Part shown: piece by piece, positions 1 to 64,000 of the stretch | Numbering within the stretch: position 1 is the first letter of the stretch | Layout: every line of letters starts with the position of its first letter | Assembly (NCBI GenBank): GCA_045837725.1 | Contig: JBEWZL010000243.1 | Coordinates: 62,001-126,000 of the forward strand | From: Vermamoeba vermiformis | Lineage: Eukaryota | DNA length: 64,000 nucleotides | Direction of reading: 5' to 3' | Made by a program: the position numbers and the translations under genes | The notes under the pieces: generated by a model | The model's input: the letters and a program-made list of their open reading frames with translations, nothing else | Told to the model about the DNA's origin: nothing | The model's database searches: none

Positions 1-896
1 TCAAGTTCTACGACTTGCGCACGGGAAAATCAATTAAAGTTTTGAAAACTTCGCGATCAGGAGTACGTTCATGAATGAAAATAGACCTAAAATAGAGCTA
101 CAAGGAGCTAATTACGTCATTAATAGAATACGCGCTGCACGTGGAGCAAAGACGGCAAATTATTTTTGTTCGTGTCAACTTCAGGTCACGTGATCGCGAC
201 ACCGTTCAATCCAAACAACACAGAGCCCGTGCCTTCAATGTCGTATTCAGCCACTGCTTCACCGATCTATGCCGTGGAGACTGACCCTAGTTCAAAGTAC
301 GTAACGCTTGCTGCCGTCTTACTGCTGAAAATTAACTTATTTACTTCAGATATTTTGCTTTGGGCTGCGGAGATTCATTAGCGAGCTTGTGGGAGATGCG
401 TGAAATGACTTGTTTGAGGACATTTGGCACCGGAGAGTACGTACTAGACACGATAAGTTTTAAGAAAAAAACGCTATCATATCAGACCTTGGCAATATGG
501 AAGCCAATGATATTCTTCGTGTTACTGACCTGCTTTGCAGCACTGAAGTTCGATGCACGAGTTTCAGCGGTGACGGACAAGTACTGGCTGTAGGATATGA
601 AGACGGTTTGATTGAATTGGTACGTCCCTAATATTATGAGCGCGTCCTGAAGTTAATGAAATTAACCATCGATGAATTTTTTTAGCACCACGTTGAGAGC
701 GGTGAAAAATTACACGAGTTTAAGAGTGACGTTGATTTGTGCGACTTGGCGTGGCACCCGAAGAACTTGCAATTAGCTTTTATTGGTGAGGACCGCGAGG
801 GACGACGAGACGTAAGCACTTAGTTCATTAGTATATCTATATTCATACCGTTGTTAATCTTTGGTATTCTAGGGCACACTGAGAATTTGGAGCTAA
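1..896 (+). CDS. THOC3: WD40-repeat THO complex subunit 3 (Tex1) homolog, 3' part (5' end outside window), multi-exon
   Basis: Spliced translation gives YAVETDPSSKY|FALGCGDSLASLWEMREMTCLRTF, VRCTSFSGDGQVLAVGYEDGLIEL, HVESGEKLHEFKSDVDLCDLAWHPKNLQLAF and GTLRIWS*. This matches the C-terminal WD40 repeats of THOC3 as recalled. Confidence 0.75.
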
Positions 897-1046
897 GATG
901 TAAAGTAGCAGATAAACAGTGATTTAATTAGATAAGTTTGCATCAGCGATGATGTACACGTTGTGAAATTTTACCAATTATGATATGGGCTTAGCCGGTC
1001 GTGAACACTGTGTGCCTTTTCACTGAAGATTTTGGGGTGACAAGTT

Positions 1047-4000
1047 TCAATCCTTCTCTTCTTTTTCGACGTCCATTTGATCGTCACCATTTTCATCCTC
1101 GTCATTGTTATTGTTGGATTTCTTCTTTGTACTTTTCTTCGGTGCTTTTTTCTTCGGTGCGGGCTTCTTTTTCTTAGTGCCATTCGCATTAGTTGGGTCA
1201 TTTGTAGTATTGTCATTTTCTGCTCCGTTTTCAGCATTGTCTTCTTTACGCTCATTCGTGTTGTTTTGGATCTCAAGCGATTGTTTCAGATCCGCTGCTG
1301 ATATTCCTGAGAAGCTGCTCGACTTGCCTAATTTGGCAATTCTGTTGGTACTCGCTCGCACTTCGTTCTCGTCACGAGGTTTCCACGTTTCAGGATTGTA
1401 CTCGATCAGTCCATCCAATGGCATGTTGTTTCTCTTCAAATAGTTTGCGTGTTCGAATGTGTCTTTGAAAAGAATTCGCACCACTGTGATTTGTTTTGTT
1501 TGACCTTGACGGTATGCACGACCAATCGCTTGAGTCTCGAAGCTTTCTTGGTTATGTGCAGGAGGATCTAAGAGGGACTAGCGTTAGTTTGAATTTTAAG
1601 ATCGTAGTGTCCTGATTGACTATTTTCGTAGAAAAATTATCGTTGCATTGGCTTTTGTGGACTGTTGTCTGAAACGTACCTAATAACAATACGTGCGTCG
1701 CTTCAATCATGTTCGTGCCTGCTGAGTTTTCTTGACTGTCCATCATGATCACTTTGAACGCTGCCATTTCTTTCTTGAAGTCTTCGATGGCTTGGACTTT
1801 GGTATTGGCGTTGCTAAACAATAAAATCAGTACTTGTTGGTGAAAAATTTTGATTGACTTGTTTTACCCGCGAACTGAAGTCGTCATGATGCCGTACTCG
1901 TTCAGTAACATTTCCAAGTACAAGTAGCGCGTCTTAGAAAGAAAGAGTTAAGTAAGGACCAGTAAAGATGTAGATTTAGATCGCATTTTTACCATTGAAA
2001 AGATAATAACACGACTGTTGGGCTTCTCTTTGAACAGTTTCTTGAGATAAGCGAGCATTCCAGCAACTTTGGAGCCGTAGCGCTGTTGAAGGGAAACGAA
2101 TTCTTTTTCTTCGCCCGTTTTGGCCTAAGTAAGTGGCGTTAATTAGCAGAAATATGCATATTTATAAAGCTACTGGCGACTTACTCGAACAACTTTTTCA
2201 GGCAAGGTTTGGATCTGCGATAAAAAAAGCGTTAATTCTTGGAATTTCCGCAAGATATAATACCACGTAATGTACTGCACCTCTTGTTCAAGAATTTCAA
2301 TGCCGTTTCGCATAGTATTGACGATTTTTCGATTGAATTCAGCCCTGACGTTCAAGTATTCGAGATGACTTTCAAGCGCTTTCTTTCTAGATGCGTTTTG
2401 TTCCAATGCGTGTTCCTGGCGGGCTACACGCAACTGTTCGTCAGCTGCATTGGCTCGCAGGGTCTGTTGGGTAATACGTTCCTGTACGTAAAACAAAGGT
2501 TAGGTACGGCGTTACGTTGAGTTCCGGATGTACCTTCAGATTTGCCAGCTTAATTGTTGCTACCGATTTTAATCCTTTATGATAGGTGAAAGTGACGCAG
2601 GCGTGATAGGGATCGCGTGTTGTCTCGTAGCTTTCATTGAAGTAAATTGCTCGTTCAATAGGCGAAAGTTCAACGTAATGAACGTCATCCACTGTTTCGG
2701 GAACGGTGATTTCGTCTTTCACTGAATCTTTGGTGTTGCGCCACAAGTAGTCTCGGTAGATTAGCTCTGCTCTATAGTACCTACAAAAAAATTAGTAAGA
2801 TTAGATAATTTCGAAGAATTTTCGGTTAACGTACCCGATTGTGTTTTTGAGCGGTGGTAGGCATAAGAAGTGAAAGAGGTTTCCTGATCCAAAAGGAGTT
2901 GCAGAAACAAACCATTTGCTGCGACCCCACACATTCTTCGACAGATCGATGACAGCGTAGCGATGCAAACAGAACTCTTTGCTTGACTGGTGACCTTCGT
3001 CAAACACCACGCGGTGAAAGAAGAAGTGTTCGATGATTGGGGCCTTCACTTCACTGAAATTTTGATTTGTACGTAATTCTTCAAGCGCTTGTTTGACGTT
3101 ATTGTTCCGTTCTACTTCCGTGAGAGTGCCTTTAGTTCTTCGACTGGGCAAGCAGACGTATTTGAGCGACGCAAACAGCTCATAGACGCACACAATCACG
3201 TCGTATTGCGATCGAAAGTCTTCGTACGTGCATTTCTTCAAGTCTTCGTAATTAGCTACGAGAAGTACGCTCAAATTCGTGGCGCGTGTAATTTCATCGT
3301 GCCATTGCTTTGATATGTGCTCAGGACACATAATTAGCGTTGACTTTGAGGCTATCAGCACCGGATGTGGTTCGAGCTCGGACTTCGGAGGTGCCGCCAA
3401 AACGAGGCCCAGCACTATTGAACGTATTATAAATAAATACATAGCAAGAAATAGCCACCGGATTACCTTCAAACGTCTTGCCAAGTCCAACATCGTCAGC
3501 CAATATTCCACCACGGATTTGTTCTTTGTGAAGGTGTTGATGAAGATTGCGTGGATGAACAATTTTTTGATTGATAGGATCGAAATATACTGCTGAGCCT
3601 TTCCAACGAATGGCAGAGGTGTAGATTACATCTAAACTGAACGGTTAAAGGTCTCCGGATCGGAATGGATCTTGTTTCGTACCTTGCCCAATTTGATCTT
3701 CAACTGACTTCATCCACGTGATTGCATCGAGTTGATATTTGTAAATATTAATGTCCTCTTTGAATCCGTCTGGTTGTCTTTGCGGTACGGTAGATTTCTG
3801 ATAGCCAAAGTGGGTTGGTTTTTTTACATTGTTTTTGCATGCAATGTACTTACCAATGGCCTATTCACGAATGTTGGTTGTCCGGTGGAAGCTGTCACCG
3901 ATGATTCATTCCACTCTGTGCTAATCTGCCGCAATAAAGTATCGGCGTTCGGAATGGTTTTGCAATTTTGTTCTAACACCATAGAATTCAAACTAGAAAT

Positions 4001-4862
4001 CGATTAATTACTAATTATTTTAATAATAAGACTTTCTGCAAATATGTCCATGATAGTTAATTAAAGGGGTCACTCACACTTTGAGATTGATGTGCAATTT
4101 GACTCTCCAAGTTCGCAGTCCATCAATGACCTCCCTTCGCCTTATAATGTTATTGCGCTGCTCAATCGTATACTTCCATAATAATGCATTGTTTCTCTTG
4201 TTGAAATCGAAATCTGTCTCGTAAGGGAAAGCGGCAATGGCTACAAGAGTATCTTGATCATCGTACATGTACTGCAATTAGTTAGTATATTATATAAATG
4301 GTATAATTATAGACTAAATAAAGTGCGCTCAATTCACGTAAAAGTTCAAATAAACTGAAGTTCAATAAATTGACGGTCATAAGATTCGATTATCGTAGGA
4401 GGTTATTATTCGATAACACCAAATATATTTTTGAATATGCGTGCTTACTGCCATAAGGGACCCTTCCTTCTTTGACTGGATCCTGACGGGTGTTCCTGAG
4501 TGAACCGGATCTGATTGCCACAATTTCAGCTCTTCAATTTGTTCTTCTAAATCCAAATGCGCATAATCTTTGAGTCTTTTGTTGCGTTGGAAGTGATACG
4601 CGGCTGGAAATTCAACGGCAGTAAGTTCTGTTACAAACGTCCAATGGAACTCATCGCGTTGGCCGACTCGATACCATTGACGACAAGTCATCGTACATTG
4701 CACGATATCTGAACGTTCGAGTTGACGCAGGAGTTGGAGAACGAGCTCATCTGGAAGTTGATTTTCTTCTCTTGAGTCGTATTTAAGGTCCAATTTCATT
4801 TTCTTTGGTGCCTTTTCATCAACAGAAGGCGTTTCGATTTTTCTTTTGGTTCCTCGAGGCAT
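1047..4862 (-). CDS. F-box + SNF2-family (Rad5/16-like) helicase, tandem copy 1, multi-exon
   Basis: N-terminal F-box LPDELVLQLLRQLERSDIVQCTMTCRQW; Q motif LxKYQLDAITWMKSVE; Walker A GGILADDVGLGKT; TLIMCPEHISKQW; Walker B RVVFDEGH; motif III WFVSATP; YGSKV; GTNMIEATHVLL; motif VI QAIGRAYRQGQ. Confidence 0.88.
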
Positions 4863-5020
4863 CGTTGATTAATGAGGAACGTTGCAAGTTGTGTGTCAAC
4901 GGATCTGAACTCTCTACTATAAATTAGTTAAAAATGCTGTTAAAATAATATTTTAAAAAAGAGGAAGGATTATTTGCGTCAATTTATTGACTGATCGAGT
5001 CAAATCCGAAGTCAGAAAAA
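4862..5020. repeat. Duplicated 5' flank shared with 9015-9170 (part of the ~4.2 kb tandem duplication unit)
   Basis: Near-identical blocks atcgttgattaatgaggaacgttgcaagtt, tgctgttaaaataatattttaaaa and ttatttgcgtcaatttattgactgatcgagtcaaatccgaagtca lie upstream of both SNF2 copies. Confidence 0.8.
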
Positions 5021-5322
5021 AATAAGACACTGATCTGCAGTGGACTAAATTTCACAATACCTGAGTCGTGGTTAAGAGGCTTGTTACGTAGTGCAAAGAT
5101 AAATTGCCGTTCTTATATTAAAATATCCGGCTTTTTTCTGTTGTGCCCACACAGTTTCGGGCACCCGAAAGTCAGTTTTCCGCATTTAAATGTTAGCAGA
5201 AAAAAAAGTCGGGTTTAATAGAATTAATTGAGAATCGACCCTTTATTTAGATATTTATTGCCTAATCTCAATAAATTAATAAACGTTAAATCCATTTGTT
5301 AAACGGATCCTATCGGTTGTTT

Positions 5323-8300
5323 TTAGTTTTTCGTCTTTCGAGTAACTCGCTTTGCTCCTTTCCGCGAGGCTAATTTGACTGGCTCTTCATTTTCCTTCTT
5401 ATTGTCAACGTCATCACCGTTTAGATTAGCGCTGCCATCATTTTCCGCTCCGTTTTCAGCATTATCTTCTTTGCGTTCATTCGTGTTGTTTTGTATCTCG
5501 AGTGATTGTTTCAGATCCGCTGCTGATATTCCTGAGAAGCTGCTCGACTTGCCTAATTTGGCAATTCTGCTCGGAGTTGTGTCCCTAACTTCGTTGTGAT
5601 GAGGTTTCCACGTCTCAGGATTGTACTCGATCAGTCCATCCAATGGCATGTTGTTTCTCTTCAAGTAGTTTGCGTGTTCGAAGGTGTCTTTGAAAAGAAT
5701 TCGCACCACTGTGATTTGTTTTGTTTGACCTTGACGGTATGCACGACCAATGGCTTGAGTCTCGAAACTTTCTTGGTTACGTGCAGGAGGATCTAAGAGG
5801 GACTAGCGTAGCATGAATTTTAGGATCGTATTGTGGTGTTAGTAAGGGTGTAGCAATAAGATACGCATGATGGTTAAACGAGTGATTTCACTTCGTTTTG
5901 CTACGATTGCCAAATTAGGAAATCCACGTCGAATGATTTGAGATAAAAAATTCAATGGAAGCATACCTAGTAACAATACATGCGTCGCTTCAATCATGTT
6001 CGTGCCTGTTGAGTTTTCTTGACTGTTCATCATGATCACTTTGAACGGCGCCATTTCTTTCTTGAAGTCTTCGATGGCTTGGATTTTGGTATGAACATCA
6101 CTAAACAATAAAATTGCATTAGTTGAGGGTTGGTTTCATTAATGAGTGTACAATCATACCCGCGAACAGAAGTCGTCATAATGTCGTGCTCATTCAATAA
6201 CGTCTCCAGGTACTTATAGCGATTCTGAATCCAATAATAATGTTAATATGAGAACTAACGTTTGAAGTATTTACCAATGAGAATATAATAACACGACTGT
6301 TGGGCTTCTCTTTGAACAGTTTCTTGAGATAAGCGAGCATTCCAGCAACTTTGGAGCCGTAGCGCTGTTGAATTCTAATGAATTCTTTTTCTTCGCCCGT
6401 TTTGGCCTAAGTAACCATATTAGCAAATATTAATCACACTAGCAGATATTAACGTACTTGAGCGAGTTTTTCGGGCAAGGTCTGGATCTTCAATACAAAA
6501 TCATTATTAGGAGGTTTCGAAAAAAAAGGCACGTGGTTTACCTCTTGTTCGAGAATTTCAACGACATTTTGTCGAGTATTAGCAATTCTGCGGGCATTAT
6601 CTGCCTTCTCAAGCAATCTCTCCATCTGAAGCTCAAGCGCTTTCTTTTTTGACTTGCTTTGTTCCGCATTGAGCGCCTGACGAGCTGCATGCACTGCTTG
6701 TGCAGCATCAACATTGCTTGCTTTGAAATATTCAATGTTATTCTGCAAATAAGGGATTACTAACGTCTTGAAACCAAACGTTTACGTACCCGCAGTCGCT
6801 GAAGTTGTGCTTTTGCGACCGATTTTAATCCAGTTTCATAAGTAGATGTGCAACAACATATGTAGTAAGATGAATAGCCACTAAAGTAGAGTGCTCGTTC
6901 AATAGGCGAAAGTTCAACATAATGAACGTCATCCACTGTTTCAGGAACGGTGATTTCGTCTTTCACTGAATCTTTTGTGTTGCGCCACAAGTAGTCTCGG
7001 TAGATTAGTTCGCGTTGATAGTCCCTACAAAAAAATTAGTTTCATTACGGAGTTTCGAATGCAAATGAGCGTACTTGGCCTCTTTAGTTGGCGTTTGTAG
7101 GCATAAAAAGTGATGAAATATGTTCTTCTCTGCCTTGGAGTTGTGGTCTTCAATAGGAGTTGCAGAAACGAACCATTTGCTGCGACCCCACACATTCTTC
7201 GACAGATATACTTCTTCGTTTTTCAATCGGAGTGGTACGTTTGACTGGTGACCTTCATCAAACACCACGCGATGAAAGAAGAAGTGTTCGATGATCGGAG
7301 ATGTCTCGGCACTGAAATTCTGATTTTGATTTGTACGTAACTTTTCAAGCGCTTGTTTGACGCTAGCATTTCGTTCTTTTTCTGTTAGGTTGGGATGTGC
7401 TCTATTTCTGGGCAAGGATGCATACTTAATCGACGAGAATATTTCGTAGACGCACACAATCACGTCGTATTGTGATCGAAAGTCTTCGTACGTGCGTTGC
7501 AACAAAGTATCAACGTCACTCACTAGCAGCACACTTAAGTTTGTTGCACGTGTAATTTCATCGTGCCATTGCTTTGATATGTGCTCAGGACACATAATTA
7601 GCGTTGACTTTGAGGCGATCAGAACTGGATGTGGTTCGATCTCGGACTTCGGAGGCACTGCGAGCACAAGACCAAGTACTACAAGAATTCAGTTAGTACA
7701 TTATATGTCAAAGTAGGTCTATACCTTCAAACGTCTTGCCAAGTCCAACATCATCAGCCAATATTCCACCACGGATTCGTTCTTTGTGAAGGTGTTGATG
7801 AAGATTGCGTGGATGAACGATTTTTTGATTGATAGGATCGAAATATACTGCTGAACCTTTCCAACGAATAGCAGAGGAATAGATTACATCTAAATTGACT
7901 GTTAGGTAAAGGTCGTTCCCTCGGATCCGATCCGATCTGATTTCATACCTTGACCAATTTGATCTTCGACTGATTTCATCCACGTAATTGCATCGAGTTG
8001 ATATTTGTAAAGATTGATGTCTTCTTTGAATCCGTCTGGTTGTCGTTGCGGTACAGTAGATTTCTAATTAAAGATAATGACGTTAGCCAAACAGATGACT
8101 GTTTGTACGGAAAAATGGTAAATACCAATGGCCTATTTGTAAAAGTAGCTAAGCCCTTCATTCTAATGTATTCTTGTGCAGACGATTCGCTCCAATCTAT
8201 CAAAAGTTTGAGTAGCAAATTACTCTCGTTCGGAATGACTGTAAAATTTTGGTCTAACACCATCCAATCTAATCTATCAACAAAAATTATTAATAACGTC

Positions 8301-9015
8301 GATACGGCATAGGCCATAGTCTAACTTACACTTTGAGATTGAGATATAACTTCACGCTCCAACATCGTCGCTCTGCAGGCTGTTTTTTATCTTCATCGCT
8401 GACGTTGCACTGCTCAATAGTGTATTTCCACAGGTGTTCGTTGTTTTTGTCGTTGAAATCAAATTGCTCATAAAATTCATATTTGGCGATGGCCACGAGG
8501 TTGTCATTAGCGTCAAACATGGACTAAAATATCATAATTAATTTAAACACTGACGCAGTAGGTAAAATAGTAGGATAGAATATTATTAGAATATTTACCA
8601 GGGTAATGCCAAGGGGTTCCTTCTTTGACTGGATCCGGACGGGTGTTCCTGAATGAACTGGATCTGATTGCCACCGCTCTAACTCTTCGATTTTTTGGTC
8701 TAAAGTTAAACGTAGGTTTTTTGGTGGTTTTTTGACGCGTTGAATATAATAGGCCTTTGGCTTCTCCCGAAGTTGGAGTTCTGCTATGAAAGTCCAATGG
8801 AACTCATCACGTTGGCCTACTCGATACCATTGACGACAAGTCATCGTATATTGCACGATATCTGAACGTTCGAGTTGGCGCAGGACTTGGAGAACGAGCT
8901 CATCTGGAAGTTGATTTTCTTCTCTCGAGTCGTATTTAAGGTCCAATTTCATTTTCTTTGGTGCCTTTTCATCAGCGGAAGGTGTTTCGATTTTTCTTTT
9001 GGTTCCTCGAGGCAT
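5323..9015 (-). CDS. F-box + SNF2-family helicase, tandem copy 2, multi-exon
   Basis: Same motifs and exon layout as copy 1 (MPRGTKRKIETPS start, F-box, LADDVGLGKT, DEGH, SATP, QAIGRAYRQGQ). Confidence 0.88.
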
Positions 9016-9887
9016 CGTTGATTAATGAGGAACGTTGCAAGTTCTGTGTCAACGGGATCTGAGCTCTTTGCCAAAATCGAATTAATATGCTGTTAAAATA
9101 ATATTTTAAAAATAAAGAGGTATTATTTGCGTCAATTTATTGACTGATCGAGTCAAATCCGAAGTCAAAAAAGAAACAAAATCTGTGTGTCAAGAAGAAA
9201 AGTGGGTAATCCACTGTACCTTTTTCAGGTGTGGTTATGTGGCTCTTGTAGCACTAACTAGGCTCATTTTGGATTGGGACCGGCGCCTGCCAATTTTTAA
9301 CAAATTAAAGTTGAGAAAAATTCGCTCATTTACGCAATATTGACTAATAATACCACCATACTATGGCATTATTTATTTTCTCGAGAGGCCAACCGTCGAA
9401 TTGCGATTAACGTGCAAGCCTGTGTCCACAAGCGGATGGTGCACGAACTCACCTTTAAAATAAAATAACAAAATAATTTATCTGATAACACGTTAAAAAT
9501 GTGCACTAAGGAGAAGGCAAAAGACGTAGAGAACAATGCACGAAAAAAAAACGGGCAGATACCTCGGCGATCGAGCTACGGCCAGGAAAAAATCAAGGTG
9601 GGGGCTGTGAACTGTAAATTGTTTTAATTATAGCCTAAATCTATTTGATTTTTAGGTGGCTTTTCAACAAGATTCCAATTTGTTTTCCTTCGCATCTGTT
9701 TAGGAACGGTGGGACGTGGCAGTTTATCTTGTTGTATTCTCAGACCTTCCTGTGATCCTTTAGATGCCTAAGTATAAATATATGCGCATTTGTGACAATC
9801 ATTTCAATTCAAAACAAGCATCTTAGCGTACTACAACAAATTCGAACCCAAATCCACAACAAATTTTATCTTAACGTCAATCTCATC

Positions 9888-11252
9888 ATGGATAATAATA
9901 ATAACGAAGTAAATAATATTACCACTCAAATCAAGTCATTATCAATGGAGAATTTGCCCGAACAAGTTGTCTCAGAAGTATTTCAATATCTTGACACTCA
10001 AGGTACGCACGAATAATACACTGTTAAGATTATTAATTGATTTATGGCAATTATTAACTTCTTTTGGCGTGCAGATCTGAATAAAATGGCCCAAGCTAGT
10101 CATGACTGGAAATCGATGACAGAAAATGATACGTTGCTCCGTCATATTAATTGCATCAGAATTGACGGTAAAAATATTGAAGCCAATCATAACGTGACAC
10201 GTGGCATCAAATACTGCGATAAGTAAGTTCGAGCGATCTGGATTTGGTCCGGTGGTAGTTAAAGTCTTTTTTCTAGGTTGATCCTTAATAAGTGCACTAT
10301 CAGCAGCAAAAAGTTCAGAAATATTTTGAAAGAAGTTGGCGGGAAAATGAAGTCTATTCAAATTATCGACAGTTATTTCACCGATAATAATTTCAACAGA
10401 ATTTTTCAGTACAGTAAGTACTCGATGATAATATAATTATACAGATTATTAACTATGCTAGTAGTCGCTGAACATTGTCCTATGATCGAATCTATCGAAA
10501 TCATTTCTACTAGCTCTGAAAAGTTCGATCTGTACAAAGAAGCAGATCTGGAACCGTTGCTCGATTGTCCCAATTTGCATACGATCAAAATCGATGGTTT
10601 GCAACATAGAGACTTCAAAATCATTAAGAAACTCTTAAAGAAAGTTTGGAAGTTCGAATACACGTTCGCTGGATCTGAGCACTTGAACCAATACGACTAT
10701 TTACGGATCACGTACTGCCCGACCCGAAACGCTATCTACTATTGCGATTATGAGAGTACCAATTTTCAATGGAGAAATTATCAAATATTTCCAGAACCGA
10801 AAGACGACGGCAGTGGTAGAGAACCGTAAGCAGATCGGTCGATCTGACCAAATCCATTTTTTTCAACCGGCTAATAATTCTTATAATCACAGAGGGCTCG
10901 TCAATTTTTATCCTGAAAATAAGTTCTATAATTTTCAAGGCTCGTTCAAGGCTAACACGTACGAAGTCATCGATATTAATGAATACGAGAAGACGATCAC
11001 TATTATGGATGACAACGGTATTACCGAAGAAATGAAGCCCACGCCTGAATTCTTCCAAGAAATTCTCGAAGAAATGAAAGAAAACGGCGAATGCTTCATT
11101 TCGTTGATTCACATCCACCAGAAGAACAAAGTAGCACCGTAAGTCACGAGAAATAATACTCATTCGGTATATTAATAGGTCTTTATAGGTACGATGAAAT
11201 TAATGGTACCATCGAGAATGGTATTATGAATCGTCCTCCTTACTGGAACTAG
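9888..11252 (+). CDS. F-box/LRR protein with C-terminal eIF5A-like OB-fold region, 6 exons
   Basis: F-box LPEQVVSEVFQYLDTQ|DLNKMAQASHDWKSM; LRR-like VAEHCPMIESIEI and LDCPNLHTIKI. GT-AG introns join ORFs 10455-10829 and 10750-11142. Ends MNRPPYWN*. Confidence 0.7.
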
Positions 11253-11500
11253 CGATCTGATCCGGATCAGATCACCTTAGATAGGTTTAGTTTTACACCT
11301 TTATTTAAAATAACCCACCATGTACATAGAATCATATTCACTATATAAAGATAACCAGATTTAGTTATAAGTTGGGCTTTCTGTTTCAAGGAGCGACTTG
11401 TGAAAACGAAGCAAATGAAATTTATTAGGCAAGAAGAGTAGAAACAAGAAAAAAAAATTAAGTAGTTTTAGTCCCAAAGTCTCCACTCTTATTAATAGTC

Positions 11501-12668
11501 TTATTGCAACAGGCCGCTCTCCTTGAGTTGCTTATAGCGCTCTTCAAGAGTGAGGTACTGCTTGCCAGTCAACTTCGTGTAGTCATCGCTGACTCGCGCC
11601 ATCATGCCCGAGCGAACAATCTCGTACAATTGCAGCGCTGCTTTGGCGAGGTCAGGAGGCATAACGGTAAGCAAGACTTTCTCCATTTCTTCAGTCGAGG
11701 GATTAACGAACTGGATCGGTCTTTGCAAAACTTCGGTCAGAGTTTTGGCAATCTCTGCGCCGCTCACGGCTCTTGGACCAGTAATTGCGTAAGATTTGCC
11801 CACGTGATCTTTCGGATTCAATAATACTGTTGCTGCAGCCTCACCGATGTCTTCGACCGAGACTTGGGTGTACACGCTGTCGCCAATTGGTTCGACGTAA
11901 ACACCTCCCTTGATCTCTTCCGCGTGGTACGTAACGACATTTTCCTGGAAAGTTCAATCGTTAAATTCTTCATTTCCTTTTATGTAAGTTTCGAGATCAC
12001 TTGATACTGACGGAAAAACGATATAACGCTATTTATAGTATTTCCAAGTGTTACTTACTTGGAACCAGCCCATTTGGATAAACGTCGTTGGAATGTTGTT
12101 GGAACGGATCTTGTTCTCGACCAAGCGGAACTCTGATGGCATGATGTACTGATGGTTTGGATCCATAGTGGTGCTATCGATGGTTCCAAACACAATCTGC
12201 TTCACGGCAGACTGTTTGACTTGATCGATGAAATCTGCAATCAGATGCGGCATGTTTACCGCTGGACCGTCCTTGGAGGGATTGGGAATTGTGACCCAAA
12301 GGTAGTCTACACCCTATAATAACAATGGTCGTTATTATATCATTGAATGTAAGTCAGTTATGAAGGTTTTCACTTTGTGCTTCCGGAAGCACATCCGAAG
12401 AGTAATTTTCTCAATTATTTACCAGTGGTCATATTTACGGAATCTATATAGGACTCACCTTAAGCGCATGTTCTACGCATTTCTTATCGCTGAAGTCGAA
12501 TTTGACGAACTCTGCGCCGTTCAGTATCAGATCCTGAATTTTGCTGTCAGATCTGGCTCCAACGAGAACGCGGTATTTGGACTTGTCGGCAAGGGCGAGC
12601 AAATGACGAGCGGTAGCATTGCTGGAGGTACCTGCCGCGGCAGTAATTAGAATGGTTGTCTTGTTCAT
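11501..12668 (-). CDS. NmrA-like / atypical SDR NAD(P)-binding protein, tandem copy 1
   Basis: TILITAAAGTSSNATARHL Rossmann start, VSVEDIGEAAATVLLNPKDHVGKSYAITGP, VSDDYTKLTGK. Confidence 0.85.
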
Positions 12669-13163
12669 TCCGGATTCGGTTCGTTTGTTGTTCTTGTCGT
12701 AAATTGGTATGTACAATGACGCAGATTCGATTTTATACTTTTCTTCTTTCACGGGAAATTTACTGTCGCACGAAAATTGGTAATTTTCAGTATCCTTCCA
12801 GTCCTTCCAGTTAATTCCGAAGCAATGCTAGAAAATCTTAAGTTTTGAAAATCATTGTGCTGGAAGGTCAGCGTCACAGCTTACTATTAGCATAAAGCAC
12901 CTGTAATGGTTACAATTAAAAGCGGTTGCTATTAACCAAATTTCATGACAGCCAGATCTCTTTCGAGATGAGCTATTGCTACCTTGGTACTCGTGTTCCA
13001 ATAATGTCCATCGTACGTATTTCGTCCAATAGGCATGCATACTTGCTTTTTTACAATACGCATTTAAAAAAGACAAGATTATCGTTAATCGTAAGTGTAT
13101 TCGATCCGAAAACTTGTTACAAATCATTAATACGAATATCAATATTAATCCTTTATTTATATT

Positions 13164-14313
13164 TTATTGCAATAGTCCACTGTCCTTCAATTGCTTGTAC
13201 CGCTCTTCAAGAGTGAGGTACTGCTTGCCAGTCAACTTCGTGAAGTCGTCGCTGACGTGCGTTACGAGTCCAGAGCGAATAATTTCGTACAGCTCGAGCG
13301 TAGATTTGACTTGGTCAGGCGGCATCATCGTATCTAACGCTTGTTTGGTCTCTTCGAGCGATGGACTCACGAACTGGATCGGTCTTTGCAAAACTTCGGT
13401 CAAAACTTTTGCAACGTCTTCACCGCCCAGGGCTCTTGGACCAGTCAGCACGTAAGATTTGCCCACGTGGTCTTTCGGGTTCAATAACACTGTCGCTGCA
13501 GCCTCACCGATGTCTTCGACCGAGACTTGCGTGTACGTGCTGTCACCAACCGGATCCACGTACGTGCCTTGAGCGATCTCTTCTAAATGGTACGTAACAA
13601 TATTTTCCTATAAAATGCGAACAGAGTCAATGTTTAAAAATTTCCTTTTATGGTAAAATTACGAAAGCGGGAAATCCTCAATCGGTTGATAGTACGTACC
13701 TGGAACCAGCCCATACGAATGTAAGTAGTCGGAATGTTAAGTTCTTGGAGCTTTTTTTCCACGGCGCGGAATTCTTTAGCAATGGTGTAGTAGTTGGTCA
13801 GATCGTCTGAAATTTAGTTAAGAATCATTTCCTTAGAAACAAATTCACTTACCAGCTCCTTCAACAGTTCCAAATACGACGTGCTTAACATTAGCAGCCT
13901 TGACTTGGTCAATAAAGCCCTTGATTAGTTGTGACATGTCCAACGAGGGATTGTCCTTCGGTGTGTTCGGAATGGTGACCCAAAGGTAATCGACGCTCTA
14001 AATATTAATATTCGCAATTATTATAATACTATAATTGGGTTTGAAGATAGTACAAGCCAGATCTAAATTGTTAGAAGGAATTTTAATTTTTTTTGAGGCT
14101 TACGTTGAGACCTTCTTCGACACTTTTCTTATCACTGAAATCGAATTTTACATATTCCGCACCCTTCTGGATTAAATCCTTAATTTTGCTGTCTGATCGA
14201 GCTCCAACTCGGATGTGGTACTTAGACTTGTCCGCAAGATCGACCAAATGGCGCGCGGTAGCGTTGCTCGTCACACCAGCGGCGGCAGTTACAAGAATGG
14301 TGATTTTGCTCAT
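13164..14313 (-). CDS. NmrA-like / atypical SDR protein, tandem copy 2
   Basis: Paralog of 11501-12668 (ILVTAAAGVTSNATARHL, VSVEDIGEAAA, VSDDFTKLTGK), with one extra intron near 13808-13851. Confidence 0.85.
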
Positions 14314-14736
14314 TGCTTAAGAGGTTTGTGTTGTCCCAATGTTTCGCTTTCTATTATAAGTACTAATTCCAATCAGGAAGTTATTTATACTTTACATTAG
14401 CGGAGTACGCCACTGTCGAATCACCACGGACTTCCGGTCAGTCAGGACAGTAAGTTAATACGAGTGTCTGCAATGTCTGAATACCGAACATTTTCCGACA
14501 ACGCGACATTGCGAGTCGACTTACTTCAACAAGTGGGAAAACAATTATTACCGTGTATTGATGGCAAGCACTGGCATTATATTGTATAAACCGCTTGTTG
14601 GAGGTAGAAAATTAAACCAAACTTTTCGGATGCGATGTTCTAAGGCAAGGTGGGTCCTAATGGATTATAGAGATAGTTTATTATATTGGTTCCTATTTAC
14701 AATCTTATGTACACTTATTATTCTTTCAAGAATTCT

Positions 14737-15208
14737 TTATGCTGCAATCTGCTGATTTTGATTTTTGTAATAGCCGATCTGATATTGAAGATTGGCGATC
14801 TCTGCTTGGAGTCCTATAGGCACTGTTTAGTAATCATATTATATTATTACCAAATTGTAACTTACGTTCGATTTGTTTCTTCTTTTTGTTCGCGCGATCG
14901 CCATAAACACCTGCCACAACTCCAGCGGAGATCGTGCCTGCTACAGGAATCCAAACGTACGTAGGAGTAGTAGCAGCTACACTAACGTACTTATGATACT
15001 TCTTTTTAGCTCGTTCTAGTAGCCTATAAAGTTCTCTAAGACGAATCTCCATTCCGGATGTGTCTATCGGGGTTGCAGTGGCGAAAGGGTTGTAAGTTTG
15101 GATGACTGCAGTGTTCGGGATAGCTACCATTGGGGTGTCATAATTAGTATTGATGCCCCAAGGATTGGTTGAACTGGGATAAGGCGAGTACTGCATTGTG
15201 GGCTGCAT
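14737..15208 (-). CDS. Small hypothetical protein: Pro/Tyr-rich N-terminus, Gly-rich hydrophobic helix, C-terminal coiled coil (2 exons)
   Basis: ORF 14834-15208 spliced to an exon reading RLQAEIANLQYQIGYYKNQNQQIAA*; hydrophobic segment VWIPVAGTISAGVVAGVY. Confidence 0.55.
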
Positions 15209-15614
15209 CTTGAATCTGTGTTCGCGTTGTTATTTAATATAAAAAATGAGGCAAAAAATTGCAGTCCTATTTATGATATTTTAAGATTGCTTATTATTCG
15301 AATAGAGCCGCGTGATTCCGAATGGAAATTTGACTTCGTTTTCCTAATTTTCTAAATTGTCTGAAAATTAAGAAACTATGTGGTGCCATCATAGCCCATG
15401 ATATTTGTACTTTCACTTCGTTCGCAAGCAAACTAATTTTCTATTTAAATGGATCTGATCGGATTAGTGCTGCTGTAACGTAATACCATTGTTTTCAGAT
15501 TAAGTGTTAAGAAAAAATAATAGTTTTAAAAATTAATGGTGTTGTGGCGCGTGCCTGTGAAATTGTGAATAAAAAGAACCAAAAAAACGGTCGTGTCTTT
15601 AATTTCAGATCGCG

Positions 15615-16392
15615 ATGGAGCAACAGAACGCTAATAACAATAATAATAACAAAGTTGATTTGACGCTCAAGGTAAAACATTATTATCGGTAATAATTATG
15701 TTGAACTAACGAAATTAAATTTTGTAGCTGGTTAGCGCCGGCGATTGGGGCGTGGGAAAAACAGCGTTTGTTCATCGATGGGCTAATAATGACTTCTTCG
15801 CTAATCAAATGACTATTGGAGTAGATTTTGTACGCTAAGACTTATTTTCAAATAATTTTTAAATTTACTAATTATTTTTAAGAAAACAAAAACGATTGGA
15901 CATAGCGGCAAGACAGTAAAAATACTATTTTGGGATGAGGCACCCACGTAAGCAATAATTACGATTTTTTCTGCTCGATCCAGAATTAATTTTACTTTTA
16001 GCAAGGGATTTCGTCGGTTTGGCGCATTTTCCTTTAGAGGCGCGGCAGGAGCTTTTATTATGTACAGAGTGGACCGACGAGAGTCTTTTGAACGATTGCA
16101 ATATTGGTTCGATGAAGTGGATAGACAGGCCGTTAAAGAATGTTGCAAAGTTTTGATTGGCACTTTCGCGGATGTACCCGAAGACCAACGCCAAGTAACG
16201 TACCAAGAGGCTAAGAAATTCGCACAAGATCATGGTGTGAGGTACTTCGAAGTCAGTGCATTGAACGGCGAGAACGTGATTGAAGCCGTGAATTTGATGG
16301 TGGATCTGATTATGGCCGAGCCGGATCGATACGTCACTATTAATCCTGTTAGTCGCAATGAAAAGAGTAATGGATGGTGCAGCATTATATAA
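15615..16392 (+). CDS. Divergent Rab-like small GTPase, 4 exons
   Basis: P-loop GDWGVGKT, RabF1 TIGVDF, RESFERLQYW, G5 FEVSAL, C-terminal CSII prenylation motif. G3 and G4 boxes are non-canonical. Confidence 0.85.
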
Positions 16393-16631
16393 AGCCAGTA
16401 ATAGCTTGTAGTATTAGAACTTAAAATGTGCATCAGATGTAAATAAAATTGTTGAATCAAAGCCACTTTCCTTGTTACTAATACGAGTAAATATTATGAC
16501 AAAATATAATAAGAACTGATCGAGACGATTAAAACTGCTTTGGGCGAAAAATAACCGACCACAAAGCAAAAAAGGTTTGTGGCCGATCTCGCGGTCATTT
16601 TTGGAGCAGAATATTGAATGAAACACAGCAA

Positions 16632-18757
16632 ATGGAAAATGGACATATGAAAAATAAAGTGCGAGAGCTATTCTTCTCGGTCAATTCGACGAGGACCGTG
16701 TACAAAAGCCGATCTGATTTTTATATCGTAAGTACGCATATAATTCGGTAGAAAAATTTTCCTACACTATTACTATAGTCCACTAAACATATAATACCTT
16801 TTTGGGCCCTAATTGCAACAATCAAATTTTGAAATAATTAATTAAAAGAAATTTTCTTGCAAAGTAATTGGCTTAATGAGGAATGTTCGCGTTATATTAA
16901 CTTTATAATATTCAGGAATATTTAGTATCGGTTAGTTGCCACTTGCAAGACGGCTATCAGTTTGTTTACCAGATCGCTCGACGCTATTCGTTATTTTTCG
17001 ATCTTTACGAGCTAGTACGTACAAATTATTACAACAAATATAATTATATTAATGAGTTATTATTGGTTAGATCCATAAGCAATTCCATTTCAATTACCAA
17101 AATTTCCCGCGCAAAATGCCGATGGCGAATAAAAAGAGTAACGTCATTGAAGAGCGTAGAATTCAATTAGATAGCTTCTTAAATGAACTAGCAAAGGTAT
17201 ATAATTTAATATTACAATTTATGATCATAACTTGATTCTTACAGAACGAAGACATCATCCACAGCGAAACTTTGCAAAAATTTCTGGAACTTCCGGAGGC
17301 TATTGACAAAGAATTAAGCAATAATAAGTCACGTGGGTGCATAAATAAGCTATTTTAAGCCTCTAATTTCGTTTTTAAGGCGGTGCTGGCGAAATAATTG
17401 AAGCGCTCATTGATTCGGAGAAAAAATACATCAGTCAGCTCGAAATGCTAAAAGTACGGCCCATAATATCGTATTATAGTATCTTATAGTATTGTTAGAT
17501 GTTTAAAAGACGATTAAGAGAAGCGTTGAATAGAACCGAAGCGATTAGCAGATCTGATCTGGATCCGCTGTTCAACAACATTGAAGCGATTTATTTATAT
17601 CACGATCAGTTCTTTCAAGACATTCAAAAGAATTCGCGCAATAGACCGAAGACTTTGTCATTAGTGAAGCCTGTAGAGGCCATGGTAAGATTTATTTGAC
17701 ACGTGTCAATAAGCATTCAACAGCCTACTTTGCCTTATTTAGAAATAATAATATTGCAAAAATTTATTGGTTATGATTAAATTAGCATTAAAATTTGCTC
17801 TTAGCGCTAATTTTGTATTTTTTGACAGTTGACATTCAACGCTCGACTGTACAGCGATTACATCAACAATTTTGAGACTACAAAAGAGTTAATATCGATA
17901 TTCAAATCAAATACAGCGCTTACTCAAGCGATATTGGATTGTGAATTTGAGTTGCGCGAACAAAATGTCAAACTGGAGGATCTGATCTTTGCTCCAGCTC
18001 AACAGATCAAGCAATATTATCACATGTTGCAGGTACACAATATAATAGTAATAATGATATTAGTTAACGGTATTTATTAGCAATTATCCGGCTTGCCTGA
18101 AGAGGTTGTGGAAAATATCGAAGATCTGGATGTGACACTCAAGACAGTCAAAGAACTTTACGTTAATATGCAAAAGATATTGAAGGCACAACATACATTA
18201 CACGACGATTGGATGCGCGTTGATGAATTGCTGGGAAACGAGCTGAATGTAAGATCCAAAAAATTTCACGCCTAATCCAAATTTCCAGCAAAATATCTCG
18301 CAAGCGAAGATATCTATTTATTATAAGTATAGTGATACTTATTAAATTTGACTAGGACTATGAAGTTCCGCATAGTGCAAAGCTGTGGCGTGAAGGTGAA
18401 ATGATGTTCAGTCAAAAACAAAAGAGCCAATCAAAAGAAAAGAATTACTACGTGTATTTATTCGACAATCGATTGTTAATCTCCGCGCGAGATACAAAAC
18501 ATCACGGTCAAACAAAAGTCAAACACAACATTCTGCTCAAAAAAGACGATCTGATCGAACTGTTGAAAGAAGGTACGCTTGATTATGACACATCTATTTA
18601 GACTATAGCATCGTATTATGATTTTTATACTATTTTATTAGATCCATATGTTATTAGAGTGACACAGTTCAAAGAATCAATTTTCATCAGATCCGTTGAT
18701 GGAAATCAAGACACGGAGACTTGGATGACCAGAATATTAGCAGCTGTAAAGAAATAG
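16632..18757 (+). CDS. PX-RhoGEF(DH)-PH domain protein, multi-exon
   Basis: PX: IARRYSLFFDLYEL..FPRK..IEERRIQLDSFLNEL. DH: IIEALIDSEKKYISQL, LFNNIEAIYLYH, YSDYINNF, LEDLIFAPAQQIKQY. PH: LWREGEM, YVYLFDNRLLIS, TWMTRILAAV*. Confidence 0.85.
17697..17708. promoter_or_regulatory. Recurrent intronic palindrome TGACACGTGTCA (also 32186-32197, 33670-33681, 34709-34720)
   Basis: Four exact 12-bp copies read directly, all in introns; near copy at 51230-51240. Confidence 0.45.
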
Positions 18758-18874
18758 TACTATAATATCACCTATGGTAACTTATGCGGTACAATTCAAG
18801 CTTCAGTCGTGTACGGATGGATACGCGGATCAAAAGACCAGAAAATTGACAGGTTTAAAAGCACATTATGGACG

Positions 18875-19650
18875 TACTTGTACTTAGGTATTATTATGTA
18901 AAATGACTTGCGCCAGAGATGGTGGGTTGCTAGCAAGCAAAATAAAAAATACACTCAACACCAACTTAGACCCAAGTGCGCACCACACATTACGTCATGA
19001 TACAGCGATCAAAAAGCTCCGTAAATTCATCAACGAGCCTTTCTCTTGTTCTAACTGCTTGGTGGAAACACATGAGGAGATTCGGGCCTTGGGTACGGTT
19101 TAACTCTCCACGATTTTTTATTAATTATTAATATGCAATAATTTAATGATAAGGTTACATACCACACAATGCACGTTAATTTGCGCCCATATAAATTTTT
19201 TTCTCGCTGCAAATCTGATCCTAAATTAATTAACTGACCATTTTCATTTGAAATATTTCATTATAATTCAAGACTAGCATATTGTAAATAATACTTATTT
19301 ACACGTAAACAAGGATGCTTTTTAGTATTCAGCTCTACGACTCCTGTTGCATTGCTTAAAACATTATACCGAACGTTGAATCGGCTTTATTTTATTGCAT
19401 ATTTGCCATTTCGAAAAGCTTCGTAAGTGATTCCTGCGCAGATCGTAACAATAATTTGTGCTCTGCTCGCGTTGCTACGCGAATTGAATCAAAATCATTT
19501 TGAATTATATACATTATAAAGGCGCACGTTTATTATAGTCATTGTTGCTAATTACTTTGCAGCCTCTATGATTGCTATCGTTAATTTCATGCCAAGTTTT
19601 GCTTACATCGACGGATCTGCTTTGATTCAGCAGTAGCTTCTTTGCGATAA
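18875..19650 (-). pseudogene. Possible degenerate F-box-like gene relic
   Basis: Exon-like segments bounded by GT/AG (VDVSKTWHEINDSN; LNRTQGPNLLMCFHQAVRTRERLVDEFTELFDRCIM), with an in-frame TAA in one segment. No complete model could be built. Confidence 0.25.
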
Positions 19651-19838
19651 TTATAGACAGTTTCTAAATATAGAAAGCGAAATGAGTTATTTGGTAATTT
19701 CGTTATTGCTAATTCGTGCGCGATTTGTGAACCAAAAATAACCATAAATAGTTTGTTTAAATCAAATACTCATAATCAACAATCGACAATAAGACAACAA
19801 GTCGTTAATTAATATTAATTTAATTCTTCGAAATAATA

Positions 19839-20280
19839 ATGAATCTTCGTCTGGCGTGCATTTTGGCTGGCCTTCTCGGCATCGGACAATTTGTCCTGTG
19901 GATCTTGCAAGTCACCTACGTGGGCAACAACTACGCAGCATATATTATAGGCACTACTTTCATCGTCATTTCAAGGCCTTGGACTCTTTGGATTAATTCC
20001 CCAAGAACGAACTCCTCAATCCGAATCCGTTCCTCGTCGCCAGATCCACGATTCTCCTCGCTTTTGGCTCGTAGGACTAGGCGCTGCTAGTTGTGCATTG
20101 GCCTTTTGGATTGCGAATCAGATCTGGACTGCTGTCACCTACGGATCTATCTACGCTGCCACGGAACCAACTTTGACGCCCCAGTTATACGGCTTTAATA
20201 TTCCTGGAATTGCTGTTGCCGCGGCTATTACTGCTTTGTTTGTATATGGATGGCGCAACGCTAAATATCAAGCAGTTTAA
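19839..20280 (+). CDS. Intronless small 4-TM membrane protein with a one-base frameshift near 19969-19974
   Basis: Removing one base after ..TTFIVI gives QGLGLFGLIPQ...FWLVGLGAASCALAFWIANQIW...IAVAAAITALFVYGWRNAKYQAV*. This fuses ORFs 19839 and 20098 into four hydrophobic helices. Confidence 0.6.
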
Positions 20281-20351
20281 ACATTAGCCAGAACCGATAA
20301 ACAACTATTGTTGAAAATGCTTTTTATAAGTTGTTCGTTTACACATATTTT

Positions 20352-21897
20352 TTAGGTTGTAAAATTAAGAGGCACGTTTTCTACAATGACAATAGGCAAC
20401 TTCACTATCGCTTTCGACAATTTAATCCACAAATAGTGTCTCTTTCGTATGACATTGCTGTAGAATATCGACTGTTCAAAATCTTTCGGGATGTGCACTG
20501 CGACCCGTTGCGTCCTCGTGTCTTTCGCTGGAACAAGAAATTCGATGTCCCACGATACTTCTTTTTTGAAATGTGCGTTGTGTGGTACATGTTCTTCAGT
20601 TGCTGAATAATATGTTGGGCAGATTGTACAGCTGCGGATCGAGATCTTCAGGTTTTTGACAGGTTTTGATTTTAAATTCGCAACAGTAATGTCCAGCAGT
20701 ACTCTTTGCCCTGGTAAGTATACATTTGCGGGACACGAGGCTGTTAGCTTGTATTCGTGAACAATTCCTAAAACGTAAGTGTCCGAGGATCCAGTCACCG
20801 GCTGTGATTTGCGCAGTTCGGAGCTAACGTCGTATTTAGGGAGCACTGGTATATTAATAGACTTGTGCATTTTTTTGGAGCCATTTTCGCCTTCAATAAA
20901 TACTTCAACGCCGTAAATGATGGATCCAGTTTGACAGTCAGCAAGTCCGCTCTCTGATTGCATGCTGCCCGATAAATATTCTCCTTTTTCACCACAGTGA
21001 GGAAATGGAACGTCAAATTTGAAGCGGTGGAGGCCGTTGGCAAATGTTATCGGCGAACGATGCGGATGTACTTTGATGTTAAATATTTTGTTGAACGGCT
21101 TTGATTCGAGTTTTTTGTGCTTATATCGAGATTCATTATAATCGTATATCTCCCTAATGAACGGTGAGTGCTCCTCGCAATAGAGCCGTAAAAAGACTCC
21201 CTTGGCAACGAGATCTTTGTTCGTTTTGAAAATAACTAGCCCGCTAATTCGTTTCCCCATACAATTAGCGTATACAGTCGTAGGATTTAGCATTATGTTG
21301 ATATCACTGCCTCCTAACAGATCTGAAATTTGGGTGTTAGATTCGGAAACAAAAATATTATTTCAGATATCTATTGTCAGAATATTCTATAGATAAATCA
21401 CATTAAATACTTACATTTAACATGCTCGATGTACTTTTGTTTGTAAAACACTGTTCTCGGAGAAGTTTCGTTAACGACCGTCGGATCTTGACCTGTCAAA
21501 CTTGTGTAATGTTTAAACCACAAGTGATTGTCTTCTGAGCCTATTTTCCAATCTCTGCACACTGTTCCTGCCTGAAATCCGGTCAATAAAAGAAAAACAA
21601 GTTGAAGTAAGACATCTTTCTGAAAAAATCTTTCTGATGTCCATTTAGATTAAATCTTTAATAATTAAAGAGCAATTAATACAGTAGTATTATTGTTAGG
21701 TAATTAAAAAATATTCCGGTTTTTGCTCGAAAAATCCGACTTTGATGGCACTTACCGCAATTACATCGTTGAAACTGACGCTGTCGAATATTTTCACCAA
21801 TATCTGCATATCATAAATTAGTAACGCAAGTAATGATTACTGAAATGTGCGTACTAACCTCGATCGGGAGAGGAGGCGTGCTGCGGCGGATGTCCAT
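20352..21897 (-). CDS. F-box + arrestin-fold protein, tandem copy 1 (4 exons)
   Basis: Exons give MDIRRSTPPLPIE|ILVKIFDSVSFNDVIA|AGTVCRDWKIGSEDNHLW (F-box). These are followed by arrestin-N-like (ISGLVIFK..GVFLRLYCEE, GLHRFKFDVPFP, GSIIYGVEVFI) and arrestin-C-like (VYLPGQRVLLDITVANLKSKPVKNLKISI, VKLPIVI) segments. Confidence 0.75.
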
Positions 21898-22145
21898 GTT
21901 TGTTTGTTGCTATTGTTGTAATTACAATGACTCTATGAGCACTAAATAACATTATAGCAGGTTTGATAAGTAGATACGAGGGGGCAAATATTCGGTCCCA
22001 TCAAGTGTCAAAGTGTCACCGGGTAAAAAAAATATTTCCGTTAGCAGCTTCTTACGAAAAATACTAATACCCTTCGTAAGAGTCTAGTATAACCTACTTA
22101 CTGCTAATTATTAATTTTTATTCTCAAGCTCTTCGTGACGTTACA

Positions 22146-23722
22146 TTAAGATGAGGTGTTGAGCGGATTTACGCTAGTTATTCGCGGTGTGCCCACAATA
22201 ACAATAGGAAACCTCAATAAGGCCTCGGATGATAGTCGGACCCATAGGTAGTGTCGTCGTTGCATCACTCTGCTGTACATAATTGACTGTTCAAAATCTT
22301 TCGGGATGCGCAGTTCGATCTGATGCGTTTTTGTGTCTTTCGCTGGAACGGGGAAGTCAATATCCCACCATATGTCTTCTTTAGTAGGTACTTCTGATAA
22401 GGTCGTAGAGCCTGCTGCAGCACTTTGTGGGCAAATTCCAACGCTGCGGATCGAGATCTTCAATTTTTTGACTGGCTTTGACTTTGAATTAGCGACGGTA
22501 ATTGCCAATGACACTGTTTGTCCTAGCAGGAATACATCCGTCGGGCACGTGACTGATAGCGTGTATTCATGAAAAACTCCGAAAAAGGTGTAACTCTCCT
22601 TCGTGCCTTTTAACGGCTTAGCTTTGTGCAATTCGTCTCTAATATCGTATTTAGGCAGTGCTTTAAGGTTGACTGTTGAGGTATGCAATTTTTTGGCGCC
22701 AGTCTCGTCTTCAATAAATGCTTCAACTCCGTACATAATGTATCCAGACATGAAATCGAAAAGTCGGTCTTCTGTTTGAAAGCTGCCGGATAAATATTCG
22801 CCATTTTGACCGCTATGAGGGAACGGCACGTCAAATCTGAAGCAGTAGACGCCCTTAGTGAATTTCAGCGGTGTTTGATCTGGATTTACTTTTACGTTGA
22901 AAATCTTGTTAAATGGCTTTGACTCAACTGTATCGTATCTATAGGTTGTTTTATATTCATCTTGCACGAATTTCATGAATGATGTCTTTTCCTCGCAGAA
23001 GAGTCGGACGAAGACTCCTCTGGCCACTAGATCTTTCTTCGCTTTCAAAATAATTAGACCTCGTAGTCGTTGTCCAATGCAATTAGCGAATATAGTTGTT
23101 GTAGGCATTGTTAGATTGAAATCGTTGTCTCCTAACAGATCTAAATATAACGGCATTAGATCGAGAAAACAAACACAACACATTTTCAAACACGCGTTGC
23201 GTTATTCTCAATGTTATTAGTGATGATAAATACTTACGTTTAATATGATCGATATACTTTTGTTTGTAAAACACGGTTCTCGACGATGTTTCATGAACGA
23301 ACATTGGATCTTGACTTGTTTGTCTCGAGTAATGTTCCAGCCAAAGGTGATTGTCTTCTGAGCCTATTTTCCAGTCTCTACAAACTGTTCCTGCCTGAAT
23401 ATATATGTAAGAGGTGGGTGGTGTCAATGAATTCATTTCGAAACGAAGATCCGACTCAATTGTTGAGATGGCGGATATTTTTGAATCAATAAATATGAAA
23501 CGTAGCAAAATATAGTAATTACTAGTGACATCTAATTTATTAACGATTTGTTTAATAATGTTTTACCTTGATTAAATCATCGAAGCTGATGTAGTTGAAT
23601 ATTTTGACCAATATCTGGATAATAAAATATTAGTGTTAATATCTATCTATCGTACAACGGAGAGAATATCTAATAACGCGAGAACGAACCTCGATCGGAA
23701 GAGGTGGCGTCTGGAGCTCCAT
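22146..23722 (-). CDS. F-box + arrestin-fold protein, tandem copy 2 (4 exons)
   Basis: MELQTPPLPIE|ILVKIFNYISFDDLIK|AGTVCRDWKIGSEDNHLW, then the long arrestin-like exon; same intron positions as copy 1. Confidence 0.75.
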
Positions 23723-24192
23723 TCGTGCTTGATTTGCAAGTTAGTATTAATGTCGTTAACCACGCATACAGGATAAAATAATATGCCAGGTCCAATTATT
23801 TATAATTTTATCTTTTTTCCGTTGCGCGGTTCGGAAAGGTCGAAAGAAAAATATCGGTCGCCAATAGAAATATCTAGGCACTGGGATATTGAAGTAAGGT
23901 ATCGTGCATAATTATAATATGAAGACGGCGCATTGTATTTTAATCGCGTAAATATAATGCAAAGTTGAATCTTTCCGAATCTTTTGTTTTTGTGATCCGA
24001 TTGCGCCAAAATAATATGATAATATAACACCCGTGATATTAAATAACATGGAGCATTTTTGAGAGGTCAAATCAATTTGTGAGTTGTGGTCTTCCGAAGA
24101 TCGTGAAAGAATGTTCTATTTATTTTGTTGCGCGACAATTCGACCACAAAAGACCATATATATTTCAAATAACAAAAGTGGGGGAGGTTGAT

Positions 24193-26933
24193 ATGGAAGA
24201 GACGGAACGACTACTAGTAAATGTCGTTCGAGAAGAGCAAGATTCGCTCGCAATTAATTTACGAATACCTACAAACTCAACAATATATTCAGAAGGCTCG
24301 CCGATTAAAATAAAAGAATTGGTAGGAATATTTTAAGCAAATTGGCATTGTTTATTTATTTAAAAGAATAATTTTATCGGCAAATTTCCTACATCTACCT
24401 TTTCGCTCGAACTTTCAATCAATACACGTAAAAATATTAATTAAATATGTATATTGCACGATGATTTATCCGAAAATATCTTGTAATCGTCAACGTTAGG
24501 CCAATTAAAAAGTTGGCGGGAAATTGTTTAAATCCACCCTATAATTTCTAATTAAGAATACCTACAATTTTTAATATGAAATAGCCATTGCATTTTTTAT
24601 ATAATAATTATTGACGATTTTCCTTTAGCGCTCGGTCGTAAAGCACAAAGAAAGACGAGGGCATTTATTCAGCTTAGATCTGATTAGAGGATTCGCTGTG
24701 GCCGGTTATATATTTGGAGTATCAGTAAGTGTTGTTTTGCAATATAGTTAATAGCTTATTCTTGAATTATTTCGCCACTCGATCGTACTACGCATCTTCT
24801 TAACTTGGCAGAATTATTATTTAACGTACTTATATACATAATTAGCAATAATACGTCTAAGCAATATTATTACGGCAAGAATTACTATAATACTACGAAA
24901 TTCGATTAAAATTCATACTAATTTTCGCTTTTTGTACTGGATCAGCAAGGTGACAATCGATTCGCGTATGAACTGTTTAAAACGAGTGATTGGGACGGAT
25001 ATCTCGTCGGAGACTTCATTCCTGCCCTATTTACATTCGTACTCGGAGTTTCAATATTCCATTATTTAAGAAAAAAGACGCCAACGATGGGATCTGGTAC
25101 GTTCGATTTAATTCTATTTATTTCGTAGAAAATCGTTAATATATGTATTTATCCGTACTAATACGGTGTTTATATGCGTAGTATGGGCACGAATATTCAA
25201 ACGAACTTTCATTTTCTTCGCGGCTGGATTTTTGCTCAATTTTATGGAAGCCACTGGACATATAGAAAATACTATTATCATGGGGTAAGCATATTCGAAG
25301 GATCATTTTTCTAAGTAAAAAGAGCTAGCTCTTGCCAAAAAAGGAAATTAAACTTAAAAAAAATTCTGAAATTATTATTGGCAGCTATTAATGTTTTATA
25401 ATTAATTAGGCCACTGCAAAGAACAGCGCTTGTATATTTATTAGTTGCTATTAATGTTCTCGTGTTCCACAAAGCTATTCAACGGATCGTCGTTTTCGCT
25501 ATTTTTGGCGTTTATATTGGCATGATGTACGGCCTGCCAGTACCTGATTTTGAGACCGATAATACTATGATGATTACTTGCGGTACGTATAATACTTCAA
25601 ATTACTATAATTATGCTCATTAATTAATTTTTAGGACGCGCGATCTTGTCGCGTGAATGTAATGCAGCTGGTTGGATTGATAGACAAATATTTCATCGAA
25701 AGAATATGTAAGTACTTAACAGTATAGTATTATAGATGATATGGCTAGTGTTAACAATTCTAATTAGGATTTATCCGACGGATCCATACGGCTTTTTGAT
25801 TACTTGTTCTGCTATTGCCACTTGTTGGTGCGGCGTTGAATTTGGGCGTTTGAGTACGTACATAATAACAATAATACGAATAATAGGATCGTTATTAATG
25901 CGACTCATTTTTTTAGTGGATTTCGTTCGTAAGCAACAAAAGAAACGAAAGCTGAAAGATAGAGAAGACGATTATACTATTCAAATCACTAAGGACACTT
26001 ACGCGCATTTATTCCGTTCTCAAAAGCCTTGGAGGTGCGTACTAGTACATTTGTTATTTTACGCGATCCAAACAAAATAATGCATGGAGGTGTTCAAACA
26101 TAATATCTTATTAATTTATTAATACTCTATTATAGAGCGGAGTGGGCGTGGGGTCTACTTACTCTCGTGTTATTATTGGTTGGCGGTCTGTTGACTTTGA
26201 GATTCCCGCTCAACTGGCACATCTGGTCGTTTTCATTCGCGATTTTTTCTGCAGGCCTCGGTGGACTCTTATATGGTACGTCATTCACATATTGCGCTCA
26301 CTATGAGATACTAACTTGTCTGTTACAATTAATTTCCTTTTTTGGAAATTCCGTTACAAATTTGCTTCGACCTCCACTTAACTACAATTTATTATCTATT
26401 GTCCTATTATATTGACATATTATTATTATAGGCTTGTTTTTCATATTGTTGGACAAATTGTCGTACAAACGAGCGCGCCATGGCTTGCGCTGGCCATTAG
26501 CGCCGTTTGTGTGGCTCGGCATCAATGCATTCACGATATTTGTGTGCGTTACAATTGTAGAGGATTTATTGAAGACCGTCACTTCAATTAGCATGGGTAA
26601 GTTCATAATGTAATCGACTATAATTTTTTTGGCACTGGATCTAGTACTACTTAAGTTAGTTGAAAATATTAATAATATATTGATTAATAGGCACGGAACA
26701 AGTATCTGCTTGGGAGTGGATTTATATTAACTGTTTCGTCAGCTGGTTGAAGGTAAAGATCCGATCGAATTTTTTTGTAACTCGATATTCTCATTAATAA
26801 GTCCTATATATGATAATCTCGCTATTAATAGGACAAGTACTTTGCATCGTTCTTCATGTCAGCAGTTCATTTCTTGTTCTGGTTGTTAGTCTCGTTGTGT
26901 TTAGATCGACTCAAGTGGTATTTGATCGTGTAA
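24193..26933 (+). CDS. HGSNAT-like multipass transmembrane acyltransferase-family protein, multi-exon
   Basis: SLDLIRGFAV, WDGYLVGDFIPALFTFVLGVSI, GPLQRTALVYL, CNAAGWIDRQIF, DPYGFL, PFVWLGINAFTIFV; ends LDRLKWYLIV*. Confidence 0.75.
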
Positions 26934-27194
26934 TAAGAATTATAGCGTTATAATGCCCGTATTATTTATTGCTCTTAGCCAAAAAGTAAATTCTGTAAAT
27001 AAAGAAATAGAAATCAAATTACAAATATTTCGGCATTAGTTACGGAACTTTACGTTCGATACTCGTAATTATGCGAATGAATACCACTCCAATAATTATT
27101 GGGCATGTGAATCATTGAATCACAGCAATCCAAAAGTCCTGTTTTTTTGCGATCGCGAATCATTTATGTTTTTGTTGACGACAGAACTCAACAC

Positions 27195-28488
27195 ATGCGC
27201 TCTTCTTTATTATTGTTGGCACTTGTTTTATTGGTGCCATTCATCACAGCAGGCACGCTCTACGGCGTCGCAACACCTGGTGGCAGAAAGTTGGATGTCT
27301 TCACGATCGACCCTCAAGTTGGAAAAGCCACCGCTAATGTGACTTCACTTTACCTTATTAATGCAGCAGCAACATGCAATAAGTTATTGCTATCATATGA
27401 CAATAGAACAGAAGAGCTTGGACTGAGCTGTGATGACGAGTTATATTTCGTTGACATCTGGTGGAACTGGAAGGTAAATGTAAATAGAAGGCGTAATAAT
27501 TTTAATAGAGGTTCCTATATTATTTGCAAAATCTGATTTAATAATTTTGACGTTTCACACAAAATTATTTTGTTAACATAAATAAATAATCGCGATCTTA
27601 GGTCAGCTCCGTCACCACGAGCAGTTTTTGGAGCAGAGGGTCAATTGTAAATATTGTGCCTGCGTGGAATGATTATTTTGGAGGTAACTGCGCGTTGGGT
27701 TGGCTGCCGCCAAATACCAAAGATGCGAGCATGGGCGATCTGACTTGCTTTTCAATGGGCTCGCAACAAGAGGCTAACATAGCCTATGGGCCGTAAGTAC
27801 ATTAGAAGCTGTTTAGAATCAAATTCTAATTTTTTTAAATGCCAGCTATCCCTGGTTAAAAAAGGAACAACCGTTTGTCTTTTCGACATCCAGCAATCAA
27901 ATTGGCATTTTTAATTTTGTCTCAAAATACGAACTTATAGTATGGGGCCAATCTACAGTGGACAACAGCTCTAACCTCGTTCAATTTGACATGCGTTCGA
28001 TAATGACACAGCCCTGGTACTCGTTCATGAAATTCGACGTGCCTATTGCGCAACTTTATGGCTCTACTTCATACTCGAGTTCTATCATGGGCAATATCAC
28101 CGTTATTGAGCTCAACACAGGTGTTATCGTGCTCGATCTGTCAACCAAATCCGTGTCAAGTAAGTTCAAATTTCATTTTCGGGTCTATAATTACTCTTTT
28201 GCTTAATAATAGAAATAATAACATCATTTTTATGCAATTACCATTGATTTAAATGTCTTTAACGAGATCTAATTTTTTACTTCGTTAGCCGTGTTCAGTT
28301 TCTGCCGCGGTCACGCCAAGATCGGCAGTTCAGCATTCGATCCAGTCAATGCAATGATGTATTCAATTGTGTCGTGCTTCGACGGACCAATTTTGGTGAC
28401 ATTTGACATCAAGAACAGAGCGGTGAAGAACAGTGTCAAGTTCGATGAGAGCAGTTTGTACATCAAGGGCTTGTTCTACACTCTATAA
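27195..28488 (+). CDS. Secreted beta-rich hypothetical protein, tandem copy 1 (4 exons)
   Basis: Signal peptide MRSSLLLLALVLLVPFITAG; propeller-like strands (LDVFTIDPQVGK, SSAFDPVNAMMYSIV, LVTFDIKN); paired cysteines. Confidence 0.7.
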
Positions 28489-28755
28489 TACTCGTTCTGA
28501 CATATAAACGTACGTACTTTGATATAGCGACCTTTCTATCTTTTTGCTTTTGATTTTGCGCGGTCGATCCGAATTTTAGATCCCTCATAACGTGTTATGG
28601 GCAAATCATTAACCATGTGACAAGTTTATGAATAGAGTGGGTTATATTTTTGTGATCATTCGGGTGGAGTTCTTTATGTGACATTAAGTCACATCTAAGC
28701 ACCACCGAATGATTTTTTTGTCATTTTATTTGCCATTTATTCAATGCAGAATAGA

Positions 28756-30033
28756 ATGCGCATTACCTTATTATTTTTGGCGCTTGTGACGTTGTTGCCT
28801 CTTATCTGCGCAGGCACGCTCTACGGCGTCGCAACACCTGGTGGAAGAAAGTTGGATGTGTTCAAGATCGACCCTCAAGTTGGAAAAGTGACAGCTAATG
28901 TGACTTCACTACGCCTCGTCAACGCGATAGGAACGTGCGACACCTTATTGCTGTCATATGACAACAGAACGCAAGAACTTGGTCTCAGCTGTGATGACGA
29001 GTTATATTTTGTTGAAGTATGGTGGAACTGGAGGGTAAATAACCTATAATATTATTTATTAAATATATTTCGTTAATTTCTCATCAATGTTAAAACGACC
29101 GTCATGTGATTCTGCGACACAAGATCTGATCGGTTTGTGATCCAGATCGGTACGGTCACCAAGGAAGACACTTGGGGCATAGAATCGATTGCAACTATTG
29201 TGCCTGCATGGGATGACTCTTTTGGAGGTAACTGCGCTCTAATTCTGCTACCGACCGCATCCCTTCAAAAAGATGCGAACATGGCCAGTCTGACCTGCTT
29301 TTCAATGGGCACTCAGAGTACTATAAATATAGCACATGGATCGTAAGTATACTTTACACCATATGGATAAGATTTCTAAGTGATTCTGTGGCAGATATCC
29401 GTGGATCAAAAGTTCTCAACCTTTTGTCCTGTCATCGACTGGCAAACAAATCGGCATATTTAATTTTATATCCGATAATGATGTGTTAATATGGGGCCAA
29501 TCTATTGTGGATAACAGCTCGAACCTCATTCGAATGGACACGCGTTCGATAACCGTGGAGCCGTGGTACTCGTTCACGAAGCTCAATGTGCCTACTGATT
29601 TGCTGTATGGCTCTACTTCATATGCAAATCGAATAATGGGCGATATCGTAGTTATTGAGCTCAACACAGGGGTTTTCGTGCTCGATCTGACGACCAAATC
29701 CATGTCAAGTAAGTTCAAATTACAGATTAAGCTTATTACTACTAGAACTGTTTTTTTGATAATTATTCTATTCTTACCCTCGATTTCAGTTCCCTTCTAT
29801 AACTTTGAACGAGATCTAATTTTACTTCGTTAGGTGTGTTCAGTTTCTGCCGCGGTCACGCCAAGATCGGCAGTTCAGCATTCGATCCAGTCAACGCACT
29901 GATGTATTCAATCGTGTCGTGCTTCGATGGTCCAATTTTGGTGACATTTGACATCAAGAACAGAGCGGTGAAGAATAGTGTCAAGTTTGACGAGAGCAGT
30001 TTGTACATCAAGGGCTTGTTCTACACTCTATAA
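28756..30033 (+). CDS. Secreted beta-rich hypothetical protein, tandem copy 2 (4 exons)
   Basis: Signal peptide MRITLLFLALVTLLPLICAG; colinear paralog of 27195-28488. Confidence 0.7.
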
Positions 30034-30155
30034 CATTCGTTCTGACTACTCCATTATGCGTGTCATAGAATTTTTGTAACAATCTTGCAATCAAATAAAA
30101 TTGGCGCTTTACCAGACGGGACAACAAAATCATTTGCTTATTTTACACGAACACG

Positions 30156-33100
30156 ATGGCAACAAAAGGTCGCAAGAGAAAAATCGAAGAAGTCTCTGTT
30201 GAGGCTGAGGATAATTCTATTGAAGAGCCTCAGCTCAAGAAGGTCAAGTTCGAAGAAAATGAATCAGAATCTAAAGAGAAGATGGAGGTTGAAAGTGACT
30301 CAGAGCAACTTCCTAGCATCTCTTTGCCTCCAGAAATTATGATTTCCATTTTTGAAAGGCTTTCTCGCGAGGATTTAGCTCGAGCATCGATGGCTTGTCA
30401 AGAATGGAAAAATTATTCGCGAGATCCGTTGTTCAGTTGGGTCTCTTGCTATACAGCACAAGCAGATTACATTTGGAGCGGTAATTACGACATAGAGAAT
30501 TTTTCTAATATTTTTTTTGGAATTAATTGTAATTTTTTTTAGCGCCAAACGTGTATGCTGAAACTCACAAGGTGCTAATCGAAGAAACCGGTGTTAAAAA
30601 AATTACCAAAGGCGGTTACAACATTTATAGTCGCCGTAATAATTATACTCCTGAAACGGAACACGATGAATACAGCTATCAAATTACGGTAAAGCCACAT
30701 CCGTTCCTAATCAAACCTCATTAGCTAAGATTTTATTTTGCAATAGTTTACGGATGCTAATGGCAATGTCCTTGATTATAAGCCCAAGTGGAGGATGCTA
30801 GACACGCCGTTGCCAACTTCCAAGGACGTCGAAACAGATCCCGGTTTAATTCGATTTTATTGGCACGGTAGCAATAGATCTGTAGAATACGAGGTCAATA
30901 TTAGACGGTAAGATAAAAAATTATTAATTGTAAAAAATGAATGATTTAATAATTATTTGATTAGATTGGAGGATTCAGTTGTACGAGGGGCAGCCCCGCG
31001 TTGGATCGGCATGATTATTGCCACACTCAAAAATCTTTCGTTCTCGCTCACCTCAAAATTATTCAATAACAACGATTTCAAAGCTGCGTTTATTCCTATG
31101 GTAATTTCGGTTTGGCCAAATTAAAAAAAAAGAATTGACATTGAAACACTAGGACTGTCCTTTTTATTCTCAATTTCTTCTAATTATGAAAAAAATTAAT
31201 ATGCATAATTTATTTCCATTTTATTTGTTTTGAAGTAATTTCTAACGTATTGTTGTTTTTTTCTTACAGCCGGATCCCGAAAAAGTAGCAGTTAAAGGGT
31301 TCGCCAAGAAGCTCAAATTGCACGATTACCAACAAAAAGCCATCTCGTGGATGAATCACATTGAAAAAGCAGCGGACGATGAGATTGATTACGTGCGATT
31401 GGTGCCTTGGAAAGGTGTCGCGACCGATCTGTTGTTCGAGACGCACCTCAATCGTGTCTGCCACGCAAAAGACATTCCTGAATTCACCAAGCAAATGTCG
31501 CACAAAGGTAACGAAAAGAATTCAATAACAAATTTTTTTACCAGACCTGGACCAGCAGATATTTATTTCATTTTTAAGGATACCTTATTAAAGTCTGGTA
31601 TTTATTTTAGGTGGAATTCTTGCCGATGAAATGGGTCTTGGAAAAACAGTTGAAAGTACGTGCGTTTTACGGATCTACACCAATTCACTATTCGTGCGTC
31701 GCAATCGTGACGTTGCCTTATGAAATATGCAATATACTAGTATAATATGCATTAATAGTAATTACTTATTAGTGATGGGCCTCATTTTGTCCAATCCGTG
31801 CAAACAACTCGAAGACGTTGCGGACTCATTTGCTTCGAAAGCGACTTTAGGCAAGTTATAATTCGTCCCAAGCTATAGAGTCTTATTAACAATGAATATA
31901 GTGGTGTGCCCGAATCACTTGACCAAGCAATGGGTCGATGAAATTAAGAAGCACACTTCGCCCAATTTGAAGACGCATTTGATCACCACCATGGCCGAGC
32001 TCAAGGCCGTTACTTACGGTAATCTATGCGATGCTGGTACGTAAAAGTGATCACGATAAAAAAATTCCAAATTTGGCCAATTTTGACCGACCGGTTGAAC
32101 TTGTCACTTGATTTAACGTGTCGAAGTGTCAATCACTCGCTGTTTCAGCGGCGATTTTCATTGACTAAGCGACAAAGTTTGAAAGTGACACGTGTCATAT
32201 TCAAATGTTTCACGCAAATGTCATTTTAGATTTTGATCCGTACGTAATGTTTTTAACTAATGCTTTTATCTCTTTTCCAGATGTGGTCGTGGTCTCAACG
32301 AGTTTCTTAAAGAATCCAAACTACTTCTTCCACGAGGCACCCGACAGATCTAGTGGCATGGGCCGTGGCTGCAACGACGCGAGAATGGGTTGGGTCGAAA
32401 AGACTTTTAAGGCACGTAAAGATCAACTAATTACACTCGTATAATAATAATAATAAGTCAATTAATAATTTAAATTTCAGCGAGTTAGTGCGAAGAAAAA
32501 TTGGCGCGACGAACCATCGCCACTGTTAGATCTGTTTCACTGGCACAGATTGGTGCTCGATGAGGGACACGAGACACTGACTGACGAACTACTCGATGGT
32601 AAGATAAAAAACTGTCACATCTGTTTGGATCCACTGGTGATTTTGTATACCTTTGTGACTGACGATTATTATTCCGCTTTCAGCAATCGTTTGGAAATAT
32701 TCCTCGACCTACACTTGGTATGTGACTGGCACGCCATTCCCGAACTCGAAGCTGTTGGAACGCGTGCCGATATTGTTGGGCCTTGCGACTGACTTCCCGA
32801 GCGAGCACATGGAGTACTTTGACATGTAAGTCACGTGATCATATCACCTCAATACGGAATTATTTTAATGTGTCGGAGGGACTTCCGATCAATCCACTAT
32901 TTATTACTGAAATTTCTCGAATCGGATCCACGTAGAAGATCCGATAGTTTTTGTTGTGCCTAATATATTATGCAATACTAGGGGTGTGAAACAAGACTAC
33001 ATGATTAACAACTTATTGTGGCGTAATCTCAAAGCTAATATCACCACGCAATACGACGTGCCGGATCTAGCCACCGAAGAGGTCAAATTGAAGTTCACAA

Positions 33101-35616
33101 CGGCCGAAGCAGCCATCTATCAGTACATTACCGCAGCTCGTGCTAACCGCTATCGTTATTATAACGAACGATCTGAAGAGTCGTTTAGACAATTTTGCGA
33201 TGGAATTTATCGAAGGGCAAAAACTTTGGCTGAAGAACGACAACAATATTGTTGGGAGTGCGAGGTAAATCTAAAATCAAATTTTAATGATAAATTTATA
33301 TAAAGCCTTAAAGTTTAATATAATTATTTTATTCTCGATTTCAGTTATAGCGCACAGCCTAAATTTATTTTAATAATTAACTAAAATACTTAAATAACTA
33401 ATTTTCAATTTTATCAGAGCGAAATAGACAGAATTGGCTATAACATATCATCGAATATCAAAACCAAAGAAGACCATGAAAAGCAAACACCGGAAGAAAT
33501 TGCCAAGTGGCCTTTGTGGCGGCAACAGTCGCGTGAAAGATTTCTGCAAAATTTTGACGAAGAACAAGCCAAACTTGCTGAGAAACGCGCTTTATTCGTC
33601 AAATTGTTGCAAAATTTGAAAAAAAGCGTAAGTAGCTGATATCTGGACGAAGTTACATAATATAGAATATGACACGTGTCATTCAATATTTTTCACGTGT
33701 CAAAAAGTTAATTATGTTTTTTCAACAAGGCTGATATATTTATGTATTTTATAATATTAATATTGATATTTTTGTAGCGATCTCCTGCCGAAGAAGCCGC
33801 AGAAAAAGAAAAAGCTGCAAATATTAACACCAATGACGCAACAGATCTGCCAAGTACTCCGCCATTAAATACGGACGAAAACAACGAAGACAATGATGAC
33901 GAAGATCTCAGCAAAAATGAAGCTAAAAATAGCGCCAAAAATGACGAAGAAAGCAACCAAGACGAAGAAAAAGAACCCGTCAGAAAATCATCGCGTGCCA
34001 AAAGAGGCGCAAAGGCTCAAAAAGAAGCCCCGCCACCCAAGAAAAAAGCTGCACCCGCTGCTGGTGCTAAAAAAGGACGCGGAAAAAAGAAAGCGGAACA
34101 ATCGAGTGATGATGCGACAGCGGAACAAACTGATCCGAACAAAGTCAAACTTTATAAGAGCAAATTGGTACGTATTAAGCATTGCAACAATTTTCCGCTC
34201 CCACAGAACCCTGGCCGAAATTACCAAATTAGGAAAATCAACTTTTGCATTCAAAAAACGGCAAAATTTCACTCAAGTTCAATCTTTGCGAAAAATTTTT
34301 GTTTTATGGCAAGGAGAAAAAACTAACCACATGACTTTTACCAAATATAGACCGCAGAAGAAGAATTACCGTTGATCATCGAACGACGCGGCACTAAACT
34401 CGGCAACTTGGTGATTTATTTGCGCAAACTGTTCACCTTCCAAAAGAAGTCACGTGTCATCATCTTCTCGCAGGTATGACGCTCGAATAATAATATTATA
34501 ATATATTGGATAAAATTTGAGGATATAATGCTTAATATCAATAATCAACTATTTCTACTGCAATTCAAATTTAACAACTTTCACTACCAGATCCGGATCT
34601 GCACTTATATTTTAATCCAAATCGCTATGATATAATTTTATTTATGCGATTGTTACAGTTTTTTATTTTACAGATTTAATTTTGCAAACATTATTTTAAG
34701 CCAATCGATGACACGTGTCAAAAAGTAATTAATTGTCCTTTAGTTCTCGGAACTGCTGTCCACGATCGAAGAACTGCTCGGCAAGTGCAACATTGAGTGC
34801 GCCTTTGTGGAGGGCAGTGTGTTCAAAAAGAACAAAGCACTCGGCAGCTTCAAAGCGGGCAACACCAAGACCAAAGTCATCTTGTTGAGCTTGGAGAAGG
34901 CTGCCTCGGGCACCAACTTGGTCGAGGCCAGTCACGTGATCTTCATGGGTACGTACAAAAGCAATTACCAAATTAGGAAAACATTTTTTAAATCAATTGA
35001 TTCCAAATCGAGTACATGTACGGGCCACTTCCGAAAAAGGAAAATTTTGGTCAGTCCTGGTTAACGCGTGAAAAAACTCATCCTTTCCTAATTTGGAAGT
35101 GTTTATAAATGAAGCAAACTAATGGCATTGTGATTCACAGAACCAATGCACGGCACGAAGCAAGAGATCGATGCGTACGAAGCGCAAGCCATTGGTCGTG
35201 CACATCGCCAGGGCCAGAAGAACAAAGTGACCATTGTACGATTTTACGTGGAGAGTACGATTGAAGAGGACATGCACAACGAACGCAAGGGCATTAGAAA
35301 AGGTAACTAGAATAATCTTTACTAAATTTTCATTATTATATTAGTAAATTAATTTGCTTGCTGGATCTGGATCTCGATCTAATTTTTTTTTTTTTTCGTA
35401 GCGCCCCAAGTTCGCACGAAGAGTGGCCTGTTAGTGCGCACGAACAGCTTGTCAACGATGCTCGCGAATCAGAATACCAACACTAACACCAACACTACGA
35501 GCACTAATAATACGAACAACACTAATACTGAGGCCGCGACGACTGCTCAAGCTGCGCTGTTGAAGAGATCTGGCAGCATTGCTGATTTACTCGCTGAAGG
35601 CAGTGCCGTCGTTTAA
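30156..35616 (+). CDS. F-box + SNF2-family helicase, divergent third paralog, multi-exon
   Basis: F-box LPPEIMISIFERLSREDLARASMACQEWK; LHDYQQKAISWM; GGILADEMGLGKT; VVCPNHLTKQW; RLVLDEGH; WYVTGTP; RGTKL; SGTNLVEASHVIF; QAIGRAHRQGQ. Confidence 0.88.
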
Positions 35617-35775
35617 TATTGATAATTTATTCATTATAGAAGCAATAGGTAATCATCATTATTTCCTAGTTAACAACGTTTGCAGTAGAAAATTAAAATA
35701 CATCCGGATTTGCAATGATCCGCGAGGTTTTTTATTGCTGGCCATCAATTTTGCTCATTATGACTTCACGCTACT

Positions 35776-37449
35776 GACTAGTAGTGTCCATATGCCCATC
35801 AAACATTTCTAACAGGTCTCTGAAAACTAGATCCGACGGCACATTTTTCACCCACAGCCCAAAGATTGCCTCAACCTATTGGATCGCAAAGGTTATAACA
35901 TGTCCTTATATTATAGGAGACATAAGTATAATGCTCGTCTTACCTGACTCCATTCTTCTCGCCCAGCTGATCCTCTTTATCAACAACTGATCGTCGAGCC
36001 ACAGACTCATAGTTTTCACTTCAGCACTTGAGAACAATTGGCACTATGCAATACACCCATATAAAGCAGACCTGATCTTCACAGTGACACATCCGTGAGC
36101 GATCAGAAGCCACACGCACACCGACGCCCGAATCGACAGAAAAAACCCATAAAGAGGGATCGTCTCAAACCAAAAGGAAAAATAAAAAATATTAATAAAA
36201 GCAATATTGGTAATAATCGAAGCTTCAAATTTTTAGGTATCGGGTGCAAATGTCACTTTTGAAAAATTTCGAAACATGATCAGGCATTCTAGCATCTAAA
36301 AGTACGTACAATGTATCGAGGCACATAATTTCTCGTCCGACCCAGGCGGGATGCCCACAAACCCAGAGCAGTTTCAAAGGAGGAGAATAAAATACCATCA
36401 ATAGATAATAATGGTAACAAAAATAAACATATTAATAGCCGAGAAAAAAAAGATAGACCAAAGCCCTAGCTTTATTATGTTAATAAATGTTGTTTCGGCC
36501 GGGGCGCAGTGAGGGCTAGGTGCTCGTATTTTTGGTGTACCAGAAAAGCTTCAAAAATTCAATTGAAATTAACGACCGTTACAGCTTGCCCAAGTACAAT
36601 AATAATATTAATATCTTCGAAAAAAGAGAAGAATTTTTGTCTTTTGGTACTTGGGAAGTCTCCCTGAAAACTGACCAATCATGATGTCAATTGCGAAATT
36701 TCGCAAGTCTAAGAATTAAACTCGCTTGTAAAGACAGTTATAAGACACTTACTCAACTACGGATGCTTCTTTCAAGTTCTGAAATATATTACGCTCGAGA
36801 AGTTCAACGGTGACTCGATGAAGCTCCTCTACATCCGGATAGGTTGAAGCGTGCACAATTATAAACCGAAGAACGTCTAAATATTGATCTAACTGCGCCC
36901 TCATTCCTGTAGCCTCGTGTAGGCCTTCGAGGAAAGGGCGAAGTATCTGTTCGGGATCTCCGTTGTGCGCATCCAATGGGTGCGTCGCTGTTCTTAACCC
37001 TGTCAAGTGTTCTCCTTTACTCGAAGCTAAAGCTACTTCAGCACGATCATATAGGTATCTGCAATAACATAATTTATTAAAGGTTATAATGACTAAAACT
37101 AACCGCATCTGACAAGACTCGCACCAATCAGCCGGTTCTTTCGATTTGGGGCCTTGGCGAATTAATTCGCTTAGTGAACCATTTAGTAGTGTAAAGACGT
37201 TGCCACAAGTCCTGGCGCTCGATCTCGGTTCGCCAAGCCCGGCCCGGGCGATCCTTGAAGCAAAGAAATTAGAATATTATAAGGTGCAATAAAGATTAAA
37301 TTTTGTAATGTTCGTGCAATCCATTCGAATTTAAGCCAAATCCGGATTTGAAAAACCGGTGTTTCGATTACCTTACCAATAATACTAAGATCAACCCTAT
37401 GTTTCAATACTACATCGAGCACCTTCCAAGGAAAAGTCACGATTTCCAT
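35776..37449 (-). pseudogene. Disrupted F-box-like gene (helical C-terminal region); pseudogene or indel-affected assembly
   Basis: MEIVTFPWKVLDVVLKHRVDLSIIGK|..RAWRTEIERQDLWQRLYTTKW needs a frameshift at GGGG 37148-37151 to continue PKSKEPADWCESCQMR|YLYDRAEV. Downstream exon-like pieces (36310-36400, 35776-35876) do not join in frame. Confidence 0.4.
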
Positions 37450-37607
37450 TTTTTGTGCTTGTTGTGCTGCACGTTTTGCAATAATTTGATTTATGTTTGT
37501 GAGCAGAAACTCATTACCGCACAAGATGATCCGCACACTAGAAGAATTATATAAAAATTATAATTAGACGATTTATTAATTAAAGCGCACAGAAGACTTA
37601 GATCCCG

Positions 37608-38498
37608 ATGGAAAAATTGCCTGTTGAATTATTGGAGCAAATATTCACTTTGTGTGATGATTATACGCTTGCAATAATAGCACCACGCGTGTGTAGATTA
37701 TTTAATACCATAATGGACGAGAACTGCAATATTTGGAAGAACAAATGCATACAAAAGTATTATCGACCAGATGACACGCCAAAGAACGTCGACCACTCGT
37801 GGAAACGTTATTATTTAATTAGTAAGTCCGGGAAATTTTTGTAATTCTATTTAATTTGATTGGTATTATGTGAAAATGCAGAACTGTGATCTGATCTCGT
37901 TCTCTTTATAGAGTATATTCGATTATTTCCTATCCACGGTTTTTATATTGGTCGCACAACATTTTCTTGCTGCAAGCAGCCTCTACAGCCACATTGGCCT
38001 CTGGAGACTATTTTATCTTTAATAGTCTCGTCTTAGCTGCTTCGCAACAAAAATGTTTTGATATGGTATTATTGCCGCGTAATACTGCCTTGCCACCGTA
38101 AGTTATTGGCCTCTAAATCGCGGATTCGCAAGAAAAAAAAAAGAAATTTATTTATTAATAATATTAAAGTCATTGGAAAGAGCTCGGCATCAGTTGGAGC
38201 ATATCTTATAATGAAACCAAAGAGTTTCTAAGAAAATATACTGAAGATTACTTCGTTGCTGAAGAACCACACGAGATCAACTTCAAAGGCCGACCTTATT
38301 TTTCAGCGAAAATAGCAGCGGTAGTTAGAGAACCTAAATGTAGCGACTACAGAATATCGTTTACGTTTGGGCATAACGGCGGTAAGCATTGACATTCTAC
38401 ACCAGCAACAAGATCAGATCCATTAACCTTATTGTTAAGGCAATGAAAATACTCCAAACTCGCTGATTAATATTGCCGTGCATGCTATCGTGGAATAG
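37608..38498 (+). CDS. F-box protein with uncharacterised C-terminal domain (4 exons; one frameshift at TTTT 37962-37965)
   Basis: MEKLPVELLEQIFTLCDDYTLAIIAPRVCRLF..WKNKC..SWKRYY; exon 2 LFPIHGFYIGRTT, then (shifted frame) LLQAASTA..ALPP|HWKELGISWSISYNE..FTFGHNG|GNENTPNSLINIAVHAIVE*. Confidence 0.65.
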
Positions 38499-38802
38499 AT
38501 AATAGGTTGTAGTATCAAGTACTGACAGCACCACTTCATTTAAGCGCGGCTCGAATTGTTGAATTCTTTTGACAAGAAGTTGCTTGGTGCCAAAGTCAAG
38601 TTGCATCTCGACGGTTCGTTTCTGCGGTATCCAGCCAGAAGATTATCATTACATCAAATAACGTAGTTAGAATCGATAAATTGTACCGCTAACTACTTAA
38701 CTACACCTCAAAAACCTAGCTTGATTTTTTTTACAATAGAGTTGGTTCCAACTTTGAGGGGTAACGACAAAAAAACTGCACCAAATTTACATATCGATCC
38801 AC

Positions 38803-38814
38803 AAAAAAAAAAAA
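38803..38814 (-). terminator. Oligo-T (T12) Pol III-type terminator of the tRNA-like RNA
   Basis: Run of 12 A on + strand beginning 4 nt after the 3' strand of the terminal stem. Confidence 0.65.
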
Positions 38815-38818
38815 GGAA

Positions 38819-38959
38819 CGACCGCTGGCGGGAGTTACACCCGCATCCACTCGCATTTCAAGTCGGACAAACTTGTAGCGCGGTTCCCGAGAGAACCGCG
38901 CTCGCCTTGTGAACCCCGAAGGGTCAGACGAGGTCTCTATTATTGAGATACAACGGTCG
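38819..38959 (-). ncRNA. tRNA-like structured RNA with the anticodon loop replaced by a 73-nt three-hairpin domain
   Basis: Terminal stem CGACCGTTG/CAGCGGTCG, TA, D-arm TCTC-AATAATA-GAGA, stem CTCGT/GCGAG, variable loop TGGAT, T-arm GCGGG-TGTAACT-CCCGC, then TTCC and T12. Confidence 0.75.
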
Positions 38960-39016
38960 ATAGCGAGACAGCTGCGTCAGGTGTTTTGGACCTGACTATT
39001 TTTAGGTAACTAATAA

Positions 39017-39024
39017 TTGTGGGA
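39017..39024 (-). promoter_or_regulatory. DUSE/USE-like upstream element TCCCACAA
   Basis: Exact fit to the Dictyostelium upstream sequence element consensus [A/T]CCCA[C/T]AA, 58-65 nt upstream of the tRNA-like RNA. About 60 nt is the spacing known for DUSE at snRNA and Class I RNA genes. Confidence 0.5.
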
Positions 39025-39186
39025 CATTATTTGTGGATAGAAATATCTGCGATTGTTAGCATCATTCGTTTAATAATCGTATTCGAGGCACAACTATCCC
39101 TCGGCCCTTTTTTTCAACTTTTTTGCTTTTGTGTTACAAGCAGATTTTTTTTCGATTTAGAATTCCCCCCAATCATAATACCACAA

Positions 39187-41100
39187 ATGGTAATGCTGAT
39201 TTTTATTTCAATTTGTTTTTTAATAATTATGACAGGCCGCTCCCCAGTATTTCGTTTCAATCAAGCTGCTTAACTGCCGCAATCTGCCAAAGGCGGATGT
39301 AATCGGTAAAATCGATCCTTATGTAAAGGTATGAGTAAAACCGTACTGTTAAACTAAACCTCTCATAATTTAATTTTTCCGTATTTAACGAAATTTATAG
39401 TTTGATCTGCAATCTGAATCCGTGAAATCAAGCACCAAGAAAACCGATTATAATCCCGATTATAACGAAAACATTGGATGCACGAAGGCAGTGCCCGTTG
39501 GCATGACTGTAAATGTTGAGGTTTGGTAAGTTTTCAAAGTCCTCAATCTCCGATCCCCATTTGCAAGACCGTGAAATTAATCGATTTTATTGAAGTAAAT
39601 ATTTTATTAGTGCTTACACTTTTGTTTCTTAGGGATTGGGACTCCATAGGCAAGGATGATAAAGTCGCGTGGACTTCCTTCCAAGTTCAGCCTGGCTACA
39701 GACAATACCACGTAAGCTTACAAAATCATTATGATCTGACAAAATATATTTTGGAGAGAAATTTTTTTTTTTTGATCTTTTGTAATGGCGCCATTAAATT
39801 CTTTAAATTGTAGAACGTGGAGTTGACTCTCAAGAAAGGCATGAAAGGCCACCACGGCAATTCCATGATCAGCTTCGACGTTGTTGCGTTGCGCGCGCCA
39901 TCTGGACTCAACCAAGTGCCGGGCGCTATCGCTCCACTCTTTTCAGAACACTCAGCTGCTGTTGTCGTGCGCGGTCACGAGACAGACGCCTTGGTCAAGG
40001 TTGAATTCGTAAGTCGCATATATGACCATTTATAAGTCCAAAAAAATTCGCGCATGCAGCTGTCTTTCGGGCCACAAGTACCTCCACTAATGAATTATTT
40101 TATTTTTATTAGGAAAGAGGACGTGTCGACGTCAAGGCCTACAGCTTGAAAGAAGGCAAATATGTCAGTCTCGGTTATGGACTGCCAAAGTTCGAGTACA
40201 AGATCCGCTTCCAAAGACTTGGTGGTCAGCCCGTAAGAACTTTTCAATACTATTATACATATTTACAGTTGTTCTAATGTTGTTCAGATCGGTAACTCGG
40301 GCTTGAAGGCCTATTCTGAGGCCAAGCTCGATGACATCCCCGCTGACTTCAGACTCGACATGGTCAAGATCTACATCGGCGATGAAAAACTTGCCGAACA
40401 CACCAACTTGGACAGGATTGCTTCAGCGCATGGCTGGGCTGTAAGTATAACATACAATATATACCCAATAGAATTGGATCTGGCTTACAGATCTTGCGGG
40501 CAATGTTCACATATAAGACGCTTTTGTAACTTATCTAACGCTAATGTGATTCATTTTTTAGGGCATGCTGTCCTACAAGGAAGCCAAGAAGACCTTGAGA
40601 GACATTATGTACGATGACAAGTCCGAGACGATCTACATGAAGACCACTGACTTTGTCACTAAAGTCGATTGGGACTCAAAGAACGTTGATTTTGTAAGTA
40701 ATTTCTGTATTATAGACAATCACATTATATGCTTGAAGCATGGTTTCGATTTATCGTGACAGATCTAACTTTGGATCCGGTACTTTCATAGGGAGCTTAC
40801 TTGAACGCTACTGCTCGAGATCAATCCAAGATTGTTGAAGTTGTTGCTGCTGGCCACACCAAGCAAACTCACACTTATTTTGCCGAAAATAAGCTCATCT
40901 CTGGTCACTCCGTAAGTTCAAAGTACTCGGTCTGAAGCGGATCCGATCTGACTTTTTTGTCTTAGATTCCTCTCACTATGAAGTCTAGTGTCGATGATGT
41001 TAAGTATGGTACTCCTAACGAGGATATTCATATCAGCGTCTATCAATTGAGCAACGTCCAAGCCGTCACCTTGACTGACGTCCTCCCCTTGTACGTCTAA
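39187..41100 (+). CDS. N-terminal C2-domain protein, multi-exon
   Basis: M|AAPQYFVSIKLLNCRNLPKADVIGKIDPYVK..TKKTDYNPDYNE..VEVW|DWDSIGKDDKVA, with Ca-binding-type aspartates; ends VLPLYV*. Confidence 0.8.
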
Positions 41101-41198
41101 ATTTATTGATACTTTTGTCGATATCCCATCGACTTAACTAACATCGTAAGGGTTAATTTGGATTTTATTTTACATTACGATTATATACAAGTTGTAAA

Positions 41199-42008
41199 TT
41201 AGTCCTTATTTAAAATTTGCATTCGCACGTTCTCGCCATTATTTTCATTAGTAGCGGTAGTATTATTTAAGAACGGAGACCTTAGTGTCTCGCTAGTCTC
41301 GGGATTAAGCATATCTGAATAGTTTTTCCGCACTTTGTAGCGAAGAATTAGCGTTAAGGTGCTGAAAAATGCACCCAGGACGAACAAAATTCCGCCGGAG
41401 ATTATGAGCGACAGGCCACGTTCAATTGCTTCAGAAGGCACGACAAATAAAGGTACGTCTTCGGAAGGGTGATAATAGCAGGTTAGTTCTCCTTGAAGTT
41501 CGAGATCTTCGGCAATTACTATAGCGTCTTCTAAGTCATCATAAACTAATGACGTCAAGTTAATAGTAAGAACTTAACATTGCATTAATATATTATAATA
41601 CGAACCTCCGAACTCTATAACACTTTCTCGGTTCTCAAGATCCACCGTGTAATTGACCTACAAAATACGTAAGATTTGGCTATTGGATCGGCGATGATTA
41701 ATTACTAGTATATCGACATAAAATCCTCTTTTTCCATGGCGAGTTGCGTCCATAATTGTCGCATCCACGATTATGCAAGACGTTTCTGGTACAAATTTTA
41801 ATTAATTAAATTCAACTTTAAGTCTACAACCTAGTATATATATCCTTGCGTTAGATATGTTGTACTTACCAACGAAATCTGAACCATCGTACGGCTCATA
41901 ATTTGATTCAATAACTCCCCCGATCAGCACGACTATGCCGCCGATGATAGCAAGAAGTAAAGCGACGAAAAATAAATTGGTTAAGAGTCTCCTTCGCCTT
42001 TGCTGCAT
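41199..42008 (-). CDS. Two-TM protein with extracellular loop, tandem copy 1 (4 exons)
   Basis: TM1 LFFVALLLAIIGGIVVLIGGVI, loop with ETSCII, VNYTV, LTCYYHP, TM2 GLSLIISGGILFVLGAFFSTLTLIL. Confidence 0.6.
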
Positions 42009-42666
42009 CTAATATCGGTTATCTAATGGTCTTCAAACAGATCGGTGCGGCCTTTTTACCTTAACAAAAGAGATTAGGGCCAGATTGCTAGTCTAGCACC
42101 GAATAGATACGAAAATACAAAGTAGTTGAACGGCAGAGGCTAGTTTAGCCGTTTCGGGGTTTATGGTTTTTCGATCTTGCACGGAAAGTTGCAATGACTT
42201 TTTTTCGTTTCCCGTTCTTAGAAAGACAGTACTTTTATGGAAGCTTAGGCTCCCTGAGAGTAAAAAATCTTCTCATTAGTGAGCGAGGCACATGATAATG
42301 AGGATGCAAACCAGAACAATCCACAAAAATTCTTTATTTGTTGACAACGAATGAAAAAATGATCCAGCGTTGAATCGGATACAATAATGGATCTGCTCTT
42401 GATAATTTGAGAGCATTTGAATACTTCTCTAAATCCAGCAGAAAACTAAGGCGGAAACGAATTAGCTCAATTCTTCGTGCGTCCATTAGAAGGAGATAAA
42501 AGTTCTATAATAAGTGCGATTAAATACCGGATGCCTCCGTAGTTAGGATCCACGCTAATCGCACGAGGCGCCTTTTCGGATAATTATTTAAGAACGCGAT
42601 CTTGAAATATTTTCGATCAAATATGAAAATACGGTTAAATGCTACAAATAACAAAGACTATTTATG

Positions 42667-43442
42667 TCACTCTATCGCCTTCCAGTTAAAATCGGTGGTT
42701 GCGTAATTACAGCATTTTGATTGGCACGTTCCCTTAGTTCTCTTCGGTCTCGAATATACATGGGAATTGTTAAGAACAATTGCGAAGAAGATGCATCCAG
42801 CACCAGTTATAAGCAGGCCTAAGCCGAGTGCCTTTGCGTTTTTATAAAACTCGACCGTATCCGGGATCTTTACCACTGGCAAGCCATTTTCTGAATTCCA
42901 ATAGCAAGTAATATTATCTATATATTGTGTAAGATGCTCTGATATAATCTTCGCGTCTAAAGCACTCGAATAACCTATGAAAAGTCATCGCTTAATTAAA
43001 TTGTAGTAGAATTAGCTAGATCGTCTTACTTTCGTATAATATCACTCTATATCCAATATTTCCATTATATGTATAATTAACCTAAGATAAAATCAAGATT
43101 AATTTCGTATGAACATCGAAAACTTTCCTTACATTGATTGACACGCGATCAACATTGTCAACAACCTCCGCGTAACTTCCTTCTATGTTACAATTAAGTG
43201 CTTTATAAAGAAGTTAGTATATAGGCCAGATATATTGACTGGATCTGCGAATCAAAGCTTATTTCAAACTTACGAACAAAATCATCAATGTATTTTTCGT
43301 AGTCACTCGTGATAAGCGCCCCGGTAAGTAACAAAGATGGACCAGCAGTAAGAAATATGATAAATAGGACGGTTTGCCACGCGTTAGAACATCGTCGCTT
43401 TCTGCGATCTCCATTTTGAACATTTTCAACATTCTCCGCCAT
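42667..43442 (-). CDS. Two-TM protein with extracellular loop, diverged tandem copy 2 (4 exons)
   Basis: TM1 VLFIIFLTAGPSLLLTGALI, VNYTY, ITCYWNS, TM2 ALGLGLLITGAGCIFFAIVL; intron positions match 41199-42008. Confidence 0.6.
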
Positions 43443-43971
43443 TGTTAAGTTATTTCAATAGTAATCAACTATTGTTATCTCTTCTATTGGTGCGTATCAA
43501 AGACTTGTTAGCTTCCAATTCCCTTGAAATCATGAGGAAATGTTGCTGAGAACGCAGAAATTTCGCTGAAAAGGACGCGATATTGATTCCAAAACACTTC
43601 TCCTACGTGGTTCATATAAATAGTAGTGTACACGCTTGAAGGTTACAAAGTTCGTTACCGTTACAATCCCGCGAAATAAATGTTGAACACTTTTTCGAAT
43701 CATTTTTCATTCACTTGACGCGAAATTCAGCCACAACAAGTCCATTGTTTACCTAGTTAATCTAGCTAGATTGAACTCCATTTACTGTTGGCTTCAGGGC
43801 GTTTGAGAGGTAAGAGATCAAGGATCTGCTCTACAGGACGAATTAGCACTCATAATATCTAAGAAATATTACATATATTATTTTTGTTAAAAATATTGGT
43901 AATTTGGCTGCCAAGAACGCTGTACTAATTTTTACTGGAAATAATTATTGAATTTTTAAATATTACAGACC

Positions 43972-45766
43972 ATGGCCTCCTTCCGACTCGACATTGATTG
44001 GCTAGCGGGAGATATTGACGGAGAAATTAAGCCAAAATTTTGGCGAGAAGGCCATGTGTTGCGTTACGGCCCTTCAACAGACCTCGATCAGATGTACAAC
44101 ATTGAAGATCTGGTCGTTAAAGCTCTACATGACGACGACGAGTCATATAAAACAATTCAATATGTGTTGAATAATTCTTCACCGAGAAGTCTGGAGATCC
44201 AGTGGTTAGAACAAGATCAATCATCAAAACCGTTTTGAACAGCAATGGATCACGACAGAACAAATGCAAATTCTAGCCGATAGTTTAAGCAACAATAAGA
44301 CATTGCAATCGTTCATATTCAACGATAAAAATATCTCGTATATAGGAAACAAGCAAACAATAGAGATCTTGGCAAAAGGGATCAACGGATCGAATCTAAA
44401 ATTTGTAGGGTTCGTCAGCATTCCTGAATTTATTATGTATACGCTATTCAACACTTTATCAACCAATTATACACTACGACAGCTTTATTTGAAGAGTTCA
44501 ACGGGACTTGGATCTCGCCTCGACAATTTGATCTTAAGCAGCAATATTACAAAGCTACATTTAATACAAATAGTCCTCAATGACAGTGGAATTGAGTCAA
44601 TTAAGAATATATTAACAAATACTAAGACATTAGAGACTTTGGAATTACGTCGTTTTGAATTGCGAACATTTTTCAAAAATTTCAACGACCTTTGCAGCGG
44701 CCTTAAAGAAAATAGATCGTTGAAGACGTTAATCATCGGTTCAGCAGTGTTATTAGTAGAAAATAATATTATAGCATTAATAACAGCACTTAAAAGTCAC
44801 CCAACCATCGACTCGTTAAATATTCAAGAACTTAATAGTCATAATTTTGACTTGATCACAACGAATTTATTAGGCGATGATAGTACATTGACGTCTATAT
44901 CAATTAATAAGCCTACGAGCGATAACGTTAGTCTTCAGCCATTTAACGGAGAAGAGTCGGATCTGTATCTCACCAGCCAAGCACTAAGAAACTTTGGAGA
45001 GGTGTTAGCTGCAAACACAAAATTACAGCATTTATTTCTCGGAAGAATTATTGATTTTAATGGCGCAGCCAAAAACGAGTCAATATTGCTCAACGCATTG
45101 AAATTGAACAGGCATCTTTTGACGCTGGATCTACTACTCTACAGTCATGATGCGATAATACAAGTATTACACCATAATACATCTTTAACCAAGTTAATCG
45201 TGAAAAAAAATGCCATCTGGGATGCGGCCAAATTTTTCACAGCAATTAGACAGCATAAGAATTTGACCAGCTTAGATATTTCATATTTAGACTATGGTTT
45301 CACTAGTACCGATGAAATATTTGGCGAAGCGTTGCACGATCTGATAGTAAATTCGAGATTGAGAGAATTAAAATGCAGTCACCCAACGAACCGATCTGCT
45401 TATTTTTCAATTCCTTCATTATTATCCAGCCTTAAATATAATGACTCATTGACGAGTGTTGAATTATTAACAGCTAATAAAACAAGAAGGCTATTGGACT
45501 TCAATTTCGTTGCGGATGTGTTTGCAGTCAACAAAACGCTGATTCATCTGAACACGAATATTCAAGAAAAGGTTATTATAGAGCCTTATTTGAAGAAGAA
45601 TAGAGGGTATCAATTGGACGCAATAATATTAGCATACAACGTAGTTAGATCCGAACACGCGACAATGTTTCCAAACGAGATCTGGCTTCAGATATTTTCT
45701 CATATAGGCACGTTTTATAAAGCAATAGACATAGTCTTTTATGGCAAGCAAAATAAACGGAGTTAG
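43972..45766 (+). CDS. Intronless RNI-like LRR protein with C-terminal F-box-like motif; +1 frameshift at 44233-44238
   Basis: Repeats such as LSNNKTLQSF, LKENRSLKTLII, LAANTKLQHLFL, LKYNDSLTSVEL; C-terminus YLKKNRGYQ..MFPNEIWLQIFSHI. ORF 43972-44238 overlaps the open +1 frame from 44210. Confidence 0.75.
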
Positions 45767-45964
45767 CCAATTCTCAAAGCACGTGGGTTTTTTTTCCTTA
45801 TTTGATCCAAATTTTTTATTCCTGTATCTTGCGGTAAAGCTTCATTTGCGAATTTATTCCTTACATTTGCAAGAATAGAAAAGACATAATGGAAAAAACC
45901 TATTTTAATTCGTTACAGGAGATTATAAAACTCGAATCTAATATTGCAAAATCAAATTAACACG

Positions 45965-47105
45965 ATGGAACAAGCCGCGCCTAAATTAATTCATTTAGAA
46001 AAATTACATCCCGATGGAAGATACAAAGAATTTAGAGGAAACACAATAGTCTCATTTGTTACCAGAGAAAACAATCCGTTATGGTATTCCGCCTTGATCG
46101 AGAGCCAAAAAATAGTTGAACATAGTGGATTGGCTGATATGCATTCTATGCTACCACCTGAAAGCTTTCACGTAACAATTTTCGATTTAATTACGGAACC
46201 ACGCAAAAGCAATCGCACCCAGGATCTTGTAAGCAATTCTTTTCTCTCCAAATACCCCTGCGAGCCTAATAACGTTACAATATTGTTAAATTATTATTTT
46301 TACAATATTTTAGATAAATTTGAAATATTTTTCGTTCTTGCAACGTCAGATTTGATTTTCGTTTTTGGATCTTGTGGCGCGAGGTGTAAAGTTAATTTCT
46401 GTCAGGATAATGCACCGCTGGCACAAGTAGAAGCCGCTATGATCACTAGACTGCGGTACGCGCTTCGGATAACCAGATCTCGATTCAATCTAACAAACCG
46501 ATCTGTGTTCAGGCCGCTTCTAATTAAAGAAAAAGAAAATCCGTCACAATTCACGTTCAAATATGATGGTCTATATTTGGCACACGGAAAGCCGTCGACG
46601 ACTTTCTGTTTAGAGCTGACATGTGACACCAAATCTGAAGTTGATGCGTACCGAAAAGGTAGCAAAAATTTATATATATATGACACTTAATATATAGCTT
46701 ATAATTAATATATTCCTAGAGGTTTCTCGTTTGACTGGCGCTCCTTACGCTGAAAAAGTCTTCCATATAACGATTGCCTATAATCGTTATGAAGCCCTGC
46801 CACAAGAATTAATTGAAGAGCGAAACCATATTTTGCAACAATTAGAAGCGTATGTATTATATACAATAACGACATTATGTAGAGCTAATTGAAGTCGGAT
46901 CTTAAGGTTGTGGAAAGATGTTTTGGAAAAAGAACCTGTTCTTGTGCCTACAAAGCCTTATTTGACCTTCTTCCGGTTAGTTTTTAATATGCCGACATTT
47001 TAAATTTCATTTTAACTGACACAAAGCTTGTTTATATGCAGAGATATGACAGATTTTCCGACACGACCAATATTCCCTGAAAACGAATCACTGCTCGATT
47101 TCTAG
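45965..47105 (+). CDS. 2H phosphoesterase, DUF1868-like, multi-exon
   Basis: KLHPDGRYKEFRGNTIVS, LPPESFHVTIFDL (first HxT), VFHITIAY (second HxT), LTFF|RDMTDF. Confidence 0.8.
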
Positions 47106-47483
47106 TTCCTGAAATAATAATAAATGGTATGTTTCTTTTGTGTACAAAATCTTCGCTCAAATTTAATCGGTACGGATCTTCCGTGTCAAAGTGTCAAAGT
47201 GTCACTTGGCTAGATCTGATTCATACATTAGATCGAGTCAGAGTTCCATAATAGTCATACGATTATATACAAAGTCAATACATCGATCGTATAAATCTAG
47301 CGGGCGAATCCCTTGTTGTCACATCACGTCAAAAGTGGACGACAGGACGAGTACGTAATTTTTAGTACACATGCTCGCTTTCCAGCGCGCAGTTTTGCGC
47401 ATCAATGTATTCGAATATTCAAGAAAGGTGCAATAATACGTCGGCCATATATCTTGATTCATTAGTTGCGCAACAGCAGAATT

Positions 47484-49341
47484 ATGGCAGTATGCGTTGG
47501 ATGTGGCGCAAGATTATGGCAAGAAATGAAATTCTGCGCCGAATGTGGTACTAAAGTCACGTCGTCACCTCCTGTAGAATATTCGTAAGTCTATATACTT
47601 ATTTTGTAATGGCTAAAAATCTGAAGGACAATTTGTCCACATTTTGCTGGATATTGTGACGGGACCAATTAAAAAAATTACGTCTAATATCGCTATTTTT
47701 GCTATTCTCTCACTAAATGTCGTGTTTATTTTGCCGCAGGACCTCAGCCCGACCCGCATCCTCACCAAAACAAATTAGTTTTGCATTAATTCGTACGTTA
47801 TAACGTTTTATCGTTCAATATATTAATTAATACGATGATATCAACAGCTATCGTATGCGAGGAACCGAAAATGCGAGTGACTATGATTCATGAATCGAGA
47901 TCGTGTCAAAAATTTTGCTAACAAGATATTTTATCCAGTATTCCAGAAGTACCGGCACCTCCCCCTAGAAGACAAAATTCAACGCTAGTAGGCGGTCATA
48001 GAAAGGCCACGCCAGTATTGAAAAAGTCAAATTCGCAACCGAACATGTCGCCGTGGGTCAATCCCAATAGAAATTCCAATCCAGGGTCTTTGAGAAACTC
48101 GTCGGGCATCACCCCGCCAGGGCCTATTAACAACACTATAAGAAAAAGTCCTCCGATCTACACTAGCGCTCCTTCATCTCCTCGAAATGAGATCTGCAGT
48201 GAAGATCTGCCGTGGACCCCGCCCTCAACACCACCTTCCCGCAGTTTCTTAACACGATCATTGCCCAACACCCCGAGCACTATCAACACGAGCACATCGT
48301 ACAACCCTTTGCACTCGAAATCTTATCAAAGCATTTCACCCTACAGCACGGATCAGTTAGCAATGTCGTGCAGTCCACCAGCTGCCTCACCACGGCTGCA
48401 CCAATCAAGCGACGAAATTTCAACTTCTTCGTCTGTCTCGAGTCATAGAGTACCGCCGCCACCTCCTCCACTGAGCAAGAAGCCAAGGTACAGTACAGCC
48501 CCGCAGAACCAGTGCGTTTCTGAGCCGACTTCACCGAGGCTCACCGCTACGTTCGGAGCACCGTTGATTCAACTGAACAGCACGAACACCGTCGCTAAGC
48601 AAGGTGACAAACATACCATGCCTGCGTCAGAGAACGAAGTCATTTTAGTCACGTCTACTTACAATGCTGAGACCCCTCCACCTGCCGTGCTGAAATCTGT
48701 CGCCGTTTCAGGCCCAGTCAGGAAAGCTACGAGCCCCGAATTACTCCTGAAGAGCTCTGTCGATGGCAAGCGAATTTCATTCAATACAGTCGTGGCTATG
48801 GCCGTTGGACATGACGCAAGTGACTCGGATCCAGCGATCGAATTTTTGTAACGCAATGTTTAGGGGTCTGAATACAAGGCGAAAATTGTTGGCTATGAAA
48901 ATAGGATAGAGACTATTGATAGTACTTCTCAAACAGCAACAGTAAGTGATTATTAAGATAACGCAGGATTTATTTACAAAATGACAATTTTGACGCTTTG
49001 ACAGCTGTACAAGATTGAAGTACACAAAGACAACCAAACTTGGTTCGTATACCGGAGATATGGTCAATTCAGTAAGCTAGCTCAAAAGGTAAGCGCTTAC
49101 CTAGTCATGATTAAATGAATTATTTCTGACCTCGATCCAGCTCAAAGAAAAGAAACTGCTCAGCTCTATTGGTCTCAAAGCCAATTTACCGCTGAAAAAA
49201 CTCGATGTTCAGCAATTATTGCAATCGCTCGATAACTATTTGAATACACTTCTAAGCAGAACTGAGGTTGCTTCTAGTCATTACATTAGCAACTTCTTGC
49301 AACCGCTGCAATTGGGTGATTCAAAACCACAAAATTGTTAA
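47484..49341 (+). CDS. Zinc-ribbon + Pro/Ser-rich region + C-terminal PX domain protein
   Basis: MAVCVGCGARLWQEMKFCAECGTKV; long P/S-rich exon 48018-48848; PX YKIEVHKDNQTWFVYRRYGQFSKL..LDNYLNTLL..ISNFL. Confidence 0.75.
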
Positions 49342-49571
49342 AATTATTGTTAAAATTGTGTAATTTATATATTTGTAAGATATGAAAACCTCACAATAAA
49401 CGAGATTCTTGAAAGTTTTGTTTTGCAACTCGGATCTTCCCTTAGGCCAATTCGCACCGTCGTTTGCTCCTTATTTGATAAATCACTATAGATTCGCTAG
49501 TTCAAATGTGCAATTTCGTCGGAAGACTTCATTGATTGGGAGAAAAAAGAGGCAGTTTTCCTTTCGTTATC

Positions 49572-51122
49572 ATGGCGAGCACAACAGGAGCTAATTCCAC
49601 GACGGCTCATCCAAGCAACTCATATGAAAATAATAGTGAGGCTTGGGAGACAGAACTCGTCAAAGCTAACAGAAGCGCGTTGATCGTGATCCGAAACTTA
49701 ACCTCAGAGAGCCTTTTTCGCACAAAATTCAGCATAATACATGGCATGTGGTATGTATCAAGCGAGAACTATCGATTACGTGCGATTTCTGTTTCAGATC
49801 TACTCTAAAAATAGTAGCCAAATTTTATTTATTATTGTACGCTTAGTTTATTTACATTACTTGATTAAATATTTATAATAATCATAAACACGTCGTTAAA
49901 TAATATTTTGGATATTTTAGGCGAAAGTTCCCGCCAGAATTAATCGAGCCAAACCAAGAGGTCAGATTTGGTTCTGGTAAGCGCGAAACTAACTGCCTTA
50001 GTCTATCATATGCTAAATATTTTTATATAGAGAGTAAAGGATTTATGACTGGCACTGAAGGCACCTTAGAACTCAAGATGTGGGAAGGTCAAGATCCGTT
50101 CATTTTTCATTGGGTACGGCCACCTTAATGACCATTCCTATTTTTATTAATTATTACTATATTAGTCAAATCCATTTTTTGCATCGCCAACAATGACCGT
50201 CAAAGGCCCAAACAATTACAGGTAAACCTTGCCCTAATTTTCCTCGCTCATTCAGTGAACCAATAATAAAATTGATAAAATTTTAGGGTAGCGCAAGATG
50301 TCACGTCAAAAACAGCAATGAAAGTCATATTAACCATTCACGATCCGTACGAACACAGCGAGATCGAACGAAATCAACTCGTAGTGTCTCAAGTACGATA
50401 ATAGAGCTTCATATTAACACTGTATATGTTAATATGATTGTATGTATAGGCCCCGGTTATATATGACGTATGGAAACTCGAGATCAAAAAATCGGCCAAA
50501 TCCATTTTGGTCCGGATCCACAATTCGTACAGTAAACCACTGATACTCCAAAATGTAATATAAACAATATACCACACAATGTATATGATTACTAATAGTT
50601 TCTGTATTAATAGGCCACACTAAGGCACGGTGTTTGGGGCTTGATCCCGCCCGAGCGAATAGATCCCGATACTTTTGTCGAGTTTGGAGCTCAATCGCAC
50701 GGTACATACAACTCATATTAATACAATAACTTAAATATGACCGACGTGAAAAGACAATAGGACCCGCCTATAAAATAAGTGTATTAATTCGATATGATAG
50801 GGATGACTGGATCTGCAGGCACATTCGCGTATTCGTTCAGTAAAGAACATAAAATTGGTGCGCAATTCACGTGGAGATTATCGCACATCAAAAGTACCAT
50901 TTTGAACGCAGTTCATTTCGCTGAAGAGAACACTGTTGTCGGTACGGATCCAACGAGTCATTAGCATTTATAGGCTATTCACCCGTACTTTTATACTTAG
51001 GAGACCATTGTGAGATAGTATTACACTTTAGTAGTGATGAGGCATATGCTCTTGAGGAGACTAGTGAAGACAAAGTAGCGGATCCACAACACAATGAAAA
51101 CAACAACGAAAACAAAGAATAA
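49572..51122 (+). CDS. Protein with two tandem aegerolysin/Cry34-like beta-sandwich domains, multi-exon
   Basis: Repeat 1 LIVIRNLT..HGMW|RKFPPELIEP..ESKGFMTGTEG..W|SNPF; repeat 2 LVRIHNSY..LRHGVWGLIPPERIDP..SH|GMTGSAG..FTW. Confidence 0.6.
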
Positions 51123-51631
51123 CGGATGATATGTAAATAACATGATGTATATTAATGTACAATAGCAAAAATATAATGACAGGAACATTACAAACAATGA
51201 CACTTTGGTGACACGTGAAAATATCAAAGGACACGTGTCATTCTACAAACAACAGACCATTTCCAAATTTCTTGAAGTCACCCAAACGAAGCGAAATTAA
51301 CAGCCAATAGATACGTAGCTATAAGACAAAATTTGATTTTAATGCAAGAATATGAGAAAGCTCTGATACAAAGAACGGTCAGATTTGCTTTTGTACCGAT
51401 CGGGATCTTCCAGTTCGTTGACAAGAACAACGCTACTCTTTCAATTCTTATATTATAGTAATTCATATAATACCGTTCAGTCAACTATTGTACCAAAAAT
51501 ACGCTTAGAAATTTCTCCTCCACAAAGTCTTTTTTTTGTCAGCCATAAATAGACTTGCAAGTTACGTTATTTTATTCGTAATCACATTTGTATTAAACAC
51601 CACAGCTCATTTTACAAATAAGGCAGTCGAT

Positions 51632-53318
51632 ATGAACCTCTTAGAGCTCCACAAAGAAAATCTTCGCGACATCTGGAGCTACATCACCGAAGTGAAGGAT
51701 ATTATTTGGTAAAATTGCTATATAAATTTAAAATAATTTTTTGTTGATATTTGTTATGTAATAATGCCCTAAAGGTATTTGAAGAGTTGGGAATTTAAAT
51801 CTGATCTATTTTTTTCCAGCTTTGCCTCTACGTGCAAATACATCGGTTCCCTGGCATTTGATATGCCAAGAGACCTATTGATGCCTCAATTAGCACCAAT
51901 AGAAGTCTGGAAAAATATTTTCTTACGAGATTTGCGACACTTAAAATCTTTTGGTATGAACCTAATCGTAGACCAGAAAAATAGCGAGTATATCGAGGGT
52001 GTACTTGACTTAATAACATCCATGACTCATTGTCGCAATTTGAAATCACTTTTGTGGGTAGTTAACAGCGACGAGCAAGATGCGAATCTCGTTCCAAAAT
52101 ACAAAAAAATGAATGAGATCGTTCGACAAATGACTTGGCTCGAATTTTTAGATGCCGGGTTTCTTTTAGACTATAATATTGGCGAATTACTCAAAAATCA
52201 TGCGAATTTGACTACATTGGTCGTCCGCTACAAAAATAAAGGTAAAATGACCGTTAATTTTAACGATAATATTAATTTTATTATTAGATGGTGTTGGATA
52301 TGAAAAATTAACGCAAATTAAGTCGCTTACAGTGTCTAGTAGTGCTCGCGATGATGTTTTTAGACAAGTTTTGGAATTGGATAATTTAACTGACTTGGAT
52401 CTGTCTTATACCTTGATTTCAAATCAAACAGCTAACCAAATATGGAAATTGACTAATTTGGAAACACTGAATATGACGGAACTCGATCATATTGATTTTG
52501 ATTGGCGCGTACTGCTCAAATTGCCGAAATTGAAATCATTTACTTTTCCAACGAATGATATGAATCCAGGACCATATACAGAGCAACAATATGAAATACT
52601 AAATAGCCTCACTCAATTAACGCATTTGGATATTTCTGGCGGAGAACTCGATTACGATGCGCGATCCAAAAATATTTCTAATTTGACGAATTTAAGGCAA
52701 TTAAGAGTGGTATTAAGCTCGCCGTACGAAGATTTATCGATATTTCCATATATAACGACACTATTCGTCTCAGTTGGAGCTAGTTCGCAAACTAAGCGCA
52801 TCCGATTTCCAAGAGGTCTTAAATCGCTTAATATGTCAATAATTTCATCAAGCGAAGAAATTTGGGAAGATTTGGAGAATATGACGAGCTTGCAGCACTT
52901 ACAAATCTACGATGATTTGCAAGAATCAAAACCGATTCCAGATTTGAACATTTCTTGTTTGACGAACCTTCAGTCCTATCAAGGACGACTATCCACAAGT
53001 AAGTACACAACTAATGTTCATTAGGTTAAACGCTCATCTCAAGCTCAGAGATTAAATTTTGTTGCGAATCTGAATTTTAGTCGTTTTGGACTTGAACGTT
53101 CTAACGAATTTGTTTGAGTAGGCATTGCGAACCAAATGACTGCCTTACCACATTTACGTACTTTGGCGTTGAATTACTCGCCAGACTGGGACATTGAAGC
53201 GTTACAACGACTAACGCAGGTGTGTCGACTATTTATCGTTTATATGCCACGCGATCACGGGGAACAAGTCAAAGCACTCAAACAGAAATTACCTTATGAG
53301 GTAATAAACCCATATTAA
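51632..53318 (+). CDS. LRR protein with degenerate N-terminal F-box, multi-exon
   Basis: MNLLELHKENLRDIWSYITEVKDII..FASTCKY; LRRs LDNLTDLDLSYT, LTNLETLNMT, LTQLTHLDISG, LTNLRQLRV. Confidence 0.75.
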
Positions 53319-53363
53319 AGAGGCTATGGATTGGAACCGAAAAAAAAGGCTCGATCGAGTCAA

Positions 53364-53726
53364 TTCGACCAAGTAGATACATCCACTAGGGACATTGACA
53401 TTGTCAATGGTTCTTTGATTAGAGCTGCTTTCAGTTGTTGGCTGAGAACAGGACTTCAACTAGCGCCACTGCTGGCTCGCCGATTGATTAGCGGATTGGT
53501 TAGCAGTCTCAGTGATTGGGCGGCAATCGAGAGCAGTAGGATCTGCAGCAGGCTCGATGGTTGGTGTACTAATTGACAGGCTCAGCAACTGGTTCGCTGA
53601 TTGGTTCAATGCACATTCCATCGGCCCGAACCATTCGCCTGTCAATTAGTTGCGGAAAGCCACATGAAGAACCTGACAACTGGAATCCATTCCAGCACCG
53701 GCAACAGCACCATAGAATGAGGTCGG
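53364..53726 (+). ncRNA. Candidate structured non-coding RNA between two convergent genes
   Basis: GC-richer than other spacers; perfect 14-bp stem 53568-53581/53637-53650, several further helices with G-U pairs on +, and closing stem TCGACC/GGTCGG. Confidence 0.4.
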
Positions 53727-53806
53727 TTTCGTAAAGCTATTTACAATGTATTCCAACAGAAAGAATGTACAAGAAAGAGCGCTTAATAACCACCGCATTA
53801 CCGAAA

Positions 53807-55088
53807 TTAGTAGCGCGGGATCACCTTCTCGATCGGCACTCGGCAGAACGGACAAGAGTTATTATTTTTGCTCTTGACCAATGTCTCGCAGCTATTGCAG
53901 ACACTATGACCGCACGGGACAATCGTCCTAAAAAAAGAGATAAGCAACGACAGGCAAAAGGGAAGGCAAAAAAATTTGTCGACACCGGCAGGATTCGAAC
54001 CTGCGCGGGCAGAGCCCAGAGGATTTCTAGTCCGCCGCCTTAACCACTCGGCCACGGTGTCTTGTTGTGTCGGATTTTCGAGGGGTGCAAGTACCCAGCC
54101 GATACGAGGACTCTCGCATGCACGAGGATCTTGTTATTTGCTTACCTGTTAAGTCTGTTATCGAAGCAAATCGAGCACACGCGATCCTCAATCATTCTCG
54201 AAGCGTTCTCTCGCAAGTGCTTGTTTTCCTTGCGCAGCTCACTCAAGCGATCTTCAAAGCATTGCTTCAGGATGGTCAGCTGTCGCTCCAACTTCTCTTG
54301 GCCATCCTTGTTTTTGGTGTTTTTCATATTCAGAACCAATTCCATCATCTCCCAAATCTAGAAACGCGAGTTGTCGATTCAATTCAAGTTCCCAGTCAAA
54401 AAGTCGCAAAATGCACACTTACGTTTCGCTCTAACGACTCGATTCGCTCGCGTACTTGTTGGTTCTCGTCATTTAATACTTGGTTTTCCTTCCAGAGCTT
54501 CTTGTTCTCGGCCAGCAGTTGTTGACCTTCGAGCACGAGACGATCGATCTGGAAAAAGGGTTAAAATTAGCACGTATAATTATATTTTCACTCATACCTC
54601 GTCTGTCTTCCTCTTCCAGAACCATATTACGAAGCCAATTATTGTCACTACGCCTGCAAAAAATTTTGATTAAGATCGAGACAAAATCAAAACTGAGATT
54701 ATTTGTATTAATTATGACAATAAGGGGCGTCAATGATCCAATCAGAGTGCATATTAATTTAATTTTGAGACCCGAAGATTTCCTTCAATCGTGAAATTGA
54801 AATTTTGAGTTTGCCCGTTAAAACTTCAGATTATTTCAAAAAATGAATTAGACTGCTATATTTACCTGCTCCAATAAGCAAAATCTTAGTAAATATTCCA
54901 TAGCCACGAGCGCCCTGCACTACGACAGGCGCGTCGTCTCTGAAAATTGATTTGACCGCTGAACTCAAATGATTCAGCACTTGAGTTGCCAAAGGCTTCT
55001 CGACTGTTGGAACAGTAACACGTCTATTAAGGACATCTGTTTTGGATGCCATTAATACACGCGCGGTCATATCTTCCATGCTCTCCAT
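53807..55088 (-). CDS. Membrane-anchored coiled-coil C3HC4 RING E3 ligase (5 exons)
   Basis: TM GIFTKILLIGA|GVVTIIGFVIWFWKRK, coiled coil, RING CSICFDNRLN|RTIVPCGHSVCNSCETLVKSKNNNSCPFCRVPI. Confidence 0.85.
53980..54061 (-). tRNA. tRNA-Ser-AGA: tRNA-Ser (anticodon AGA), inside an intron of the RING gene
   Basis: GACACCG-TGGCCGAGTGGTTAAGGCG-GCGGA-CTAGAAA-TCCTC-long variable arm-GCAGG-TTCGAAT-CCTGC-CGGTGTC-G; intact A/B boxes; T7 terminator 5 nt downstream. Confidence 0.95.
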
Positions 55089-55485
55089 TTTGCAGTTGTT
55101 CAATCAGCCGATTCGAATCTACCCGAGCAATCGTAACTCTGCCTTTGGCGCGTTATGTATTAAAAATATAAGATTGCTTTCGTGTGCTTCGTGGCTGCCG
55201 ATTTTGTTTTTTTGGAAACACGCTGCCGCACAAATTTTTCTTTTGCACGAAGAAAACTCGCACCACCGCTTTCAATCAGTGGCCGTAAGTCACGTGTTAC
55301 CTCTATATTTGTACAAACCACATGTAGTTCTGAAAAACTGCCAAATATACTTGACGTTTCACCATTCTCTGCGAATCCAGAATTTGGCTTTGTGACCTGG
55401 CGACACCAGAGCATTAGCAGGTACCGCCATTTTTACAGTACGCTAAGCTCGACACCTTCTTCATTATTTCCGAATGAACATTTAT

Positions 55486-56706
55486 TTACAAGTCGTCCCA
55501 AGGATGTCTTCCGCCGAACGGATTGCTTGGATCGAATGGTTCCTTTTTTCCTCCATTATGCCCTGTCTTTCCCGTAATTTCCTCTGATTGCTCATCTTTA
55601 TCTAGACTTTGCTCTACTTCTTTGATAAATTCCAAGATTTGCCTCGAGCCCAACACAGCCGTGTTATTTTCAATAGCTTTCAAAGCCTTCTGTACATCCA
55701 CACTCTTCTCACGCAATTTTTCTTCGCTGACTGGTTGCACGAGACCTTCTACCATGCCAATGCACCGCTTGGTCACCGCAGACTCCCAATCGTTCGTAGG
55801 CTGTTTGTCCATTAATAGCACGGGTGCCCCGCACATGCCCATCACTGACGGAGTCTCAGTCTGAATGAAATATTTGTCGCGCGCAGCTGAAGTAACTTGT
55901 CCTAGTTGCACTGCTGGCACTAGCACCTCATCGTGGTTGCTGTTTTGTGTGAAATCATTTCCGATCATGCAAACACTCTGGTATTAATAAGAACAGTTAA
56001 TAATAGAGTTATATAGTGGTTATATCGTACTTCGTCAGGCGTTACGTCGGTATCTTCCTCGACAAACTCAACTTCATCAATTGTCAGATCGTGTTTGTCG
56101 TTCATTACAGCAAGGAATGCCTCTTCGTCGCGCAGGTGCAAGATTACTAAGTCATTATTAGGTGCCGGGTACGTCTTACTTTCGACTTCAAATTGATCGA
56201 GCACTCGTCCTGTCTCTAGCTACGGATTAATTAGTACACGTGCACGCGAGATCTTTCTCGACACGTGCTAAACGCTTGAAGTTATAAATATTTACCTCTC
56301 TAAATTGAATAAAATGCTTTGTATGTTTTTCTTTAACGAAGCTTAGCCACGAGAATTGTTCTGGGTACAGGCTAGCAGGAAAAATAAAAATTAATTTTAG
56401 AATTTATTTAATATTGGTTTTAGCCTTACTGCGGGAAATTAAAGGGATGTGTAACGTGGGAAGTTGATAACAAATGATATTGTTTTTTTGGGTGACTAGA
56501 TCTGACAAAAAATACGCTAGATCTTGATAAGACTTCATATTCCTTCATGCCCTGTAATAAAATATGAATATTTATATTTTATTGAATTAAGTCAGGTTGA
56601 ACGGCGTACGCACCTGCTCCGGAATCCGAAACATGGATGTCAGGGCCAAGGCTTTACGCAGGACTTTTCCTGCATAAATGAAGCCTTTTCTTTTTACCAC
56701 ACTCAT
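55486..56706 (-). CDS. Chymotrypsin-fold (PA clan) peptidase-like protein with Cys at the nucleophile position (5 exons)
   Basis: LLSTSHV (His), NDLVILHL (Asp), GMCGAPVL (Cys in place of GxSGxP), followed by CIGMVEG. Confidence 0.65.
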
Positions 56707-56942
56707 TGTGGTTAATGCACGGGTACTATTGTTTAAAGGATACACGGCTCAAGTTCAAAAAAAAAAAAGAGCGCCACGTGACTCGGCGCGTTGACAATAC
56801 GACGGCGCTGAATAAGTATCCAATGGTGTTGATAGGTGATTTATGTATAAGGTGTTAACTAATTACAAAATTTAACAAGAAGCGACCTCAAAGTATTAAA
56901 CAGCGTTGATCTCGATTGAATTCAACTAACGGCGTATCTCTC

Positions 56943-58287
56943 TTACAAAGATTGACTGCCTTGAGATGATTGTCGCGAATATTCAACGTACTCTTGCGCA
57001 CGTTGTTTGTCTTGTTCGCTCGGTTGCACGCGTTCTACATTCTCTGATCTGGGTGCGCGTGTCAGGACTTGAACATTCTTCGCGACAGGACCTATAATTC
57101 GACGTAAATAATCGACGTTACAATGCGTATCATATTTATGAGGACTTTTCATAGGAAAAGCGTGAGTAGACAAGCTGAAAAAGAAGCGTACCTTTCGATT
57201 TCTCTTCAATATCGTATTCAATAACGTCTCCTTCAAATAACGGCCTGAATTTCTCCGACTCAGGTACGCCTATATAATTGGGTTATTAATAATCTGAGCG
57301 GTTGCATATTTGAGCTCGAGCAACGGCTGTGGATCGATTTAATGGTCGGATCTACGTTATTACGTACCGTTTAATTGTAAAAATACATCGTCTCCTTCTT
57401 CTGAAACGCGAGTAATAAAGCCAAAGCCCTTCTCTTCGTTAAACCATTTAATTTTACCTGCGATGAAAATAGATCAGACAGATCCCAAGCGGTAAGTTCG
57501 TATGAACTGTAATAACATGCTACTTTCGACGTCGTGCTATAATTAAAGCACTTTACTGCAAAATTAGATGAAATTTAAAAATAATTAGCTCGCTTGGCAT
57601 TAGTGGTACCACCGCGGGCATAGCAAGAGGTTGATTTTAAAATGTTTAGTAAATGAACTCACGAAAATAATATAATTTAAATTGTAAAGTAAATTCAGGT
57701 TCAATTACTACGCGGTGGTGTGTCGCGATCTGCCGCGCTAGATGACACAAAAAATAAAATTGTAGCTGAGCGTTAGTGCTTCAAAAAGCATGTGGCTGTA
57801 TTACCAAATATTAAATTTGTAAAAAGAATAATTAGCGGTAAGATCCACGAAAGTGTCATCTCTGTGCTCTGAAGTTACAAGCAGTGTAAACTTACCCTTG
57901 TGCAGGTCTCTGAATTGTGTAAATAGTGTGAAGCCTACTGCGCTTGCAGTTGTTCCTAGAAAGCAGGTTACAATTAGCTATTTTCTATGTTAAGATGCTG
58001 AACTCAATCCGATCCAGAACTAGCTGCTTACCTCTGTTTGCTTGAACTTGGTTACGTGGCGCATTGCCTCCAAATAGGCGCTTTGAAGCAGCTTTTCCTT
58101 CAGTGATTAGTGTTCGCCACATTGTGCAGAAAGGGAAATGGTGCGTTTGCCCAATTTTCTAATTTGGCCGTTCGTGAACTGAGCAAGTGACGATGCAATC
58201 ACTAGCCATCGTACCGCGTAACAGCCCTTCGGCAAGACAATGGATAAAATTAGGCAGAAAAGTTAACTCCACGACCAGAGTCTGCAT
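56943..58287 (-). CDS. Cold-shock domain protein with N-terminal extension (5' exon structure uncertain)
   Basis: [67 protein letters not shown]. The basic, acid-poor N-terminal segment could be a mitochondrial presequence. Confidence 0.75.
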
Positions 58288-58442
58288 AAAGAAACTCTAG
58301 TTTCTCCGGATGCGGTTGGATCTCTTAAGAATGGTCGTCAACGCGTGCTGTTTTGGATAACTTACGTCATTAATACGTTGTTAATTCCTTTCTGGTCAAG
58401 ATAATAGCTCGTCGCTCAATTTTTTGTAAGCATTTAGACAAA

Positions 58443-59597
58443 ATGGTGAAGATCAAAGTCACAGAACGGATTGCTCAATTTATTGACGAGGCAATCACTT
58501 CGAAGAGTATCGGTTCGGACCTAGACACTTTGCGTACAAGCAAAGAAGAAGGAGGAATTGAGATCGCCGTCCTAGATCGTGTTTGCAAGAAATGGCGAGA
58601 GAAAAATCCTACAAAAAAAATATGGTTACACGAGCTTACTAAAGGATCTGAGGCGTATTTTCCTCCTAAAGTTGCTCCAGTCAGGGTAAGCTTAATTTCA
58701 AATATTAATTATTCATTTTCTCCGGAAAGTTATCTATTGGTATTTGTGAATATGATATCCACACAATAATATTAAATATTTTTAATATATTGGGTAATAA
58801 TTGAATCTTCTTCCGAAAGCTCCTTTTTTCCGATCGGATCTGACACTCCTTTCTACTAGAACCCAGAGCTCGAGAAACGTCTTCAAGCAATTAAACACGA
58901 AGTAGACAATCGCAGATATTATAAATACGTATCAGACGTGTCCTACGTACAGGTAAGTACTCGACCCAGATGCAGTAATCTTTACTAATTAACCGTCGTA
59001 GAAAATGGAGACCTACAGAGATACCGCAGAATTACGCACATTCAAATCGCAAGCATCGATTGGTGTCAATATCATTTTTACTGTCATCAGTTTCTTCGTC
59101 GCAGGATTTTTTGCTGTCAAATATTACACGGGCAACACCTTCTTTGTAAGGACTTACTTGAGTCTATATATGGATTATACTAACTTAGTACGATGTAGGC
59201 AGTTATTGTAGGTCTATTCTGCGGTGTTGGAGGTTTGGTCTTGGATTCGTTCCTGTTCATTTTGCGTGGCTCGCGTGTCGATTCGTCAATCGATAAACGC
59301 GATCAAAAAGAAAAGAAAGGATTCAGTCCATTTGCAGATCCAACTGACCAATTGGATGCGAGCTCTAGACTTCGTGGTGTTGATATTGATGAGCTACTTA
59401 GAAAGGCTAAGGAGTCCAAAGACGGAGTTGTAGTGATGGACAATTACCAAGAACAAACGCAAGAAGAAAAGATTGAGAAGAAAGGCACTAACGACAATAC
59501 TAAGGCCACTAAAGACAATAAGGAGAAGAAGGCTCAAGCGAGTCCTCAAGCCAAGAACAAGAAGGAAAAGAGCTCGGGCAAGCTCAAGACTGCTTAA
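58443..59597 (+). CDS. TMEM199: V-ATPase assembly factor TMEM199/Vma12 (4 exons)
   Basis: WLHELTKGSEAYFPP..R|NPELEKRLQAIK..YYKYV, two TMs (VNIIFTVISFFVAGF; VGLFCGVGGLVLDSFLFI), C-terminal KLKTA ER-retrieval-type motif. Confidence 0.8.
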
Positions 59598-59935
59598 GCT
59601 CGATTTCAGGTTGCTTTCATCTTTCCTTGGTCGTAAATACTGTAAATATAAGTATACTTCGTAATTAAAAGCATTGGTGCTGTAGATCCGCCGCATCCAG
59701 AATTCCTGATCAAGCGCGATCTTCCGATCGTGTTTGTAACGAAACTTCATTATCCCTCGTTGCTACTTTGCCAATAGATATTATTGGCATCGGCATACGA
59801 ACACGTACGAATGACTACTGACTTATCGACGAAATTCGCGCCTAAATTAATCGGTGAATGAAAAACGGTAACAAAAAAAATGTATGGCAATTATTGATAT
59901 ACTATCACTTATTAATACCACAAAGCATTATAACT

Positions 59936-61110
59936 ATGTCAGAAGCTCCTAAGCAAACGGTTAAATACGGCATTGTTACTGATATGCCAGAATCTTTTGC
60001 CAGATTGATGAAAGCTCAAGGAATGGAAGCTCACGCCGAGCTTATTTTCTACGGACTTGTAGTTAGTGTCACTCTCGCCTTGGCTGGCCTCGTATTTTGG
60101 GCATTGAACAGAAAGCGCAAGGCCACTCGACCTGTTCCTAGCGCGTTTGATGATTTCCAAAGAGCCGTTACATCTTCTGTCGATGAAGTTCCCAGTAAGT
60201 AACAGCTACAAGAAGTAGTCCTATATTTTTAACTAATATTTTGGCAATTTATAATTTATTCTGAAGTTATCTCAGCGAATATTGAATTTTGACAAAATAA
60301 TTCACAGATTTGCAAACAAGTGTTGGATCCACTGCTGTTTTCGATGTTGTCGAAACCGAAGTTAAGACCAACGGTCATGTCGTCAAGAGAGAGGTCGTTG
60401 GCACCGTGACTACCGTTAAGTCTGAGCCCAAGACACCCACGTAAGTCCGATTATTGTTTATTAACTACTGAAATTACCGTCGCATACAAAAATGACGAGC
60501 GAATATTCTTATATACACGCGCTAATACCCGTTACTTAGTAAACGTGGCATTAACTTGAATAATCTCGAGATTACTATGCGAGATACTCGATCTCCCGAT
60601 GTCAGGTAATTAGCTAAACCAATATCTATCCCCATATTGCAACGTCTGTTTCTGCTCGCTAGCATCAAATGGACTCAATTCCCGAAAATAGCATCATGTA
60701 AATAGTTTTTTAATTAAAAGATCTGTCTACAAATGTACTCGAGTCTTGCTTTGTCTGGTATACTGCTTCTGTGTGCTCACGAAGATAGTATAATCGGACG
60801 AAGTGAGCCTCGAGACCTTTGCCAAGCGCAGATCTCAGTTAGTTTTAACTTAATTTAAACTAATTCGTTAGCAACCCGCAATTACACCGGATACTAACAT
60901 TGCGTTTGTATTTTAGCAGCTCCACTCGCTCTCGTAAGGCTCCTACTTTGTTCTCCCCGACTGGCGACTACATTTTGACTCCCAAGTCACCCGGTGTAAG
61001 TACATCCCTTACTGCTTACTTCTAAAACTTTACAATGAATTGATATTAATCTTATTTTTGTATTACAGAGACGAAAGTCACGCAAGTCTCTTGGCGAAGG
61101 CAAGAACTAA
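59936..61110 (+). CDS. Single-pass membrane protein with basic, S/T-P-rich tail (5 exons)
   Basis: TM LIFYGLVVSVTLALAGLVFWAL followed by RKRK; later exons KSEPKTPT, FSPTGDYILTPKSPG|RRKSRKSLGEGKN*. Confidence 0.65.
60738..60814 (+). ncRNA. Intronic pre-miRNA-like long hairpin
   Basis: About 34 bp imperfect stem with 4-nt loop (TGCT) and multiple G-U pairs on the sense strand, in intron 60606-60916. Confidence 0.45.
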
Positions 61111-61386
61111 ACGCTGTACAGCCGGATCTTTTATTTTTTTCAAGTCAATTCCTTGACGCGAGTTGTTTATATATCTATAAGAAAATATATAGCGCTTGTA
61201 TTGTAATAATACTATTTATAAATCGATTTTAACTAAACGAACGAACGTGGATCCAAAACAAAAAGAAAAAATCACGTGTCAGGTCAAGAGCAGCAAAATT
61301 CGCTCGTTTATTGAGAAATATCTAAATTTTACTAAACGTGGCAACGAAGCATTAATGACTGATATAGAGCAGCTGTAGATTTTCAA

Positions 61387-64000
61387 ATGAGTAGGTTTTG
61401 GTTTGCCATCTGGAAATAGCAGTATTAAATAAGACTAATCTTGATTATTGTAGGCAAAAGCGTAACAATTAAATTTAGGATAATTTATCAAACGTCCAAT
61501 GACCAGCAAGTGCTCGCTGTAGCAGGATCAGAAAGCTTTTGTGGAAATTGGGATCCTCAGCAAGCCTTCAAATTATCAAAAGTAGAAAATGGCGTTTGGG
61601 AAGGAACAATCAAATTAGATGGTACGTAAATATTAATATTTTAGATTTTTTACGCATTTTTGATATTTTTTTTGTTGGTTGAAACTTTGCAATTTCAAAA
61701 TCATCTGTATACCATCAATCTTATTCCAAAGACAGACAAATTTTAAATATAAATTGTCTTTACTTTACGATGCATACGAATTTCGATCTTTACGGTCCTA
61801 GAAGAAATGAATTTGGTTCTCTGAAAATTCAGATCTTGTTGTAACCTTGATTCGTTTAGAGCCGGAGCGTAAAACCATAGAATATAAGTACATCCTAGTC
61901 GGCGATAATGGAACTGTTACTTGGGAAGAAGGCGAGAACAGAATTCTCAACCTGGTCAAACATTACAGATCAAGATCTCTTATTAAGCTCGTTGATAATT
62001 GGAGAGTACGTAAAATATTATTAAGCCATGAGGCATATCTAATATAGTCGTATTATTAGGATAGCACGTTTAATCCAGATAAACGGTGGATCTTGCAAGT
62101 CAGCGAGGTGCATTTGAAAAATATTCCAGATGAAGCGCCCTTTAATACCTCCGACTTAGTATTATTCATTAATTATGGCAAACAAAAGCATAGCGCAGTA
62201 ATTAGGAAAGGAACGCACGCTGATAAATGGAAACAATTAGAATGGTTTTATTTAATTACGTCAGAGCAGCTCGAAACAAATCACGTGATATTCGAAGGAG
62301 ATGTGTCGAGTAATTTCGAGGAACAAGACAGTTTTGTTATTCCGATCAAATACGTGCTTCAGACGCTAGAGAACGAAAATACCAAGACCAATATTTATAA
62401 GCAAGAATTGAACTTATCAGTCAACGACGAGTTCATTTCAACGCTCGAAATTCACTTCAAGCTATATGAAGAGAGCGATATTGATAAAGAAATCGAAGAG
62501 GTTTACTTGGAATTAGAGTAAGATCCAGATCAAGTTTTGTAACGAAATTATTATAATTTACTAATTGTACTTTACTCATTTAGAGATATTCAAGAGCATC
62601 AAACTGACTTAAAGGTTGCGAAGAAGGCACGCGATTATTTAAAAGAGGTAATTTAACTTTCTTAACTTGTTCGAGCGGATTTACCTCTGGTCTGAATTTC
62701 TTACTTACAATTAATTATCCAAGGGCGAGCCTCGTCGTACTGGATTGGAGAAGTATCCATGGGCTAAAGATGATAATTATCCACCGCACGTTGGCCGATT
62801 AAAGTTCTCAGCTAAATGGGAGAACTTCCAGCTCGAATTCGCCTCGATATCCAAACTCGTTAAATTGTCGATTATTAAGAGCTTTAGAGGTTGCGAGAAC
62901 GATCTTCGCGAGCGCAATACGTTTGATGCGTACAGAAAGCCATTTGAACGGTACGAAATTTTATCAATTTTATTTTTTGTAACGAAATTATTTTGCTGGA
63001 AATTCTTAGTATTAATTATTGATCGCCCTGCATCATAGGTTACACAAATACGAGAAGTTTAGAGAGTTGTTTAAGCTACCGGATCCAGTCATTACAAGAG
63101 ATGAACGGTGGAAAAGTGACTATAAATTTGGCTTACAACGCGTTGGAGGATGTAATCCTTTGTTGATAGAGAAAGTAGGCAGTGCCAAGATTAGGTTAGT
63201 ATAGTATATATGTATAAATCGTCGTACTAACAGAATTGATTAGATCCGTACTTAATGGTGTTGATGAATCCAAATTGATGGTAGATCCGGCCAACAGCTT
63301 GAGATTCGAAGCAGATATCGAAAATAGATTCTATATGGTACTTATTCTATATTTATGGCATTCATAATCTCATTATTTCCTTGCAGGTCGATTACCGAGA
63401 AGTATTGAAGGATCTCATCGTTGCTGCAGGTGATGAGATTAAAAATCAACCAATGGTCCGACCTGTTTGTCTAATGCGCGTAGCTGATGACGATAAGCTC
63501 TATCCTGTTGCTATTCAATTGAACTGGCGACAAGATCTGCCGAACCCGATCTTCTACGCTGTGGATCAGAAAGACAATCCGGAATTATGGCTCTATGTAA
63601 AGATGTGGTACGTGTACAACAGCTAATACGCGTTAGAACGATCATATATTGAACAGAAGATAATATTTCCTTATTTGGCAATTCTTTGTAACGGATCTTC
63701 TTTAGGTTCCAAATGGCCGACGCAAACGTCCAAACACTTGGCTATCATACTGCATTAACGCACTTCATTGTTGAGGCTGTAACTGTCTGCGCGTATCATC
63801 ATTTGGATACTAAGCACCCGATCTTCAGGTACGGATGCTGCTGCAGAGAATACACTTGCACGTTATTTATCCACAATTATTTCTTAGAATTCTCAAGCCT
63901 CATTTCTACGGCACATTTATTTTGAACCAGAAGACGCGCACTCAACTCTTCCCGAACTATTTTGAACCTATTCTCGCGCTCGGTGCATCCAAAGAAGGTA
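61387..64000 (+). CDS. CBM20 starch/glycogen-binding domain + C2-like domain + lipoxygenase (3' end beyond window)
   Basis: CBM20: VTIKFRI..LAVAGS..GNWDP..VWEG..IEYKYIL..WEEGENR. LOX: WKSDYKFGLQRVGGCNP, LYPVAIQL, WLYVKMW|FQMAD, YHTALTHF, HPIFR|ILKPHF. Confidence 0.85.

What the first reader, a model, noticed from the sequence alone, without database searches (positions are those of the whole stretch)
38803..39024. tRNA-shaped RNA whose anticodon loop is replaced by a three-hairpin domain, with its own upstream element and terminator
Seen (minus strand): CGACCGTTG TA TCTC-AATAATA-GAGA C CTCGT [73 nt] GCGAG TGGAT GCGGG-TGTAACT-CCCGC CAGCGGTCG TTCC T12. All tRNA arms are present with correct spacing. 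The 73-nt insert (38855-38927) forms three hairpins: TGACCC-TTCG-GGG(T)TCA with a C(UUCG)G tetraloop, the 11-bp AGCGCGGTTCT-CTCG-GGAACCGCGCT, and CAAGTT-TGTCC-GACTTG. Normally invariant elbow bases have changed in a compensated way: G19:C56 to A:U, G18:U55 to A:G and Levitt pair A15:U48, while U8:A14 and U54:A58 are kept. A decaying pseudogene would not be expected to do this. The internal A/B boxes are degenerate as a result, but TCCCACAA (Dictyostelium DUSE consensus) sits 58-65 nt upstream. Inference: an independently transcribed, non-decoding tRNA mimic carrying an extra structured module, conceptually like tmRNA or bacterial tRNA-like Y RNAs but with a different architecture. By eye it does not fit the eukaryotic tRNA-Sec, SRP, vault or snRNA patterns I recall.
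Basis: partly seen in the sequence, partly recalled or inferred. Interest (0 to 1): 0.92.

Follow-up and report, generated by a model that had tools for sequence, protein, structure and literature searches.

The report
Conserved tRNA-shaped small RNA gene family
A roughly 145-base structured small RNA gene, with its own upstream promoter box and T-run terminator, is conserved in a related microbe and fits no catalogued RNA family; its ends look like a tRNA, but a 73-base folded module sits where the anticodon loop should be.

Summary
On the minus strand, 38815-38959 is a 145-nt, very stable fold (z -4.98) followed by T12.

A 78%-identical homologue lies on an unrelated metagenome contig. It has almost the same length (146 nt, identical 73-nt insert), a T-run, and a GTCCCACAA box at exactly -66..-58. 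Its spacer and flanks are random, and three stem pairs changed on both sides.

A wastewater RNA-seq library holds only the interior of the RNA: unspliced, depth 16-55, flanks 0. The organism's own RNA-seq shows paralogues with the same ends but different central hairpins.

No Rfam family reaches threshold. The tRNA model aligns the homologue end to end at 25.9 bits (cut-off 29) with a 71-nt insert, but gives no match for the window copy. ARAGORN calls neither.

This is a real, conserved, probably expressed, unclassified small-RNA gene family with tRNA-like acceptor, D and T modules. The proposed anticodon stem and third hairpin are not supported: folding and the homologue favour a local hairpin instead. 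A spliced decoding tRNA, a SINE and a pseudogene are all unlikely. Function is untested; my best guess is a non-decoding tRNA-mimic RNP RNA.

The parts
39017..39025 (-). Upstream box GTCCCACAA, at -66..-58 from RNA position 1. Putative promoter element, DUSE/USE-like.
   Evidence: 9 of 9 bases are identical and the spacing is identical (57-nt spacer) in the window and L001. The spacer itself is 19 of 57 identical and the 25 nt further upstream are 8 of 25 identical.
39031..39038 (-). Second, degenerate copy of the box (ATCCACAA). Window only.
   Evidence: Read. Not present in L001.
38960..39016 (-). 57-nt non-conserved spacer. In the window it holds a TATA-like CTAAAAATAG and a 7-bp hairpin.
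   Evidence: 33% identity to L001. The hairpin appears and is absent from L001.
38815..38959 (-). The RNA body, 145 nt. RNA position i = window 38960 - i.
   Evidence: Fold z = -4.98. 111 of 145 bases identical to L001. Covariance model scores 175 and 174.8 bits. RNA-seq-labelled contigs cover 38824-38946.
38951..38959 (-). Closing ('acceptor') stem, 5' strand (positions 1-9). Pairs with 38819-38827.
   Evidence: Pair probabilities 0.92-1.0. Pair 9-133 changes G-C to A-U in L001. Pair 3-139 is broken in L001.
38934..38948 (-). D-like hairpin UCUC-AAUAAUA-GAGA (positions 12-26).
   Evidence: Stem and loop are identical in L001 except that pair 12-26 is lost. Pair probabilities 0.83-0.99.
38903..38932 (-). 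Hairpin B (positions 28-57).
   Evidence: The inner stem is kept in L001, with G-U changed to A-U. Pair 32-50 changes U-A to A-U, compensatory. Pair probabilities 0.77-1.0.
38877..38902 (-). Hairpin C (positions 58-83). 11 bp with a CUCG loop; this is the variable module.
   Evidence: L001 has a 10-bp hairpin with a GCAA loop at the same place. Paralogue reads run into other G+C-rich hairpins there (table 7).
38845..38871 (-). Conserved block UUUGUCC...UUGAAAUGCGAGUGGAU (positions 89-115).
   Evidence: 9 of 9 hairpin-D pairs are kept in L001, with probabilities 0.66-1.0. Paralogue reads vary at positions 97-102 without visible compensation (table 3).
38828..38844 (-). T-like hairpin GCGGG-UGUAACU-CCCGC (positions 116-132).
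   Evidence: Pair 118-130 changes G-C to A-U in L001. The same arm occurs in a phage tRNA-Arg. There is a local match to the tymovirus tRNA-like T arm at 10.1 bits, E = 6.8.
38819..38827 (-). Closing stem, 3' strand (positions 133-141).
38803..38818 (-). 3' tail UUCC followed by T12. Putative Pol III terminator.
   Evidence: L001 has TTTTATTTTTTTT at the same place.

Best explanation
This is one gene of a small family of independently transcribed, stable small RNAs of about 140-145 nt in an unidentified microbial eukaryote.

Transcription (inferred). A GTCCCACAA box fixed about 60 nt upstream sets the start. The T-run that begins 4 nt after the closing stem ends the transcript, so RNA polymerase III is likely.

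Fold. The two ends form a tRNA-like module: a 9-bp closing stem that contains a 7-bp acceptor, a 4-bp D-like arm with a 7-nt A-rich loop, and a 5-bp T-like arm with a 7-nt loop that abuts the acceptor strand. The 73 nt where an anticodon loop would sit are kept in the mature RNA and fold into a UUCG-capped hairpin, a variable 10-11-bp hairpin and a conserved UUUGUCC...GAAAUGCGAG block.

Function (inferred, untested). The RNA cannot decode. Most likely it works as a ribonucleoprotein RNA. The tRNA-like handle would engage tRNA-handling proteins such as La, end-processing enzymes or export factors. The conserved central block would carry the specific function, and the variable hairpin would distinguish paralogues.
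For: Gene status:
- The L001 homologue is 77.9% identical over 154 nt, and nothing else on the 4198-nt contig matches the window.
- The GTCCCACAA box sits at -66..-58 in both copies. The spacer is 19 of 57 identical, against 111 of 145 for the RNA.
- A T-run follows in both copies.

Structure:
- z = -4.98 for the window and -3.31 for L001, with 0 of 200 shuffles folding as well in each.
- Both copies fold independently to the same architecture.
- Both-sided changes occur at pairs 9-133 and 118-130 and at 32-50.
- The insert is 73 nt in both copies.

RNA evidence:
- X5, a library labelled RNA-Seq cDNA, has 4 contigs covering only 38824-38946 at depth 16-55. Flank bins are 0, sequencing adapter sits at both ends, and there is 1 difference.
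- No joints were found in any of the 4 runs laid.

Family:
- All 14 reads laid from X19 and all 8 from X21 are under 95% alike. They lie on the 3' and 5' thirds and run on into other G+C-rich hairpins.

tRNA likeness:
- Rfam tRNA aligns L001 over model positions 1-71 at 25.9 bits, E = 0.0012, with a 71-nt insert in the anticodon loop.
- My model R1 matches a bona fide phage tRNA-Arg end to end at 27 bits.

Not coding:
- The 21-codon frame in the insert gives unrelated peptides in the two copies.
Against: - Only two full-length sequences exist, so covariation has no statistical weight. 63 of 500 and 110 of 500 shuffles reach the observed scores.
- The window copy gets no tRNA match at E <= 10 in three searches.
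- ARAGORN calls neither copy at default settings, even with the insert removed in silico: 0 of 8 variants for each copy.
- The anticodon stem has predicted probability of about 0, and forcing it costs 6.6 kcal/mol in the window and 5.9 in L001.
- The tool flags X5 as 'RNA? (probably DNA)'.
- The organism's own RNA-seq has 0 reads at least 95% alike to this copy.
- The polymerase, the RNA ends, any partner proteins and any function are all untested.
Confidence: 0.5

Rival explanations
1. Same conserved gene, but not a working tRNA mimic. The RNA folds as a six-way junction: a closing stem plus five local hairpins (D-like, B, C, D and T-like). Its resemblance to tRNA is either vestigial, from an ancestor that was a tRNA gene, or coincidental. 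It would then act like an snRNA- or Class-I-type regulatory or scaffold RNA, through the conserved single-stranded UUUGUCC and GAAAUG motifs.
For: - The MFE and centroid folds of both copies give this architecture, as does the RNAalifold consensus.
- 97.2% of cells are paired under this model, against 90.8% for the cloverleaf.
- The U32-to-A change that breaks the anticodon stem in L001 is compensated at position 50 inside hairpin B.
- The D and T loops lack the conserved tRNA bases.
Against: - Energy models ignore the tertiary contacts that stabilise tRNA-like folds.
- Paralogue reads change positions 98, 100 and 101 with no visible compensation in 107-111. This weakens the inner helix of hairpin D (table 3).
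- The exact tRNA spacing of all elements and the end-to-end tRNA-model alignment of L001 would then be coincidence.
Confidence: 0.27
2. A vault-RNA-like or Y-RNA-like RNA. This would be a Pol III transcript whose paired ends and tRNA-like boxes are conserved while the centre varies between paralogues, and which is bound by a TROVE-domain protein (TEP1 or Ro60) or housed in vault particles.
For: - The anatomy fits: a terminal stem, conserved ends, a variable centre and several paralogues.
- It has an upstream promoter box and a T-run.
- The defining traits of vault and Y RNAs are recalled here, not taken from a call.
Against: - There is no Vault or Y_RNA match at E <= 10 in four searches of the two copies.
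- The internal A and B boxes are degenerate.
- No genome is held, so the presence of MVP, TEP1 or Ro60 genes could not be checked.
- Passages of PMC13100048 gave no amoebal vault RNA sequence to compare with.
Confidence: 0.1
3. An intron-containing tRNA gene, Val-like (anticodon GAC in the window, AAC in L001). A 66-nt intron would be spliced out to give a decoding tRNA with an unusual elbow.
For: - In the cloverleaf reading, positions 32-37 are C-U-(G/A)-A-C-C in both copies.
- With the insert removed in silico, ARAGORN at 90% stringency calls the window copy tRNA-Val(gac) in 3 of 8 variants and tRNA-Phe(gaa) in the other 5.
- The L001 tRNA-model score is 25.9 bits.
Against: - No joint appears in any of the 4 runs laid, and the abundant form in X5 carries the insert.
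At lower stringency it gives inconsistent identities: Phe for the window and Asn for L001.
- With the insert removed, L001 is called only at 80% stringency.
- The would-be 5' splice site lies inside the C(UUCG)G stem, not in a bulge.
- One paralogue consensus appears to change the middle 'anticodon' base together with its pairing partner, as a stem would (table 7; agreement 0.67, alignment made by eye).
- G18 G19 and U55 C56 are absent.
Confidence: 0.05
4. A tRNA-derived SINE copy or a decaying tRNA pseudogene.
For: - Several related sequences exist in the organism's transcriptome.
- The ends are tRNA-like.
Against: - A promoter box separated from the body by 57 non-conserved nt is kept at identical spacing on an unrelated contig. 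Retroposed copies would not carry it.
- The copies show compensatory changes and an identical insert length.
- There is no second copy in 64 kb of window or on L001.
- The locus has no A-rich tail.
Confidence: 0.03

Closest known systems
tRNA (Rfam RF00005), including intron-bearing pre-tRNA
   Same: A 7-bp acceptor inside the closing stem, a UA linker, a 4-bp D stem with a 7-nt loop, a 5-nt variable loop, and a 5-bp T stem with a 7-nt loop that abuts the acceptor strand. The tRNA model aligns L001 end to end.
   Different: 73 structured nt replace the 7-nt anticodon loop and are retained in the RNA seen. G18 G19, U55 C56 and the A/B boxes are missing. The promoter is upstream. Scores are below threshold for L001 and absent for the window.
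tRNA-like modules of non-decoding RNAs: tmRNA, bacterial YrlA, mascRNA and the tymovirus tRNA-like structure (traits recalled)
   Same: A tRNA-like acceptor/T-arm handle is joined to a non-tRNA part. The T arm resembles the tymovirus tRNA-like T-arm consensus in 13 of 15 positions, counting two compatible stem-end positions (E = 6.8, not significant).
   Different: It is nuclear and eukaryotic, with its own gene and an upstream promoter. ARAGORN and Rfam give no tmRNA call. There is no conserved tag reading frame. The topology differs from YrlA (recalled).
Vault RNA / Y RNA (traits recalled)
   Same: A probable Pol III transcript in the 90-150 nt size range, with paired ends, conserved termini, a variable centre and several paralogues.
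   Different: No Rfam match. The A and B boxes are degenerate. No link to vault or Ro proteins could be tested.
Dictyostelid Class I RNAs and their DUSE promoter (PMC7919456 and PMC3188802, passages read)
   Same: A box of the form [AT]CCCA.AA about 60 nt upstream, a terminal stem formed by the 5' and 3' ends, a variable middle, a downstream T-run, and a multigene family.
   Different: Class I RNAs are described there as 50-60 bases long with a conserved motif CCTTACAGC next to the 5' stem. This RNA is 145 nt, lacks that motif and has tRNA-like arms. The authors did not expect DUSE outside Dictyostelia, and the taxon here is unknown.
Phage tRNA-Arg(TCT) on viral contig L003
   Same: 23 consecutive bases (variable loop plus T arm) are identical to L001. 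It also has an A-rich 7-nt D loop without GG.
   Different: It is an ordinary 75-nt tRNA with a 7-nt anticodon loop and an encoded CCA, scoring 54.6 bits in Rfam. Its 5' half is only generically tRNA-like. It is the only 1 of 80 matches to that T-loop pattern that lies in a tRNA.

Membership tests
tRNA (RF00005) | Reaches the family score threshold or is called by a tRNA finder | tested here: not met
   Window: no tRNA match at E <= 10. L001: 25.9 bits against a cut-off of 29. ARAGORN default, with or without introns, of 2 copies.
tRNA (RF00005) | Cloverleaf with acceptor, D, anticodon and T arms at standard spacing | tested here: inconclusive
   The spacing fits. However, the anticodon stem has pair probability of about 0 in both copies and loses 1 of 5 pairs in L001.
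tRNA (RF00005) | 7-nt anticodon loop in the mature RNA | tested here: not met
   The insert is 73 nt in both copies. The X5 contig spans it unspliced, and no joints appear in any of the 4 runs laid.
tRNA (RF00005) | Conserved G18 G19 and U54 U55 C56 with internal A/B boxes | tested here: not met
   The D loop is AAUAAUA and the T loop is UGUAACU in both copies.
tRNA (RF00005) | CCA end and aminoacylation | not testable with these tools
   The contigs stop 9 and 13 nt inside the predicted ends.
Vault RNA (RF00006) / Y RNA (RF00019) | Match to the family model | tested here: not met
   No match at E <= 10.
Vault RNA (RF00006) / Y RNA (RF00019) | Probable Pol III transcript with paired ends, conserved termini, a variable centre and paralogues | tested here: met
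   The polymerase is inferred from the T-run.
Vault RNA (RF00006) / Y RNA (RF00019) | Bound by MVP/TEP1 or Ro60 | not testable with these tools
   No genome is held, and there are no protein data.
Dictyostelid Class I RNA | DUSE-type box about 60 nt upstream | tested here: met
   TCCCACAA lies at -65..-58 in 2 of 2 copies. The consensus comes from passages in PMC3188802.
Dictyostelid Class I RNA | Length of about 50-60 nt with the conserved CCTTACAGC-type motif next to the 5' stem | tested here: not met
   This RNA is 145 nt and the motif is absent from the sequence. The family traits come from passages read.
tmRNA | tmRNA call or model match, and a conserved tag reading frame | tested here: not met
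   ARAGORN -m finds none and Rfam finds none. The peptides of the open 21-codon frame agree only at their ends.

The most novel reading that the evidence does not exclude
A lineage-wide family of nuclear, Pol III-made tRNA mimics that are matured like tRNAs (RNase P and Z trimming to a 7-bp acceptor, then CCA addition, perhaps even charging) yet carry a 73-nt effector module in place of the anticodon loop. This would be a eukaryotic counterpart, in concept, of tmRNA or YrlA. Paralogues would be specialised through the variable hairpin.
Probability: 0.08. Interest if true: 0.9.

Novelty: new variant of a known kind. Interest (0 to 1): 0.68.

Why it matters
Structured small RNAs with their own promoters are few, and most have central cellular roles. 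This is a conserved, probably abundant family that no catalogue holds, found in a poorly sampled group of environmental eukaryotes. It keeps the outline of a tRNA while replacing the decoding loop. It is therefore a clean case for asking how tRNA genes are turned into other RNAs, and which tRNA-handling proteins such mimics use. The conserved GTCCCACAA box at fixed spacing also gives a handle for finding the other small-RNA genes of this lineage.

Tried and rejected
Homologue searches:
- One metagenome pattern scan gave 1 true homologue, L001.
- The genome-contig scan gave 1 chance match inside a 704-aa bacterial ORF, L002.
- Five viral-contig scans were run. The T-arm pattern gave 1 hit, phage tRNA L003. 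The D-arm 16-mer gave 74 loci, none of which the model confirms; the best are 14.5 and 14.3 bits with E about 0.5. Two other patterns gave 0. The T-loop...CCA pattern gave 118 stretches, of which 80 were fetched and examined and 1 lies in a tRNA.
- Translating the RNA and searching protein collections for spurious ORFs over homologous loci found nothing.

Taxon:
- Relatives of two window proteins occur almost only in unnamed JGI/IMG and Logan assemblies, with single NCBI and ENA records.
- Ciliate and TGA=W genetic codes do not open the frames.
- The taxon is left unnamed.

Sequencing runs:
- No listed holder is on record as RNA.

Other RNA identities considered by eye (motifs recalled) and through Rfam at E <= 10, with no match: snRNAs U1-U7, U11/U12, U4atac/U6atac, SRP, RNase P/MRP, 7SK, telomerase RNA (no template-like repeat), tRNA-Sec (no UCA, no 6-bp D stem), box C/D and H/ACA snoRNAs, and hammerhead ribozyme.

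Other points:
- AAUUUGUCC resembles an Sm/U7-type site (recalled), but this was not tested.
- A tmRNA-like tag frame was rejected.
- Other [AT]CCCA[ACT]AA boxes in the window (6 in all) have no comparable RNA downstream.
- Literature searches found no description of this RNA.
Full report
**1. The observation**

- A 9-base 5' strand (CGACCGTTG) pairs with CAGCGGTCG.
- After a UA linker comes a 4-bp hairpin with the loop AATAATA.
- Then come CTCGT, 73 nt (38855-38927), GCGAG, TGGAT and the hairpin GCGGG-TGTAACT-CCCGC, which directly abuts the 3' strand of the closing stem.
- TTCC and T12 (38803-38814) follow.
- TCCCACAA lies at 39017-39024.

I number the RNA so that position i equals window coordinate 38960 - i; the RNA runs from 1 to 145.

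The 145-nt stretch folds to -66.8 kcal/mol, z = -4.98, and none of 200 dinucleotide shuffles folds as well. The opposite strand also folds well (-57.0 kcal/mol, z = -4.33). The strand assignment therefore rests on the T-run, the upstream box, the G-U pairs and the 10 kcal/mol difference.

ARAGORN finds only a tRNA-Ser at 53980-54061 in the window. Rfam at gathering thresholds finds only that same tRNA.

**2. Is it a gene?**

A pattern built from the 3' third, with N where reads showed variation, found one locus in the metagenome collection, L001.
- L001 carries a 146-nt homologue at 3171-3316 on its minus strand.
- blastn gives 77.9% identity over 154 nt. Nothing else on the 4198-nt contig matches the 64-kb window, either as DNA or as translated ORFs. 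The two loci are therefore not syntenic.
- In the alignment the RNA is 111 of 145 identical.
- The 57-nt spacer upstream is 19 of 57 identical, the 25 nt beyond it are 8 of 25, and the 13 nt after the T-run are 3 of 13.
- A 9-nt box, GTCCCACAA, is 9 of 9 identical and sits at exactly -66..-58 in both copies.
- L001 also ends in TTTTATTTTTTTT.

The 8-mer alone is not rare in the window: 2 found against 1.46 expected. Its significance comes from this positional conservation.

A conserved box at fixed distance, a conserved body and a T-run, all set in otherwise unrelated DNA, are the signature of an independent small-RNA gene with an external promoter. Polymerase III is inferred from the T-run.

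Passages of PMC7919456 and PMC3188802 describe a very similar box in dictyostelid amoebae. DUSE has the form [AT]CCCA[AT]AA, lies about 60-63 nt upstream, and is used by both Pol II and Pol III small-RNA genes. From memory, the plant snRNA upstream element (TCCCACATCG) is also similar. I could not establish the taxon, so I call the box DUSE/USE-like and claim no more.

**3. RNA evidence**

I had one read-laying run, and used it on four runs.

- **X5** is a wastewater library labelled 'METAGENOMIC RNA-Seq cDNA', which the tool marks 'RNA? (probably DNA)'.
  - Its 4 contigs cover only 38824-38946 (RNA positions 14-136) at summed depths of 16-55.
  - Every bin outside that range is 0.
  - Transposase adapter sequence sits directly at both ends.
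  - There is 1 difference (38875 G>C, RNA position 85).
  - One 130-nt contig spans 38830-38946, running through the whole 73-nt insert without a joint.
  - A single-copy DNA locus of a rare eukaryote would not give depth on 123 bases and none beside them. A short, abundant RNA converted to cDNA explains this best.
  - The fragment ends lie 9 and 13 nt inside the predicted termini. This is consistent with ends near positions 1 and 145 but does not map them.
- **X19 and X21** are RNA-seq runs carrying the same species label as the best DNA holder.
  - They gave 14 and 8 reads, none at least 95% alike to this copy.
  - The reads lie on 38803-38870 and 38905-38955 and then run on into other G+C-rich hairpins.
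  - These are paralogues that share the two ends and differ in the centre.
  - The window's own copy was not seen in these libraries.
- **X3**, an aquifer metagenome, holds only the downstream flank, 38662-38812.
- No joints were reported in any of the 4 runs.

**4. Structure**

Both copies fold independently to the same architecture:
- a closing stem;
- a D-like hairpin;
- hairpin B, a C(UUCG)G hairpin on a short basal helix;
- hairpin C, 11 bp with a CUCG loop in the window and 10 bp with a GCAA loop in L001;
- hairpin D, made of 92-95/112-115 plus 97-101/107-111;
- a T-like hairpin.

Changes on both sides that keep a pair occur at three places:
- 9-133, G-C to A-U;
- 118-130, G-C to A-U;
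- 32-50, U-A to A-U.

In the paralogue reads, 118 G-to-U and 130 C-to-G both occur, which would give a U-G pair, but the reads cannot be phased (table 3). The insert is 73 nt in both copies even though they differ by three indels.

With two sequences the statistics are empty: 63 of 500 and 110 of 500 shuffles reach the observed scores.

| Measure | Cloverleaf | Local-hairpin model |
|---|---|---|
| Cells paired | 90.8% | 97.2% |
| Third hairpin / hairpin D pairs kept in L001 | 2 of 6 | 9 of 9 |
| Anticodon stem pairs kept in L001 | 4 of 5 | not applicable |
| Predicted pair probability | about 0 | 0.66-1.0 (hairpin D) |
| Cost of forcing the anticodon stem | 6.6 kcal/mol (window), 5.9 (L001) | none |

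On the other side, paralogue reads change positions 98, 100 and 101 while 103-117 stay invariant. This weakens the inner helix of hairpin D. Energy models also ignore tertiary contacts. I leave the choice between the two models open.

**5. How tRNA-like is it?**

- The Rfam tRNA model aligns L001 end to end (model 1-71) at 25.9 bits, E = 0.0012, below the cut-off of 29. It places a 71-nt insertion in the anticodon loop and uses a 7-bp acceptor that starts at RNA position 3.
- The window copy gives no tRNA match at E <= 10 in three searches.
At 80% stringency its calls disagree: Phe for the window and Asn for L001.
- With 66 nt removed in silico, default ARAGORN of 8 variants of either copy. 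At 90% stringency it calls the window copy only.
- The T arm matches the tymovirus tRNA-like T-arm consensus locally at 10.1 bits, E = 6.8, which is not significant.
- A phage contig, L003, carries a genuine tRNA-Arg(TCT) scoring 54.6 bits in Rfam. Its variable loop and T arm are identical to L001 over 23 bases, and its 7-nt D loop also lacks GG.
- That T loop is rare. Only 1 of 80 matches to GGTGTAACTCC...CCA in viral contigs lies in a tRNA.

This shows that such an elbow can exist in a real tRNA.

**6. What it is not**

- **Known RNA families.** No vault, Y, SRP, RNase P/MRP, snRNA, tRNA-Sec, tmRNA, telomerase or ribozyme model matches at E <= 10.
- **Protein-coding.** The frame between two in-frame stops in the insert is open in both copies. 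The peptides agree only at their ends, PFGV...CP.
- **SINE or pseudogene.** Such copies would not carry a promoter box 57 nt upstream. No further copy is found in the window or on L001; the model searched 799,420 bases in 78 sources.
- **Spliced tRNA.**
  - The cloverleaf reading would give Val-type anticodons, GAC in the window and AAC in L001.
  - No spliced form was seen, and the 5' cut site would lie inside the UUCG hairpin stem.
  - One paralogue consensus appears to change the middle base together with its pairing partner (agreement 0.67, aligned by eye).

**7. Most likely mechanism**

Shown:
- a conserved gene with an external box and a T-run;
- a stable conserved fold;
- a retained insert;
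- a family with a variable central hairpin.

Inferred:
- Pol III transcription;
- a stable RNP RNA whose tRNA-like handle engages tRNA-handling proteins;
- a conserved central block (the UUCG hairpin, UUUGUCC and GAAAUGCGAG) that carries the specific function.

Confidence is about 0.5 for the tRNA-mimic reading and about 0.27 for the same gene folded as a six-way junction with only vestigial tRNA likeness. The vault/Y-like, pre-tRNA and SINE readings are less likely.

**8. Novelty**

Six literature searches, including a search for the sequence motifs themselves, found no description of this RNA. Supplements were closed and may list ncRNAs I could not see.

It fits the loose class of tRNA-like or tRNA-derived Pol III RNAs, but its architecture and promoter match no catalogued family. 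I rate it a new variant of a known kind.

Noticed in passing
window 53980-54061 (-): An ordinary tRNA-Ser(AGA), 57.6 bits in Rfam, followed by a T-run. It is the only catalogued RNA in the window.
   Followed up: yes
window 1050-4868 and 5326-9021 (-): A tandem duplicate of a gene block with F-box and SNF2-related ORFs. The ORF starts are nearly identical in the two copies.
   Followed up: partly
window 20352-21293 and 22146-23189 (-): Two neighbouring arrestin N+C domain ORFs. Their closest relatives, 48-54% identical, are unnamed records from NCBI, Logan, JGI and ENA.
   Followed up: partly
window 44264-45766 (+): A 500-aa intron-less ORF whose only relatives (42-52% identical) are in JGI/IMG and Logan assemblies. 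Those relatives carry the precomputed family PF27087, but my Pfam scans of the ORF and of P0001 gave nothing.
   Followed up: partly
window 38974-38994 (-): A 7-bp hairpin (GUCAGGU...ACCUGAC) lies between the promoter box and the RNA. It is present in the window only and is not conserved in L001.
   Followed up: yes
window 39031-39038 (-): A second, degenerate copy of the box (ATCCACAA) lies 5 nt upstream of GTCCCACAA. It is absent from L001.
   Followed up: partly
L003 1-5030 (+): A phage-like contig with a cluster of 8 tRNA genes. Its tRNA-Arg(TCT) at 4473-4547 has a non-canonical D loop and the T loop UGUAACU, and shares 23 consecutive bases with the L001 RNA.
   Followed up: partly
L002 5420-5441 (+): The 22-nt pattern also occurs by chance inside a 704-aa ORF of a Patescibacteria MAG contig. 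The flanks are unrelated to the RNA.
   Followed up: yes
L001 11-2355 (-): The contig that carries the homologue encodes, in several short exons, a protein that by eye resembles the MIF4G-domain factor UPF2. This was not tested against any library.
   Followed up: no
window 38662-38812: An aquifer metagenome contig (X3) is identical to the downstream flank and stops inside the T-run. This would fit the assembly graph branching at a multi-copy RNA, or simply a break at the homopolymer.
   Followed up: no
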